This document shows positions 1 through 64,000 of a DNA stretch of 64,000 nucleotides, piece by piece. The notes beneath the pieces were generated by a model that saw nothing but the letters and a program-made list of their open reading frames with translations, was not told the origin of the DNA and ran no database searches. Source of the DNA: Alphaproteobacteria bacterium GM7ARS4 (GTDB lineage: Bacteria > Pseudomonadota > Alphaproteobacteria > GM7ARS4); NCBI GenBank assembly GCA_014332745.1, contig JACONL010000002.1, positions 18,371-82,370 of the forward strand, in the 5' to 3' direction. The translations under genes and the position numbers were made by a program. The first letter of the stretch is position 1; each line of letters starts with the position of its first letter.

Positions 1-639
1 ATGGGCATAGCGCTCTTGATGGCCTTGATAGCGTGGGAGGGCGATGAGCTGTTGGTAGACATCTTCTGGGAGGGATTGTTGGGCGAGGGCGCGCATTGCT
101 TCGCATAGCTGGCGTGTCTGCGCGTTGAGGCTGGCGGCATGGAGGCGGAGGACGCTCCCGAGCATATGCTGGAGGTCTGGCGGCAGCGCGCCTTGCATGT
201 GTGAGGGCGGGTATGAGAGACTATCGATATTGACGCCGACACCATGGAGGTGGCGACGCCCTTGGAGGATGATACGTTCTTGCTCGAGCCTATCGAAGAG
301 GCTTGCCTGTTCCTCTTGTTCTGGGCGATGGCGTTGGTGGAGGGCGTGGTCGTGCCACTTATGGACGAGGGCGTAATAGTCGCCTTGTCCCCGTAACGCC
401 ATAGGGGCGGTGTCATGGCTGTAATGGAGGGTGAAGGAGGCATGGTCGGAGTCCGTCGCATGGTCGATATGGTGGGGGAGGAGCGGCCTTTCTGTCTGCC
501 CTAAGAGGGAGACATGGACATGCCATGGCGCTTTGGCGGTCTGGGAGGCATAGACGCCCTTGTGCGCATGGGGCCTGCCTACAGCGCGCATGGTCGCTGC
601 CAACATCAATTCGATGGAGTCGGGGTCTTTCAGTGTCAT
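1..639 (-). CDS. cobT: aerobic cobaltochelatase subunit CobT, N-terminal part (gene runs off window start)
   Basis: Manual translation of minus strand in a frame absent from ORF track (no stop inside window): MTLKDPDSIELMLAATMRAVGRP...RGQGDYYALVHKWHDHALHQRHRPEQEEQASLFDRLEQERIILQGRRHLHGVGVNI matches CobT N-terminal region; lies directly downstream of cobS. Confidence 0.6.
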   Translation of the reverse strand, partial: MTLKDPDSIELMLAATMRAVGRPHAHKGVYASQTAKAPWHVHVSLLGQTERPLLPHHIDHATDSDHASFTLHYSHDTAPMALRGQGDYYALVHKWHDHALHQRHRPEQEEQASLFDRLEQERIILQGRRHLHGVGVNIDSLSYPPSHMQGALPPDLQHMLGSVLRLHAASLNAQTRQLCEAMRALAQQSLPEDVYQQLIALPRYQGHQERYAH

Positions 640-748
640 CACATGCTCTGGACGATGGGACTATAGAGACGATAAGCGCCCTCCCCTCCCATGTAAAGGC
701 TTTTATACCCTCTTTTGTCATAAGAGTCGCCCCTCGCCCCCTCACACT

Positions 749-1810
749 CTATGATGGTGTGGATGGTGTGCCACGTTTTTTGCGTGGGGGAGACGTTTTT
801 GCGCTCTTTGTGATGGTCTCATGTCGTTCTTCTGCTGTCGATGGCGTCATGGGGGCAAGGAGTTCGCTATCGAAGCATCGTTGATAATACTCGGCAACAA
901 GGACTCGTTCTTCTTCATCACAGCGATTGAAGAAACTCAAACGAAAGGCCATGTCCTTATCGGAGAAAATCTCTATATTGCTCAACCATGTAATAAGCGT
1001 GCGCGGCGACATGAGCGTCGATAAATCACCAGCGCGAAATCCCTCACGGGTAAGATGTGCCATCTCTATCATGGAACGCAACAATGCTCTGCCTTTTTCT
1101 GTCTCGTAATGAGGCGCTTTCGCCAGTAAAATCTTGAGCTCTTGCTCTATAGACAGATAATTCAAGAGACAGACAATATGCCACCTATCCATTTGTCCTT
1201 GATTGATTTGTTGAGTCCCATGGTAGAGCCCTGTAGAGTCGCCAAGCCCTATGGTATTGGCGGTGGCAAAGAGGCGAAAAAATCGATGCGGTGTGATGAC
1301 ACGATTTTGGTCCAGTAAGGTCAGGCGTCCATCGCTTTCTAACACCCGTTGAATGACAAACATGACATCGGAGCGTCCCGCATCATATTCATCGAACACC
1401 AACGCCACGGGGTGTTGTAACGCCCATGTCAAAATCCCCGGCTGAAACTCTGTCACTTGCTTGCCATCACGCAAGACGATACCATCTTTGCCTATCAAAT
1501 CGATACGGCTAATATGGCTATCCAAATTCACGCGCACACAAGGCCATCGAAGGCGCGCTGCCACCTGTTCGATGTGGCTCGATTTGCCAGTGCCATGAAA
1601 GCCCTGTATCATGACGCGCTGATTATGCATAAATCCCGCTAAAATCGCTAATGTCGTCAATTCGTCAAAGCAATAACGTTCATCAATCTCAGGACTATGC
1701 TCGTGGGGTTTCGAAAAGCATGGGCATGTCAGGTTACTCTCGATACCAAAGGCTTGTTTCACCGACAGAGTCGTATCGGGGGCATGGTCGCTCGTCAAAG
1801 GAATAGTCAT
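749..1810 (-). CDS. cobS: aerobic cobaltochelatase subunit CobS (MoxR-like AAA ATPase)
   Basis: ORF track 353 aa; motifs GFHGTGKSSHIEQVAARL, VALVFDEYDAGRSDVMFVIQRVLE, GLYHGTQQINQGQMDRW typical of CobS. Confidence 0.9.
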   Translation of the reverse strand: MTIPLTSDHAPDTTLSVKQAFGIESNLTCPCFSKPHEHSPEIDERYCFDELTTLAILAGFMHNQRVMIQGFHGTGKSSHIEQVAARLRWPCVRVNLDSHISRIDLIGKDGIVLRDGKQVTEFQPGILTWALQHPVALVFDEYDAGRSDVMFVIQRVLESDGRLTLLDQNRVITPHRFFRLFATANTIGLGDSTGLYHGTQQINQGQMDRWHIVCLLNYLSIEQELKILLAKAPHYETEKGRALLRSMIEMAHLTREGFRAGDLSTLMSPRTLITWLSNIEIFSDKDMAFRLSFFNRCDEEERVLVAEYYQRCFDSELLAPMTPSTAEERHETITKSAKTSPPRKKRGTPSTPS

Positions 1811-1825
1811 GGGGCGGAGAGGGTC

Positions 1826-2539
1826 TTAGGGATAGAGGAATTGGTGATGCCACGGGTGATGGGGGGTGGGACGGATATAGAGGCAACGCTCATGAAGGCG
1901 CGCCTCTCCTTGTCGCCAAAATTCTATGGTCAAGGGCGTGAGACGCCACCCTATCCACCCCCCACAACCCATAGAGACATGATAAGGGGGACGGGTCACA
2001 TTTTGTCCCGTAAAATGCCGTTCATAGTGATGGACACGTTGTCGTAAAGAGGACTCGTTATCGAGAGGACGCGATTGCAGGGAACTCCACGCCCCTATCT
2101 GGCTGGCCCGAGGGCGCGATGCAAAATAGTCATCCGCCTCTTTCGATGGCACAAGGGAGACTGAACCTTCTACACGTACCTGACGCCCATGCGCCTGCCA
2201 GTAAAAACATAAGGCGCCATGCCCATGGTGGCGTAGCGCCATGCTCTTTTCGCTCATCCCATCCGTATAAATATCGAAGCCATGAACGCCATATCCCTTA
2301 AGAAGCACCATCCTCACTTGAGGAAGTCCTCGCCTATCCACCGTCCCCAACCCGCATAGATTCTCCTCTTGTCCATCATCTCGACAGACATGACACCATT
2401 CTTCATACCACGAACGAAAGAGCGCATAGGGGTCATCATCCTTCCCCATCCCATAAGGGTGACGTCCCCCTTCACCTTCCTTATATCCTTTGTGTGGGGG
2501 CGGTTGAGACATCAGAAACGCAAGAGACTCGCCCCCCAT
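1826..2539 (-). CDS. pdxH: pyridoxamine 5'-phosphate oxidase
   Basis: VRMVLLKGY...ALCFYWQAHGRQVRVEGSV...SRPRASQIGAWSSLQS...IEFWRQGEARLHERCLY match PdxH; start probably the internal MSQ codon at 2512 abutting fabH stop. Confidence 0.85.
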   Translation of the reverse strand: MGGESLAFLMSQPPPHKGYKEGEGGRHPYGMGKDDDPYALFRSWYEEWCHVCRDDGQEENLCGLGTVDRRGLPQVRMVLLKGYGVHGFDIYTDGMSEKSMALRHHGHGALCFYWQAHGRQVRVEGSVSLVPSKEADDYFASRPRASQIGAWSSLQSRPLDNESSLRQRVHHYERHFTGQNVTRPPYHVSMGCGGWIGWRLTPLTIEFWRQGEARLHERCLYIRPTPHHPWHHQFLYP

Positions 2540-3492
2540 GTGAGCCCTCCACCGATGGCTTGAATCAGCAAAGTCTGCCCCCGTTGTATCCTACCATCCT
2601 CTATATATGTGCTCATGACGAGAGGAATGGACGCCGCTGACGTGTTGCCATGGCGCTCGATGGTGACAGCAAGTTTCTCTTGACCAATACGCAAACGCTT
2701 CCCTAATGCTTGGACGATACGCATATTGGCCTGATGGGGAATGAGCCAATCCACCTGCTCCATCGCCATATGGCACGTCGAGAGAGCCTCCAGCGAGACA
2801 TCCGCCAAACGCTCCACCGCCTTCTTGAACACATCACGACCATCCATACGCACCAAACCAATGGTGCGCGTCGAGGACACGCCTCCATCCATGTGTAAGG
2901 ACGCCCTGTCCCGCCCATCGGCGCGCAAGACAGAGCCTATCACCATAGAACTCTTGTCCTCTTCTTCATCACGTTCATAGGCTTCCAAGATGATCGCCCC
3001 CGCCCCATCCCCAAATAAAACACATGTGGAACGATCACTCCAATCAATAATCCTGCTACATATCTCAGCGCCAATGACTAAACATGTGCGACATACACCA
3101 GCCTTTATCAAACTATCGCCTATGGTGAGCGCATGCAAAAATCCCGCACAGACCGCTTGCACATCAAAGGCCCCCGTCACACCAGCGCCTAACTTCTCTT
3201 GCACACGCGACGCCGTCGATGGGAACGTATAATCTGGTGTCGTCGTCGCCACAATGATCATATCCAACATCTCTGCTGATAACCCTGCCGATGTCAACGC
3301 ATGGCGTCCCGCATGGGTGGCGAGGTCCGACGTCGACTCTGAGTCATCGGCAATATGACGCTGTCCTATGCCCGTCCTTCCCCTTATCCACGTATCGGAT
3401 GTGTCCATCATGGTCGACAAATCATCATTTGTCAGCACCTTATGCGGGAGATAATGCCCATGCCCAATGATACGACTGGAGACGACCATCAC
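2512..3492 (-). CDS. fabH: 3-oxoacyl-ACP synthase III (KAS III)
   Basis: 326 aa; IIGHGHYLPHKVLTNDDL, AVCAGF active-site Cys region, HQANMRI, GNTSAASIP motifs. Confidence 0.92.
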   Translation of the reverse strand: MMVVSSRIIGHGHYLPHKVLTNDDLSTMMDTSDTWIRGRTGIGQRHIADDSESTSDLATHAGRHALTSAGLSAEMLDMIIVATTTPDYTFPSTASRVQEKLGAGVTGAFDVQAVCAGFLHALTIGDSLIKAGVCRTCLVIGAEICSRIIDWSDRSTCVLFGDGAGAIILEAYERDEEEDKSSMVIGSVLRADGRDRASLHMDGGVSSTRTIGLVRMDGRDVFKKAVERLADVSLEALSTCHMAMEQVDWLIPHQANMRIVQALGKRLRIGQEKLAVTIERHGNTSAASIPLVMSTYIEDGRIQRGQTLLIQAIGGGLTWGASLLRF

Positions 3493-4553
3493 GCACCATC
3501 CTTGTCTTTATGACCTTGTGAAACGCCGTGACGGGCCGACTCAATGCTCGCGCTATGGGCATCCAGAGCAGATTTGAGTTTTTCATTATAGTTATCGCGC
3601 AAGAGAGCACAGGCAACCTCGATGGCATTGGCAAAGCCAAATCCATCCGTGCCGCCATGGCTTTTGACGACAACGCCATTCAAGCCTACCAACATCGCCC
3701 CATTATACAAGCGAGGGTCTAAACGTCTCTTCATACGTTTCAATGCCGGCATCATGAAAAAGTATCCCATCCTCGAGATAAGGGACGAACGTAACATCCC
3801 TTCTAGATAGCTCTTAAAGAGCAACGCGCCTCCCTCCAATGTCTTCAAGGCGACATTCCCGCTAAAACCATCACTGACAACGACATGGACGGTCCCTCGA
3901 CTAATATCATCACCTTCCACAAAGCCATGAAAATGGATACCGCTCTCTTTGTGACGCAAAATGTCTGCCGCCTGACGTAGCTCTTCATGGCCCTTTGTTT
4001 CTTCCGAGCCCACATTGAGCAACCCCACAACGGGTGTCTCTAACCCTAGGATATGGCGCGCATAGACATCACCCATATAGGCAAATTGTATCAAATTGTC
4101 GCTATCGCAATGGACATTTGCTCCTAAATCGAGCATGAGCGATTCGCCACGCATGGTCGGCATCAGAGCAATAATGGCAGGGCGGGTGATATTTGGCAAC
4201 ATACGCAAGACAACTTTTCCCATCGCCATGAGCGCCCCCGTATTTCCTGCCGACACAACGCCACTGGCTTTCCCTTGTTTGACAGCTTGAATGGCTTGAT
4301 ACATCGATGTCTTGCGCCCCTGACGCAATGCCACAGAAGGCTTAGCCTCGGTAGAGACCACGTCTGGCGTATGGACCATAGAAAGACGCGTCTCTTTTGC
4401 TATGTCGCCTCCATACACCGCGCGCAGACGCTTCTCGTCGCCATAGAGCAAAAAAGATACATCAGGCAAACGACTCAACGCTGTGGCGACGCCCTCCAAC
4501 ACAATATCAGGGGCGTTGTCGCCCCCCATGGCATCAAGGGCTATCGTGAGCAT
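3489..4553 (-). CDS. plsX: phosphate acyltransferase PlsX
   Basis: 354 aa; LTIALDAMGGDNAP start, GFSGNVALKTLEG motif; classic rpmF-plsX-fabH order. Confidence 0.92.
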   Translation of the reverse strand: MLTIALDAMGGDNAPDIVLEGVATALSRLPDVSFLLYGDEKRLRAVYGGDIAKETRLSMVHTPDVVSTEAKPSVALRQGRKTSMYQAIQAVKQGKASGVVSAGNTGALMAMGKVVLRMLPNITRPAIIALMPTMRGESLMLDLGANVHCDSDNLIQFAYMGDVYARHILGLETPVVGLLNVGSEETKGHEELRQAADILRHKESGIHFHGFVEGDDISRGTVHVVVSDGFSGNVALKTLEGGALLFKSYLEGMLRSSLISRMGYFFMMPALKRMKRRLDPRLYNGAMLVGLNGVVVKSHGGTDGFGFANAIEVACALLRDNYNEKLKSALDAHSASIESARHGVSQGHKDKDGA

Positions 4554-4652
4554 CGCACTCTATCACCCACAAAGACCCTTATGACGAATCTTAAGGAAAA
4601 ATCGCACATACGTTCCATAGAGATAACACACCCATCCATGGGGGTTGCCCTC

Positions 4653-4865
4653 CTATGATAGGTTGCTCCCTTCTGTCTCTTGTTCGCGTTGGCGTCTGAC
4701 GATAACCTGACGGCCTCGATAATAGCCACAATGGGGACACACATGGTGAGGCGCTTTGAGCTCACCACAGTGGGGACATTCGACGCTCAAACGTGGCACG
4801 AGTGAGTCGTGGGAGCGACGCATGTTGCGTTTAGATACTGTCGTCTTACGTTTAGGAACGGCCAT
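4653..4865 (-). CDS. rpmF: 50S ribosomal protein L32
   Basis: [20 protein letters not shown]...[25 protein letters not shown]. Confidence 0.9.
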
Positions 4866-4977
4866 TCTTCACATCCTATCATGCTCTTTACAACCATCGC
4901 CATGGGCGCCCAGCCCAGACGTTCGCCATGGGAACAAGGAAGGCTATGTCATTGCGCCGATAAAAGCAAGTGTTTCT

Positions 4978-5988
4978 TTAGCCCATCTCGCCAACCAAGC
5001 GGTCAATGATCGCCTGTGTTGACTCGATGCCCTTCACCATGCCGACCGATTGTCCCGCCATCAGAGAGCCATAATCCACATCGCCTTCGATGACGGCTCT
5101 TTGTAGCGCCCCCGCCCAAAATCTCTCTATGCGTAAAATCGCCTCCATCTTATCGATGTCCCCCTGTTCATAGGCATGGATGGCGTTTTTTTGCGCCTCG
5201 AGGAAATCTTTTGTCGCCTTGTTCGCTAAGGCGCGCACAGGCATCACAGGGAAGGCGGCATCCAACTGGGGTGATGGTTGCGCATCGCGCGCATTGGCAG
5301 AAATGAATGCCTGTTTGAACTTCTCATGGGCAATGGACTCCTCAGCGCAGACAAAACACGTTCCCAATTGCACGCCACTAGCGCCCATATCGATATAGCG
5401 CGCAATCATAGAGCCATGTCCGATACCCCCCGCCACAAAGACGACCTCCTCGTCAAGAAAGGGAAGAATTTCTTGCGCTAACACCGTCGTTGACACAGAG
5501 CCAATATGCCCACCCGCCTCCATGCCTTCTAAAATCAAGGCATCAGCGCCAGAACGTAAGAGCTTTCGACCAATGGCAAGGGAAGGCGCAAAGGCAAGGG
5601 CATGGACATGCGCGCGCACGCGTTTGAGCATGCTCGATTTCGGCATGCCACCAGCAAACGCCATATGGGTTAAGCCTCCTCCTGCCGATTCTTCCAAACA
5701 AACCGATAGAAGAGACTCGATCTCAGGATGGGCCAAAATCACATTCACACCAAAGGGCTTCTCGGTTAAGGCTCTTGTCTTCTTGACCTCCTCACGCAAT
5801 TGGGATGCATTCATCGCCCCTGCCGCCAGCATGCCAAAGCCACCGGCATTAGAGACAGCAGCGACCAAATGGCACTCTGAGACCCACGTCATGGCGCCAG
5901 ATATGATGGGATAGCGCACGCCTAAATAATTGGCGCCGCGCCGCCAATTCTTATGCTCTGTGTAGGAATTCGTTAGAGACGCGCACAT
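4978..5988 (-). CDS. nitronate monooxygenase / FabK-like flavin oxidoreductase (2-nitropropane dioxygenase family)
   Basis: GVRYPIISGAMTWVSECHLVAAVSNAGGFGMLA and GGIGHGSMIARYIDMGASGVQLGT motifs of NMO/FabK TIM-barrel family; sits beside fab genes. Confidence 0.75.
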   Translation of the reverse strand: MCASLTNSYTEHKNWRRGANYLGVRYPIISGAMTWVSECHLVAAVSNAGGFGMLAAGAMNASQLREEVKKTRALTEKPFGVNVILAHPEIESLLSVCLEESAGGGLTHMAFAGGMPKSSMLKRVRAHVHALAFAPSLAIGRKLLRSGADALILEGMEAGGHIGSVSTTVLAQEILPFLDEEVVFVAGGIGHGSMIARYIDMGASGVQLGTCFVCAEESIAHEKFKQAFISANARDAQPSPQLDAAFPVMPVRALANKATKDFLEAQKNAIHAYEQGDIDKMEAILRIERFWAGALQRAVIEGDVDYGSLMAGQSVGMVKGIESTQAIIDRLVGEMG

Positions 5989-6003
5989 AGAACATACATG
6001 CTG

Positions 6004-7266
6004 TTATTGTCGACCATGGTCTGATGCCTGTTCCAGGTGAAAGGCATGGTGAAGGGCATGGACTGCCTCAGTGCCACGATCTTTGGCAATGAGGAGGCTT
6101 ATCTTAATCTCCGATGTGGAAATGACGTGGATATTGATATTATGCTCGGCAAGAGCTTGGAACGCCCGACTGGCAATACCCGCATGGTTACGCATGCCTA
6201 TGCCAACAATGGAGACCTTTGCCACATGGTCATCGGTGAGAAACCCCCGATAGTTTATCGTTGGACGTTCCTGCTCTATAATTTTCTTGCTCTGAGCAAG
6301 GTCTTCGCGCGACACCGTGAATGTCACCGACGTTGTTTTCCCATCCTCAGCGATATTTTGCACGATCATGTCGACACTGATGTCTCGTTCGCTCAATTTC
6401 TTAAAAATCGCGCATGCGACTCCCGGACGATTGGCAACGCCTAGCAACGTCAATTTTGCCTCGTGATCCTCCAAGGCCACCGCGCGTACCGTCGGGCTTT
6501 CCACCAGCGCAGACTCCTCCTCCATAATCCATGTCCCTCGTTCCCTGTCGAAGGTTGAGCGTAAGTGTATAGGAATATGGTATCTCATCGCAAGCTCTAC
6601 CGAACGTGCATGTAAAACTTTTGACCCTAGGGACGCCAGTTCCAGCATCTCCTCGTAGGCAATATGGTCGATACGGCGCGCTTGGGGAATAAAACGAGGG
6701 TCTGCCGTGTAAATCCCTCGAACATCGGTGAAAATCGTGCAAGATGATGCGCCCACCGCCACCGCCATGGCGACAGCTGTCGTATCCGACCCTCCTCGCC
6801 CCAATGTCGTAATGCGTCCAGACGGACACACGCCTTGAAAGCCCGGAATCACGACAATGTCTTTTTCTTTCCATACATCCTCTAGCTTTTCCTTTGATAT
6901 AGAGAGAATACGCGCTTTCCCATGGCGGTTATCGGTGTTGATAGGCACTTGCCACCCCTGTAGAGATTGTGAAGAGAGCCCGCGACATGAGAGGGCCAGT
7001 GCCATGAGGCCGCTCGTCACTTGCTCTCCGCTCGAGACAACCACGTCATATTCTCCCACGTCATAAGACGCGCGACCACATGCCTCGACATACCCTACGA
7101 GTTCATTGGTGAAACGACCCATAGCCGAGACAACGACCACTCCTTTGACATCACCATGTGTCTGGCGCGCCGCTGTCCATGACTCAACGACACGGTCGGC
7201 TGCCATCCCTATCTTGTGTGCGTCTTGTAACGATGTCCCGCCAAATTTGTGAACGATATAGTGCAT
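6004..7266 (-). CDS. lysC: aspartate kinase
   Basis: 420 aa; IVHKFGGTSL, GRGGSDTTAVAMA, C-terminal ACT domains. Confidence 0.92.
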   Translation of the reverse strand: MHYIVHKFGGTSLQDAHKIGMAADRVVESWTAARQTHGDVKGVVVVSAMGRFTNELVGYVEACGRASYDVGEYDVVVSSGEQVTSGLMALALSCRGLSSQSLQGWQVPINTDNRHGKARILSISKEKLEDVWKEKDIVVIPGFQGVCPSGRITTLGRGGSDTTAVAMAVAVGASSCTIFTDVRGIYTADPRFIPQARRIDHIAYEEMLELASLGSKVLHARSVELAMRYHIPIHLRSTFDRERGTWIMEEESALVESPTVRAVALEDHEAKLTLLGVANRPGVACAIFKKLSERDISVDMIVQNIAEDGKTTSVTFTVSREDLAQSKKIIEQERPTINYRGFLTDDHVAKVSIVGIGMRNHAGIASRAFQALAEHNINIHVISTSEIKISLLIAKDRGTEAVHALHHAFHLEQASDHGRQ

Positions 7267-7372
7267 TGTTAAGAGGCAATGGATTTTTGACGCCTATCCC
7301 TTTATACCTCTTTCATAGAGAGATATGCGCGCCTAAGCAAGTCTCTCACCCTACAGATAGGAGGATAGAGAC

Positions 7373-8155
7373 ATGACACAGCAATGGGCTGAGGCATTTC
7401 ATCGCCATGATGATTGGTGGGACGAGCATGGCCATTTTGCGCCCCTCCATTGGCTCAATCCGCCACGTCTTCTCCATATTAAGAGGCAGGTAGAGCGATT
7501 CTTAACGCCAGACACGTCACGCCCGCATGCGCTTTTACACGGGATGAACGTCATCGATATTGGCTGTGGCGGCGGGCTTGTTGCCGAAGCCCTCGCCCGC
7601 TTGGGGGCGCATGTCACCGCCATCGATATCCACGAACGCCCTCTCACTGTGGCAAGACGCCATGCCCAAGCCCATCATCTCACCATCGATTATCGCTGTT
7701 GTCCTGTGTCTGACATGGCACAGAGCGCCCCTGCTCACTATGACCTTGTCATCAATTTTGAAGTCATCGAACATGTCTCTGACCCCGCCTCCTACCTCAC
7801 AGACAGCATAACCCTCATGAAAAAGGGAGGCATACAGATTCTCTCGACCCTCAATCGCACATGGACGTCCTTCATGGTTGCCATTGTTGGTGCGGAATAT
7901 CTCTTGCGTCTACTAGAGAGGGGAACGCATGACTGGAATCGCTTTTTGACACCCCAAGAGCTAACCCACATCATCCATAGGCAACGCCAGCGCCATGCCA
8001 CACATGTTGTCCACCAACAAGGTCTCGTCTTTGACCCTATGGCGCGCGTGTTTCGTCTTCATCCTTCCACCGATGTTCACTATTTTCTGACGCTCCAGAA
8101 AGGTGAAAAGGGCGATGATGGTGATGGCATGGCAAACGGCGGCGCGCATGGGTGA
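7373..8155 (+). CDS. ubiG: ubiquinone biosynthesis O-methyltransferase UbiG
   Basis: VIDIGCGGGLVAEALARLGAHVTAIDI SAM-binding motif; divergent from lysC as in many alphaproteobacteria; C-terminal low-complexity tail overlaps next gene. Confidence 0.88.
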   Translation: MTQQWAEAFHRHDDWWDEHGHFAPLHWLNPPRLLHIKRQVERFLTPDTSRPHALLHGMNVIDIGCGGGLVAEALARLGAHVTAIDIHERPLTVARRHAQAHHLTIDYRCCPVSDMAQSAPAHYDLVINFEVIEHVSDPASYLTDSITLMKKGGIQILSTLNRTWTSFMVAIVGAEYLLRLLERGTHDWNRFLTPQELTHIIHRQRQRHATHVVHQQGLVFDPMARVFRLHPSTDVHYFLTLQKGEKGDDGDGMANGGAHG

Positions 8156-8963
8156 TCTCCTCCCGTTGAAAGGGCGCTGTGATAACACATGGGGATGTCC
8201 CATCCCCTTGAGCAAGGACATCGCCCCACGGACTGATGATAAGGGAGTGTCCCCATGTCTCGCGTCCTCCTCCATGGACGCCACATTGGGCTGCCGCCAC
8301 GATATAGACGCCATTCTCGATGGCGCGAGCGCGTAAGAGCGTCTCCCAATGCGCTTCGCCAGTGGGACGCGTGAATGCCGCTGGCACCGAAATGATATGG
8401 GCGCCGCCTTGTGCTAACGTATGAAAGAGGCGAGGGAAACGCACGTCATAGCATATGGTTAACCCCAGCTTGCCGATGAAAGCGCCATAGTCGTCCACAT
8501 CCACAAGGACGGCATGGTGTCCCGCCTGATAGAAACGGGATTCGTTATACTGCCCATGGGCGTCTAAATTGGCATCGAAGAGGTGGATCTTGTCGTAATA
8601 GGCAACCGCTTTTCCTTCGGGAGAGAACACATAGCAACGATTGACGAAGGGCGCGCCTTCCTTGCCATGTGCCTTGCCATCATCAAGGCGGATGGTGACA
8701 GAACCCGCCACGAGCCATATGGCGTGCTGTTGTGCGAGATGGGAAAAACGCGTCAGGCAAGGATGGCGGTGGGGGGGATAGGCGATGGCTTGGGGATGTG
8801 TGTTGAGGGGGAGCATGCCTGCCACATTCTCAGGGGTGATGACGAGAGACGCGCCACGCGCCACTGCCTCAAGGATTCCCGTTTCAGCGTCATCGAGGGT
8901 TTTTTCCACATCCTCACGAGCATTGGTCTGCACGCACCCTATGGTGAAGCATTGTTTACCCAT
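8037..8963 (-). CDS. carbon-nitrogen hydrolase family protein (nitrilase/amidase superfamily)
   Basis: 308 aa; catalytic triad context ...ITPEN..., ...KIHLFD..., GLTICYDVRFP (Cys) motifs. Confidence 0.8.
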   Translation of the reverse strand: MGKQCFTIGCVQTNAREDVEKTLDDAETGILEAVARGASLVITPENVAGMLPLNTHPQAIAYPPHRHPCLTRFSHLAQQHAIWLVAGSVTIRLDDGKAHGKEGAPFVNRCYVFSPEGKAVAYYDKIHLFDANLDAHGQYNESRFYQAGHHAVLVDVDDYGAFIGKLGLTICYDVRFPRLFHTLAQGGAHIISVPAAFTRPTGEAHWETLLRARAIENGVYIVAAAQCGVHGGGRETWGHSLIISPWGDVLAQGDGTSPCVITAPFQREEITHARRRLPCHHHHRPFHLSGASENSEHRWKDEDETRAP

Positions 8964-8968
8964 AGCGC

Positions 8969-9238
8969 CTATCCCTCACCCTCTCCATGATGGGGGGCTT
9001 TACGTAACAGCGCTTGGAGTTGTCCATTCTGTTCCAATTGGTGCAATTCATCTGAGCCGCCAATATGATGTCCGTTGATAAAAATTTGTGGGACGGTGCG
9101 TCGCCCATGGGCGCGCTGTGCCATATCATCACGCATGGAGGCTGTCGTCAGCACATTATAGCCTTCATAGGCGACCCCATGGCGCTCGAACAGGCGTATC
9201 GCCCGCTGGCAGTAGCCACAGAAAGGCGAATAATACAT
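8969..9238 (-). CDS. grxC: glutaredoxin 3
   Basis: YSPFCGYCQRA active site, RRTVPQIFINGHHIGGSDEL; alternative upstream start at 9301 (MATEPP). Confidence 0.75.
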   Translation of the reverse strand: MYYSPFCGYCQRAIRLFERHGVAYEGYNVLTTASMRDDMAQRAHGRRTVPQIFINGHHIGGSDELHQLEQNGQLQALLRKAPHHGEGEG

Positions 9239-9355
9239 CTCAACGCATGCCGCCCATGAAGGATTCTGGTGGGGAAGGGTGTGAGGAGGTTCGGTTGCCA
9301 TGGTATCTCTCCTTTTTTGACGTGTGTTTCTGTGTCCATTGTCTCTCTCAAACAC

Positions 9356-10198
9356 TTATAGAAGTGTTGTGCCTGTACGCGCAAGGGTGACGACATCCAC
9401 AGCGTGCGCGCCGCCCATCATCAACGTATGGGTGCATGCATCGACTGTTGCGCCTGATGTCAAAAGGTCATCAACCAACAGCACGGATTGTCCCTTGATC
9501 ATCTTCTTGGTGGCGGGTGTGAGGCGAAAGGCGTCCTTGACATTGTCATAACGTTCTAAAAATGCCTGTTGGCGTTTGTGGCGCTGGGCGTACGCCATAG
9601 AGGCTTTCTGTTTTCTTGTTGCCTTCACTCTGACCAATCCGCCTACAACGAGTTCTTTCCGCAGATGGCGATTAAGAGCGCATGCGAGCGTATAGGCTTG
9701 ATTGTAGGAACGCCACACATGGCGTGTCCAATGACTAGGAACGGCCATGAGGACATCGCAAGAACGCATGGAAGGCGTCAAGGCATGGAAAAGCAATGTG
9801 CCATAATAGGCGGACGCATCCAGTCGGTTGCCATATTTGTAAGAGAGAATCAGCTGACGTCCGACCCCTCGATAGAAAAAGACAGAACGCGCCCGCCGCC
9901 ATAGAGGACGCATAGCCTGACATGCCAAACAGAGGGAGGAGTCATCGCTCGAGGGCGTCACTTCATAGGCCTGCCCACAGCACGGACAGGAGGCATGAAT
10001 AAAAAAGACATTCGACCAGCAAGAGGCGCATAACCCGCGATTCCCCACCACGACGCCACAATGGTAGCAACGATGGGGTAGCAGAATATCCGCCATCCAG
10101 CGTCCAGCGCTCTCTAAGGCACGTCCCCAGCCCTTCCTCTCATGGCCATAAGGGCCCTGATTGCTATGATGGTGTCTTGTCCATAGGCTCAATGTCAT
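9356..10198 (-). CDS. comF: ComF family protein (double zinc-ribbon + phosphoribosyltransferase domain)
   Basis: CxxC...CxxC N-terminus, C-terminal PRTase motif VLLVDDLLTSGATV; conserved grxC-comF adjacency. Confidence 0.8.
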   Translation of the reverse strand: MTLSLWTRHHHSNQGPYGHERKGWGRALESAGRWMADILLPHRCYHCGVVVGNRGLCASCWSNVFFIHASCPCCGQAYEVTPSSDDSSLCLACQAMRPLWRRARSVFFYRGVGRQLILSYKYGNRLDASAYYGTLLFHALTPSMRSCDVLMAVPSHWTRHVWRSYNQAYTLACALNRHLRKELVVGGLVRVKATRKQKASMAYAQRHKRQQAFLERYDNVKDAFRLTPATKKMIKGQSVLLVDDLLTSGATVDACTHTLMMGGAHAVDVVTLARTGTTLL

Positions 10199-10261
10199 CG
10201 CTCAATAGTTGAAGAGGAGGCGCGCTGTGCCTATTGTATCATCATTCTGTCCTGCCAAGAT

Positions 10262-11086
10262 ATGCCGTTATGTCCTATGCGTCATCCTTTCGACCATGTT
10301 GCCCGTAGGCGTTTTCGTGAGCGGAGTTGCGCCCATCCTCTATGCTATGACTATGTCTCGACACAGGCTGCCATGCGCCTCTATGAGCGCCTTGCCGATG
10401 TTAAGCGTTGTTTTGATAACGTCCTTATCATCGATGCCCGCTGTGGCACATTGGGGCATGCCCTTTCTTCTCGTCATCCCATCGAACGTCTCGTCATGCT
10501 CGATGAATCTTACGGGTTTTCCTCTCTCTGTGCCAAGAGAAGCAAGCGTTTTCCTATGGCAAAAGAACAACATTGTATCACGGCATGTGCCGAGATGCTT
10601 CCCTTTGACGCATGCGCCTTCGATGTCATTATTGTCAATTATGGCTTGCATCTGCTCAATGATATTGTGGGGGCATTGGCGCAATTGCGCCGTTGTCTCG
10701 CCCATGATGGCCTCTTCATGGCGACGATGGCGGGGCATGGGAGTTTAGCGTCCTTAGGCGAGATTCTTATCCATGCTGAATTGGCATGTCGACAGGGTGC
10801 GAGCACACGTATCATGCCGCTCCCGCGCATGCAAGATTGCCCGTCTTTACTGAAACGCGCGGGATTTCAACATCATGTCGTCGATGAGGATGTCTTGACA
10901 TACCAAGAAGACGACTTCTCTCGTGTCATAGACATCCTACGGGCAACTGGCGAACAGAATTGCCTCGAGACGCGTTGCCGTGCCTTCGCCCCTTCAGCGC
11001 TCTTTCGCCATGCCGAACAAAGATGGCAAGAGAGCTCACGCACCCTGACGTGGCAATTGCTCACCCTGACAGCTTGGCAACATTAG
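10262..11086 (+). CDS. class I SAM-dependent methyltransferase (conserved alphaproteobacterial, function unknown)
   Basis: 274 aa; VLIIDARCGTLGHAL glycine-rich motif, divergent from comF. Confidence 0.6.
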   Translation: MPLCPMRHPFDHVARRRFRERSCAHPLCYDYVSTQAAMRLYERLADVKRCFDNVLIIDARCGTLGHALSSRHPIERLVMLDESYGFSSLCAKRSKRFPMAKEQHCITACAEMLPFDACAFDVIIVNYGLHLLNDIVGALAQLRRCLAHDGLFMATMAGHGSLASLGEILIHAELACRQGASTRIMPLPRMQDCPSLLKRAGFQHHVVDEDVLTYQEDDFSRVIDILRATGEQNCLETRCRAFAPSALFRHAEQRWQESSRTLTWQLLTLTAWQH

Positions 11087-11097
11087 CCTCTTCTGTG

Positions 11098-11169
11098 CTG
11101 GGGCGGCAGGATTCGAACCTGCGCATGGCGGGATCAAAACCCGCTGCCTTACCGCTTGGCTACGCCCCA
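11098..11169 (-). tRNA. tRNA-Gln (anticodon UUG), no encoded CCA
   Basis: Reverse complement reads TGGGGCGTAGCCAAGCGGTAAGGCAGCGGGTTTTGATCCCGCCATGCGCAGGTTCGAATCCTGCCGCCCCAG: 7 bp acceptor stem, GGTTCGAATCC T-loop, anticodon loop TTTTGAT. Confidence 0.85.
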
Positions 11170-11190
11170 CGCATGCGCCCCCCTCCCGCC

Positions 11191-11811
11191 TCAGTAAAGA
11201 TTTTGTGCCGAGACCATCGAATAGAGCATGGGAATGGAGAGTGCCGTATTGATACGGGAAAACATCATCGCTGTTGTCGCTGAGGCTTTCTTCTGCGCAT
11301 CACTGGCCTTCACAATGCCTAAGGCGCGTTTCTGATGAGGCCATATGACAGCCCATACATTAAGGAGCATGATAATCCCCAACCACATGCCGATACCAAT
11401 GGCAACAGAACGTTCGCTGGCATAAGGGTCCATCAAGCCTAATGTCAGTGCATCCACGAGATAACCACTGAGCATGGCAAGGATAAGCCCTGTCACAAGA
11501 GTCGCCACAGCCGCCCAACGAAACCAAAACAACGCTCTTGGTGCGATGACTTGGGTGATGGCTGGCTTTTGCGCATCACTGATGGATGGCATGCTCGGTA
11601 TCTGCACGAAATTGAAATACCACAAAAGCCCTATCCACATAATGCCTGAAAGCACATGCAGCCAACGGAACAGAAATGCCCACCCTGCTTGGTCAAATTG
11701 CGGGAAATCCAGCACCAGAAGCAAGCCTAAAAGCAAACCGACGCCAAGTAACAGCGCGTTCGAGAGTTTTTGGAAGAATTTTGCCATCGCGATCGTCTCC
11801 TTGTTAAACAT
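11191..11811 (-). CDS. conserved integral membrane protein (COG3748/urate-hydroxylase-N-terminal-domain-like)
   Basis: 206 aa, about 5 hydrophobic segments, motif WLHVLSGIMWIGLLWYFNFVQIP; function call tentative. Confidence 0.5.
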   Translation of the reverse strand: MFNKETIAMAKFFQKLSNALLLGVGLLLGLLLVLDFPQFDQAGWAFLFRWLHVLSGIMWIGLLWYFNFVQIPSMPSISDAQKPAITQVIAPRALFWFRWAAVATLVTGLILAMLSGYLVDALTLGLMDPYASERSVAIGIGMWLGIIMLLNVWAVIWPHQKRALGIVKASDAQKKASATTAMMFSRINTALSIPMLYSMVSAQNLY

Positions 11812-11908
11812 TGTGCCCCGATACCACCCTCCCCACCCTTAAAGGGACAATGACATCATGGCGAGTCTATATGAAACGATGCCTCTTGTCCTCACTATTT
11901 TTAGCACG

Positions 11909-12415
11909 TCACTTGACGGTGATGGTGATAGGCTCAGAATGGAGTGACGGAATGGGATAGTGATAGGCATCGCCCAGCACAAGACGCAAAACATACGCGC
12001 CGGGCCTGAGGTCCAGCTCTGTTTCCGTCTGTCCGCCGCCAAAATGAAGCAGGGTCTCGCTAAACGCCATCTCCGTTCCCGCCTCAGGCAATGCTGTCGC
12101 CTCAGGGTCGTCAGACGGACGTATGACAAGGTGATGATGTCCCGTCCCCTCTAACTCAATGCCAGCAGGCGCAATGCCAAAATTCTTTAAGCCAAAACGC
12201 ACCTTCACAGGACTCGTGACGATAGCGCCATCCGTGGGCGTGATGAAATAGACGGAAGGAGCGTCAGTGGCCTCAGTGTCATCCATCATCATATGCGCCA
12301 TGCTCTCAGTCGCCCCATAGGCTACATAGGCAAGGCATAACGGACACAGGATGGAAAGACAACGCCAGACGCTGACACAAGAGATAGAACGTAAAAGACT
12401 CATGAATGCTGTCAT
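11909..12415 (-). CDS. exported protein with GHHH motif (DUF4399-like)
   Basis: Signal-peptide-like N-terminus from internal Met (MTAFMSLLRS...), conserved IELEGTGHHHLVI motif; family assignment from memory. Confidence 0.5.
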   Translation of the reverse strand: MTAFMSLLRSISCVSVWRCLSILCPLCLAYVAYGATESMAHMMMDDTEATDAPSVYFITPTDGAIVTSPVKVRFGLKNFGIAPAGIELEGTGHHHLVIRPSDDPEATALPEAGTEMAFSETLLHFGGGQTETELDLRPGAYVLRLVLGDAYHYPIPSLHSEPITITVK

Positions 12416-12510
12416 ATCCTTTCTTCGGTATATGGGATGGTGGCGGTATGATGGATGACTATATGATATATGTGGCAAGATGTCACCCTTTTTAAAGAGA
12501 TGGAGCGATC

Positions 12511-13473
12511 ATGGCAGACACAACAAAAAAAGAGAAAACACGGCTTCTTATCATAGGGACGGGCCCCGCTGGCTGTACCGCTGCCATCTATGCTGCTCGC
12601 GCCAATTTAGCGCCTCTCTTGGTGAGTGGGTTAGCGCCGGGCGGACAACTCACCATCACCACCGACGTCGAGAACTATCCGGGCTTTGTGGATGCCGTTC
12701 AAGGGCCAGACCTCATGGAGTCGATGCAACGTCAGGCGTCTCGTATGGGGGCGCGTCTCATGCGCGAGAGCATTGTGCGCCTCGATGTCTCACAAAACCC
12801 CATGACGGCTTGGTGCGATGGCGGCGGCCTCATCGAGGCGGATGCTATCATCATTGCGACAGGGGCAAAGGCGCGATGGTTAGGGTTGCCTAGTGAAGCG
12901 TATTACAAAGGCTATGGCGTGTCCGCATGTGCCACATGTGATGGCTTTTTCTATCGGGGCAAACATGTTGTCGTTATCGGTGGTGGCAATACAGCCGTTG
13001 AGGAGGCGCTTTATCTGACGCGCCATGCGTCGCATGTGACTCTCATGCACCGCCGTCATCGCCTACGCGCTGAACAATGCCTACAAGACCGACTCAGAGC
13101 TTATGAATCTCGTGGCAAGGTCACGATCATGTGGGACCATGTCTTGCGAGAGGTCTATGGCACGAAAGACCCACGCGCCGTACAAGGGATTGTCGTTGAG
13201 CATAGCAAGAATGGCACAACACGCCGCCTTGACGTAGAGGGTGTCTTTGTCGCTATTGGCCATGACCCCGCCACGGAGATTTTCCGCACACTCCTCGAAT
13301 GCGATGAAGATGGTTATATTAAAGTCGCCCCCGGAAGCACGCAGACATCTGTTGCGGGCGTCTTTGCGGCGGGTGATGTGTGTGATAAAATCTATCGCCA
13401 AGCCGTCACAGCCGCTGGCATGGGCTGTATGGCCGCATTGGACGTGGAACGTTTCCTGACATCAACGTCATAG
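12511..13473 (+). CDS. trxB: thioredoxin-disulfide reductase
   Basis: LLIIGTGPAGCTAAIYAARA, redox-active CATCDGFF, VVVIGGGNTAVEEALYL. Confidence 0.92.
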   Translation: MADTTKKEKTRLLIIGTGPAGCTAAIYAARANLAPLLVSGLAPGGQLTITTDVENYPGFVDAVQGPDLMESMQRQASRMGARLMRESIVRLDVSQNPMTAWCDGGGLIEADAIIIATGAKARWLGLPSEAYYKGYGVSACATCDGFFYRGKHVVVIGGGNTAVEEALYLTRHASHVTLMHRRHRLRAEQCLQDRLRAYESRGKVTIMWDHVLREVYGTKDPRAVQGIVVEHSKNGTTRRLDVEGVFVAIGHDPATEIFRTLLECDEDGYIKVAPGSTQTSVAGVFAAGDVCDKIYRQAVTAAGMGCMAALDVERFLTSTS

Positions 13474-14427
13474 GCTCAATAGGGCTGTGATCATGCGGTG
13501 GATGGGAACGGGAATAGTCTTTTTTTCTGCTAAACGCGCCAATCCTCCTGATAGCCAAGGTAGTTCCAGCGGGCGTCCTCGCTCTCTATCCAGACTCATG
13601 GAGGCGCGATAGGAGGCGGGCAAGGATGATGCCGTTTTCATCCATGTGACTTTGGGGCTTTCTGGAAAAGATATGCCATAGGCGCGTGCCACGCGTTCTC
13701 CCTCGTCTAATCCTTCCTCGAAGAGCCGCCATGTGGGGGGGTGAGAACGCAATACCCCAAGGGGCTGTTGCGTCAATGTCGTCAGGCCACTAAATGTCGT
13801 GAGAAAAATGAATTTGTCCCAGAGCATACGCGCCATCACGTCCTTAGGCACTTGGCGGCATTGTATGGATGCCTCTTTCCCGTAGGCAATGAAGGCGTCC
13901 AGCAACGCCTCGTCTTTCTTATCCGAGACGGCAAAGGAGAAACGGGCAAGGTTGCCATTCAAGCATATGACACCAGCCTCTTTCACGAAAGAAGAGATAT
14001 GGGCAACACCCATCCCAATGCGATGGTGGGGGACGTCACGCGTCAATAGAGACGTCACCTCAACGCCATTTTGCAGGGGAAGGACGAGGGTGGGTCGTTT
14101 GAGCGCACGGAGCAGCGCGCACGCGCTCTCATAATCCGTCATTTTAACACAGAAAAGGACAATATCAGGGTGAAAAGACGGCATGGACGGACTTGCCGTG
14201 AGGGCGCGACATCGTCTATCAGCTCGCGCCTCTGTCCCTTCATGCGTCAAGGTGAGCCCATGCCGTTGGATATGACGTCCATGGGTGCCTCTGGCGACAC
14301 AATGGAGGCGTCGAGACGACCCATGAGCCTCATGAGCCTCATGAGCGTGATGTCGCCCGTGAAAAGCGCCCAGCATGCTGGCGAGATAGCCACCAATACC
14401 GCCAGCGCCGATAATGACAATGTTCAT
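13468..14427 (-). CDS. panE: 2-dehydropantoate 2-reductase (PanE/ApbA family) carrying a His-rich insertion
   Basis: MNIVIIGAGGIGGYLA Rossmann start at 14427; followed by insertion HGRHHAHEAHEAH encoded by 3 tandem 9-nt units. Confidence 0.75.
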   Translation of the reverse strand: MNIVIIGAGGIGGYLASMLGAFHGRHHAHEAHEAHGSSRRLHCVARGTHGRHIQRHGLTLTHEGTEARADRRCRALTASPSMPSFHPDIVLFCVKMTDYESACALLRALKRPTLVLPLQNGVEVTSLLTRDVPHHRIGMGVAHISSFVKEAGVICLNGNLARFSFAVSDKKDEALLDAFIAYGKEASIQCRQVPKDVMARMLWDKFIFLTTFSGLTTLTQQPLGVLRSHPPTWRLFEEGLDEGERVARAYGISFPESPKVTWMKTASSLPASYRASMSLDRERGRPLELPWLSGGLARLAEKKTIPVPIHRMITALLSL

Positions 14428-15050
14428 GATGTCTTGCCTACGGGTGTCGCGTGTTCTTGCTGATGGCCATGTGGCTGGCCCCATGTGTGGCTCAGCGCAC
14501 GTATCACTCTGGGATAGAGGATATGTTCTTGTTCTAAAATCCGCGCTGCCAGACGTTCTGGCGTGTCGTCTTGTGCTACAGGAACAGAGATATGGTCGAT
14601 GACGTCGCCTCCGTCCATCTCTTTCACCACATAGTGGACAGAACAGCCTGAAGAGGATTCTCCCGCCGCAATGACGCGCCTATGGACATCTAACCCCTTA
14701 TAAGCGGGAAGAAGGGACGGATGGATGTTGATGATACGTCCTTGATAGCTGGCGATAAATTCTTCCGTGAGAAGGCGGTCATAGCCAGCAAGGCACAATA
14801 AATCTGGCGTATGGGGACGCAAGGCGTCATGGAGCGCATGCTCATGGGCAACCCTTGTGCCATACTCTGCCGAGTCCACACAATGGGTGTCAATGCCAAA
14901 GGTGCGGGCAATGGATAAGGCGGGAACAGAAGGATGATTGCTGATAACAATGGCAATACGGGCGGGATAGTCTGTCTCTTGACATGCGTGCGCTATGCTT
15001 TTGAGATTGCTTCCACGCCCCGATACAAGAATGGCAAGGTTGAGACGCAT
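14424..15050 (-). CDS. purN: phosphoribosylglycinamide formyltransferase
   Basis: LAILVSGRGSNL, INIHPSLLPAYKG motifs. Confidence 0.9.
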   Translation of the reverse strand: MRLNLAILVSGRGSNLKSIAHACQETDYPARIAIVISNHPSVPALSIARTFGIDTHCVDSAEYGTRVAHEHALHDALRPHTPDLLCLAGYDRLLTEEFIASYQGRIINIHPSLLPAYKGLDVHRRVIAAGESSSGCSVHYVVKEMDGGDVIDHISVPVAQDDTPERLAARILEQEHILYPRVIRALSHTWGQPHGHQQEHATPVGKTS

Positions 15051-15078
15051 AACAGGGGCATGACGTCACAGAGAGTCG

Positions 15079-16158
15079 TTATATGTTGTCATGGAAATAG
15101 CGCACGGCTTCTTGGCCGTCCTTTCTTGCCGTTATCTGCCCTATCTCGAAGGCTGGGGGGTGGTGTTTCTTGGCTTTGTCGACATGGTTCGCGTCGACAA
15201 TGGCAACCATGCCGATACCGCTATTAAAGACATGACGCCATTCCTCTTCATCCATACGCGCCTTTTGAGCAAGTGCTTTCTGTAGGGGGGGGATGGTCCA
15301 AGCCTTCACGTTGATGTCAGCCTTCCATTCATGGCTGAACATGCGCGGGATATTTTCATTCAAGCCACCCCCCGTGATATGGGCAAATCCCTTCGCCAAG
15401 CCTGCGCGGACGAGTGCATAACATGGTGTCGTATAGAGTTCTGTCGGTGTCAGCAACTGCTCTCGCAAAGATTTTGTGTCGCCATCGAGGAAGGGTCTGT
15501 CTATATCGATGGCATGCTCCTCGATGATACGCCGTATCAAAGAAAAGCCATTGGCATGGACACCAGAGGAAGGAAACGCGAGGAGCGTATCGCCCTCTTG
15601 CAAGGCGGGTTTCTTGGTGTGGTAATAGCGCGGGATAGCACCGACAGCAAAGCCCGCAATGTCATAATGCCCTTTTTGATACAAGCCCGGCATCTCTGCC
15701 GTCTCGCCTCCCACCAACGCGCAACCGCATGCCTGACATGCATGACGGATACCATCCAGCACATGGCGCGCCGACTCGATGTCCAATTGTCCACATGCAT
15801 AATAGTCGAGGAAAAACAGAGGACGCCCTCCCATGCTCGCGATATCATTGACGCACATCGCCACGACGTCCATGCCGATATGCTGGTGGTGCTGTGGGGT
15901 CTGGGCAAGCAATAATTTCGTGCCAACGCCATCACAACATGAGACGAGAAAGGGGTTGCGTCCCAATGATTTATCTACATCTTCAATCTTGGATGTATCG
16001 AGCACGCTACCGAATCCGCCAAGCACCAGTGCCCCCGTCTCTGCTAAGCCATTATGGGTTGCTTGTGCCATTGGCTCGATACAGGACACAAAGTCTTGTC
16101 CTTTCCGTGTATCAACCCCCGCATGACGATAGGCAGATGATGCGTCAGTGTGTGGCAT
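15079..16158 (-). CDS. purM: phosphoribosylformylglycinamidine cyclo-ligase (AIR synthetase)
   Basis: SAYRHAGVDTRKG...GGFGS...DGVGTKL...ALVGGETAEMPG motifs; ORF track N-terminal extension likely not translated. Confidence 0.92.
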   Translation of the reverse strand: MPHTDASSAYRHAGVDTRKGQDFVSCIEPMAQATHNGLAETGALVLGGFGSVLDTSKIEDVDKSLGRNPFLVSCCDGVGTKLLLAQTPQHHQHIGMDVVAMCVNDIASMGGRPLFFLDYYACGQLDIESARHVLDGIRHACQACGCALVGGETAEMPGLYQKGHYDIAGFAVGAIPRYYHTKKPALQEGDTLLAFPSSGVHANGFSLIRRIIEEHAIDIDRPFLDGDTKSLREQLLTPTELYTTPCYALVRAGLAKGFAHITGGGLNENIPRMFSHEWKADINVKAWTIPPLQKALAQKARMDEEEWRHVFNSGIGMVAIVDANHVDKAKKHHPPAFEIGQITARKDGQEAVRYFHDNI

Positions 16159-16302
16159 GCGTGTCGCTCTGAGGTGTCTGTCGTGAGGTATCATAAGACG
16201 TTATTGCTCCTTTGTGCCTCTCTTGAGATATAACACATAAAAAAAAGAGGGGTCGACAAAAATCGCTCCTGTGGTGGCTCATAACGCAAGACTTGGCAAA
16301 CC

Positions 16303-17532
16303 ATGAATCATGTCTTATTTTACGCCCATGAGAATTTTATCCGAAAAATGGTGCGTTCCTTGCCTTCTTTGTTGAGACGTCCCTCTCAGTGCATGTCGTG
16401 GATGGCCACGTGTCTTATGGGGATGTTGCTCCCATCGCACGCCTCAGCCCTACAGGAGGCTGACGCCTATGTTGTGCCTGATGTCACAATCGATATTGCC
16501 GCTGGCTCTATCGCCTCAGCGCGCCAAGAAGCGCTCATCAGCACCCGCACCGACGCCTTTCGCTTGCTGTTGACATCCCTCACATTGACGGAAGACCACG
16601 AACGCCTCCCTGAGATCGCTATCTCAGATATTCGCCTCTTCGCCTTAGGGCTCGACATCAATGAAGAGCGCTTTACCCAAGATAACTATTTTGCCCGCAT
16701 GACATGGCGTTTCGATAAACCATTGGTGCAGGAATTATTGAGTCAGCTGAGTATTCCCTTTGTTGCCAGTGATGCCGGTAAAGTCGTCATTCTCCCCCTC
16801 TATCGTCAAGCAGGGATTTCTCTCCTGTGGGATTCTGCAAACCCATGGCTTCAAGCATGGAAGCATGTTCCCGTCACGTCTCCCTTTTATCGTCATTCTG
16901 TGCCAGAGAATGTGCCATCGGAACTCGTAGGAAAAGAAGAAGCGACAAATCCCACAGAAGATTTGGCAGCCCTCGCCCATGCGCTCGAAGCCCAACATCT
17001 TGTTGTTGCCATCTTACAGCCCACCCTCGATACGGAAGGCAAAATCAATCTCTTACGCATAGAGGTCTTGGAATATCATTTTTCTGTGAAACAGCTCCCG
17101 CCAGACCATGTCTCCATGTTCCTATCGCGCAAACAGGGAGAGCATGAGAGCGCTTTCTTCATTCGAGCAGCCGAAAAAACGCACGCAACCCTCGAGGAAC
17201 GCTGGAAACGCCTCAATCTCTATGCGCCCGGTGATGACAATGTCGTGGGAAGAATCAAAGTCAAAGTGTTTTATCAAGGATTCGCTGATTGGATACGCAT
17301 GAAAGAACGGGTGGAAAAAAATCCCGTCATATCAAGGGTGAACATTGTCTCGCTGTCACGCGACTACGCTTTGCTCGATGCCTATGTGGCCGCGAGCCTT
17401 CCTATCTTTAGGCGTCAATTGAGCAGTCAAGGCATGGAGCTGTTCTTCCACCAAGAAGACAAACTATGGCTTCTTTTCGATAGCGACTACCCATGCCCCT
17501 TACGAGAAAAAGAAGGAGCAGACCCGTGCTAG
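16303..17532 (+). CDS. DUF2066-domain exported protein (conserved, uncharacterised)
   Basis: 409 aa, signal-peptide-like N-terminus; conserved partner of the downstream CDP-alcohol phosphatidyltransferase, divergent from purM in many alphaproteobacteria (from memory). Confidence 0.6.
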   Translation: MNHVLFYAHENFIRKMVRSLPSLLRRPSQCMSWMATCLMGMLLPSHASALQEADAYVVPDVTIDIAAGSIASARQEALISTRTDAFRLLLTSLTLTEDHERLPEIAISDIRLFALGLDINEERFTQDNYFARMTWRFDKPLVQELLSQLSIPFVASDAGKVVILPLYRQAGISLLWDSANPWLQAWKHVPVTSPFYRHSVPENVPSELVGKEEATNPTEDLAALAHALEAQHLVVAILQPTLDTEGKINLLRIEVLEYHFSVKQLPPDHVSMFLSRKQGEHESAFFIRAAEKTHATLEERWKRLNLYAPGDDNVVGRIKVKVFYQGFADWIRMKERVEKNPVISRVNIVSLSRDYALLDAYVAASLPIFRRQLSSQGMELFFHQEDKLWLLFDSDYPCPLREKEGADPC

Positions 17533-18113
17533 AGACAAAAAGACAAGAATCGCACACATCCATCGTGCTGTCTTATGCCAATGTCGTGTCACTGGTGCGC
17601 CTTGTGTCAGCCCCTGTCGTCCTATGGCTTATTTTGGAGTCTCACATTGTCATCGCATCGATGCTCTTCGTGCTGGCGGCTTTGACGGACATGATTGATG
17701 GCGTCCTTGCCCGCTTTCACAACGAGACGAGCCACGTAGGTGTCTATCTTGACCCCCTTGCTGATAAGGTGCTCCTTCTTTGTGTCTATGTCACCATTGG
17801 TGTCATGGCGTGGCTTCCCCTATGGTTCGTTATTATCATCGTCTTTCGTGATATGTTTATCATTGTCGGCATTGTCATGGCGTATCTGTTGGAACAAAAG
17901 CGCGCCGATGTGAAGCCTCTCTTTATCAGTAAAGTCAATACGGCATTGCAATTTGCTCTCGCCTTGTGGGTTTTGTTGGGACAAACAGGGGTGGCAACGC
18001 CAATGATGGCCGCCTTCCCCTATCATCATCTCTATACCGACATTGGCGTTGTCGTCGTGGCGACAACAACCGTCATATCAGGACTGCTGTATCTCAGAAA
18101 ATGGTGGGGATAG
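17493..18113 (+). CDS. CDP-alcohol phosphatidyltransferase family protein
   Basis: DMIDGVLARFHNETSHVGVYLDPLADK = D-G-x2-A-R-x8-G-x3-D-x3-D signature; several TM helices; true start probably downstream of 17493. Confidence 0.75.
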   Translation: MPLTRKRRSRPVLETKRQESHTSIVLSYANVVSLVRLVSAPVVLWLILESHIVIASMLFVLAALTDMIDGVLARFHNETSHVGVYLDPLADKVLLLCVYVTIGVMAWLPLWFVIIIVFRDMFIIVGIVMAYLLEQKRADVKPLFISKVNTALQFALALWVLLGQTGVATPMMAAFPYHHLYTDIGVVVVATTTVISGLLYLRKWWG

Positions 18114-18115
18114 GG

Positions 18116-19186
18116 TTAGGGGCATGGGTTGGGTGTCTCAAGATGGACAGCGTTGATGTCGTCCATCATGGCGGGGGATAGGGTGAGAAACGCGCTATCG
18201 ATATTGCTCTTGAGTTGTTCCATGCTTGTGGCGCCGATAATGGTGCTGGTGAGCCATGGCCGCTGATGAATGAAGGCTAGCGCCATCTGCGCCGCATCGA
18301 GCTTGTATTTTTTGGCAATATCGAGATACGCCTGCGTGATACGCGTCGCCTTCGGGTGGGTATAGCGCCCAAAAAGCTCACCATAGAGAGTCAGACGCGC
18401 CTTTGCCGGCTTAGCATCCCCCGCATATTTACCACTCAAAACGCCAAAGCCCAGAGGCGAATAGGCAAGCAAGCCACATGACTCTCGCAAGGCAACCTCC
18501 GCCAACCCCACGTCAAAACTGCGATTGAGAAGATTGTACGGATTTTGCACCGACACGATACGCGCCAAGCCTCGCGCTGACGCCACATGTAAAAAACGCA
18601 TAACACCCCATGGCGTCTCATTGGAGACGCCAATGGCGCGCACCTTGCCCGCCTTGACAAAGCCATCCAACGTCTCTAGCTGCTCCTCTATGGCATGGAC
18701 GTCCTCACTATCTGCCTTGCCCTCATAGTCGAGAGCGCCAAAAAAATTCGCCGCCCTATCAGGCCAATGCAACTGGTAAAGGTCAATATAATCCGTGCCA
18801 AGCCTTTCTAAACTTCCCTCGAGGGCGTCCGTTATCTGTTGACGGCTGAGCTGCGACCCGCCACGAATCCATGCCATCCCACTGCGCCCTGTCACCTTCG
18901 TGGCGAGAATGACACGGGAACGATTTTGACGCGCCTTGAACCACGCCCCGATGATACGCTCTGTCTCACCATAGGTCGACGCCTGAGGCGGAACGGGATA
19001 GAGCTCAGCGACGTCAAAGAAATTAATACCCCGAGAAAGAGCATAATCCATCTGCTCAAAGGCTTCTTCCTGCGTGTTCTGCTCTCCCCACGTCATCGTG
19101 CCTAAACATATCAGGCTGACTTTGATGCCACTCTTCCCCAAATCCCGATAAACCATATCGCTTGTCATATCCGCCATCATCACCAC
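18116..19186 (-). CDS. NADP(H)-dependent aldo-keto reductase (Tas-like)
   Basis: 356 aa; VSLICLGTMTWGEQNTQEEAFEQMDYALSRGINFFDVAELY typical AKR N-terminus. Confidence 0.85.
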   Translation of the reverse strand: MVMMADMTSDMVYRDLGKSGIKVSLICLGTMTWGEQNTQEEAFEQMDYALSRGINFFDVAELYPVPPQASTYGETERIIGAWFKARQNRSRVILATKVTGRSGMAWIRGGSQLSRQQITDALEGSLERLGTDYIDLYQLHWPDRAANFFGALDYEGKADSEDVHAIEEQLETLDGFVKAGKVRAIGVSNETPWGVMRFLHVASARGLARIVSVQNPYNLLNRSFDVGLAEVALRESCGLLAYSPLGFGVLSGKYAGDAKPAKARLTLYGELFGRYTHPKATRITQAYLDIAKKYKLDAAQMALAFIHQRPWLTSTIIGATSMEQLKSNIDSAFLTLSPAMMDDINAVHLETPNPCP

Positions 19187-19333
19187 ACTAATTCCTTCTT
19201 GACATATCCCCTTTTTCCCTCTACATGAGTAGCGTCATCTGTTCGTCTTGTCAACCTCTTGAGGAAGGGGGGTGATGGGGCGGTTGATGGCGGGGAGGGA
19301 GAGAGAAAATGATAACCAGGAGGTAGGAAAAAT

Positions 19334-20101
19334 ATGGCTTCTTTTGATTATAGGACACAGACGCAAGCGGGGAGGGACGTTGCGTTCAGTCAGGGTTTGC
19401 GTACCCACATGCTCCAAGTATATAACTACATGGCGTCTGGATTGTTCTTGACGGGGATTGTGGCGTGGCTGGCTTTTAATAATGCCGTTGTTGTTAATGG
19501 CGCTGGCGACATCACGGGTCTCACGTCCTTCGGGGATTCCATCTATAACAGCGGTTTGCGCTGGGTTATCATGTTTGCTCCCCTTGCCTTTATGTTGGTG
19601 CTGAGTTTTGGCGTGGAACGTTTGCGTTATAACACCCTTCAACTCATCTTCTGGGCATTCTCAGTGGCTATGGGCCTGTCTCTTGCGTCCATCTTCATGG
19701 TCTATACGGGCAATTCCATCGCCCGTGTCTTCTTCATCACAGCCGCCTCTTTTGCTGGCTTGAGCCTCTATGGCTACACCACGCAAAGAGACCTGACGGG
19801 CTTTGGCACATTCCTCATTATGGGACTCATTGGCCTGATCGTGGCGAGTATCGTCAATATCTTCTTGGCGTCCAGCATGCTCCACTTTATCATTTCCGTC
19901 GTCGGCGTTCTCGTTTTCGCCGGGCTGACAGCCTATGACACGCAGAATATCAAGCGCCTTTACCTGACCCATGCCAGTCAGGGCTCGGTAGGCGGGGAAG
20001 AGGTGAGAGGTAAGATGGTCGTGATGGGTGCTGTCAGCTTGTATCTCGACTTTATCAACCTGTTCCTCATGCTGTTACGCTTCTTTGGCGAACGACGCTA
20101 G
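19334..20101 (+). CDS. Bax inhibitor-1/YccA family membrane protein
   Basis: 255 aa, 7 TM, LQVYNYMASGLFLTGIVAW and C-terminal LYLDFINLFLMLLRFFG. Confidence 0.85.
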   Translation: MASFDYRTQTQAGRDVAFSQGLRTHMLQVYNYMASGLFLTGIVAWLAFNNAVVVNGAGDITGLTSFGDSIYNSGLRWVIMFAPLAFMLVLSFGVERLRYNTLQLIFWAFSVAMGLSLASIFMVYTGNSIARVFFITAASFAGLSLYGYTTQRDLTGFGTFLIMGLIGLIVASIVNIFLASSMLHFIISVVGVLVFAGLTAYDTQNIKRLYLTHASQGSVGGEEVRGKMVVMGAVSLYLDFINLFLMLLRFFGERR

Positions 20102-20130
20102 AGAGAAAGGGCTCACGGGCTCTTGTGAGG

Positions 20131-20218
20131 GAGGTCTCATGAGTGTACTATGGGGGGTGTACTCTGGGGGGGTACTCTCAGGGGATATACGCTCAGGGGA
20201 GGCTCTGCATGAGACCTC
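20131..20218. repeat. 11 bp inverted repeat (GAGGTCTCATG/CATGAGACCTC) enclosing about 15 nt tandem repeats with four G-tracts; hairpin/G-quadruplex-prone element in convergent intergenic region
   Basis: Direct reading of 20131-20218; G runs at 20152-57, 20166-72, 20181-84, 20196-99, more G-tracts to 20245. Confidence 0.5.
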
Positions 20219-20289
20219 GTGAAGGGGGGCTGGTGTGGGGGCGAGGGAGGCGATGTCCCCGTCTCACGCTTTCCGTGTGTCTTCTCGTG

Positions 20290-20682
20290 TCATCCTCGAA
20301 GGACGATGTCGGCTATGAACGCCATCAAGAGCGCCATAAAGCACAGAGTCAATATAAGAATCCCCGCCGCCGCCATGTCTTTAATATCCCGTATATCCTT
20401 GTGATAGGTGGGATGAACGAGATCGCATAGGCGCTCGATGGCGCTGTTGAAGCACTCAGTGACAAGCATCAGCACCGACACACCGAGCAAGGCATAGGAA
20501 AGTGTCATGGTGGGCGCTGGAGCCAAGAAAGACAGCACACTCACAAAAATAAGGGCAAGCTCTTTACGGGCAGAGGACTCCTTTTGTAGCAAGCAGAGCA
20601 GTCCCCTGAGGCTGACATAGGTGGCGTCCATCAGCCCCTTGTTCTTGGGGGGATGGCGCTGTTGTTGTGTGCTGTCCGTCAT
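20290..20682 (-). CDS. dgkA: diacylglycerol kinase
   Basis: 130 aa, TECFNSAIERLCD and KDMAAAGILI motifs. Confidence 0.85.
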   Translation of the reverse strand: MTDSTQQQRHPPKNKGLMDATYVSLRGLLCLLQKESSARKELALIFVSVLSFLAPAPTMTLSYALLGVSVLMLVTECFNSAIERLCDLVHPTYHKDIRDIKDMAAAGILILTLCFMALLMAFIADIVLRG

Positions 20683-20739
20683 ATTTTATCGTCTCTGTCT
20701 CTTGGGATATGTTTGGCGGCGAGATACGGGTGAGGCGTA

Positions 20740-22146
20740 TCATCCCATAGATTTTATGATGGCTTCGACCATTTTTTTCGCATCGCCAAATAACATCAAG
20801 GTATTGTCGCGAAAAAAGAGTTCATTCTCTATGCCCGCATATCCCGCCCCTAGGGAACGTTTGCTGAACAAGACCGTTGTCGCTTTCTCAACATTGAGGA
20901 TGGGCATACCATAGATGGGGCTTGTGGGGTCATTTTTTGCGGCGGGATTGGTGATGTCATTAGCACCGATGACAAAGGCGACATCGCTGTTGGCGAAATC
21001 GTTATTGATGTCATCCAATTCGAAGACATCCTCGTAAGAGACATTGGCTTCGGCAAGCAAGACATTCATGTGTCCGGGCATGCGTCCAGCGACAGGGTGA
21101 ATGGCATAACGCACAGAGATGCCACTCTTTGTGAGAATCTGTGCCATCTCGTGCAGAGCATGTTGGGCTTGGGCCACCGCCATGCCATAGCCGGGGACAA
21201 TCAAGACACGCGATGCGTTTTGCATAATGAAGGCAGCATCGTCGGCACTCCCAGCTTTGACATTGCCTTGGCCTTGTGGTTGAGTCGCGCCTGCCTGTGC
21301 TTCATCATCTCCCTGTCCAAATCCTCCTAAGATGACACTGATAAAAGAGCGGTTCATGCCTTTACACATGATATAGCTGAGAATGGCGCCAGACGAGCCA
21401 ACGAGAGAGCCGACGATAATCAATAAATGATTGTTCAATGTCAGACCGATACCCGCCGCAGCCCAGCCAGAATAAGAATTAAGCATAGAGACAACAACGG
21501 GCATGTCAGCACCCCCAATGGGGATAATGAGTGTGACGCCTAAGATAAAGGCGAGGATGGTGGCCGCCCAGAAGGCTTGAGGTGAAAAAGAGTCGGCAAA
21601 GACAAAGAGGAGAGCCAGCAAGCCAAGACCCACGCATAAATTGATAACATGTTGTCCTCTAAAGGTGAAGGGTGAGCCACCCACCAACCCTTGCAACTTG
21701 GCAAAGGCAACGATAGAGCCTGTGAATGTCATAGCGCCAATGATACTGCCTAACCCCATCTCGATGAGGTTGGCAAAGGGAGGTTGACCGCTTCCTGACC
21801 CCTCTCCTATCCCGTAGAGGTGGGGCGCATACATGGCCGTCGATGCGACCAGAACAGCAGCCAGCCCAACAAGGCTGTGAAATGCCGCCACCAGTTGGGG
21901 AAGGGCTGTCATAGGAATACGAAGAGCGATGAATGTGCCGACACAAGCACCCAGCCCTATGGCGAGCATGATAGGTACGTATGACACAACATGGGGGAGG
22001 GATAATGTCGCACCAACAGCTAACGCCATCCCAAAGAGTCCCGCCGCTAAGCCTTTGCGCGCTGTTGTCGGGTGGGCAAGACCCCTCAAGGCATAGATGA
22101 AGCACAGGGCAGAGAGTAAATAGGAAAAAGCAACGTATGGCATCAC
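20740..22146 (-). CDS. pntB: NAD(P) transhydrogenase subunit beta
   Basis: 468 aa; membrane N-half, C-terminal NADP(H) domain VLIVPGYGMAVAQAQH...HPVAGRMPGHMNVLLAEA. Confidence 0.92.
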   Translation of the reverse strand: MMPYVAFSYLLSALCFIYALRGLAHPTTARKGLAAGLFGMALAVGATLSLPHVVSYVPIMLAIGLGACVGTFIALRIPMTALPQLVAAFHSLVGLAAVLVASTAMYAPHLYGIGEGSGSGQPPFANLIEMGLGSIIGAMTFTGSIVAFAKLQGLVGGSPFTFRGQHVINLCVGLGLLALLFVFADSFSPQAFWAATILAFILGVTLIIPIGGADMPVVVSMLNSYSGWAAAGIGLTLNNHLLIIVGSLVGSSGAILSYIMCKGMNRSFISVILGGFGQGDDEAQAGATQPQGQGNVKAGSADDAAFIMQNASRVLIVPGYGMAVAQAQHALHEMAQILTKSGISVRYAIHPVAGRMPGHMNVLLAEANVSYEDVFELDDINNDFANSDVAFVIGANDITNPAAKNDPTSPIYGMPILNVEKATTVLFSKRSLGAGYAGIENELFFRDNTLMLFGDAKKMVEAIIKSMG

Positions 22147-22183
22147 GTTATCATGCGTGTCTTGTATGTTTCTCGGAGGGGGT

Positions 22184-22612
22184 TCATTGGCTTTTTCGGG
22201 GCTTTTTCGGTGTGGCTTTCTGTCTAAACATAGAGAGCATACGCCATGTCACAATGAATCCTCCGAAGATATTGACGGACGACAAAAAAATCGCCACAAG
22301 CCCCAAGAGGGAGACAATTGTCTCGCGATGTGTCGCATGCTCAAGGGGTGCTGTCATGTCAAAGGCGCCAGCAGCGAGGAGAGCGCCTACGATAATGACG
22401 CTCGAGATGGCGTTCGTGATCCCCATTAAAGGCGAGTGTAACGCTGGCGTGACACCCCAAATCACGTAGTAGCCTACAATGACGGAGAGGATAAAAATCG
22501 TTAAGGCGTCGCTCAGCGGGGTGGCATAGACGAGGCTTGGCGTGGTTGTCATAGGTGTCATAGGCGTGTCACTCCTTGGCGGTGATAAGGGTTGCGCTGA
22601 CGATGGCGTCAT
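22184..22612 (-). CDS. pntA: NAD(P) transhydrogenase subunit alpha part 2 (membrane)
   Basis: Small 3-TM protein between pntA-dI and pntB; real start probably internal (about 22500). Confidence 0.8.
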   Translation of the reverse strand: MTPSSAQPLSPPRSDTPMTPMTTTPSLVYATPLSDALTIFILSVIVGYYVIWGVTPALHSPLMGITNAISSVIIVGALLAAGAFDMTAPLEHATHRETIVSLLGLVAIFLSSVNIFGGFIVTWRMLSMFRQKATPKKPRKSQ

Positions 22613-23756
22613 CTCGGCACAGCATGGCGTCCATTGTCTCTTTTGTCAGAGGTGATGACGAGGATGTGTGTGCAAACATGCATGCGACAAAGTCGGTGAT
22701 ATTGCGCGAGAAAAGGCGTGAGGCATCATAGGCCCAGCAGGAGGCAAGGTTGCTCTGTCCCATGATGGTCACCCCATGGGCTTTTGTCGTGAGATAGGGT
22801 TTTGTGAGGGCGCAATTGCCTCCCGCATCAGCCGCCATGTCGATGATGATAGAGCCTGATTTCATGGTTTTGACCATATCATCTGTGATGATGGTGGGCG
22901 CGGGCTTGTCTGGTATCAAGGCTGTCGTGATGACAATATCCTGTTGTGGCAAGACGTCTTTGAGCAATGCTTGTTGTTTTTTTTGGTAATCTTTCGTCAT
23001 TTCCTGAGCGTATCCGCCAGTGGTTTCTCCTTGCTGTGCGTCCTGTTCTAATCCTTGCGGTTCGAGGAATGTCCCGCCGACGCTCTCTACTTGTCTTTTG
23101 ACGGTAGGACGGACATCCATAGCGCTCACGATACTGCCTAAACGTTTCGCTGTGGCGATGGCTTGTAGGCCAGCGACGCCAGCCCCAATGATAAGACAGC
23201 GGGCTGGCGCGATCGAGCCTGCCGCCGTCATCATCATGGGCATCATGCTCGAGAGATGGTAGGCGGCGAAAATCACCGCGCCATAACCCGCAATGTTACT
23301 TTGTGACGACAGGACATCCATGCTCTGAGCGCGTGTGATACGGGGAACACGCTCCAACGCAAAGGCGGACATGGCGTGACGCGCGCAAAAATCAAGAGCC
23401 TTTGACCTGTGGGGTTGAAATAACGCGCACAGATAAGCGCCTTTGGCTGGTGGCGGTGTCTCGCCATGCTCTTCTAAGGCGCTGAAGGGGGCGCGCACGC
23501 CTATGATCATATCAGCTTGCTCATAGCCCTCATGTCCCGCCTTGACGATGGTCGCTCCCTTCTCCTTATAGGCGTCATCGCCATAGCCCGCTGACGCACC
23601 AGCGCCTCCCGCCACATGCACAGCCCACCCCATGGCTGTTAGTCTGGGGACATGGTCGGGGACAAGAGCAACGCGCGCCTCATGGGCTGCCGTCTCCTTA
23701 GGAACAAACAAGAAAGGCTGAGACGTCATATCTTCATCGTCATCATTGATACCCAT
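22569..23756 (-). CDS. pntA: NAD(P) transhydrogenase subunit alpha part 1 (dI, NAD(H)-binding)
   Basis: ALVPDHVPRL, IIGAGVAGLQAIATAKRLG Rossmann, alanine-dehydrogenase-like fold. Confidence 0.9.
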   Translation of the reverse strand: MGINDDDEDMTSQPFLFVPKETAAHEARVALVPDHVPRLTAMGWAVHVAGGAGASAGYGDDAYKEKGATIVKAGHEGYEQADMIIGVRAPFSALEEHGETPPPAKGAYLCALFQPHRSKALDFCARHAMSAFALERVPRITRAQSMDVLSSQSNIAGYGAVIFAAYHLSSMMPMMMTAAGSIAPARCLIIGAGVAGLQAIATAKRLGSIVSAMDVRPTVKRQVESVGGTFLEPQGLEQDAQQGETTGGYAQEMTKDYQKKQQALLKDVLPQQDIVITTALIPDKPAPTIITDDMVKTMKSGSIIIDMAADAGGNCALTKPYLTTKAHGVTIMGQSNLASCWAYDASRLFSRNITDFVACMFAHTSSSSPLTKETMDAMLCRDDAIVSATLITAKE

Positions 23757-23790
23757 ACGCGAGTGACAGAGTGTGTCTCTCCATTATTTA

Positions 23791-24246
23791 TCACCTTTGT
23801 CCTCTCCCGTGCAAGAAGGAACAGCTGATGACATGGTTTGTCAAGGTGGCTTGTTCGTAGCATGGATAGATAAGCGCATAATACACGCTTGCTATGAAAA
23901 ACGCGCACGCAATAAGTAACGCCATCGCCACAGGAATTATGGCGGGTTTCCTTTGTCTCTTTTGTGCTTGACGATACTGAGAGAGAGGCCCTTGTGCGGG
24001 ACGATTGCGGGCATGGTCGGTATCCTCTTTGTCACCATCTCTTTTCATGCCAAGAGGGACGAGGGACGCGCTCTCTGGCAGGGGCTTTGCTCCTTGCTGT
24101 GCGTCGGGGTCTGGTGATGCCGTCACCGCCGGGTAGATCGTCATGACATATCCGCAATGGCTACAACGGGCGAGGCGGCCTTTTTTGGGGATAAGGTAAC
24201 TCAATACAGAGTATTGCGTCCCACAAGAAGGACAACAAACAATCAT
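23791..24246 (-). CDS. MJ0042-type zinc-ribbon domain membrane protein
   Basis: MIVCCPSCGTQYSV...CSHCGYVM double CxxC ribbon, one TM helix near C-terminus; heads the pnt operon. Confidence 0.6.
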   Translation of the reverse strand: MIVCCPSCGTQYSVLSYLIPKKGRLARCSHCGYVMTIYPAVTASPDPDAQQGAKPLPESASLVPLGMKRDGDKEDTDHARNRPAQGPLSQYRQAQKRQRKPAIIPVAMALLIACAFFIASVYYALIYPCYEQATLTNHVISCSFLHGRGQR

Positions 24247-24452
24247 GTTATACTCTTATGGCTCTGAGGTTATGTGTGCCTATCTTTGAGGCTCATTGTA
24301 GCAGTTTTTGCCGACATAGAGCCGTTCTGGGAGCCGTTCTGGCTCGTTGCTCTGGTCGTTGCAGACGCTGGGAACGGCAGGTTGCTCGGTGAAAGTGCTG
24401 TTGCGCCCTTATCATCGAGCGATGTTGGGCTGGTGTATGGTTGAGGGGCTGA

Positions 24453-25595
24453 CTATTCGTCATCTCTTCGTATGCCGATGGTGTATTTCATGGCGAGCCA
24501 GATGACGGATGAGCATACAACGGTGAAAGCGCCAACGCAGAGGATACCGATAATTTGTGCGGCGATTGTGGCTGTGGGGTGCGACAAGCATACGGCGAGC
24601 GTGCCAAAGATTCCTGCGAAGAGGTGAACGGGTATGGCGCCGACGACGTCGTCGATGGCGCATGTGCGCAAGACATGGCCGCCCATCATGGCAACGAGTC
24701 CCCCCATGGCGCCGACGATGAATGCTATGGGCATCGAGTCGATGGGATAGGCGGTGATGGCGACGAGTCCGCCGAGGGCGCCGTCGATGAGGGCCGTGTA
24801 TCCTTTTGCTCCTGTGGACGTTTGGACGCTGAGTTGTAGGTCATTATATCGTATGGCGAGTACGGTGATGACAGCAGTGACTCCTGCCGTTGCTGCGATG
24901 ATCGTATTGGCATAGATTGTGGCGATGGTAATGGCATCTTCTGTCGTTGAGAGTGTTATTTGTGAGCCACCGTTGAATCCGAGCCAGCCGAAACATAGGA
25001 TGAGCGTTCCGAGTGTTGCGAGTGGTTTACTGGCGATGATGAATTCTTGTTTTCCGAATCCTTTTCTTGGTCCGAGGATGATAGCCCCTGTGAGCGCTGC
25101 CCATCCGCCGACGGAGTGTACGACTGTAGAGCCTGCGAAATCGACGAATCCGATGTCATTGAGGAATCCGCCTCCCCATGACCATGACCCTTGTATTGGG
25201 TATATGATCGCCGCGAGGAACGTTGTGAAGATGAGGAATGGGAGGAGGCGCATGCGTTCTGCCACGGCGCCAGAGACGATCGATGCTGTTGTCGCGACAA
25301 AAACCATTTGAAAGAACCAGTATGCGTGGTCTGCGTATCCTTGCTGTATTTGCGTGTTGATGTCGCTAGGCTGCCAGACGCTGATCTCTTGGTGGAACAT
25401 GATGTTGTATCCTGCGAAGAGGAAAGCGATGGCGCTGATAGCAAAGAGCGCGAGGTTTTTTGTGCACTGCATGGACATGTTTGGCCTGCGTACGAGTCCC
25501 GCTTCGAGCATCGTGAACCCTGCTGCCATGAACATGACGAGCGCGCCGTGGAAGAGGAGATTAATGGAATTGAGGATAAATAATGAATCTTGCAT
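24453..25595 (-). CDS. amt: ammonium transporter (Amt family)
   Basis: 380 aa, about 11 TM, FAISAIAFLFAGYNIMF, DFAGSTVVHSVGGWAAL motifs. Confidence 0.9.
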   Translation of the reverse strand: MQDSLFILNSINLLFHGALVMFMAAGFTMLEAGLVRRPNMSMQCTKNLALFAISAIAFLFAGYNIMFHQEISVWQPSDINTQIQQGYADHAYWFFQMVFVATTASIVSGAVAERMRLLPFLIFTTFLAAIIYPIQGSWSWGGGFLNDIGFVDFAGSTVVHSVGGWAALTGAIILGPRKGFGKQEFIIASKPLATLGTLILCFGWLGFNGGSQITLSTTEDAITIATIYANTIIAATAGVTAVITVLAIRYNDLQLSVQTSTGAKGYTALIDGALGGLVAITAYPIDSMPIAFIVGAMGGLVAMMGGHVLRTCAIDDVVGAIPVHLFAGIFGTLAVCLSHPTATIAAQIIGILCVGAFTVVCSSVIWLAMKYTIGIRRDDE

Positions 25596-25796
25596 GGTGT
25601 TTTTGTGTGTGTTTAAGGACCATAGTCAGGTTTTATCGTCTGTTGGTTGATTGTCAAGTGTTCGCTCTCTGTTTGGGCTGTTTTTTTCTGTGAGATAAAA
25701 TATCTTGTATCTTTGTGTGTCGGAAGAGCAAGATATGTATACTCTTTATGGTCACATCCTGGCCACTTAACCATCGTTCTATGCCTGTGATACCCT

Positions 25797-26483
25797 ATGA
25801 TACGTTTTGACAATGTCAGTTTTTTTTACACGCCAGATCATCTCATCTTGCGTCAGCTGACGTTTGAATTAGGCGTTGGGACGTTTCACTTCTTAACGGG
25901 TGCGAGTGGGGCGGGGAAGTCGTCTCTTTTGCGCATGATTTATATGGCGTCCATGCCAAAGCGAGGGCGTCTCACCGTTTTTAATCGTTATGTTTCTCGT
26001 CTGAAACGCCATGAGAAGACAGCCTTGCGTCGGCGTATTGGCGTTGTCTTTCAGGACTTTAGACTCTTATCCCATCTCACGGTGTTACAGAATGCGGCAC
26101 TTCCCCTCCTTGTGTCGTCGCGTAGCGAGCATGAGGCGTTCGCCCAAGCCAAAGAAATTCTCGATTGGGTCGGGCTCAGCGCGTATTTCGATGCCTATCC
26201 TCAAACATTATCTGGCGGGCAACAGCAACGTATCGCCATTGTCCGTGCTATCGTCAACAAACCCGACCTCTTGGTTGCTGACGAGCCCACAGGCAGTGTG
26301 GACGAGCAAAGCGCCCATCGTTTCTTTCGCTTGTTCGAAGAACTCCATAAACTGGGGAGCACCGTCATCGTGGCAACGCACAATCCTTCTCTCCTGACGC
26401 GCTATCAACATCCCTCCCTCCATATAGAGAGGGGGCGTGTGACGATGCGCGACCATAACGCCCGCACCACGTCCGTGCTTTGA
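25797..26483 (+). CDS. ftsE: cell division ATP-binding protein FtsE
   Basis: Walker A GASGAGKSSLLR, ABC signature LSGGQQQRIAIVRAIV, Walker B LLVADEPTG. Confidence 0.92.
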   Translation: MIRFDNVSFFYTPDHLILRQLTFELGVGTFHFLTGASGAGKSSLLRMIYMASMPKRGRLTVFNRYVSRLKRHEKTALRRRIGVVFQDFRLLSHLTVLQNAALPLLVSSRSEHEAFAQAKEILDWVGLSAYFDAYPQTLSGGQQQRIAIVRAIVNKPDLLVADEPTGSVDEQSAHRFFRLFEELHKLGSTVIVATHNPSLLTRYQHPSLHIERGRVTMRDHNARTTSVL

Positions 26484-26496
26484 GCGCCCATAACGC

Positions 26497-27405
26497 ATGT
26501 TTTCCTCACCCCTCCCCGATAAGAGCGATGCCTCCCTCCAATTGATGCAATGGATGATTGCCGCCATTGTCTACGCCGCCTCTATCCTTGTGGCACTCGT
26601 TCTCGTGGTGTCCCATGTCGTCGAACACTGGCGAGGACAACTGGGCGGGCATATCACCATCCAAGTCATCCCCAAAGAGAACGCACACGACCGTGAGTCC
26701 ATTGAACGTCTACAGACGGTGATTCGTCAATTCGAAGGCGTCGACAACGTCTCCCTTGTCCCGCAAGAAGAGCTCGACGCCATGTTGGCGCCATGGCTCA
26801 ACGCAAGAGACACGACAGAGGACAAGCATACCCTGCCATGGCACACGACATCCGTCATCACCATTCCCCTTGTCATCCACGTGCAAAAAGAGAAGGACAT
26901 GCTTGTCGATTTAGCGCGTCTGCAAGAGACTATCGAGACATTCGCGACCCATGTGTCTGTGGACGACCACAACACATGGTTTGCCGAGAATTTTGCGTTC
27001 ATCACCCAACTACAGCTGGTGGCCTTTGGCATTATCGGCTTACTTATTTGCGTGGCGATGGTCGTTGTGACCTTTATGGCGCGTATTGGTGTGTCTCTTC
27101 ATTATGGGACGATCGAGATATTATGTCTTATCGGGGCGAGAGACCATTTTATCAGTCGTATCATTGCCAGACGCTTTGGCATTGTCTCTCTTCAAGGGGG
27201 CGCTTTTGGGAGTGTGTTTGCCGTGATCACGCTTGTGTTATTAGGGACGGCCCATGCTCAAGGGGCGTTTTGGTTTCAGGATATGAGCCTATGGGAAAAA
27301 CAGCTCTTATGGGGCGGTCTCTCCATCCTCCCATTTCTTTTTGCGAGTGTTGTCGTCATGGTGACGTGGATGACGACATGGCGCGCCCTGATACGCATGC
27401 TATGA
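26497..27405 (+). CDS. ftsX: cell division permease FtsX
   Basis: 302 aa, N-terminal TM, periplasmic domain, 3 C-terminal TM; directly after ftsE. Confidence 0.88.
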   Translation: MFSSPLPDKSDASLQLMQWMIAAIVYAASILVALVLVVSHVVEHWRGQLGGHITIQVIPKENAHDRESIERLQTVIRQFEGVDNVSLVPQEELDAMLAPWLNARDTTEDKHTLPWHTTSVITIPLVIHVQKEKDMLVDLARLQETIETFATHVSVDDHNTWFAENFAFITQLQLVAFGIIGLLICVAMVVVTFMARIGVSLHYGTIEILCLIGARDHFISRIIARRFGIVSLQGGAFGSVFAVITLVLLGTAHAQGAFWFQDMSLWEKQLLWGGLSILPFLFASVVVMVTWMTTWRALIRML

Positions 27406-27433
27406 TACCTGCCTTGACAAAGAGAACAAGAAG

Positions 27434-28186
27434 ATGAAGGGAAGAACGATGTCCATGTCATATCAGCTGGTCGCCTTTTTACGGACATGCATTTTTTGCG
27501 CCCTTGCCTATGGGATTGTCTCGCCCTTTCTTTTTCTCGGTTTTAGTTGGGTCATGCTGCTCAGTCGGACGATGGCGTTTCGCTATGCCTGTTGCTGGTC
27601 GACGTCGATGTTATGGCTGGCGCGCTGGTGTGTGGGTGTGCGTCATCAGATTATCGGGCTGGAGCATCTGCCAAAATCTGGCGCGCTTCTTGCTGTAAGA
27701 CATCAATCCATATGGGAGACATTGATATTTCAATGTTTTCTGAAAGCAGGTGTCTTCGCCTATATTGCCAAAGAGGAATTGATGCGTATTCCGTTTTATG
27801 GCTGGATGTTGAGGTTATCAGAGATGATTCCATTGGCGCGCACGGGCGGACAAGCTGTCGTGGAGGGGTTGATAAAGAACGTAGCAGAGGCGCAAACGAA
27901 GGGCATGCGCTATTTCATCCTGTTCCCTGAAGGCACACGCCGCCCCTATGGTTTTCCCTTGCGGATTCTCCCGGGCATTGTGTTCCTTTATCAAGCCTTT
28001 GATATGGATGTTGTGCCTATTGTTCTGGACTCTGGACGTCTATGGAGTCGCGACCGATTCACCATGTACCCGGGCGTCATCACGTTGCGTATGCTTCCCC
28101 CCATTCCTCCCCGTCTTCCCCGCGCTGTCTTCTATCGGCGTCTGAAGGACGCTCTCTCGACATCTCCCACAGACGATGACGCTTAG
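27434..28186 (+). CDS. lysophospholipid (1-acyl-sn-glycerol-3-phosphate) acyltransferase family protein
   Basis: RHQSIWETL (HX4D-type motif with E) and FPEGTRRPYG motifs. Confidence 0.7.
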   Translation: MKGRTMSMSYQLVAFLRTCIFCALAYGIVSPFLFLGFSWVMLLSRTMAFRYACCWSTSMLWLARWCVGVRHQIIGLEHLPKSGALLAVRHQSIWETLIFQCFLKAGVFAYIAKEELMRIPFYGWMLRLSEMIPLARTGGQAVVEGLIKNVAEAQTKGMRYFILFPEGTRRPYGFPLRILPGIVFLYQAFDMDVVPIVLDSGRLWSRDRFTMYPGVITLRMLPPIPPRLPRAVFYRRLKDALSTSPTDDDA

Positions 28187-29064
28187 TGCGCGCGTTTTTT
28201 GCGCTCAGCGTCGAAGATTCTGCGTTTGATTTTCTTCATCGCCGCGATTTCAATTTGCCGTACCCTTTCCCGACTAATATGGTGGCGTTGGGCGAGCTCG
28301 TGGAGTGTCGCTGTAGGCTCTGTGAGGTAGCGCGCCGTGATAATATCCTGTTCCCGCCCTTCGAGGGTCGAGAGCGCTTGACGGAGCATGCCTTGTCGTT
28401 TCAAACGTTCATCCTCTTCCATCAGGCACACCTCTTGATTAGGCGTCTCATCTTGGAGCACGTCGATATGGTGGGATGTTTCCTCCTCGAAATTGATGGG
28501 CGTATTGAGGGACATGTCGCCGTAGCTCAGTCGCCTATTCATATCGATGACATCTTCTTCTGGCACATCGAGTTCTTGGGAAATGAGCTGGGCTTGCTTG
28601 TCGGTGAGCTCATGGTTATCGAGGATTCGTAACTTGTTTTTCACGCGCTTCAAGCCAAAGAAGAGCTTTTTACGCGCTGAGGCGCTCCCTGTGCGCACCA
28701 AAGACCACGAATTGAGGACATATTCGGTGATGGACGCCCGTATCCACCATATAGCGTAGGTCGAGAGGCGAAAACCAAGACCAGGATCAAAGCGCTTGAC
28801 GGCACGCATCAAGCCGATATTGCCCTCAGCAATCAAATCAGCATAAGGAAGGCCATAGTTGCGATATTGGCTCGCAACGCCTACGACAAGGCGCAAATGG
28901 GGAACAACCAACGCATGGGCTGCATCCACATTGCGGTCCTCCTGCCAGCGGCGAGAGAGTCCATACTCTTCCTCCTTACTGAGCGTTGGGACTTTATGGA
29001 CAGCGCGGATATAGCTGCTCAAGCCACTCTCTAAATCATAGTTGGTGAGTGAAAGAAATGACAT
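28183..29064 (-). CDS. rpoH: RNA polymerase sigma-32 factor
   Basis: 293 aa; region 2.4/RpoH box QRKLFFNLRK-like (ARKKLFFGLKRVKNKL), region 4 HTH ISRERVRQIE. Confidence 0.9.
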   Translation of the reverse strand: MSFLSLTNYDLESGLSSYIRAVHKVPTLSKEEEYGLSRRWQEDRNVDAAHALVVPHLRLVVGVASQYRNYGLPYADLIAEGNIGLMRAVKRFDPGLGFRLSTYAIWWIRASITEYVLNSWSLVRTGSASARKKLFFGLKRVKNKLRILDNHELTDKQAQLISQELDVPEEDVIDMNRRLSYGDMSLNTPINFEEETSHHIDVLQDETPNQEVCLMEEDERLKRQGMLRQALSTLEGREQDIITARYLTEPTATLHELAQRHHISRERVRQIEIAAMKKIKRRIFDAERKKRAH

Positions 29065-29395
29065 CGATGTCGCTTAACCTCTCTTCGATATGGTTGATGC
29101 GAGGCTTGTGCGCCTCTCACCTTCACTAGGACAGATAGGGCATAAAAGTGAACATAACGTGAACATAAGACATAAAGTAAGTCGGTCGGTCGGTTATGGT
29201 CCTTCTTTCCCTGTCCTGTGTTCATTGTTTCCTATCGTGTGTGCCTATATGTAACGTTCGAGCGTGTTTTTTCTATCGTTTTTTGACAAAATAAGGTTAT
29301 CTTACATGACAAGGTGACAGATAAGACAGAAAGTGATATAGACATGAGGTTAGGCGGGCGGGATAGGCGCATGGTGATAGGGAGAATGATAAAGA

Positions 29396-30127
29396 ATGCA
29401 ACATGTTGATATAGTGCTTTTGGCGCTGGTGGCGGCTTTTCTCATTTTGCGGTTGCGGAGTGTATTGGGGGAGCATCATAGTGCCGACAACACCCCTCGC
29501 GAGGGGGGACGAGAGGGCTTGGACCAGTCCATAACGGGGGCAAGAGGGCGGGAGCAACAGGAGACATCGCCATCTGTGGCTGGTGACGGCGAGGATGTGG
29601 CGGCGAGACAGCGCGGGAGCGATGCCGTCACCCTGTCGCAGGAAGAGCAGGAGCAAGAAGAGGATGCTCTCAAACGTTTTCCCGCTCTCAAACGTGTGAA
29701 GGAGGCACTTCCTTCCTTCTACGTGACCACGTTCCTCAAGGGCGTGCAGAATGTCTTTTTCATGGTGCATGAAGCCTACACCAAGGATACGTTGGATAAG
29801 GTGAGTCATTTGCTGGGGAAGGAAGTCTATGGCAATTTCCAAAAAGCCATCAAAGAGCGCAAAGCGGCAGGCCATCGTCAAGAATCCTCTCTTGTGGGGA
29901 TTGAGTCCCTTGCCATAGACGATATTCTCTATGAGGACGGGAAGGTTGATATTGTCGTCTCCATTCTCTCGAGTCAGATCAATGCGTTTTATGATGCGCA
30001 AGGCGCGTGCTTTCAAGGTGATGCCGAAGCCATAGAAACATGTAGAGATGTTTGGGTCTTTACGCGGGATTTAGGGAAGGTGTCTCGCCATGTGGCGTGG
30101 AGTCTCAAGGAGACAAGGGGAGGATAA
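29396..30127 (+). CDS. Tim44-like domain protein (membrane-anchored)
   Basis: N-terminal TM, acidic linker, C-terminal Tim44-like domain; conserved upstream of mltA in alphaproteobacteria (from memory). Confidence 0.65.
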   Translation: MQHVDIVLLALVAAFLILRLRSVLGEHHSADNTPREGGREGLDQSITGARGREQQETSPSVAGDGEDVAARQRGSDAVTLSQEEQEQEEDALKRFPALKRVKEALPSFYVTTFLKGVQNVFFMVHEAYTKDTLDKVSHLLGKEVYGNFQKAIKERKAAGHRQESSLVGIESLAIDDILYEDGKVDIVVSILSSQINAFYDAQGACFQGDAEAIETCRDVWVFTRDLGKVSRHVAWSLKETRGG

Positions 30128-30137
30128 ACCAAGGCAC

Positions 30138-31505
30138 AGCATGGCGCATTGCTCCTTGTGCCGTGATGTGTCGTCTTTGCTCTATGGCTGGTGGCATGCT
30201 TATGGTGGCGTGTGGCGCGCCTTTGTGTTTCTTGGCGTCTTGGGGGCGGTGAGTCTTGTGGTTGTCGTTGTCTGGCGTGGTGACATGCTCAGAGACGATG
30301 TTCCCGTAGCAGGGCAGGGGGCGGGCTTGGTGACGGAGACGGATTTTGCCAGCATCGGCGCGCCATGGCGGGAGAGTGTCTCTCACCTTGATGGCGCTTT
30401 CGAGGCCTTTCGCCGTAGCTGTCAACGTTGGCAGGCGATGGGATGGGATGAAGATGTCATGTTTGCGCGCCTAGACAGGCATGACTCTTATCCGCCACAG
30501 AGTCTCAAGGCGTCCTCATGGCGTTCTCTCTGTGCGCTCAGTGAGACGTTAGACAGAGGCACAGCGGACTCTTTACGTCTTTTTTTTGAAGAGCATTTCA
30601 CGCCATATGATGTCTGGATGGATGGACAGAGGGAAGGATTATTCACGGGCTATTATCGTGTTGTTTTATTTGGCTCGACACAGCGTGACGAGCGTTTTTC
30701 CGTGCCTCTCTATGGCGCGCCATCTGACATGGTGTTTATCGAGACAAAGGATTTTCCCCAATGTGGCGCTTGTCCCTCTCGTTTGATAGGGCGTTTGCAT
30801 GAGGGGCGTATCACAGCCTATCCGACACGCGGCGCGATTATGGCGGGAACACCTATTGATGCGCCCGTCTTAGTCTGGTTAGACGATGCGTTTGATGCCT
30901 TTTTGCTCTCTGTGCAAGGCAGTGGCAAAGTCATTTTAAGGGATGGTCGCGTGATGGTGCTGGGCTATCATCGCCAAAATGGTCATCCCTATCGCCCGAT
31001 CGCCAAGTCCATGCGGGATGAAGGCGTCATCGATGGCGATACACGTATGACGCTCTCCTTGTTGCGCTTATGGTTCGCCACCAAGACAGAGGCAGAGAGG
31101 AAGGCGATTCTTGCCTTGAATCCCTCTTATGTTTTTTTTACGCTTATCGAGACGCCAGAGGCTGTCGCGTCGCCCATTGGTGCTTTTGGTGTGCCGTTGG
31201 TGGCAGGGCATTCATTAGCGGTGGATACGCGCTATATCCCCTTAGGTGTGCCTTTATGGGTCGAGACGACTCATCCTTTTGCGGGGCATGAGGGAGAGAG
31301 GCCATGGCATCGCCTTATGGTGGCCCATGATAGAGGCGGTGCTATTCGTGGCTCTGTGCGTGGCGACATCTATTGGGGGGAGGGACATCATGCCGAACGC
31401 CTTGCTGGTGCGACCAATTGGGCGGGACATTATCGTATCTTTCTACCGAAGAACACATCCACAGCAGACACCATCCTCCATGATGACACAACACAACGAC
31501 CATGA
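30138..31505 (+). CDS. mltA: membrane-bound lytic murein transglycosylase A
   Basis: MltA domain plus C-terminal 3D domain (LSVQGSGKV, DTRYIPLGVPLWVET, GGAIRGSVRGDIYWGEG). Confidence 0.85.
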   Translation, partial: SMAHCSLCRDVSSLLYGWWHAYGGVWRAFVFLGVLGAVSLVVVVVWRGDMLRDDVPVAGQGAGLVTETDFASIGAPWRESVSHLDGAFEAFRRSCQRWQAMGWDEDVMFARLDRHDSYPPQSLKASSWRSLCALSETLDRGTADSLRLFFEEHFTPYDVWMDGQREGLFTGYYRVVLFGSTQRDERFSVPLYGAPSDMVFIETKDFPQCGACPSRLIGRLHEGRITAYPTRGAIMAGTPIDAPVLVWLDDAFDAFLLSVQGSGKVILRDGRVMVLGYHRQNGHPYRPIAKSMRDEGVIDGDTRMTLSLLRLWFATKTEAERKAILALNPSYVFFTLIETPEAVASPIGAFGVPLVAGHSLAVDTRYIPLGVPLWVETTHPFAGHEGERPWHRLMVAHDRGGAIRGSVRGDIYWGEGHHAERLAGATNWAGHYRIFLPKNTSTADTILHDDTTQRP

Positions 31506-32076
31506 CGGCAACAGCGCTTGGGAGCGTCTTAAGACACGCGTTGTGCCTCTCTCTCCTCAAGAGCCATCGCCGCCATCGTCCTCGTCTCACCATAAAGAGG
31601 CGGAAGGGAAGAGTCATCCCACGCCCATGGCCGCCACAGGGATACGTTCTCACCAAGCGACAGCACAGAAGACTCGCCATAAGGCGCGCAACGAGCATAG
31701 TCTTCCCCCTTTGGTGGTAGGCGACCTCCGTCGGCGTGGCTTAGGAAGACGAGAGGAAAAGGCGATGCGCTCAGGGGACGTGTTGGTCGATAGGCGTCTT
31801 GACTTGCATGGGCTGTCTCTTACGGATGCGCGGCTTAAAGTGCACCTTGTGGTGCAGCAAGCCTATAAGAATGGGCATACGTTCCTTCATATCATCACAG
31901 GCAAGGGTGATAAACAGCAAGGGTCTGGCGTCATACGGGAGGCGTTCTGTCGTTGGCTTAATGAACCTCACATAACGCCTATGGTGATTGCCCTATGCCA
32001 TGCTGTGGGACGTCATGGCGGTGAGGGCGCTTTCTACGTGCGTTTAAAACGAGTGCGAGGTCACAAGGCAAGGTGA
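31480..32076 (+). CDS. Smr domain protein
   Basis: LDLHGLSLTDA...FLHIITGKGDKQQGSGVIREA Smr motif; start ATG 31480 overlaps mltA end. Confidence 0.75.
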   Translation: MMTQHNDHDGNSAWERLKTRVVPLSPQEPSPPSSSSHHKEAEGKSHPTPMAATGIRSHQATAQKTRHKARNEHSLPPLVVGDLRRRGLGRREEKAMRSGDVLVDRRLDLHGLSLTDARLKVHLVVQQAYKNGHTFLHIITGKGDKQQGSGVIREAFCRWLNEPHITPMVIALCHAVGRHGGEGAFYVRLKRVRGHKAR

Positions 32077-32155
32077 TACATTGTTGCGTGGGATAAGGGA
32101 GCGCTGGTGACGCCTCAGCGCTCTCTTGTGATGTCTTAAGAAAGGTTTTTTTGCT

Positions 32156-32992
32156 ATGGAGAATCATTTTTTATTGTTGCCCGCATGGGATCCTGTGGCT
32201 TTTTCCATAGGGCCTCTGTCTGTCCATTGGTATGGTCTTTCCTATTTAGTGAGTTTTCTTTTAGCGTGGCGGTATGGGCTATGGGTGATAAAGCGCTATG
32301 CTCTTCCCATAACGGCTGAACAATGGGGTGATGCTATGCTGTTATGGTGTGTCTTAGGCGTTCTGATAGGGGGGAGGCTTGGCTATGTCTTTTTGTATCA
32401 TCCCGCCTATTACCTTGCCAATCCCCATGAGATTTTCTTTATCTGGCGGGGTGGCATGTCATTTCATGGGGGTATGGTGGGGGCGGGCTGTGCTGTCATG
32501 CTCTATGGGCGTTCTGTTGGCGTCTCTGGCGTGCGTTTTGTGGATCTTGTGGCTTTGGTGTCTCCTGTGGGGCTCTTTTTTGGGCGGTTAGCCAATTTTG
32601 TCAATGGTGAGCTCTATGGGCGGGTGAGCCATGTGCCGTGGGCGATGATTTTTCCTCATAGTGATGGCATGCCGCGCCATCCCAGCCAGCTCTATGAAGC
32701 GGCGCTCGAGGGGATTGTTTTAGGGACGATATTGTTTTTATGTGTCGTGTGTGGGCGGCGTCGAGGCGGCGTGCTAGAAACGAGAGGCATGATGATGTTT
32801 CTCTTCCTCTTAGGCTATGGTCTCATGCGTTTTATTGTGGAATTTTGGCGTGAGCCAGACGCCCATATAGGCTATATCGCGGGCCTATGGTCTCTTGGGC
32901 AGATTTTGAGCGCTCTTATGGTTGTGGCGGGCGCTGTGGGATTGTGGGTCATTCATAAGAAGGCACAGCGCAGAACGGAGGGCATGGCGTGA
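32156..32992 (+). CDS. lgt: prolipoprotein diacylglyceryl transferase
   Basis: FSIGPLSVHWYGLSYLVSFLLAW N-terminus, HGGMVGAG signature. Confidence 0.92.
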   Translation: MENHFLLLPAWDPVAFSIGPLSVHWYGLSYLVSFLLAWRYGLWVIKRYALPITAEQWGDAMLLWCVLGVLIGGRLGYVFLYHPAYYLANPHEIFFIWRGGMSFHGGMVGAGCAVMLYGRSVGVSGVRFVDLVALVSPVGLFFGRLANFVNGELYGRVSHVPWAMIFPHSDGMPRHPSQLYEAALEGIVLGTILFLCVVCGRRRGGVLETRGMMMFLFLLGYGLMRFIVEFWREPDAHIGYIAGLWSLGQILSALMVVAGAVGLWVIHKKAQRRTEGMA

Positions 32993-34224
32993 TGGGCGCG
33001 CCTCAGGGGAGCATGGCGCGGGCGAGCGCTTTGTCCACAGACGCCCATCCCCATGTGTTACAAAGTGTGTGTCATGCCATAGACAATGCGCCGTCGCGCG
33101 CCATTTCTGTGGCGACATATATGGAGCTCTGTCTGTATGGGCAAGCGCAAAGTTTCTATCGTGGGGGAGGCTATCACAGGGATCATGCGCCTCTTGGTGA
33201 GCATGGTGGCGTGAAGGGGTTTACGACATCCCCCAGCATAAGCCAGATGTTTGGCGAGCTCCTTGCCTTGTGGTGTATCGATATGGCGGCGCAGATGTCC
33301 GTGACGGAGTCGCCAAAGAGGGTCGTCGAGTTGGGCCCCGGGCGCGGCGAGATGATGGCGGATATGCAACGTATTTTTGTGCGCCATGCCTTTTCCCGTC
33401 ATCTGTCCTATCATTGCATTGAGTGTAGTTCTTATTATGCTGAGCAACAGAGGCGGCGCGCGACCACAGACATTCCCACCTTTTGGCATGAGTCCCTTGC
33501 CAGCGTCCCCGATGACGGCATATGGTTCATCTTAGGCAATGAATTTTTTGATTGCTTTCCCATACACCAATTTTCCTACCATGACGGCGCATGGCGTGAG
33601 ATAGGCGTATGCGCTGAGCAAGGAACAGACCATCCTCCATCCTTGCGTTTTACCCTTGAGCGTCAGCCGTCTCCTCTTCCAGACGGGTTATATCGTTCCT
33701 TATCAGCTGTCATAGAGTCGCCTGACGATGGCATGTGTCTGGAATATGCGCCTCTCCTCGAGGTATGGGCACAAGACATCATCGATGCTGTGCGGACACA
33801 TCAAGGGTGCGCCTTGTTGCTTGATTATGGGCATGGTGGCGGTGCTGTAGGGAATAGTTTGCGCGCCTTTTACGATGGGCGCATGTGCCATCCCTTGTGT
33901 CATAGCGGTGTGGCCGACTTGTCGGCGTCGGTGGATTTTTCCGTTTTTGCCGATAGAGCCTCTCGTCTGGGCTGTGGCGTCATGGGTTTGCAGACTCAAG
34001 GGGAATTCTTACGCCGCTTAGGCATCCATGAGAGAGCAAAACAGCTCTGGCGTCATAGCGACCGCCAGCCACGCCAGAGGCTCGAGACGGGTTTGGCGCT
34101 TCATCGCCTGACGTCGCCGTCGCAGATGGGGACTCTCTTCAAAGTTCTGTGCCTCACGAGTCATAAGGCCTCCGTCATGCCATGTGGCTTTGCGTCTCCT
34201 CAAGGGAAACGCCAACAGGCATGA
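32989..34224 (+). CDS. class I SAM-dependent methyltransferase, MidA/NDUFAF7 (DUF185) family
   Basis: 411 aa; VVELGPGRGEMMAD SAM motif; conserved lgt-midA-pgeF order. Confidence 0.75.
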   Translation: MMGAPQGSMARASALSTDAHPHVLQSVCHAIDNAPSRAISVATYMELCLYGQAQSFYRGGGYHRDHAPLGEHGGVKGFTTSPSISQMFGELLALWCIDMAAQMSVTESPKRVVELGPGRGEMMADMQRIFVRHAFSRHLSYHCIECSSYYAEQQRRRATTDIPTFWHESLASVPDDGIWFILGNEFFDCFPIHQFSYHDGAWREIGVCAEQGTDHPPSLRFTLERQPSPLPDGLYRSLSAVIESPDDGMCLEYAPLLEVWAQDIIDAVRTHQGCALLLDYGHGGGAVGNSLRAFYDGRMCHPLCHSGVADLSASVDFSVFADRASRLGCGVMGLQTQGEFLRRLGIHERAKQLWRHSDRQPRQRLETGLALHRLTSPSQMGTLFKVLCLTSHKASVMPCGFASPQGKRQQA

Positions 34225-34245
34225 CAAGACAGCGTATCACGGCTT

Positions 34246-35151
34246 ATGGCATATCCTTCCATCCACAGGACTCGTTCTCCCTACGGGGTTTTTTATGTGC
34301 AGAGTCCCATGCTCTACGGGCTAGGCGTTCCCCATGGCTTTTTCACGAGACTTGGCGGTGTCAGTCAAGGCGCGTACGCTCAGCTCAATGTTGGTTATGG
34401 CACGCAAGACAAAAACGACCATATCCGCGAGAATAGACGGCGTGCCATGCATGCCTTGCTGACTGATGTTGTGGGACAGGTAGAAACAGGAGCGGGGGCG
34501 GGGGCAGGAACAGGAGCGGGGGCGGAGACGCCTTATCCTTTATGGATTCCTCGTCAGTGCCACTCTTCCCGTGTCCTTGTCTGTGAGGATATGGCGATGC
34601 ATGCGCCTAAACCATGGGGGGATTGGCAAGAGGCGTGGCACAAGGGCGAGGCGGAGGCGGATGGCATGGTGAGTGGATATGCTCTACGGGCATTGGGTAT
34701 CGTCACGGCGGATTGCGTGCCGATGGTGTGTGTGGATAAGGCGCACAAGGTTTTTGCCGTGATTCATGTGGGATGGCGTGGTGCGCGTGATGGGATGATC
34801 GAGGCGGGTCTCTCGACAATGGTCGAGAGGGGCGCGCGTGTGGACTCTCTCCATGTGGCGTTAGGCCCTTCCATACAGAAGGAGTCTTATGAGGTTGGTG
34901 CGGAATTTTTAGGGTATTTTCCTGATGGCAAAGCCTGTTTTTCGAGGCGAGACGGGACATGCGACAGATATTTCTTTGATTTGCCCGCCTATATCGCCAT
35001 GACGTTGCGTGCGTTAGGTGTCAGCGCCATCGACATGCTTGCCCATGATACCTATAGGGAGGAGGCGTTCTTTTTTAGTCATCGCCGCGCTCACAAGAGG
35101 GGAGAAGGGGCGTGCGGACGACAACTCACCGCCATGCTCTGTGTGGTCTAA
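34246..35151 (+). CDS. pgeF: peptidoglycan editing factor PgeF (YfiH / laccase-domain protein) with Gly/Ala-rich insertion
   Basis: GIVTADCVPMV, AVIHVGWRGARDGM, CGRQLTAM motifs; 24-nt tandem duplication encodes ETGAGAGAGTGAGAET. Confidence 0.85.
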   Translation: MAYPSIHRTRSPYGVFYVQSPMLYGLGVPHGFFTRLGGVSQGAYAQLNVGYGTQDKNDHIRENRRRAMHALLTDVVGQVETGAGAGAGTGAGAETPYPLWIPRQCHSSRVLVCEDMAMHAPKPWGDWQEAWHKGEAEADGMVSGYALRALGIVTADCVPMVCVDKAHKVFAVIHVGWRGARDGMIEAGLSTMVERGARVDSLHVALGPSIQKESYEVGAEFLGYFPDGKACFSRRDGTCDRYFFDLPAYIAMTLRALGVSAIDMLAHDTYREEAFFFSHRRAHKRGEGACGRQLTAMLCVV

Positions 35152-35251
35152 GGAAAGGCTTGCACGTTTGCCTTGATATGCTATGGAGTCATCGTGGTGT
35201 TGTGGGGGTGGTGTTGTGGGGTGGCGCATGGCGTGATGTGTGGTGGAGAAC

Positions 35252-36196
35252 ATGAAGATTTTTTCAGGCAACAGCAATCTGCCGTTGGCGGAGGCGATGT
35301 GCGCCCGCCTTGGCATGCCATTGGGGCGTTGTGTGGTGCGTCGCTTTGCTGATGGCGAGATCTATGTCGAGATACAAGAGAATGTGCGTGGGGAAGATGT
35401 CTTTTTCATTCAGTCCCTCTCCAAGCCGGCGAACGACCATATCATGGAGTTGCTCTTAGCCCTTGATGCTCTCAAACGAGGCTCTGCCCATAGGATTACG
35501 GCCGTCATTCCTTATTATGGGTATGCGCGTCAGGATAGGAAGTCTGGTCCTCGCACGCCCATTTCGGCAAAATTGGTTGCTGACATCATCACGACGGCAG
35601 GGGCGTCCCGTTGCTTGATGTTAGACCTCCATGCGGGACAGATACAGGGTTTTTTTGATGTGCCTGTGGATAATTTATATGCGTCTCTTGTGTTTGAGAA
35701 AGACATTAGGAAACGCTACGATGTGAAGAATCTCAGCATTGTCTCGCCAGATGTGGGTGGTTTGGTGCGTGTCAGAGCCATTGCCTATCGCATGCATATT
35801 CGCGACTTATGTATCATTGACAAGCGTCGCCCGACAGCAGGGCAATCGGAGGTTATGAACGTGATAGGGGATGTGACGGGCAAGGATTGTCTTATTTTCG
35901 ATGACATTATTGATTCGGCGGGGACATTGTGCCATGCGGCGGTGGCGCTGAAAGAGCGGGGGGCGCGTTCTGTGGTGGCTTATGCGAGTCATGGCGTTTT
36001 ATCTGGTGGGGCGTTGGCGCGGATTACCGATGCGCCTCTTGAGAGGGTTGTCATCAGCGACAGCATTGCGCGCCAAGATGAGACGTCTCTGGTGAAAAAA
36101 ATCGAGACCCTCAGCATTGCTCCCTTGCTTTGCGAAGCAATACAGCGTATTCATAAAGGCGAGTCCATCTCTCGTCTGTTCGATACACAAGAATAG
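35252..36196 (+). CDS. prs: ribose-phosphate pyrophosphokinase
   Basis: MKIFSGNSN..., [30 protein letters not shown]-binding [10 protein letters not shown]. Confidence 0.93.
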
Positions 36197-36228
36197 GCTT
36201 GATGGATGTGGCGTAAGGGACGTATGAC

Positions 36229-36888
36229 ATGGTGGGTCGAGTGGACAAAGCAGAAGCCTTAAAGGCGTTGCCAAGAGAGAGAATTGGGAAAGGGGGGGCG
36301 CGGACGTCACGCCGTCAAGGATTGGTGCCAGCCATTGTGTATGGCGGGAAAGAGCCTCCCTTGCCCCTCTGCGTCGACGGACGGCAACTCAACAAATTGT
36401 TGCGCCATGAGGGATTTTTGAATCATCCCACCGACATTCTCTTGGATGGCAAGACTCTCCATGTGCTTCCTAAGGATGTTCAGTATCATGTGGTGACGGA
36501 CGCGCCCTTGCATGTGGATTTTCTGCGTGTCACCGAGAAAACGAGAGTGAATGTGTCTGTGGCGGTGCGCTTTATCCATGAAGAACGTTCCCCCGGCATT
36601 AAGAATGGCGGTGTGCTGAATGTCATTCGTCACGAGATCGACATTGTGTGTGCAGTGGCGAACATTCCAGCGTCTTTCGAGGTGGATTTAGAGGGGCTTG
36701 CCATCGGTGATAGCGTCCATATCAGTCATATCACCATGCCGAAGGGTGTGGAGAGTGTTATTCAGGACCGCGACTTCACCATTGCGACGATTGTGGCGCC
36801 GACAAAGGCTGTTGAGACGACAGCTGTTGCTGATGATACAGAGGGCGAGGGTGACTCATCGTCAGATGGCACTGATAAAGAGGCGTAA
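36229..36888 (+). CDS. rplY: 50S ribosomal protein L25 / general stress protein Ctc
   Basis: 219 aa, ...RRQGLVPAIVYG..., acidic C-terminal tail. Confidence 0.85.
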   Translation: MVGRVDKAEALKALPRERIGKGGARTSRRQGLVPAIVYGGKEPPLPLCVDGRQLNKLLRHEGFLNHPTDILLDGKTLHVLPKDVQYHVVTDAPLHVDFLRVTEKTRVNVSVAVRFIHEERSPGIKNGGVLNVIRHEIDIVCAVANIPASFEVDLEGLAIGDSVHISHITMPKGVESVIQDRDFTIATIVAPTKAVETTAVADDTEGEGDSSSDGTDKEA

Positions 36889-36897
36889 GAGAGAGGG

Positions 36898-37521
36898 TTG
36901 GTGGCACAAGCACTCCTTGTCGGTTTAGGCAATCCGGGGCAGCCATTTGAGCAGAGCAGGCACAATGTGGGCTTTATGGCGCTTGATGCCATCATTGGTC
37001 ATTATGGCTGTTCGTCTCTGTGTCTCAAGAAGCGCTTCCATAGCCTATGGAGTGAGGGTGTGCTCGATGGCGTGTCCTGTGTCCTTATGAAGCCACAAAC
37101 CTATATGAATCGCAGTGGGATGGCGGTGTTGTCTGTGATGAAGTATTTCTCTTTTTCTATGGACAATGTCTTTGTGTTTCATGACGATATGGATTTAGGC
37201 TTTCTCCGTGTGAAAGTGAAAAGAGGCGGCAGTGATGGCGGTCATCGGGGCATACGTAGTATCGATACCCATAGCCATGGTCTTTCGAAGGAGGGCGAGC
37301 TTGGCGGGCGTGGGCGTGTGGGGGGTGCGTATTGGCGGGTGCGCATTGGGGTGGGGCGTCCCGTTGCCGATGCGCGCCACCATGTTTTAGGGTCTTTTTC
37401 TGGTGAAGAGCGGGCGCGTCTTTATGCTTTGTTAGCGTTGATGGCAGAACATTGTCCCCTCATGTTGCGTGGCGATACGTCTCACTTTATGGAGCATATG
37501 CGTGAAGGAGCGGAGACGTAA
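36898..37521 (+). CDS. pth: peptidyl-tRNA hydrolase
   Basis: LLVGLGNPGQPFEQSRHNVGF, NRSGMAV, GGHRGIRSI; G/R-rich insertion before conserved RVRIGVGRP. Confidence 0.88.
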   Translation: MVAQALLVGLGNPGQPFEQSRHNVGFMALDAIIGHYGCSSLCLKKRFHSLWSEGVLDGVSCVLMKPQTYMNRSGMAVLSVMKYFSFSMDNVFVFHDDMDLGFLRVKVKRGGSDGGHRGIRSIDTHSHGLSKEGELGGRGRVGGAYWRVRIGVGRPVADARHHVLGSFSGEERARLYALLALMAEHCPLMLRGDTSHFMEHMREGAET

Positions 37522-37527
37522 AGAGCT

Positions 37528-38649
37528 ATGGGTTTTGCTTGTGGTTTGATAGGGTTGCCTAATGTGGGGAAGTCCACGCTCTTTAACGCCTTGATGTCGC
37601 GGGCAGTGGTGGCGGCAGAGAATTATCCTTTCTGCACGATAGAGCCTCATAGGGAGCGCGTTCCTGTTCCAGACGAGCGTCTTGCCGTTTTGTCGTCCCT
37701 TGTGCGTCCAGCGAACGTGGTTGAGGCGCAATTAGAGCTTGTCGATATTGCTGGGCTTGTGCGTGGGGCGTCTGTAGGCGAGGGGTTAGGGAATCGGTTT
37801 TTACAGCATATCCGTGATGTCCATGTGTTGGTGCATGTCGTGCGTTGTTTCGAGGGGGAGGACATCACCCATGTAGATGGGCGTATCGACCCTATGGGCG
37901 ATATAGACACGATAGAGACAGAGCTCATGTTGGCGGATATAGGATGTGTGACGACACAACGTGCGGGCTTAGAAAAGAGGGCGCGGGCGCGTGATAAGGA
38001 TGCCATAGCGCTTTTAGCACAGAGTGACATATGGCTTGCCCATTTGGATAAGGGGCATGCTCTGCGTTCTTTGCCTCTCGAGCCTCAAGAGCGCCATGCG
38101 CTGATGATGATGGGGGCGTTGACCATGCGTCCTGTCATTTATGTCTGTAACGTGACAGAGGGCCATGTGGTGGGTGGCTTTGAGCTCTCACAGCGCGTCC
38201 ATGCATGGGCGAACGAGCAAGGCTTGCCATGTATCACAATTTCGGCCGCGCTGGAGCAGGCATTGGCGAGTTTTTCTCCTCAAGAGAGGAAAGACTATCT
38301 CGAGGCGCTTGGCGTCGAGGATACAGGCCTTTCCCAACTGATACGCGCAGGCTATAGCGCCTTGGGCTTGCATACATTTTTTACGGCAGGGGATAAGGAG
38401 GTGCGCGCATGGACATGTCAAAAAGGGGCGTCTGCGGTGGAGGCAGCCGCTGTCATTCATAGCGATTTTGCTCAGGGCTTTATTTGTGCCGAGACGATCT
38501 CTTATGGTGATTATAAAGAATGGGGTTCGCATAGCGCTGCCGCACAAGCAGGCAAGGTGCGCAAAGAAGGGCGCGACTATATCGTGTGCGATGGCGATGT
38601 CATGCTCTTTCGTTTCCATGTGGCAAAGGCGGGTAAAGCAAAAAAATAA
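37528..38649 (+). CDS. ychF: redox-regulated ATPase YchF
   Basis: GLIGLPNVGKSTLFNAL P-loop, TGS domain C-terminus. Confidence 0.92.
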   Translation: MGFACGLIGLPNVGKSTLFNALMSRAVVAAENYPFCTIEPHRERVPVPDERLAVLSSLVRPANVVEAQLELVDIAGLVRGASVGEGLGNRFLQHIRDVHVLVHVVRCFEGEDITHVDGRIDPMGDIDTIETELMLADIGCVTTQRAGLEKRARARDKDAIALLAQSDIWLAHLDKGHALRSLPLEPQERHALMMMGALTMRPVIYVCNVTEGHVVGGFELSQRVHAWANEQGLPCITISAALEQALASFSPQERKDYLEALGVEDTGLSQLIRAGYSALGLHTFFTAGDKEVRAWTCQKGASAVEAAAVIHSDFAQGFICAETISYGDYKEWGSHSAAAQAGKVRKEGRDYIVCDGDVMLFRFHVAKAGKAKK

Positions 38650-38761
38650 CAGCAGACATGGCGGGCGTCCCCATGCTATAGTATGCGGGTGGGGTATGAC
38701 GGCTTGTCGTAATCATTCATGACGGGCTTTTATGACAGAGATTATATGTAAGACGAGTGCC

Positions 38762-39133
38762 ATGTTATCGATTCGTTTATCGCGCGGAGGGGCAAAGAAG
38801 CGTCCCTATTATAGAGTTGTCGTTGCTGACAGGCGTATGAAGCGTGATGGGCGTTTCATTGAGGTGGTCGGGCGTTATGACCCTATGATGAAGAAGGATG
38901 ATGACAGGCGTATCATTCTTCAGCGCGACAGGCTAGCCTATTGGCTTGGGGTGGGGGCGAGGCCAAGTGACCGCATTGTCCGCTTTATGGAGAAGGCTGG
39001 CATGGCAAAGAGGACGATTCCTCAGCAGACAAAAAAACATCTTCCTCGTCATGGCACTGAGGACGCGAGCCATGGTGGCAAGGGAGAGGCGGGGGCGTCC
39101 AGCGAGGGCGCTCAAGGCACGGCGTCTTCGTAA
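38762..39133 (+). CDS. rpsP: 30S ribosomal protein S16 with low-complexity C-terminal extension
   Basis: MLSIRLSRGGAKKRPYYRVVVADRRMKRDGRFIE. Confidence 0.9.
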   Translation: MLSIRLSRGGAKKRPYYRVVVADRRMKRDGRFIEVVGRYDPMMKKDDDRRIILQRDRLAYWLGVGARPSDRIVRFMEKAGMAKRTIPQQTKKHLPRHGTEDASHGGKGEAGASSEGAQGTASS

Positions 39134-39177
39134 AAGGCGGGCGTGCGCCTGTCATCGAGAGAGGAGGTCTTTGGGCG

Positions 39178-39933
39178 ATGGCAGGGTGGCGGAGTGCGGT
39201 TCTTACCCTTTTCCCTCATATATTTCCGGGTCCGCTGGCGTCGTCGGTGGTTGGGCGTGGTTTGCGGGAAGGCGTGTGGCATCTAGACATATGTGACATC
39301 AAGGCGCATAGTCCAGCGGGACATCATGGCGTTGATGACAAGCCTTATGGCGGTGGTGCGGGGATGGTGATGCGCGCTGATGTCATCGACCGCTGTGTGT
39401 CTTCCGTCTATGGAACGGGTGACACGCGTCCCCTGATTTATATGTCGGCGCGTGGCAAGCCACTCACCCAAGCATCGATGGGGCGTTATGCCGCTGGCGA
39501 TGGCGTTGTCATTCTTTGTGGGCATTATGAAGGGGTCGACCAGCGTGTTATCGAGCATTGGCATATGGAAGAGGTGTGCATAGGCGACTATGTGTTATCT
39601 GGCGGCGAGATTGCGGCGATGGTCTTATTGGATGGCTGTGTGCGCTTATTGTCTGGCGTTGTAGGCGATAAGAGGAGCGTGCAAGAGGAAAGTTTCGCCC
39701 ATGGTCTCTTGGGGCGTTTAGAGTATCCCCATTATACGACGCCACCGTCATGGCGTGGCTATGATGTGCCGTCTGTGCTTTTGAGTGGCGACCATGGGCG
39801 GATAGCGCGTTGGCGTCATGACAAGGTGCAAGAGGTGACAGTACAGCGACGCCCTGAGATGGACATAGATGGCGTGCTTGAGGGAGCGGGCGCGGGGAAA
39901 AAGGATTTGCAAAAGAAGGAAAAATCGCTATAG
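39178..39933 (+). CDS. trmD: tRNA (guanine37-N1)-methyltransferase
   Basis: VLTLFPHIF, DDKPYGGGAGMVM, LSGGEIAAMVLLD SPOUT motifs. Confidence 0.9.
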   Translation: MAGWRSAVLTLFPHIFPGPLASSVVGRGLREGVWHLDICDIKAHSPAGHHGVDDKPYGGGAGMVMRADVIDRCVSSVYGTGDTRPLIYMSARGKPLTQASMGRYAAGDGVVILCGHYEGVDQRVIEHWHMEEVCIGDYVLSGGEIAAMVLLDGCVRLLSGVVGDKRSVQEESFAHGLLGRLEYPHYTTPPSWRGYDVPSVLLSGDHGRIARWRHDKVQEVTVQRRPEMDIDGVLEGAGAGKKDLQKKEKSL

Positions 39934-39990
39934 GTAACCTGTTGGGTATGGGGATATGGTGCGGGCATAGCTGTGCTGTTGGATAAGCGG

Positions 39991-40482
39991 ATGATGAAGG
40001 TTACGATCGACGACATAGAGCGAGCATATGTGAAGAGTTTAGAGGATGGTCGCGCCAGCGAGGGGATTAAGCTTGGCAAGCGTTCGATGGACTTCAGGGC
40101 TGGCGACAGCGTGAAGGTTCATGTGCGTATCGTTGAAGGCGAGCGGCGGCGTCTTCAGGTTTTTGAGGGTGTCTGCATCGCATGTCGTCATCGGGGTCTT
40201 CACTCTTCTTTTACGGTGCGTAAAATATCCTATAGTGAGGGGATGGAGCGTGTGTTTCCTCTTTATTCACCCAATGTTGCCAAGATAGAGGTTGTGCGGC
40301 GTGGTGATGTGCGCCGTGCGAAGTTGCACTATTTGCGTGGCCTCAGAGGGAAAAAGGCGCGTATTAAAGGCAAGATTGACGTTCAAAAAGAGATGTCAGG
40401 GGCGGATATGGATGTGACATCCTCTACTGAGGATGTGCCGTCTCCTGTGGGTGACGAGGGCGTCAAGGACAGCGTGTCTTAG
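39991..40482 (+). CDS. rplS: 50S ribosomal protein L19
   Basis: [30 protein letters not shown]...[21 protein letters not shown]...[25 protein letters not shown]. Confidence 0.9.
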
Positions 40483-40494
40483 GGGAGGCCGCGC

Positions 40495-41901
40495 ATGGCG
40501 GGACAGACGTTATTCCACAAGATATGGCAACAGCATGTCGTAGAGCATGGGCGTGATGGCGTTGACTTGCTCTATATTGATAGGCATTTAGTCCATGAGG
40601 TTACGAGTCCGCAAGCCTTTTCTGGATTGCGGGAGAGTGGGCGTGTTGTGCGGCGTCCTGATGCCACATTGGCGGTGTGTGACCATGCTGTGCCGACGCG
40701 TGAGGGGCGTGAGAAGCATATTGACGATGCGTGTGCGCGCCGACAAGTCGAGGCGCTTCGAGCCAATTGCGCGCAATTTGGTATCACGTATTTTGGTGTC
40801 GATGACATTCGTCAGGGCATTGTGCATGTCATAGGGCCTGAGCAAGGCTTCACCCAACCTGGCATGACGATCGTGTGTGGCGATTCGCACACATCGACCC
40901 ATGGCGCTTTTGGCGCGTTAGCCTTTGGCATTGGCACGTCGGAAGTAGAGCATGTCTTGGCGACTCAGACATTGCGTCAGCGTTGCCCGCAGAGCATGAA
41001 GGTGACGCTGTCGGGACATTTGCGTCCTCATGTGACGGCAAAGGATATGATTTTGGCGGTTATTGGCGCGATTGGCACGGCTGGCGGGACGGGGTATGTC
41101 ATTGAGTATGGGGGTGATGCGGTGACATCGCTGTCGTTGGAGGGGCGTATGAGCATGTGCAATATGTCCATAGAGGCTGGTGCGCGCGCAGGCCTCGTTG
41201 CTGTGGACGAGAAGACGATAGATTGGCTGAAGGGGCGTCCGCAAGCGCCTCGTGGGCAGGATTGGCATGATGCTGTGCGCCTATGGCGGCAGATGCGCAG
41301 TGATGAGGATTCGTCCTATGACCATTCTGTCTCTATCGATGTGGCGACATTAGCGCCTCAAGTGACATGGGGGACGAGTCCCCAAGATGTCGTTGATGTG
41401 GATGGCGTCATTCCCGACCCAAAGAATGAACGTGATGTTGCCCGTCGTCTCTCGATGGAGCAGGCGTTATCGTATATGGGGCTTAAACCGTCGATGAAGA
41501 TGACGGATATTCCGGTGGAGAGGGTTTTTATCGGTTCATGCACCAATGGTCGCCTCGAGGATTTACGGGCGGCGGCATCCATTGTGAAAGGGCATAAGGT
41601 GAAAGATGGCGTGAAGGCGATGGTTGTGCCGGGGTCTGGCCTTGTTCGTTGTTTGGCGGAAGAAGAAGGCATCGACCGCATTTTTAAGGAGGCGGGCTTC
41701 GAGTGGCGTCTGGCGGGATGTTCCATGTGTTTAGCGATGAATGACGATAAGTTGTCGCCTCATGAACGTTGCCTGTCCACGTCCAATCGTAATTTTGAAG
41801 GCAGGCAGGGACGACAAGGGCGCACTCACCTTGCCAATCCAGCGATGGCGGCGGCGGCGGCGATTACGGGGCATATCACCGATGTGCGGGACTTCGTCTG
41901 A
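40495..41901 (+). CDS. leuC: 3-isopropylmalate dehydratase large subunit
   Basis: 468 aa; [12 protein letters not shown], aconitase-family Cys ligands (GSCTNGR). Confidence 0.95.
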
Positions 41902-42545
41902 TGGAGGCTTTTCGCGTCATCGAGGGAGTCGCCGCCCCCTTTATGCGGGAGAATGTGGATACTGATATGATTATCCCGAAGCAATTTTTGACGACCATCA
42001 CCCGCACGGGATTGGGGAAGGGATTGTTCTATGATGTGCGCTATGAAGCGCAACAGCAAGGCTCTGTCTTTGTCTTAGATGAGCCACGTTACAAGGATGC
42101 GTGTATCTTGGTGACGGGGGCGAATTTTGGGTGCGGTTCGTCCCGTGAGCATGCCCCATGGGCGTTGCTTGATGCTGGCTATCGTTGCATCATTGCTCCT
42201 AGCTTTGCCGATATTTTCTATAATAATTGCTTTAAGAATGGCATGCTCCCTGTGGCGTTGGCAAAAGAGGATGTGGCGTCGGTTGCGTCCTATGTGACAT
42301 CAACGGAACATCCCGTCATCACGGTGGATTTACCGCAACAGCGTCTCACCTTAAAGGCGCGTGGCGAGTCCTACCCTTTCTCTGTGGATGAGGGACGTAA
42401 GCATGGGTTATTGGAAGGATTGGACGATATTGCCCTCACCATGCGCGCTGGTGATGCCATCGATGCTTTTGAAGAGAAGGACAGACAGGAAAGACCTTGG
42501 CTGTGGTCGCCTCAGCAATCCCCGAAAAGGTCTGTGGCGTTGTAA
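41901..42545 (+). CDS. leuD: 3-isopropylmalate dehydratase small subunit
   Basis: 214 aa; [31 protein letters not shown]. Confidence 0.93.
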
Positions 42546-43672
42546 TGGAGGGGCGCATTTTGCTTTTGGCAGGGGACGGCATCGGTCCTGACGTTGTGGC
42601 GGAAGCTGTGAAAGTCCTTGAGTGTGTCAATGCATGCGGGCGGCGGCGCTATCAGACGAGCGAGGACTATGTGGGCGGGGCTGCCTATGATGTCTATGGT
42701 GTGCCGTTGCATGACGACACAATGGCGAAGGCGAAAGCCCATGACGGCGTCTTATTGGGGGCTGTTGGTGGTGAGACGTGGGAGTCTCTTCCCTTTTCGC
42801 TACGTCCTGAGCGTGGTCTCTTGGCGTTGCGTAAGGGTCTTGGGTTGTTTGCCAATGTGCGTCCGGCCATTGTGTTCGAGCCTTTGCTCCATGCGTCGAG
42901 CCTCAAGCCAGATATTGTGAAAGGTTTGGATATTGTCATCATACGGGAATTGACAGGCGGTCTTTATTTTGGTGAGCCAAGGGGCATTCAGCGGGATAAG
43001 GACGGGCAACGTGTTGGTGTCAATACCCTTGTGTATCACGAGCATGAGATACGGCGTCTTGCTCGTGTTGGTTTTGAGATGGCGCGTCTTAGACAGAAGA
43101 AAGTCTGTTCCATCGATAAGGCGAATGTCTTAGAGGCGACGGGACTATGGCGAGAGGTTGTCTCCGCTCTTCAAGAACAGGAATATCCAGACATTGCTCT
43201 CACCCATATGTATGTGGATAACGCCGCGATGCAGCTTGTGCGTTGCCCTTCCCAGTTCGATGTGCTCATCACGACAAATATGTTTGGGGACATCCTATCG
43301 GACGAGGCGTCTATGTTGACGGGGTCTTTGGGGATGTTGCCATCGGCCTCTGTGGGTGATGTCTCTTCAGACGGCAGGCGTCATGGCCTTTATGAACCAG
43401 TGCATGGCTCAGCGCCAGACATTGCTGGTCAAGGGATTGCCAATCCCTTGGCGACGATTTTGAGTTTAGCGCTCATGTTGCGTTCCTCTTTTCTTGATAA
43501 CGATGCGGCGCATGCCATCGAGGATGCCGTCGTGCGGGTTTTGCGCGCTGGCTATCGCACGAGGGATATTGCGCCGACGGGTGGCGATGACGCCCAAGGC
43601 GTGACGGTCGTCTCGACTCAGGCGATGGGAAGCCATGTGGCGCACTCTGTGCGTGAGCATTGGCATGCGTAA
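42545..43672 (+). CDS. leuB: 3-isopropylmalate dehydrogenase
   Basis: [38 protein letters not shown]; ATG overlaps leuD TAA (TAATG). Confidence 0.93.
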
Positions 43673-43741
43673 CAAAAGTGAGACACGAGGGCGACAAAAC
43701 GCTTTGCGGGGCTTTTTGCGGGGCTTTTTGTGAGGTTTATG

Positions 43742-44770
43742 ATGGCACAGGACTATACCATTGCTGTTGTGGGCGCTACTGGCGTCATTGGACGGGAGAT
43801 GATAGGGATTCTTGCCGAGAGGCGTTTCCCCGTGAAGCAGTTGCATGCTCTTGCGTCCGAACGTTCAGCAGGGGAGAGGCTCACGTATGGGAGGACGGGC
43901 AGTGTTTCTGTTGGCGTCCTCAAGGATTATGATTTTCGCGATTGTGATATTGTCTTAGCGTCCGCTGGTGGCGCTGTTGCCGCCGCTATGGCTGAGCGCG
44001 CCACAGAGCACGGCGCCATTCTCATCGATAATTCTTCCCATTTTCGCATGGACGAGGATGTGCCTCTTGTGATTCCAGAGGTCAATGCTGAGGCGTTGGC
44101 GTCCTACGAGAGAAAACGGATGATCGCTAATCCCAATTGTTCGACGATTCAGATGCTTGTGGCGCTGAAGCCTTTGCATGACATGTGGCGGATACGCGAC
44201 ATTGTTGTGGCAACCTATCAGTCCACGTCTGGAGCGGGTCGGGAAGCGATGGACGAATTATGGGAACAGAACTGCGCCCTTTTTAATAACAAAGAGATTG
44301 TCTGTGAAGCCTTTCCTCGACAAATTGCCTTTAATACGATACCGTCCATCGATATATTCCTCGATGATGGGGCGTGCCGAGAAGAGTGGAAGATGTGCGT
44401 TGAGACTCGTAAGATATTGGGGGATGACTCCATCGGTGTGTTGGCGAGCTGTGTGCGTGTTCCTACGCTCATAGGGCATGGCGAGGCCGTCCATGTGACG
44501 TTCGAGGAGAAGGTTGATGTCCATAAGGCGCGGGTTGCGCTGGCACAAGCTGACGGCGTCACCGTTGTTGATGACGCGCAAGAGACAGGACGCTCCTTCA
44601 TCACGCCCTTAGAGTGTGTGGGCGACGATGACGTCTATGTGAGTCGCCTTCGTGGCGACCCTCACCACTCGAGGCGTCTGGCGTTATGGGTTGTTGCCGA
44701 CAATGTGCGTAAGGGAGGCGCGCTCAATGCCGTGCAAATTGCTGAGCATATGATACGCGACTATCTTTGA
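43742..44770 (+). CDS. asd: aspartate-semialdehyde dehydrogenase
   Basis: IAVVGATGVIGREM, active-site NCSTIQM. Confidence 0.92.
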   Translation: MAQDYTIAVVGATGVIGREMIGILAERRFPVKQLHALASERSAGERLTYGRTGSVSVGVLKDYDFRDCDIVLASAGGAVAAAMAERATEHGAILIDNSSHFRMDEDVPLVIPEVNAEALASYERKRMIANPNCSTIQMLVALKPLHDMWRIRDIVVATYQSTSGAGREAMDELWEQNCALFNNKEIVCEAFPRQIAFNTIPSIDIFLDDGACREEWKMCVETRKILGDDSIGVLASCVRVPTLIGHGEAVHVTFEEKVDVHKARVALAQADGVTVVDDAQETGRSFITPLECVGDDDVYVSRLRGDPHHSRRLALWVVADNVRKGGALNAVQIAEHMIRDYL

Positions 44771-44776
44771 GAGACC

Positions 44777-45847
44777 ATGACAGGAAAAAATTTCATCAGT
44801 CGCTATTTTGAGGATTATGACGTGGGCATGAAGATTGTTCATCCCTTGCCGCGCATGGTGACAGAGGGGGATAGGGCGCTCTATATTGCGCTGACAGGGT
44901 CGCGCTTTCCTCTCCATTGTAGCGACCCTTACGCCCAAGCCTTAGGCTATCCTCGTGCGCCCTTAGAGGATATGCTCGTCTTTCACATGGTGTTTGGCAG
45001 GACGGTGCCCGACCTCTCTTTGAATGCTGTGGCGAATCTTGGTTATGCTGGCTGTCGTTTTGGCGTGCCAGTCTATGTAGGTGATACGCTCTATGCCGAC
45101 TCCGTCATCACAGGGGTGCGGGAAAATTCCAATGGGGTGACAGGGACCGTCTATGTCCACTCAAGGGGATGGAATCAGAAGGGGGAGACCGTGTTAGAAT
45201 ATGACCGCTGGCTCATGATGCGTCGACGGGATAAGAGCGCGGGGAAGGCATCGCCATCGACAACACATGTCCCCACGCTCCCATCCCACCTGTCGGAACA
45301 AGAGCTCTATATTCCGCCTTTTTTCAGGCGAGAGGGTGTCGATTCGACTCTTGTTGGCACGGATGCATGGTGGGATGATTATGACATAGGTGAAGAATGC
45401 CACCATATCGATGGGATGACGATAGAGGAGGCAGAACACCAAATGGCGACACGCCTCTACCAAAATAATGCCCGTGTTCACTTTAACCAACATCAGGAAA
45501 AGGATAATCGTTTCGGTAGACGTATTATTTATGGCGGGCATATTCTGTCTCTTGCGCGCGCGCTCAGCGCCAATGGCTTTGCCCATGCGGTGCGTCTTGC
45601 CGCCATTCATGGCGGTAGCCACAGAGCCCCTAGTTTTGCTGGTGATACCCTCTATGCTTGGTCAAAAGTCATCGATAAAAAGACCATTGAGGGGTGTGAG
45701 ACTCTCGCCGCCATGCGCGTGCGCACCATTGCCGCGAAAGATGACGACGTTATGACGTTCCCTGACCCACAGGATAAACAGGCGTGGCGTTCGTCCCTTG
45801 TCTTGGATGTGGATTACACCTTGCTTCTTCCTCGCCGTGGTGCATAA
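44777..45847 (+). CDS. MaoC-like (R)-specific hydratase, double hot-dog fold (mesaconyl-CoA hydratase-like)
   Basis: 356 aa with two MaoC-like halves; length/architecture like Mch; substrate not assignable from sequence. Confidence 0.65.
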   Translation: MTGKNFISRYFEDYDVGMKIVHPLPRMVTEGDRALYIALTGSRFPLHCSDPYAQALGYPRAPLEDMLVFHMVFGRTVPDLSLNAVANLGYAGCRFGVPVYVGDTLYADSVITGVRENSNGVTGTVYVHSRGWNQKGETVLEYDRWLMMRRRDKSAGKASPSTTHVPTLPSHLSEQELYIPPFFRREGVDSTLVGTDAWWDDYDIGEECHHIDGMTIEEAEHQMATRLYQNNARVHFNQHQEKDNRFGRRIIYGGHILSLARALSANGFAHAVRLAAIHGGSHRAPSFAGDTLYAWSKVIDKKTIEGCETLAAMRVRTIAAKDDDVMTFPDPQDKQAWRSSLVLDVDYTLLLPRRGA

Positions 45848-45853
45848 AAAGAC

Positions 45854-45882
45854 GTGACATTGATGATATTTCTCCCTATAAT
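45854..45882 (+). promoter_or_regulatory. candidate sigma70 promoter for sdhCDAB (GTGACA-17 nt-TATAAT)
   Basis: Sequence gtgaca ttgatgatatttctccc tataat about 50 nt upstream of sdhC start. Confidence 0.35.
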
Positions 45883-45933
45883 CTACCTCAGGTTCATGCA
45901 TGGTGGGCATGCGTTTCATCGAGAGGGTACAAG

Positions 45934-46347
45934 ATGACGACTCCAAGACGTGTTCTTTCTCCCCATATACAGATTTATCGTCCGCAACTGACGTCTGTCT
46001 TATCCATCACCCATCGGGCGACAGGTATCATCTTGTTGTGCGCCTATCCCTTTGCTGTTGCCTGTTTAGCGTCTTTGGCATGGGGGCAGGGGGAGCTCTT
46101 TCTTGTTCCCTATATGTTTTTGGACTCGAGCATGTGGGGACGTGTCTTGTTGTTTTTTATTGCCTTTGATATTCTCTTCAGCCTTTTTTTCCATCTCTTG
46201 AATGGGATTCGTCATCTTATGTGGGATATGGGGTGGGGCTTGTCTTTAGGCGTTGCGACACTCTCTGGGTGGTGTGTTGTTGTGGCGACGATGGTATTGA
46301 CGGTCGTTGCTATGCGTGGTGTCGTCCTTGCCTATCATGCTGTCTAG
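45934..46347 (+). CDS. sdhC: succinate dehydrogenase cytochrome b556 subunit
   Basis: RVLSPHIQIYRPQLTSVLSITHRATG heme-ligand His region, 3 TM. Confidence 0.85.
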   Translation: MTTPRRVLSPHIQIYRPQLTSVLSITHRATGIILLCAYPFAVACLASLAWGQGELFLVPYMFLDSSMWGRVLLFFIAFDILFSLFFHLLNGIRHLMWDMGWGLSLGVATLSGWCVVVATMVLTVVAMRGVVLAYHAV

Positions 46348-46356
46348 GAGAGCGCG

Positions 46357-46740
46357 ATGATGACGGAGATAAGAAAAGCTCCTGCTGTGGAGAGTGGTGT
46401 CGTCCATTGGTGGTATCAACGGATGACGGCTGTTATGTTGGTCGTCTTAAGTGCATGGTTGGCATGGTCGTTTTTTATGATGGGGTCTCTGCCTCTTGAT
46501 GGGCGTTCTATGACAGAATATATGCGGGCATGGGTGAGTGATGGCGTCCATGGCGTGTTATTGGGTCTTTTGATGTTGTTGATCGCATGGCATGGGTATT
46601 TAGGGGGTTGTGTCGTCATCGATGATTATGTGCGTGTGCCATGGGTTCATCGTGCGTGGCATGTGGGGCTTGGTCTTGTTTGTGGTGTGTGTGCGGTGAC
46701 GTCTGTTCTCTCTGTTATGTCTTTGGTGTGGTTGTCATGA
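46357..46740 (+). CDS. sdhD: succinate dehydrogenase hydrophobic membrane anchor
   Basis: HWWYQRMTAV, HGYLGGCVVIDDYV motifs; stop overlaps sdhA ATG (ATGA). Confidence 0.85.
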   Translation: MMTEIRKAPAVESGVVHWWYQRMTAVMLVVLSAWLAWSFFMMGSLPLDGRSMTEYMRAWVSDGVHGVLLGLLMLLIAWHGYLGGCVVIDDYVRVPWVHRAWHVGLGLVCGVCAVTSVLSVMSLVWLS

Positions 46741-48394
46741 CGGCCTATGACGTTCAAGAACATCACTATGATGTCATCATTGTTGGCGCTGGGGGTTCAG
46801 GGCTCAGGGCGGGTTTAGGGGCCAGTGAGGCGGGGCTCAAGGTTGCATGTATGACCAAGATGCCATCGCCTTTATGTGCGAACAAGCGCCGCGCGCTGTC
46901 TTTGAGTTAGAGCATTATGGCGTTCCCTTTTCACGCACTGAGGATGGGAAGATTTATCAGCGTCCCTTTGGTGGCATGACGACACATTTCGGTCAAGGGA
47001 CGGCGCAACGCACATGTGCGGCGGCTGACCGTACTGGTCATGCGATCATTCATACGTTGTATCAGCAATCGTTGCGTCACAGCACGGATTTTTTCATTGA
47101 GTATTTTGTCCTTGACCTATTGATGGATGGTGAGGGCGCATGTGTGGGCGTGTTAGCGTGGTGTTTAGAGGACGGCTCTCTGCATGTGTTTCGTTCCCAT
47201 CAGGTTATTTTGGCAACGGGAGGGTATGGGAGGACATATTTTGCGTGTACCTCTGCCCATAGTTGCACGGGGGACGGCGGCGGCATGGTATTACGGGCGG
47301 GGCTTGTGTTGCAGGATATGGAATTTATCCAATTTCATCCCACTGGCATTTATGGGGTAGGCGTGTTGATAACGGAGGGCGCTCGGGGAGAGGGGGGGTA
47401 TCTCACCAATGCTGTGAATGAGCGTTTTATGCCGCGCTATGCGCCCCATGCCAAAGATTTAGCGTCTCGCGATGTCGTCTCGCGCTCGATAACAACGGAA
47501 GTCATGGAGGGACGGGGCTGTGGTGAGCGCAAAGACCATGCGTTGTTGCATTTACACCATCTCTCGCCAAAGGTGATAGAGGAGCGCCTGCCGGGCATTC
47601 GTGAGTCGTCGCGTATCTTTGCCAATGTGGACATTACGAAACACCCCATTCCCGTCATTCCCACGGTGCATTATAACATGGGGGGAATCCCTACCACGCT
47701 CCATGGGCAAGTCGTGACGACAGATGGCAAGGGCGGGGTGCGTGTGGTGGAGGGGCTGATGGCGGTGGGCGAAGCCGCATGCGTCTCGGTGCATGGAGCA
47801 AATCGTTTAGGCTCTAACTCTCTCCTTGATTTGATTGTGTTTGGACGTTCTGCCGCCAAGCATTGTGCCGACACGGTGACGCCGGGACAGAAACACAAGG
47901 CATTGGCAAAAGCCTCTATTGATAAGTCTATGGCGTATTTCGATAAGAGGCGACATGCGAAGGGTGATAGGATGACAGCATCCATGCGCCTCGAGATGCA
48001 ACATATCATGCAACGTCATTGTCCTGTCTATCGAAGCGCTGATGTGATGGAGGAGGGATGGAAAAAACTTCAGGCGCTGTACAAGAGCCGTGAGTCCCTC
48101 AGTGTGACCGACAGGTCGCTCATATGGAATTCGGATCTCGTGGAGACGCTGGAATATGATAACCTTATGGCGCAATCTATGGTGAGTCTTGCTGCTGCTT
48201 TGAACAGGAAGGAGAGTCGAGGCGCTCACGCCCGTCAAGATTTTCCCGACAGAGATGACACTCATTGGATGAAGCACAGTTTGCTTGCTCTTGATGAGAA
48301 AAAAGCCCATGTGGATATTTCTTATCGTCAGGTGACGACTGAGACAGGGATGAAAGGCGTGCCGTCTATCCCGCCAGTCGAGCGGGTGTATTAG
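46737..48394 (+). pseudogene. sdhA: succinate dehydrogenase flavoprotein subunit, disrupted: internal deletion/frameshift after residue about 41 removing the covalent-FAD His region
   Basis: Frame 1 46737-46910: [41 protein letters not shown] then out-of-frame tail [16 protein letters not shown]; frame 2 from 46847: [43 protein letters not shown]... continues as full SdhA to 48394; VFPTRSHTVAAQGG segment absent. Confidence 0.7.
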
Positions 48395-48420
48395 CGACAG
48401 ACAGCCTCAGGAGACAGCTT

Positions 48421-49221
48421 ATGGTTCAATTACGCTTACCGCCCCATGCGCGGGTGAAAAAAGGAAAAGAGTGGACATCCCAAGGCGCATCACCGCCACA
48501 GCATGCATGCGTTGTGTCTGTCTATCGTTACGACCCCGACAAGGAGGAGTCGCCTCGCCTTGACCGCTATACCATCGATAGGGATGATTGTGGCCCTATG
48601 GTGTTGGATGCCCTTATCAAGATTAAAAACGAGATAGACCCTAGCCTCACATTTCGCCGCTCTTGTCGAGAGGGTATTTGCGGTTCATGCGCCATGAACA
48701 TCGATGGCACGAACACGCTTGCATGCCTTAAGCCTTTGGATGACATAGACAATGTTGTGTCTGTCTATCCTCTTCCCCACATGCCTGTCATAAAAGACCT
48801 TGTCCCTGACATGACAGAATTTTATCGTCAATATGCCTCTATCGAGCCATGGCTGAAAAATGATACGCTCCCTGAGGATGGGCGCGAACGCCGACAAACG
48901 CCAGAGGCTCATGCGGCGATGGAGGGGAGCTATGAATGCGTCTTATGCGCATGCTGTTCCACCGCATGCCCGTCTTATTGGTGGAATGGCGATAAATTTC
49001 TGGGTCCCGCCATTTTACTACAGGCATACCGATTCATTGCCGATAGCAGAGATACGGCTTTGATAGAGAGGTTGCAATCTTTGGATGATAGATTTAAGCT
49101 CTATCGCTGTCATACCATCATGAATTGCACGAAAACATGTCCCAAGCATCTCAATCCCGCTCAGGCTATCGCCGCCATCAAGAAACGTATCGCCCAGCAC
49201 AAGATTGCTCGAAGAGGATAA
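48421..49221 (+). CDS. sdhB: succinate dehydrogenase iron-sulfur subunit
   Basis: [39 protein letters not shown] cluster motifs. Confidence 0.93.
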
Positions 49222-49302
49222 ACGGGCAAGACGCTCACATCCTCACGGCATGCATGGGAGCTTGTGGGGGGGGAAGATGTGTGCGGGACGGCGCTATGGT
49301 GG

Positions 49303-52083
49303 ATGATGGAGGAGAGAGACAAGGTGCGTCCTGAGCCATCCCCTTTTATACGTCCCTTGCGCAAGTACAGAAAGAAGGGGGAGGCGCGTCCCCTTTCCTA
49401 TGTGAGTCTCACAGCGGCCTCTCACCATTATCGCTGTGACATCACCCACCTTCCTTATACGCTACGTATTCTGTTGGAGAATGTGTTGCGATGCGCGCCT
49501 CACAGGGACGATGCTATCCGTTCTTTGATGACGTATGGGCGGGAAGAGGAGGCGACGACATCAGAATCACTGGCTATTCCTTTGATGCCTGTGCGGGTGT
49601 TGATGCAAGATTTCACAGCTGTGCCGGCGGTTGTTGATTTGGCGTCCATGCGTAGTGTCATGGAGGCGTTAGGTAAGGATCCCTCGCGTATCAATCCGCG
49701 CATTGCCGTGGATCTCGTCATTGACCATTCCGTGACGGTTGACCATTATGCCTCGAAGGATGCCTTTATGCATAATGTGCGTGACGAATTTTCTCGTAAT
49801 CAAGAGCGTTATCGTTTTTTGAAATGGGCGCAGAATGCCTTTTCGCATTTTCGGGTCGTTCCGCCGGGCACAGGGATATGCCATCAGGTGAATTTAGAGT
49901 ATCTGGCGTCAGTGGTGCATTGTCGGGAGGAGGACATGGTGCTCTGTCCCGATGTCGTCATCGGAACAGATAGCCATACGACGATGGTCAATGGTTTAGG
50001 CGTGCTGGGGTGGGGTGTTGGCGGTATTGAGGCAGAAGCCGCCATGTTAGGGCAGGCACTCTCTATGGAGATACCACAGGTCGTAGGCGTGCATATGCAT
50101 TCTTCCTTGTCGCCGACGGTGAGTGCCACAGACCTTGTGCTGACGGTGACGGAACGTTTGCGCCAAAAGAATGTCGTTGGCAAATTTGTTGAGTTCTTTG
50201 GCGAGGCGGTGAAAGACTTATCCCTTGCCGATAGGGCGACTCTTGCCAATATGGCGCCTGAATATGGTGCGACATGTGGCTATTTTCCTGTGGATGAAGA
50301 GACATGCCGTTATTTGAAGCTCAGTGGGCGCGATTCGTCCCATGTGGACATCGTCGAGGCGTATGCGAAGGCGCAAGGTTTGTGGGCCTTGTCGCCAGAG
50401 GAGGTGCGCCATCGTTACCATGATATTGTGGATGTGGACCTCAGTAGAATCGAGCCGAGCCTTGCTGGTCCTTCGAAGCCTCAGGACAGAGTGTCTTTGG
50501 TTGATGTGCCAAAGCAATTTGCGTCCTATCACAAGGCGCTGACAGAGGAAGGGGCGCATGGTGAGAGCACAATCCATGAGAGCACGGCAAGGGGGGAGAA
50601 AGAGTCCCTGAGCGATGGACATGTCGTCATCGCCGCCATCACCAGTTGTACGAACACGTCTAATCCTTATGCCATGTTGGCGGCGGGATTGCTCGCTCAA
50701 CGCGCTGTCCGTGCGGGTTTGAAGGTTAAGGCGTGGGTTAAGACATCTTTGGCGCCTGGTAGTGCCGTTGTGCGTGACTATTTAGAGAAAGCCGATGTGA
50801 TGACGTCTTTGGAGGCTTTAGGCTTTCATATTGTTGGCTATGGCTGTATGACGTGTATTGGCAATTCTGGTCCTTTGAAGCCTGTCTATGAAGAGGAGAT
50901 ACGTCGTCGCCGTCTCTGTGTGGCATCAGTTTTGTCGGGGAATCGTAATTTTGAGGGGCGTATCCATCCGTTGGTGCGGGCGAACTATCTGACGTCTCCC
51001 CTTCTTGTTGTGGCGTATGCTTTGGCGGGTTCGCTCTATTGTGATATGGAGAAAGATCCCTTGGGTGTGACGTCTGATGGCGCGCCTCTGTTTTTGCGCG
51101 ACATCCTTCCTCAAGGACATGAGGTGCGCGCGATGGTGTCGTCCCATGTGCGCGACTCCATGTTTAAGGCGCATTATGGTGACGTTTTCAAGGGAACGGA
51201 GGCATGGCAACGACTTCCTACAGAGCATTCTGTGACCTATGATTGGCAGGAGGAGTCCACCTATGTGCGTGAAGTGCCTTTCTTTGAAGAGGTAAAGAAG
51301 GGCAAGAATGGCGCGAGGAGTCGTCATCATGGCGGTGATGGTGGTATCAGGGGGGCGCGCCCTCTTGTCATATTGGGCGATTCCATCACCACAGACCATA
51401 TTTCGCCAGCGGGGGCTATCAGCCCTATGAGCGCGGCGGCGGACTATCTCACGGCCTGTGGTGTGGCGCCGTCAGCGTTTAATTCCTATGGGGCGCGGCG
51501 AGGCAATCATGAGGTCATGGTCCGTGGCACCTTTGCCAATGTGCGTTTGCGGAATCGTATGGTGGCGGGGAAGGAAGGGGGCTATACGCGTGTCTATCCT
51601 CAAGGGAGAGAGATGCGTCTTTTTGAGGCGGCACAAGCGTATCGTCGCCAAGGCACGCCTTTGATTGTCATTGCTGGAAAACATTATGGCGCTGGCTCTT
51701 CGCGGGATTGGGCGGCGAAGGGGCCCCGTCTTCTTGGTGTGCGCGCCGTCATTGCCTCTAGTTTTGAGCGCATTCATCGCTCGAATCTTGTGGGCATGGG
51801 GATTCTTCCCCTTGTGTGGGCTGAGGGTATCGATGTCCCTTCTTTTGCTGGGTGTGAGCTCTTTGATATAGAGTGGCAGCAGCTCTGTGTGAAGGGGGAT
51901 GTGATGTTGCGCGTTACCGATGATACGGGGGCGCTTTTAGGGACATACCCCATGCGCTGTTGCATTCATACGGACGAAGAAATGCATGCCTACAACGCTG
52001 GCGGGATTCTTCCTTTCGTCTTGCAAACGATGATGAAGCAAGGGGACGTGACGAGACATCATGTGGACGATAAGGGGGTGTGA
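49303..52083 (+). CDS. acnA: aconitate hydratase A
   Basis: about 927 aa; LRILLENVLR, VLMQDFTAVPAVVDLASMR, SCTNTSNP, GCMTCIGNSG, SGNRNFEGR motifs. Confidence 0.92.
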   Translation: MMEERDKVRPEPSPFIRPLRKYRKKGEARPLSYVSLTAASHHYRCDITHLPYTLRILLENVLRCAPHRDDAIRSLMTYGREEEATTSESLAIPLMPVRVLMQDFTAVPAVVDLASMRSVMEALGKDPSRINPRIAVDLVIDHSVTVDHYASKDAFMHNVRDEFSRNQERYRFLKWAQNAFSHFRVVPPGTGICHQVNLEYLASVVHCREEDMVLCPDVVIGTDSHTTMVNGLGVLGWGVGGIEAEAAMLGQALSMEIPQVVGVHMHSSLSPTVSATDLVLTVTERLRQKNVVGKFVEFFGEAVKDLSLADRATLANMAPEYGATCGYFPVDEETCRYLKLSGRDSSHVDIVEAYAKAQGLWALSPEEVRHRYHDIVDVDLSRIEPSLAGPSKPQDRVSLVDVPKQFASYHKALTEEGAHGESTIHESTARGEKESLSDGHVVIAAITSCTNTSNPYAMLAAGLLAQRAVRAGLKVKAWVKTSLAPGSAVVRDYLEKADVMTSLEALGFHIVGYGCMTCIGNSGPLKPVYEEEIRRRRLCVASVLSGNRNFEGRIHPLVRANYLTSPLLVVAYALAGSLYCDMEKDPLGVTSDGAPLFLRDILPQGHEVRAMVSSHVRDSMFKAHYGDVFKGTEAWQRLPTEHSVTYDWQEESTYVREVPFFEEVKKGKNGARSRHHGGDGGIRGARPLVILGDSITTDHISPAGAISPMSAAADYLTACGVAPSAFNSYGARRGNHEVMVRGTFANVRLRNRMVAGKEGGYTRVYPQGREMRLFEAAQAYRRQGTPLIVIAGKHYGAGSSRDWAAKGPRLLGVRAVIASSFERIHRSNLVGMGILPLVWAEGIDVPSFAGCELFDIEWQQLCVKGDVMLRVTDDTGALLGTYPMRCCIHTDEEMHAYNAGGILPFVLQTMMKQGDVTRHHVDDKGV

Positions 52084-52520
52084 TGATGTCGATCGTGGAA
52101 AAAATAGAGGCTCTGTGTCATAGGCGTGGATTGCGGATGACGGAGCAGCGCCGCCTCATTGCCCATGTGTTAGAACAAGCTGATGACCATCCCGATGTGG
52201 AGGAGCTCTATAGGCGGGCGCAAGCGAGAGATTCATCCATCAGTATCGGCACGGTCTATCGGACGGTGCGTATGTTAGAGGATGCTGGCATTTTAGCGCG
52301 CCATGGCTTTGGCGGGAGCAGATCGCGCTACGAGCCAGCGACAGAGGAGCATCACGACCATTTGGTGGATGTGCGTAGCGGGAAGGTGATCGAATTTTCC
52401 AATGACGATATCGAGAGACTACAGCACAAGATCGCGCAAGAATTAGGCTATCGCCTCATAGGGCATCGCCTCGAACTCTATGCTGTTCCCCTCGAGGGGC
52501 GTGATAAAGAAAAATCATAA
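52080..52520 (+). CDS. Fur family transcriptional regulator (Fur/Mur/Irr-like)
   Basis: MTEQRRLIAHVL winged helix, metal site HHDH; ATG overlaps acnA stop. Confidence 0.8.
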   Translation: MMMSIVEKIEALCHRRGLRMTEQRRLIAHVLEQADDHPDVEELYRRAQARDSSISIGTVYRTVRMLEDAGILARHGFGGSRSRYEPATEEHHDHLVDVRSGKVIEFSNDDIERLQHKIAQELGYRLIGHRLELYAVPLEGRDKEKS

Positions 52521-53360
52521 GGGCGTTTCCCTCATGGTCGTTGCGGCGCGTTCGAGGCGCTTTTTCATGATCGTGATGGCGTCATGATTGCTGTCGATCA
52601 AGACAGCATGGCGTCCATGGCGGATGGCGGCTTCCCCTGTTGTGCCACTGCCAGCAAAGAAGTCCAAGACCATGTCCCCGGGATTGCTGTGGACTCGCAC
52701 AATGCGTTCGAGAATTGCCACGGGCTTTTGTGTCGGGTAGTTCGTTTTTTCGCGCCCATTGGTTGGGACAATGGTATTCCACCACACATCTGTGGGTGTC
52801 TTTCCTCTTGCCGCCTTCTCCTTGCCGACCAGACTAGGCGCCATATACGGAATTCTATCAATGTCGTCATAGCGGTATGTATAACAACGAGGGTTTTTCA
52901 CATACCAAAAAATCGTGTCGTGCTTTGCTGACCATCGTGTTTTAGAGCGTCCGCCATAATCATAGGCCCATATGATTTCATTCATGAAACTCTGCCGACC
53001 GAATATGTCATCCAAGAGGACCTTGCAATAATGCGCTTCGCGATAATCGATATGGAAGAACAGCGCCCCGTCAGGGGCAAGGAGTCTGTAGGCTTCTATC
53101 AGGCGTGGTTTAATGAACGCCATGAAGTCATCAAAATAGTCGTCATAAGATGGTGAGTCGATGTCCGTCACATGATAACGTTTCCCGCCATACCCATGAC
53201 GCGTGCCATGCATATCTTGTGCCACGGCCATGCGTTGACGCCTCTGGCGTTTGCCTGTGTTGAAGGGGGGGTCAATATAGATGAGATGGAACATCCCGTC
53301 CTTATACTCAGGGAGAATGTCGAGGCAATCCCCATGGCGAATGATACATCGCTGTCCCAT
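52515..53360 (-). CDS. DNA methyltransferase, beta-class N6-adenine/N4-cytosine (PF01555-like), orphan
   Basis: Motif IV IYIDPPFN precedes motif I VLDFFAGSGTTGEAA; no restriction endonuclease adjacent; start taken at internal MGQRC. Confidence 0.75.
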   Translation of the reverse strand: MGQRCIIRHGDCLDILPEYKDGMFHLIYIDPPFNTGKRQRRQRMAVAQDMHGTRHGYGGKRYHVTDIDSPSYDDYFDDFMAFIKPRLIEAYRLLAPDGALFFHIDYREAHYCKVLLDDIFGRQSFMNEIIWAYDYGGRSKTRWSAKHDTIFWYVKNPRCYTYRYDDIDRIPYMAPSLVGKEKAARGKTPTDVWWNTIVPTNGREKTNYPTQKPVAILERIVRVHSNPGDMVLDFFAGSGTTGEAAIRHGRHAVLIDSNHDAITIMKKRLERAATTMRETPL

Positions 53361-53573
53361 ACTACGCTTATTCCGTTCGGTTAAGGAAAAAAACGGCACA
53401 TAAGACCATACCAAGGTGAACATGCCAAAGGCACATACCAAGTATTATGTTCTTTTGTGTGTTATACTGCTCTCTCTATTAAAACCACGTCACTCGATGG
53501 GCCGACCATATGCGATATTTTTCTAGCGTTCTTTTATGCTTGACGCAAGGACTATGTCCACCGTTGAGCAAGG

Positions 53574-54398
53574 TTGCATGAACATCGTCATATGATGGAA
53601 TGGCTCATCAGGGGGGTGCGTGTCGTCATGTTGTTTGCCCTCTTTATGTGTCTTGTCGTCACGCATGTCGTCTGTCGTCCTGTTCTGAGAGAGCCCCTCC
53701 CTTCTGTTGCTCGTTTCTTCTATAGGATGTTGTTAGCGATCATGGGGATACATGTCTGTGTTCAGGGGGTGCGCTATAGGCGCGCATGTCTCTTTGTCGC
53801 CAACCATGCCTCGTGGCTTGACATTCCTATCATGGGGATGGTTTTGCCAGATGTGCGTTTTGTGGCGAAAGAGACATTATTATTGTCGCGCGTTTTTCGT
53901 ATTTTTTCATGGTGGCATCCTCCCCTTTTCGTTCAACGGCATCGGCGCTTTGATGTGCGTGAGCAGCGCGATAGGCTGTCGTCTCAACTGATGGATGGCA
54001 AGAGTCTCATGCTCTTTGCTGAGGGGTATGCGACTGACGGCAACAAAGTCCGTGAATTTAAGAGTAGCCTCTTCGATGCGGCTTACGCCCATGACATGAA
54101 GGTTCAACCTGTGAGTATTGCCTATAGCCATATGGATGGCACGCCTGTGCGGCAGATGATGCGCTCAACCTATGCGTGGTATGGGCATATGCGTTGGATA
54201 GCCCATGTGTGGCGCTTATTGTCCGTGACGCAGAGTCTCGTCACCATGCGTTTTTATACGCCTATGGTGTCGCGCGCCGCATCGTCGCGTAAAGACCTCG
54301 CCCATCGGTGCTGTCTATGCGTGAGACAAGGTGTGGCTCAAGACCTCTACGGCATAGGTGGCGAAAAACATGCGATGGAATACGAAGAGAAAACATAA
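53574..54398 (+). CDS. lysophospholipid acyltransferase family protein
   Basis: NHASWLD (HX4D) motif, TM N-terminus; positioned between fur-like gene and miaB. Confidence 0.65.
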   Translation: MHEHRHMMEWLIRGVRVVMLFALFMCLVVTHVVCRPVLREPLPSVARFFYRMLLAIMGIHVCVQGVRYRRACLFVANHASWLDIPIMGMVLPDVRFVAKETLLLSRVFRIFSWWHPPLFVQRHRRFDVREQRDRLSSQLMDGKSLMLFAEGYATDGNKVREFKSSLFDAAYAHDMKVQPVSIAYSHMDGTPVRQMMRSTYAWYGHMRWIAHVWRLLSVTQSLVTMRFYTPMVSRAASSRKDLAHRCCLCVRQGVAQDLYGIGGEKHAMEYEEKT

Positions 54399-54426
54399 GC
54401 GCGTGTATGCTGACGACACTTGACTT

Positions 54427-55914
54427 ATGGACATGCTCTATTATGGTGATAGAGGGCTTAAGAGTGGGAGAAGGATTTTCGTGGGTGGCACAGTTTTTTT
54501 GAAGACGTATGGTTGCCAGATGAACGTCTATGATTCGGAGCGTGTCCGTGATATGTTGGACGTCTTAGGCTATCGAGCGGTGGAGTCGCCTCAGCATGCG
54601 GATATTCTTGTGATGAATAGTTGTCATATTCGCGAGAAGGCAGAGGAGAAAGTCTATTCTGAACTAGGGACGTGGCGTCTTGTGAAAGAGAAGCGGCGAG
54701 ACGAGGGGCGTGAGACGACCATCGCCGTCATGGGGTGTGTCGCTCAGGCGGAGGGGCGTGAGATGAAACGGCGCGCGCCTTTTGTCGATATTATCATGGG
54801 CCCTCAGAGCTACCATCTTCTTCCCGAAGTCATGGCACGCCTTCACCGCCTGTCGTCCATGAAAAAGGCGAAGGGCGCAAGGGATGGGATGAAAGGGGCG
54901 GGCGTGATGCGCACATCTTTTGCCTATGAAGAAAAATTTGATGCTCTACCCCCTATCAAGACGAGCCGTGTGAGCGCCTTGATGACGGTGCAAGAAGGGT
55001 GTGACCGTTTCTGTCATTTTTGCGTTGTGCCTTATACGCGTGGCGCCGAATGGTCTCGTCCCGTTGAGGCTGTGTTAGAGGAAGCGCGCCAGCGGGTGCG
55101 CCATGGCGCGCGCGAGATTGTCCTCTTAGGACAGAATGTGAATGCCTATCATGGGTGTGATGGACGGGGAGGCACGCTCTCTCTTGCTGGCGTGATCGAG
55201 CGTTTGGCGTTGATAGACGGGCTAGAGCGTATTCGCTATACGACATCCCATCCTGCCGATATGCGGCAAGACCTCATCGATGCCCATGGCGACATTCCCC
55301 AATTGATGCCTTTTGTGCATTTGCCCGTGCAATCTGGCTCTGATAGGGTGCTGAAGGCTATGAACAGGCGTCATACGGCAGATGATTACCGCCGTATTAT
55401 CGACAAACTACGCCATAGGCGTGAGGACATAGCCTTCTCGTCCGATTTCATTGTTGGGTTCGTCAACGAAACAGAAGAGGATTTTACGCAGACTCTTGAT
55501 ATGGTTCGTGATGTAGGCTTTGCCTCTGGCTTTTCCTTTTGCTATTCGCCGCGCCATGGGACACCAGCCGCCATGCGCCCGACTGGCGTATCAACATCGG
55601 ACGCCCAAAGGCGTTTGAAAGTCTTACAAGATGTGCTCGAGGAGAGCAAGACACGCTTTCATGAGAGGCTTTGTGGCATGACCATTCCCGTCCTTGTGGA
55701 AGAGAAAAAAGAGGACGGGACATGCTACGGGCGTAGCCCATGGATGCAGTCTGTCCATATTGACGCATGGCATGGCGAGGAGGCGGGTGTCGGCACAATA
55801 CGCCACGTCTCTATCCACAGAGCGTCACCCCACAGCGTGTATGGGCGTCTTGAGTCTTCCATGTCGTCCCCTCATGCGTCAATACAGGCGAAATCTCCTA
55901 TGGTATTCTCGTGA
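54427..55914 (+). CDS. miaB: tRNA-2-methylthio-N6-dimethylallyladenosine synthase
   Basis: VFLKTYGCQMNVYDSE MTTase N-domain, radical SAM CDRFCHFCVVP, TRAM C-terminus; real start probably near 54480. Confidence 0.9.
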   Translation: MDMLYYGDRGLKSGRRIFVGGTVFLKTYGCQMNVYDSERVRDMLDVLGYRAVESPQHADILVMNSCHIREKAEEKVYSELGTWRLVKEKRRDEGRETTIAVMGCVAQAEGREMKRRAPFVDIIMGPQSYHLLPEVMARLHRLSSMKKAKGARDGMKGAGVMRTSFAYEEKFDALPPIKTSRVSALMTVQEGCDRFCHFCVVPYTRGAEWSRPVEAVLEEARQRVRHGAREIVLLGQNVNAYHGCDGRGGTLSLAGVIERLALIDGLERIRYTTSHPADMRQDLIDAHGDIPQLMPFVHLPVQSGSDRVLKAMNRRHTADDYRRIIDKLRHRREDIAFSSDFIVGFVNETEEDFTQTLDMVRDVGFASGFSFCYSPRHGTPAAMRPTGVSTSDAQRRLKVLQDVLEESKTRFHERLCGMTIPVLVEEKKEDGTCYGRSPWMQSVHIDAWHGEEAGVGTIRHVSIHRASPHSVYGRLESSMSSPHASIQAKSPMVFS

Positions 55915-57008
55915 AAAAGACACGGCTGACCTCCCATTCTTTCTCTGAGTCGACCCCTGTGGCGTTAGCGCCTACATCGGTTGTCCTGTCCTTTGAGGAT
56001 ATAGACCGCTTGGCTCTGTTATGTGGCGTCCATGATGCTCACCTCGTGTGCTTGGAAAAAGAGGCGGGCGTCTCTATCTACCCCAAAGGCAACACATTGT
56101 CGGTTGTGGGTGAGCCTCTATCGGTTGCCCATGTCGTGCGCGCTCTCCAGCGTCTCTATGGCGCATTGGCGTCTATGGGCGGTGAGCATGGGGTGTCCCA
56201 AGAGAGCGTCATGGCATGTTATGATGAGGAAAGACGCAGACAGCGCCTCTTGTCTTCCGTTGAAGGCATGGATGAAGAGAGAAAGGCATCGATTCGCATT
56301 CATCAGCATGGTGTGGTGGCGCGTCGTCTTATGCAAGCCCGTTATATGGAAGCGATGGCGCGCTATCCCGTTGTTTTTGCCGAAGGCCCTGCGGGCACTG
56401 GCAAGACATATCTCTCTATCGCCTATGCCGCCTCTATGCTTGTGTCTGGTGATGTAGAGCGCATTGTGCTGTCGCGTCCAGCTGTAGAGGCGGGGGAACG
56501 TCTAGGATTTCTGCCGGGCGATATGAAAGAAAAGGTAGACCCTTACTTACGTCCTCTCTATGATGCGCTCAACGACATGATGTCGCCCCACACCCTTGCG
56601 CGCTATAGGGACAGAGGGATGATCGAGGTTGCGCCTCTGGCATTTATGCGTGGACGCACATTGAGGAATGCGTTTATCATTCTCGATGAAGCACAGAACA
56701 CGACACCGATACAAATGAAGATGTTTTTGACCCGCCTTGGTGAAGGCTCACACATGGTCATTGCTGGCGATGCCAGTCAGGTGGATAGCATTCCGTCGTC
56801 TCGCTCAGGGCTGACGGATGCTCTCGAGATTTTTTCCTCGATGGACGATGTTAAAGTCATCCATTTCACAGAGAGGGACTCAGTCCGCCACCCCCTTGTT
56901 CAGAAAATGCTCGAAGCCTATGGACGTAAAGCCCGCCAAGCCAATATGGCAGAAGAGGGGAGACGACAGAAAGCCCATCGAGGCCATGGAGAGCATGGGG
57001 AGGAATAG
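55911..57008 (+). CDS. ybeZ: PhoH-like ATPase (YbeZ)
   Basis: VVFAEGPAGTGKTYL Walker A, IILDEAQNTTP. Confidence 0.9.
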   Translation: MKKTRLTSHSFSESTPVALAPTSVVLSFEDIDRLALLCGVHDAHLVCLEKEAGVSIYPKGNTLSVVGEPLSVAHVVRALQRLYGALASMGGEHGVSQESVMACYDEERRRQRLLSSVEGMDEERKASIRIHQHGVVARRLMQARYMEAMARYPVVFAEGPAGTGKTYLSIAYAASMLVSGDVERIVLSRPAVEAGERLGFLPGDMKEKVDPYLRPLYDALNDMMSPHTLARYRDRGMIEVAPLAFMRGRTLRNAFIILDEAQNTTPIQMKMFLTRLGEGSHMVIAGDASQVDSIPSSRSGLTDALEIFSSMDDVKVIHFTERDSVRHPLVQKMLEAYGRKARQANMAEEGRRQKAHRGHGEHGEE

Positions 57009-57662
57009 ATGAGACATGTCTTGTTGGCATGCACATTGTGCGACAGGAGTGAAGGATGGTCTGTGCATAAGCCTTTTCATCAGCTGTTGCGCCATGCCTT
57101 ATGGGCGAGTCTACAGAGCGCAAGCCCGTCGCGCCGTATCGTCATGGAAGAGGAAGAGGGGAGGGAGAGGCAGGGACACCGCCCGCCAGATTATGTTGTG
57201 GATGTCAGCATTGTTGATGATGCGGTGATTCATATGATGAATAGGCGTCACAGAGGAAGAGACATGCCAACGAACGTCCTCAGTTTTTGGGATGAACAGG
57301 CATGTGATGCATGGCACAGCATGTCATGGACCTCTCATGGGATGTCTCGGGGGACCTCTCGGGGGCTGTCTCGGGGGATGTCTCGGGGGATGTCGCAGGA
57401 TGGGCGTCATCGTCCTTCTATGGCGCCATGGTGTCTGGGGGATATTATTCTTGGGTATCAGACGGTCATGAAAGAATCGCGCGCCTTGTCTATGACGTGG
57501 TATCGTCATGCATGTCGTTTGATTATCCATGGCGGGTTACATCTTGTGGGCTATACCCATGGAACAGAAGGCGCGTATCGTCTTATGGAGCAAAAGGCAG
57601 ACAAGGCGTGGGCGCTGACCCGCGCTGCGATGAGGGACTATGATGAAAGCATGGCTGGATAG
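57009..57662 (+). CDS. ybeY: rRNA maturation RNase YbeY with Ser-Arg-Gly repeat insertion
   Basis: HGGLHLVGYTH zinc-binding motif; insertion MSRGTSRGLSRGMSRGMS encoded by 12-nt tandem repeats. Confidence 0.85.
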   Translation: MRHVLLACTLCDRSEGWSVHKPFHQLLRHALWASLQSASPSRRIVMEEEEGRERQGHRPPDYVVDVSIVDDAVIHMMNRRHRGRDMPTNVLSFWDEQACDAWHSMSWTSHGMSRGTSRGLSRGMSRGMSQDGRHRPSMAPWCLGDIILGYQTVMKESRALSMTWYRHACRLIIHGGLHLVGYTHGTEGAYRLMEQKADKAWALTRAAMRDYDESMAG

Positions 57663-58548
57663 GTTGCGTTCCTATAAGGAGAATGGGGGTGACAACAATC
57701 ATTATCAGGGCAATGGGAGCGCGTCAGATGACAACGAGCAGGGTAAGGAGTCTGGTGATTCGTCTGTCATAGAGATTGTGAGACGCCTCATGGATATGAA
57801 CGATGACCGCGTCGATGGCTTGATGGTGCCTCGTGCCGACATGGTGGCGGCGGACATCAGCACCGACCCTCGCCATATTATGAAACGCATGCGCGAACAT
57901 AAAGTCGATATCATTCCTCTCTATCGCCATAGTTTGGACCAGATCATAGGCTGTGTGCGCGCATGGGACTTGGCGCTCCTTGATAAGGGGAAGAAGACAG
58001 AGTCCTTATCGACATGCTTGGAAAAGCCTCTCTATGTCGTTGGCTCGGCGCGGGTTCTCGATGTGTTTGCCGATATGTGTCACCATGGGACGACGGCGGC
58101 GGTTGTGCTGGACGAATATGGCGGGGTGGATGGGTTTATCACCATGCATGATGTGATGATGTCGGTGTCTCAGGACATTTCCCACATGCGTGTTCACGGG
58201 CGTGGTCATGGACGTGTTTATGGACGTGTTCATGGGCTGGGCAACCATACGGGTTCTTGGCTCAAAGAGCGCGAAGGCTCGTATATTGTTGATGCCCGTT
58301 GCCATCTCCATGAGATCGAGAAGGCTGTTGGTCCTTTGCGTGTATCGGGGACGTTGACGGACGATTGCGATACGGTCGGGGGTCTTGTCTTTGCCCTTGC
58401 TGGGCGTGTTCCCGATAGGGGTGAGGTCGTCCGTAGCGATGCGGGTTGGGAATTCGATGTGTTGGATGTGGATATGCGGCGCATTCGCCGTCTTCGCCTA
58501 CGCGCTGTTCCCGCAGAAGTGCCTCATGACACGCACCCTCGTGGCTGA
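57640..58548 (+). CDS. ybeX: CBS-pair + CorC/HlyC transporter-associated domain protein (CorC/YbeX-like) with His/Gly/Arg repeat insertion
   Basis: CBS pair then CorC_HlyC C-terminus; insertion RVHGRGHGRVYGRVHG from four 12-nt tandem units. Confidence 0.85.
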   Translation: MMKAWLDRLRSYKENGGDNNHYQGNGSASDDNEQGKESGDSSVIEIVRRLMDMNDDRVDGLMVPRADMVAADISTDPRHIMKRMREHKVDIIPLYRHSLDQIIGCVRAWDLALLDKGKKTESLSTCLEKPLYVVGSARVLDVFADMCHHGTTAAVVLDEYGGVDGFITMHDVMMSVSQDISHMRVHGRGHGRVYGRVHGLGNHTGSWLKEREGSYIVDARCHLHEIEKAVGPLRVSGTLTDDCDTVGGLVFALAGRVPDRGEVVRSDAGWEFDVLDVDMRRIRRLRLRAVPAEVPHDTHPRG

Positions 58549-60193
58549 GCGTTCCTTTTTCGTCTTCTTTATGCCTGTTCTTTCTGCACTCACCCGTCGT
58601 TTTGCTCTTATCGCGCCTTTATTGGGTGTTGGTATCAGCTTTGCCTTGCCTCCTTATGGTATGAGTTTTGTGCTTGTGCCTTTGTGGAGTCTGTTTGCTT
58701 TTTTCATTGGGGTGATGCCTTCTCTCACCAAAGCCTTTTATGTGGGCTGGCTGTTTGGCGTTGGGTATTTTGGGAGTAGTCTCTATTGGATTACCCATTC
58801 CTTTGCTTTTGGCCCTGCGATGTTCGCGCCTCTTGCCATTCCCTCTGTGATGCTTATGGTGGCACTCCTCTCGCTCTATGTGGCGTTTGCCTGTGTCATC
58901 ATCTGTGCCCTCAGGCGGTCTTTTCGTTTATCCTCCATACGCTATGTCACCATGTTTGCGGCTGTATGGACATTGGTGGAAATGGCAAGAGGATTTCTTT
59001 TTCTTGGTTTTCCGTGGAATATCAATGCGCTTTTTCTGAGTTCGTATCTTCCCCTGTTACAAGGCGCATCGCTCACGGGTGTATGGGGTGTCAGTTTCCT
59101 TGTGACGTGGGTCTCTTGTTCTTTGGCCGCCTGTCTCTCCTTTGATGATAAAAAAGAGCATGCTGTTCATGTCGCTATGCCGCCATTATTGGTGATGCTC
59201 ATGATGAGTGCGGCCGTTGTCTATGGGGCGTGGTTCTGGGGTGCGCAACGTATGGAGACGGCGTTGGGTGTGCATGACGACATACGTCTTCATATGGTAC
59301 AGGGCAATATCCCACAAGGCGAAAAATGGGATGTGACACTGCGCGAGAAACACCATAGCCGACATTTACGTATGAGTATCGATGATGATGTTTTTTCTGG
59401 CGAGCTTGGCGCTCTCCAAGTGGAGAGCACCGAGAGTCAAGGTCGACGTATCATTATCTGGCCTGAGACGGCGATCACGACCTATCCCGATAGGGTGCAA
59501 TCCTATCTCGATATCGCATCCCTCTTGCGTCCGGGGGATATGCTCATGAGTGGCGCAATCCACCGAGAAGTGAATTCTGACGGGAAAACAACGTCATGGA
59601 ATAGTCTGTTTGTCTTTAATGCCGATGGACGTGTGGAGGAGATCTATGACAAGGTGCGTCTTGTTCCCTTTGGGGAATATGTCCCTACATGGCACTATTT
59701 TCCTCTCCATAAAGTGATTGATGGATTCCATAATTTTGCCGCTGGTGAGGGACGGAGGACTCTTGTCGTCAGTGACCATATACCGCCCTTGAGTCCTCTC
59801 ATTTGCTATGAAGCCATTTTCCCTCATGATGCCACCGTGTCTATCAGGCAAAGCAAGAGACCGCAATGGCTTGTGAATATCACCAACGATGCGTGGTTTG
59901 GCGACTCCATTGGTGTGACACAGCACTTCTTTGCGTCCCGCATGCGCGCCATCGAGGAAGGGCTTCCTATGGCGCGAGTCGCCAATACGGGAATCTCTGC
60001 CTTGATCGATGCCCATGGCCGTATCCTTCACCATATCCCTGTAGAGACAGCGGGTGTGATACGCCACCCTCTCCCAAAACCCCTCCATGAGAGGACATTC
60101 TACAGCGCCTATGGGAATGCGCCCGTCTTGCTCTTTTTGTTACTGGGGCTCGCCTTCTTGATAACGCCCATCCATCCTCCACTGAGACGATAA
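58526..60193 (+). CDS. lnt: apolipoprotein N-acyltransferase
   Basis: Multi-TM N-terminus, C-N hydrolase domain with IICYEAIFP catalytic Cys motif; alternative start 58571. Confidence 0.85.
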   Translation: MTRTLVAERSFFVFFMPVLSALTRRFALIAPLLGVGISFALPPYGMSFVLVPLWSLFAFFIGVMPSLTKAFYVGWLFGVGYFGSSLYWITHSFAFGPAMFAPLAIPSVMLMVALLSLYVAFACVIICALRRSFRLSSIRYVTMFAAVWTLVEMARGFLFLGFPWNINALFLSSYLPLLQGASLTGVWGVSFLVTWVSCSLAACLSFDDKKEHAVHVAMPPLLVMLMMSAAVVYGAWFWGAQRMETALGVHDDIRLHMVQGNIPQGEKWDVTLREKHHSRHLRMSIDDDVFSGELGALQVESTESQGRRIIIWPETAITTYPDRVQSYLDIASLLRPGDMLMSGAIHREVNSDGKTTSWNSLFVFNADGRVEEIYDKVRLVPFGEYVPTWHYFPLHKVIDGFHNFAAGEGRRTLVVSDHIPPLSPLICYEAIFPHDATVSIRQSKRPQWLVNITNDAWFGDSIGVTQHFFASRMRAIEEGLPMARVANTGISALIDAHGRILHHIPVETAGVIRHPLPKPLHERTFYSAYGNAPVLLFLLLGLAFLITPIHPPLRR

Positions 60194-60250
60194 GGCTCTC
60201 TATCCCATAAATGACGAAAAACATTCTTTCTTGTGAGGCGTATATGGAGG

Positions 60251-60275
60251 AATAATCAACCTTAAGTTGATTATT
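60251..60275. promoter_or_regulatory. perfect 10 bp inverted repeat AATAATCAAC-cttaa-GTTGATTATT upstream of the HTH regulator gene (candidate operator)
   Basis: Read directly from sequence; lies in 260 nt AT-rich intergenic region. Confidence 0.3.
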
Positions 60276-60417
60276 ATCACGCTATGGACAGCCTTTGAGA
60301 GTCCCATCCATGCTGTATTCTTGGGAGTGTTCAGAGACATGGGCGTATCCCTTCTTGACATATCATTCATTATACCTTAGGTTTACATATGCTATATCTT
60401 AGGTTTATGCATGCTGT

Positions 60418-60816
60418 ATGTTCACGATGGTATCGGTGGGGGAGGAAGAGGCGATGATAGAGAAAAAGGACGAAGCGCGCCGTGTGACGGACACGGACAG
60501 GTGGATAGGGAAGCGTTTATATGCCATGCGTCAATTTTTTGGTGTGAAGCCTGAGGATGTGGCGCGTGCTGGCGGCATTTCCAAGCAGCAGCTCCATAAG
60601 TGCGAGACAGGCAAGAATCGTATCCCAGCGGGGCGTTTAGTGGATATTGTCGTCCATGTTTTTAAGATTTCCCTTGATTTTTTCAATCCCGTCTCTCCTC
60701 TAGGCTATCGGATGCCCCGTAGGCACGAGATGGATGGTGAGAGACTGATGCGAGTCGCACAAGAGCAAAAACCATTTGGCAGAGGCGCGATAGGTGAGGG
60801 GGATAAAACATCTTGA
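60418..60816 (+). CDS. XRE-family helix-turn-helix transcriptional regulator
   Basis: LYAMRQFFGVKPEDVARAGGISKQQLHKCETGKNRIPAGRL HTH; conserved between lnt and metK in alphaproteobacteria (from memory); start may be internal 60454. Confidence 0.75.
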   Translation: MFTMVSVGEEEAMIEKKDEARRVTDTDRWIGKRLYAMRQFFGVKPEDVARAGGISKQQLHKCETGKNRIPAGRLVDIVVHVFKISLDFFNPVSPLGYRMPRRHEMDGERLMRVAQEQKPFGRGAIGEGDKTS

Positions 60817-60881
60817 AAAGGGCATAAGACTCTATTATGCTGGCGGCAACAAGACGGTCGGCATGGGAAAGGTGTATTTTT

Positions 60882-62045
60882 GTGAGTTCATATATTTTTA
60901 CCAGTGAGTCCGTGTCTGATGGGCATCCAGACAAGTTATGCGATAGGGTGTCGGATGCTATTGTTGATGCGTATTTAGCACAAGATTCTGGTGCGCGTAT
61001 CGCATGCGAGACATTGGCGACCACCAATAGGGTTGTGTTGGCAGGCGAGATACGTAGCAAGGCGCATATAGCACACGATGGTATCGAGGATATTGTCCGC
61101 CGTGTCGTTCGTGAGATAGGCTATGAGCAGGAAGGTTTTCATTGGAAGACTCTTCAGTTGGCGAACTATCTGCATGAGCAATCGGCAGATATTGCTCAAG
61201 GTGTGGATAGGCACACGGGTGAGGAAGAACAAGGGGCGGGCGACCAAGGTATCATGTTTGGTTACGCCTGTGATGAGAGTCCTTGTCTCATGCCCGCCCC
61301 TATTTTTTATGCCCATAGAATTCTTCATGCCTTAGCACAAGCCCGTCATAAGGGTGCTTTACCACAGCTACGTCCCGATGCGAAAAGTCAAATAAGTCTC
61401 CTCTATGAAGATGGCAAGCCTGTGAAGGCGACATCGGTTGTCCTATCGAGTCAGCATGAGGAGAGTGTCCATGGCGATGACGTCAGGGAGATGGTGCGTC
61501 CCTATGTAGAGGCGGCGCTCCCTGACGGGTGGATGTGTGAGGAGAAAGATTTTCATGTTAATCCCACGGGGCGTTTTGTCATCGGTGGTCCCGATGGCGA
61601 TACGGGTTTGACGGGTCGTAAGATTATCGTTGATACCTATGGTGGGGCGGCGCCTCATGGCGGTGGCGCTTTCTCAGGGAAGGACCCCAGTAAAGTCGAT
61701 AGGTCAGCCGCCTACATGGCGCGTTATGTGGCGAAGAACATTGTTGCAGCGGGGTTAGCGTCTCGTTGTGCCATACAGCTCTCTTATGCCATTGGCGTTG
61801 CCCGTCCTTTATCGGTGTATGTCCATAGTTATGGCACGAGTCAGGTTGATGACTCTGTTCTTGCTGAGACAATAAAGAATGTTGTCGACCTATCCCCATG
61901 GGGGATTATTCAGCGTTTAGCGCTGATGCGTCCTATTTACGAGATGACGGCGAATTATGGGCATTTTGGTCGTGAACCCACACAGGATGGTGGATTCTCT
62001 TGGGAGCGAACGGATTTGGTCAAAGAATTACAGAAGGCGCTCTAA
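60882..62045 (+). CDS. metK: S-adenosylmethionine synthase
   Basis: GTG start: [51 protein letters not shown] motifs. Confidence 0.93.
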
Positions 62046-62740
62046 GGCGGACAACGTCTTTTTATTATCGGCGGTGGGGAGGACGCCTGTCGCCTCAAGA
62101 GAGGGAACGCGCGTCCCTATTGTGGGAGCGTTGGGGTTTTTCTGTCCCCGAAGAGGGCGCGTCCATTGATGGCAGTGCGTTGTTCTCTCACGCCATCGAC
62201 CATCTTGCTGTGGAGATTGGTTTTGGCGCTGGCGAGCATTTGGTGTGGCAGGCATTGCGTTATCCCCATTGGGGTTTCATTGGGTGCGAGTGCCATAGGC
62301 AAGGCCTATGGCGTCTCCTTCGGGACATCGACTCCTATGGTATTGGCAACATACGTCTTTGCGCTCAGGACGGCTCTTTGTTGTTATCGGCATTGCAGGA
62401 TGGCACTGTTCATCGTTTTTTTACATTGTTCCCCGACCCATGGCCTAAGCAACGTCACAGGAAGAGGCGTCTGATATGTCCTTCCTTCGTGTCTGAGGTG
62501 ATGCGTACCATGGCGGTGGCTGGCTCTTGGCGTTTTGCGTCTGATAGAGCATGTGCTTGTGCCCATGTGCGGGACGCGCTCAGGGAGCAGAGTCATGGCG
62601 CTCTTCAGGCATGCTGGCGTGGCGCGCCTCATGTCCATGATTGGCCCAGCACGCGCTACCAGAAAAAGGCGCAAGACACAGGCAGGATTGTCGAGTTTCT
62701 CTCTATAGGGCATCAAGAGTCGCAAGAAGGCGCGCCCTAG
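62000..62740 (+). CDS. trmB: tRNA (guanine46-N7)-methyltransferase
   Basis: [27 protein letters not shown] motifs; TTG start overlapping metK end assumed. Confidence 0.85.
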
Positions 62741-63054
62741 TAGTCGTTGATGTCTTTCGGTGTCTCTTTTTTGTTATGGAAAAACGTCCTTAGGATACCG
62801 ACACAGAGCAGGCTAGACACAGCAAAAAGCAGGACGATATGACTCCATGCGTTGTAATTGATAAAGCCAAAATCCCACGTCATGCCAAGGAGGAAGGCGG
62901 TGGCGAGGGAGGCGAAGCCAATGGGAACAACAAAGAAATTCCATCCCAATATCATGTCGGCAATGATCAGCACCAAGCCAAGGATAGCCCAGTATTCCCA
63001 TTGTAACGTCCAGCTTGCTGCTACCGCCATCCCATAGCTCGTATGTCCATTCAT
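62737..63054 (-). CDS. NfeD-like small membrane protein (partner of SPFH protein)
   Basis: 105 aa, 2-3 TM, immediately downstream of band-7 gene. Confidence 0.65.
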   Translation of the reverse strand: MNGHTSYGMAVAASWTLQWEYWAILGLVLIIADMILGWNFFVVPIGFASLATAFLLGMTWDFGFINYNAWSHIVLLFAVSSLLCVGILRTFFHNKKETPKDINDY

Positions 63055-63067
63055 GAGGTTTTCCTCT

Positions 63068-63997
63068 TCAGGGTTTTTTCGTCACAGGCATAGAGGGGGG
63101 ACGTTTTTTGTCTTCAGGCCTGATGCTTTGCAGGATGGTCTCCAGAGAGCCCAGCACCGCCGCAATATCTGTGGGGATGATGAGCGTTTTCGTATTATTG
63201 GATGTCGCCACAGCGCTTAAGGCGTGCACTTGTCTTTTGAGGATTTCGAAATCGATAGCGGGCTGTCCGTCTTCCTTGATGGCTTGAGCGAGGAGAGTCG
63301 TTTGTTTGGCATCGGCTTCCGCCTTCACGCGCACTTCGTAGGCTTCGGCGTCAGCTTTGACTTTGATGGCGTCGGCTTGCTTTTCCGCTTCGTATAATTC
63401 AGCGTCAGCGCGCAGCTCGACGGAGCGCCTTTCACCTTCGGCCTTTGCGATCATGGCGCGCCTTTCGCGTTCGGCATCCAATTGCTGTCGTTGTGACTCT
63501 TTGGTGCGTTCATCCACAACGATGTCGGTGATTTCGGTGCGCGTGACTTCGACACCCCAGATTTCAGCTGCCGCCGACAGATTGACGGCGATTTCTTGAT
63601 TCATGGACTCACGGGATGATTGTAGCTCGTCTAACTCTAACTTGCCAGCAGCGGAGCGCACGATGGACGTAGAGGCCGTATAGACAGCTTTATCAATATG
63701 ACGAATGCGATACACCGATGATGGCGCATCCACGATACGATAGAACACGGTTGATTCCAATCCCACTTCCACATTGTCTTTGGTAATGACAGAAATTTTG
63801 AATTCTGGCAGCTGGCGTTCTAGAATCGAGACGCGATGGGCGATAATGTCGAGGAAAGGAACGATAAAATTCAAGCCCGGGGCGAGAGTCTTTGTGTAGC
63901 GTCCGAAACGCTCCACCAGATGCACCTGAGATTGAGGCACAACCTCCACGCCCTTATAGACAAGGACAAGGAAAAAAATGACAACGAGCAGAATCAA
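63068..63997 (-). CDS. SPFH/band 7 (stomatin/HflC-like) protein
   Basis: N-terminal TM then SPFH domain (VVPQSQVHLVERFGRYTKTLAPGLNFIVPF), coiled-coil Ala/Glu-rich C-terminus; start codon at window edge. Confidence 0.85.
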   Translation of the reverse strand: MILLVVIFFLVLVYKGVEVVPQSQVHLVERFGRYTKTLAPGLNFIVPFLDIIAHRVSILERQLPEFKISVITKDNVEVGLESTVFYRIVDAPSSVYRIRHIDKAVYTASTSIVRSAAGKLELDELQSSRESMNQEIAVNLSAAAEIWGVEVTRTEITDIVVDERTKESQRQQLDAERERRAMIAKAEGERRSVELRADAELYEAEKQADAIKVKADAEAYEVRVKAEADAKQTTLLAQAIKEDGQPAIDFEILKRQVHALSAVATSNNTKTLIIPTDIAAVLGSLETILQSIRPEDKKRPPSMPVTKKP

Positions 63998-64000
63998 TGT

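Follow-up and report, generated by a model that had tools for sequence, protein, structure and literature searches.

What occupies the spacer between the convergent genes for a BI-1/YccA-family membrane protein and a diacylglycerol kinase (dgkA) in the bacterium GM7ARS4? The spacer contains 88 nt of G-rich repeats enclosed by two complementary arms, and an initial annotation of this DNA had proposed several descriptions for it, namely a long hairpin, a G-quadruplex (G4), a bidirectional terminator or a REP/MITE-like element. The source, GM7ARS4, is a 1.59-Mb MAG with 52% GC, assigned to the proposed order Ca. Methylospongiales and derived from the sponge Lamellodysidea herbacea (PMC7313196); it is a reduced sponge symbiont from a little-studied uncultured order. 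The stretch analysed here, referred to as the window, comprises 64 kb of this genome. Most likely, the locus is an ordinary single-copy stem-loop spacer, neither mobile nor otherwise a special element. The evidence for this view, and for the readings that compete with it, is presented below.

The features of the locus are listed in Table 1. The convergent arrangement of the two genes is supported by Pfam (Bax1-I on the + strand, DAGK_prokar on the − strand), as the initial annotation had it. A protein identical to the product of the BI-1 ORF is annotated as a Bax inhibitor-1/YccA family member in the GM7ARS4 MAG, and dgkA is the last gene of a pntA–pntB–dgkA string on the − strand. Among 5.8 billion proteins, the BI-1 homologue next in similarity shares 64% identity, and a search of genome contigs with the BI-1 protein returned no close relative, the best match being 62% identical. 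The gap of 188 nt is exceptional, and no other convergent spacer in the window is of comparable size: at each of the six remaining convergent junctions the genes overlap or are at most 11 nt apart, and none of these junctions carries a hairpin. The spacer recurs unchanged in three further assemblies (JGI, ENA and Logan) and is thus no assembly artefact. Compared with the window, these assemblies show ~0.1% SNPs elsewhere and zero in the spacer, and since all three represent the same population, their copies carry no evolutionary information. The SNPs common to ENA and Logan are located at 19276 and 19303, in the spacer 5′ of BI-1, and at 19723, a synonymous position in BI-1.

Table 1. Genes, repeats and predicted RNA structures at the BI-1/dgkA junction (window coordinates)
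Feature	Position	Strand	Basis or description
BI-1/YccA-family membrane protein gene	19334–20101	+	Pfam Bax1-I; NCBIfam YccA weak
Spacer between the two stop codons	20102–20289		188 nt; + strand 41% G, 20% C
Small hairpin CTCAC-N8-GTGAG	20112–20129	−	Consensus scan: 5 pairs, 8-nt loop
Inverted-repeat left arm GAGGTCTCATG	20131–20141	+	Sequence and repeat finder
Rod-like RNA hairpin, 88 nt, 34 pairs	20131–20218	+	Fold; begins 30 nt past the BI-1 stop codon
Four imperfect 14–15 nt tandem units	20143–20199	+	Pattern (G)TGTACTCT(CA)GGGG(G)
Inverted-repeat right arm CATGAGACCTC	20208–20218	+	Sequence and repeat finder
Second, weaker hairpin in the G-rich tail, then UUUCCGUGUGUCUUCU	20235–20269	+	Second inverted repeat of the repeat finder; fold
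dgkA, diacylglycerol kinase	20290–20682	−	Pfam DAGK_prokar, E 1.8e-20

The two arms, 11 nt each, are complementary at 11/11 positions (100%) and separated by 66 nt, exactly as first described in both coordinates and sequences. The interval between them is built of tandem units that two tools delimit differently: TRF reports 14 nt × 2.6 copies (91% match, 20143–20178, score 58), and the other tool 15 nt × 3.3 copies (79%, 20153–20199). About three units of 15 nt had originally been proposed; about four of ~14 nt are counted here (n = 4), namely GTGTACTATGGGGG, GTGTACTCTGGGGG, GGTACTCTCAGGGG and ATATACGCTCAGGGG. Between the arms, G runs of 6, 7, 4 and 4 occur as reported, and two more, of 6 and 5, are located at 20224–20241. 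GTGAGG precedes the stem on its 5′ side and GTGAAGGGGGG follows it on the 3′ side. Exact or slightly altered copies of the motif GTCTCAYG occur in the spacer at 20110–20117, 20134–20141, 20208–20215 (inverted) and 20261–20268, the last copy falling inside the second hairpin. Two open frames run into the element. Past the dgkA stop codon the same frame remains open for ~50 codons (20139–20289, − strand), is proline-rich via the C runs and terminates at a TGA within the left arm; the paucity of stop codons in such C-rich sequence probably accounts for this open frame. In the JGI gene call, a 95-aa ORF at 20143–20430 on the + strand (3810–4097 of L081) starts within the element and is antisense to the 3′ part of dgkA; with this orientation and no Pfam hit, it is probably spurious as a gene.

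A mobile origin is what the outline of the element first brings to mind. MITEs, for example the Correia elements of Neisseria, are 50–500 bp long, have terminal inverted repeats, reside between genes and give a transcript that forms a long hairpin. In its size, its perfect terminal inverted repeats, its intergenic site and its long RNA hairpin, the element resembles these Correia-type MITEs, and the flanking GTGAGG and GTGAAG, which agree at 5/6 positions, could correspond to an imperfect 6-bp target duplication, a weak sign noticed post hoc. It differs from them, however, in having no further copies and no clear target duplication, and the local tandem array inside it is atypical for a transposon relic. 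The sequence covered for copies comprised the 64-kb window and 17 kb of flanks, 81.3 kb altogether, or 5% of the genome. With at most 1 mismatch, no other copy of the arm was found in 64 kb; the 14-nt unit gave nothing beyond chance in the window; and blastn and nhmmer, run with the element and with the spacer, matched nothing else, whether in the window, its 81.3-kb extension or 90 other loci. The earlier remark that a single copy is visible in the window is borne out by all these searches. The arm-pair pattern matched seven metagenome contigs with unrelated interiors, in a search whose matches did not include the source locus, and gave no match in viral contigs.

The comparison with REP elements leads to a similar result. 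The REP/BIME stem-loops in 3′UTRs of E. coli are likewise extragenic palindromic structures at the 3′ side of genes, and they are often found between convergent genes, where they can stabilise the upstream mRNA (bioRxiv 10.64898/2026.03.23.713779). Unlike the present element, whose 11-nt arms are separated by 66 nt and which occurs once in 81 kb, REPs are imperfect palindromes of 20–40 nt, the targets of a RAYT transposase, that occur in tens to hundreds of intergenic copies; nothing of the kind was seen in the 81.3 kb. A high-copy REP family is excluded, while the 81 kb (5% of the genome) is compatible with a low-copy family. With no further copy in this sequence or in related loci, the suggested REP/MITE resemblance finds no support, and the insertion into the spacer of an 88-bp non-autonomous MITE/REP-like element with 11-bp terminal inverted repeats is considered very unlikely.

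The G tracts invite another interpretation, in which a G4, as RNA or DNA, forms on the + strand, maybe in alternation with the hairpin, and regulates the BI-1 mRNA or impedes polymerases. The propensity proposed in the initial annotation does exist: G4Hunter scores reach 2.04 at 20149–20174 and 2.28 at 20221–20250, so that two of the twelve regions attaining 2.0 in the 64 kb fall in the spacer, and a motif with extended loops (up to 12 nt) spans 20152–20199. However, a regex search for the canonical motif (four tracts of ≥3 G, loops of 1–7 nt) returned none in 20102–20289, and the same G runs are already locked in a hairpin of −45 kcal/mol. Moreover, runs of at least five nucleotides on the + strand of the window number 91 for G versus 30 for C, and other tandem repeats also consist of G-run units. 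This abundance of G runs and of G-run repeats elsewhere suggests that the G4 signal reflects compositional background, and a functional G4 at this site is highly improbable, the least probable of the readings considered here.

Is the element, then, more than chance or genome background would produce? The answer differs between its two components. Perfect 11-nt inverted repeats with a loop of at most 100 nt number 4 in the window against 1.85 ± 1.9 in dinucleotide shuffles, and an 11-nt inverted repeat by itself is therefore not beyond chance. The tandem repeat, in contrast, exceeds chance, since TRF arrays scoring ≥58 number 5 in the window versus 0.03 per shuffle. The same holds for TRF rows as a whole (39 versus 9.7 ± 2.7 in shuffles) and for those scoring ≥50 (11 versus 0.23). 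As a general observation, tandem repeats of 9–24 nt are about four times commoner in the window than in shuffles, and many of them are G-run units; examples are located at 35194–35221, 43703–43730, 57328–57394, 58189–58235 and 60371–60419. Some + strand G-run arrays reside in other spacers (35194–35221 and 43703–43730) and some lie in frame within genes (57328–57394 and 58189–58235); through these in-gene arrays, a ybeY-like ORF encodes SRG(T/L/M)S repeats, and the ORF that follows it encodes repeats of the HGRV type. Neighbouring spacers at 20.7–24.5 kb also show G excess on the + strand, though the genes there are on the − strand. Tandem arrays throughout the genome and a G-rich + strand thus make the G tracts and the repetition of the element largely background properties of this genome.

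Such a background lends weight to a reading in which the spacer is functionless: a neutral scar, either remaining or newly formed at a place from which an EptA/CptA-like gene disappeared or where none ever stood, and shaped by slippage duplications together with the G excess of the + strand. The hairpin would then be a by-product of the repeated CUCU/GGGG wobble unit and of an inverted repeat due to chance or template switching. This explanation is a serious possibility, albeit a doubtful one. It agrees with the genome-wide frequency of tandem repeats, with the chance-level frequency of the 11-nt inverted repeat, with the G excess shared by neighbouring spacers irrespective of gene orientation and with the uniqueness of the long convergent spacer in the window, and the near-perfect units and arms suggest that the duplications are young. 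On the other hand, one would expect a reduced genome of 1.59 Mb, in which gene ends overlap, to have shed DNA of no use.

The folding of the element bears on both its possible function and its possible neutrality. As + strand RNA, the 88 nt have an MFE of −44.9 kcal/mol (23% of the ensemble, z −5.4), with 17 G–C, 10 A–U and 7 G–U pairs adding up to the 34 of the hairpin; as − strand RNA, the value drops to −24.1 kcal/mol (z −3.4), nearly all owed to the arms. The long hairpin foreseen in the initial annotation is thus real for one strand and far weaker for the other. Since shuffled sequences average −28 (+) and −14 (−) kcal/mol, this asymmetry is largely as predicted by a G-rich versus a C-rich composition, and it is strong because the structure relies on G–U pairs. 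Taken alone, the inner 66 nt have z-scores of −2.1 (+) and −0.1 (−), and most of the z-score of the hairpin stems from the 11-bp arms. Each tandem unit contains both CUCU and a run of G, which pair mutually by G–C and G–U; the inner pairing follows from this combination, so that any tandem array of such a unit would fold as RNA. Folded as DNA, the 88 nt are weakly structured on both strands. Among 8522 windows of 90 nt (both strands), the element ranks 3 in stability, with the lowest GC among the most stable loci listed. For the whole 188-nt spacer, the folding energy is −93.8 kcal/mol (z −3.8) on the + strand, against z −0.8 on the − strand, and for its downstream portion 20219–20289 it is −29.2 kcal/mol (z −1.4), which is not significant. 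In Rfam, the sole match above the gathering threshold in the whole window is a tRNA at 11098–11169, and permissive thresholds applied to 19950–20450 yielded at best 14 bits (E 0.87).

With regard to transcription termination, the stretch 20131–20218 provides the stable G+C-rich stem-loop just past a gene end that is typical of intrinsic terminators. There is neither a U tract within ~8 nt past the stem nor an A tract before it, and no T or A run of ≥4 exists on either strand of the spacer; the hairpin therefore falls outside the definition of an intrinsic terminator. Hairpins devoid of a U tract (‘I-shaped’ terminators) have been described in high-GC bacteria, e.g. mycobacteria, and their efficiency is disputed. 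The element shares with them a stable gene-end hairpin without a U trail, and the relative GM202ARS2 has one of the same kind after BI-1; it departs from them in being much longer and built of repeats. The likeness to bidirectional intrinsic terminators, known from E. coli and Zymomonas mobilis (PMC7566282), lies in a single stem-loop in a convergent spacer right after the stop codon; it ends with the missing U/A tracts, the strand asymmetry and the 34 bulged pairs, compared with about 5–14. Since both tracts are present in the experimentally mapped bidirectional terminators of Z. mobilis, itself an alphaproteobacterium (PMC7566282), the bidirectional terminator of the initial annotation cannot be upheld as a canonical intrinsic one. 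For another reduced alphaproteobacterium, Rickettsia prowazekii, most convergent transcripts were found to be without defined stop sites (PMC3027695).

A terminator consensus scan of the spacer flagged just the small hairpin at 20112–20129 on the − strand. Followed on that strand by CCCTTTCTCTCT and having a fold z of only −1.4, it is a weak candidate for a terminator-like site on the dgkA side. The surroundings of BI-1 in other genomes are more informative for the opposite side. At 79 alphaproteobacterial loci, the 100 nt past the BI-1 stop codon fold with a mean of −39.2 kcal/mol versus −31.0 within the gene; this downstream stretch is more stable by >1 sd in 56 of the 79 loci, and a U4+ run is found in 70. 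BI-1 thus normally ends its transcription unit at a terminator hairpin, and that the hairpin of GM7ARS4 is located exactly where most alphaproteobacterial BI-1 genes carry their terminator argues against a functionless scar.

On the − strand, the spacer has the composition of a Rho utilization (rut) site, i.e. ~80 nt of C-rich, G-poor and weakly structured RNA. The C/G ratio of the transcript rises to 3.09 over 78 nt, within the top 0.6% of windows, and its fold z is the −0.8 given above. This likeness to Rho-dependent terminators is one of composition and folding, in a part of the genome where the − strand tends to be rich in C throughout (median C/G 1.19, 99th percentile 3.05).

The comparison with related genomes gives the locus its evolutionary setting. 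The gene order over ~20 kb is common to the window and three relatives, L084, L085 (GM202ARS2) and L086, which form one clade; their BI-1 proteins are 83–92% identical to each other and 63–64% to that of the window. Two of them carry, within this otherwise identical gene order, a gene for a PF00884 protein of 825–841 aa between BI-1 and dgkA (L084 4798–7275, L085 4788–7313), whose EptA/CptA-like matches remain below the family cut-offs. In both, this gene, absent from the window, comes directly after dgkA with a 4-nt gap; dgkA without this likely diacylglycerol-producing partner may be in the course of being lost. The third relative, L086, has neither the PF00884 gene nor dgkA and retains a 65-nt spacer that is similarly rich in G tracts and repeats. 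These observations favour a neutral scar. They are weakened by the lack of any detectable remnant: tblastn of both relatives' proteins against 20000–20700 yielded best E-values of 0.2–2 (for a target of 700 nt), and a remnant of the EptA/CptA-like gene in the spacer was rejected. Furthermore, with three relatives from one clade and outgroups that do not have this gene order, loss and gain are not polarised, and the gene was either lost in the lineage of the window or gained in the other clade.

The 3′ hairpin of BI-1 differs among the same relatives. In GM202ARS2 the same place is taken by a perfect G/C hairpin of 11 bp that lacks a U tract (z −3.8); in L084 the hairpin is weaker or degraded, and in L086 there is none. 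Judged from these sequences, it is not maintained in the clade, which speaks against a functional stem-loop. Another junction of GM202ARS2 illustrates how spacer DNA may arise. Between its convergent pgsA-like and aldo-keto reductase (AKR) genes lies a 68-nt spacer (L095 8753–8820) in which the terminal 18 nt of the AKR gene, with its stop codon, occur four times in tandem and make up the entire spacer, whereas the corresponding junction measures 2 nt in the window and overlaps in L094. Spacer DNA in this lineage can thus arise de novo by tandem duplication.

Taking these data together, the preferred reading, held tentatively and at somewhat less than an even chance, is that of a single-copy, lineage-specific spacer built by local duplications, which serves as a 3′ stem-loop for BI-1 and is suited to Rho on the dgkA side. 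Local duplications would have produced about four tandem units of ~14 nt and an 11-bp inverted duplication. By analogy, the gene-end spacer of GM202ARS2 and the frequency of short tandem repeats far above chance suggest such an origin. We infer that the region is transcribed and that transcripts have their 3′ ends here. The transcript from the BI-1 side would fold, soon after the stop codon, into the hairpin with its G–U pairs, which is most likely a 3′ stem-loop; the element is taken as that of BI-1 because the strongest local structure is found at the usual position of the BI-1 terminator and because GM202ARS2 has a hairpin there. It may act as a pause or termination structure without a U tract and as a block to 3′ exonucleases, and would thereby limit read-through antisense to dgkA. 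The RNA from the dgkA side, C-rich, G-poor and weakly folded, resembles the sequences that Rho typically loads onto, and termination of the pntAB–dgkA transcript would then depend on Rho and not on a hairpin.

Several points count against this stem-loop reading. The other six convergent junctions of the window, short and without hairpins, indicate that the genome has no general need of one. The large share of the z-score owed to arms of chance-level length, and a strand asymmetry largely expected from base composition, also speak against it. Taken with the missing U and A tracts, the hairpin that was not kept among the relatives and the precedent of R. prowazekii, these junctions make a young functionless scar nearly as likely. 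A more elaborate variant is conceivable, in which one tandem repeat provides a strand-asymmetric, dual-mode terminator: through wobble pairing between neighbouring units, the G-rich strand would give the long hairpin, which may switch to a G4, and the C-rich strand an unstructured Rho-loading site. It is regarded as unlikely; if true, slippage during replication could suffice to generate, de novo and in a reduced genome, a barrier to transcription from both sides.

The consequences of the other readings are modest. If the hairpin marks the end of the BI-1 transcript, it is one more 3′ stem-loop without a U tract, found in the uncultured Ca. Methylospongiales, and it would show slippage duplications building such a structure, a matter of local interest for the annotation of symbiont genomes. 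If it is a neutral scar, it is a marker of gene loss and of a repeat-prone genome, and nothing more. The element opens no general question.

Two larger-scale features of the region deserve mention. The cumulative G−C minimum of the window is at 19258, with a switch of gene orientation nearby, and a replication origin was considered there. This was rejected, as the skew becomes positive again when 9 kb are added leftwards (L098); in addition, no cluster of DnaA boxes was found near the element, and the relatives show no orientation switch at this locus. What remains is a block of reversed GC skew of ~12 kb (about 0.75–12.7 kb) inside a context of G-rich + strand, and synteny with the relatives is seen only rightwards from the tRNA at 11098–11169. 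The positive skew beyond the block and the break in synteny indicate a rearranged block, probably an inversion or another rearrangement, and not an origin. Finally, an ammonium transporter gene at 24453–25595 on the − strand, between a zinc-ribbon gene and ftsE, is missing at that place in L094 and L095, and thus adds another lineage-specific difference to 20 kb that are otherwise collinear.
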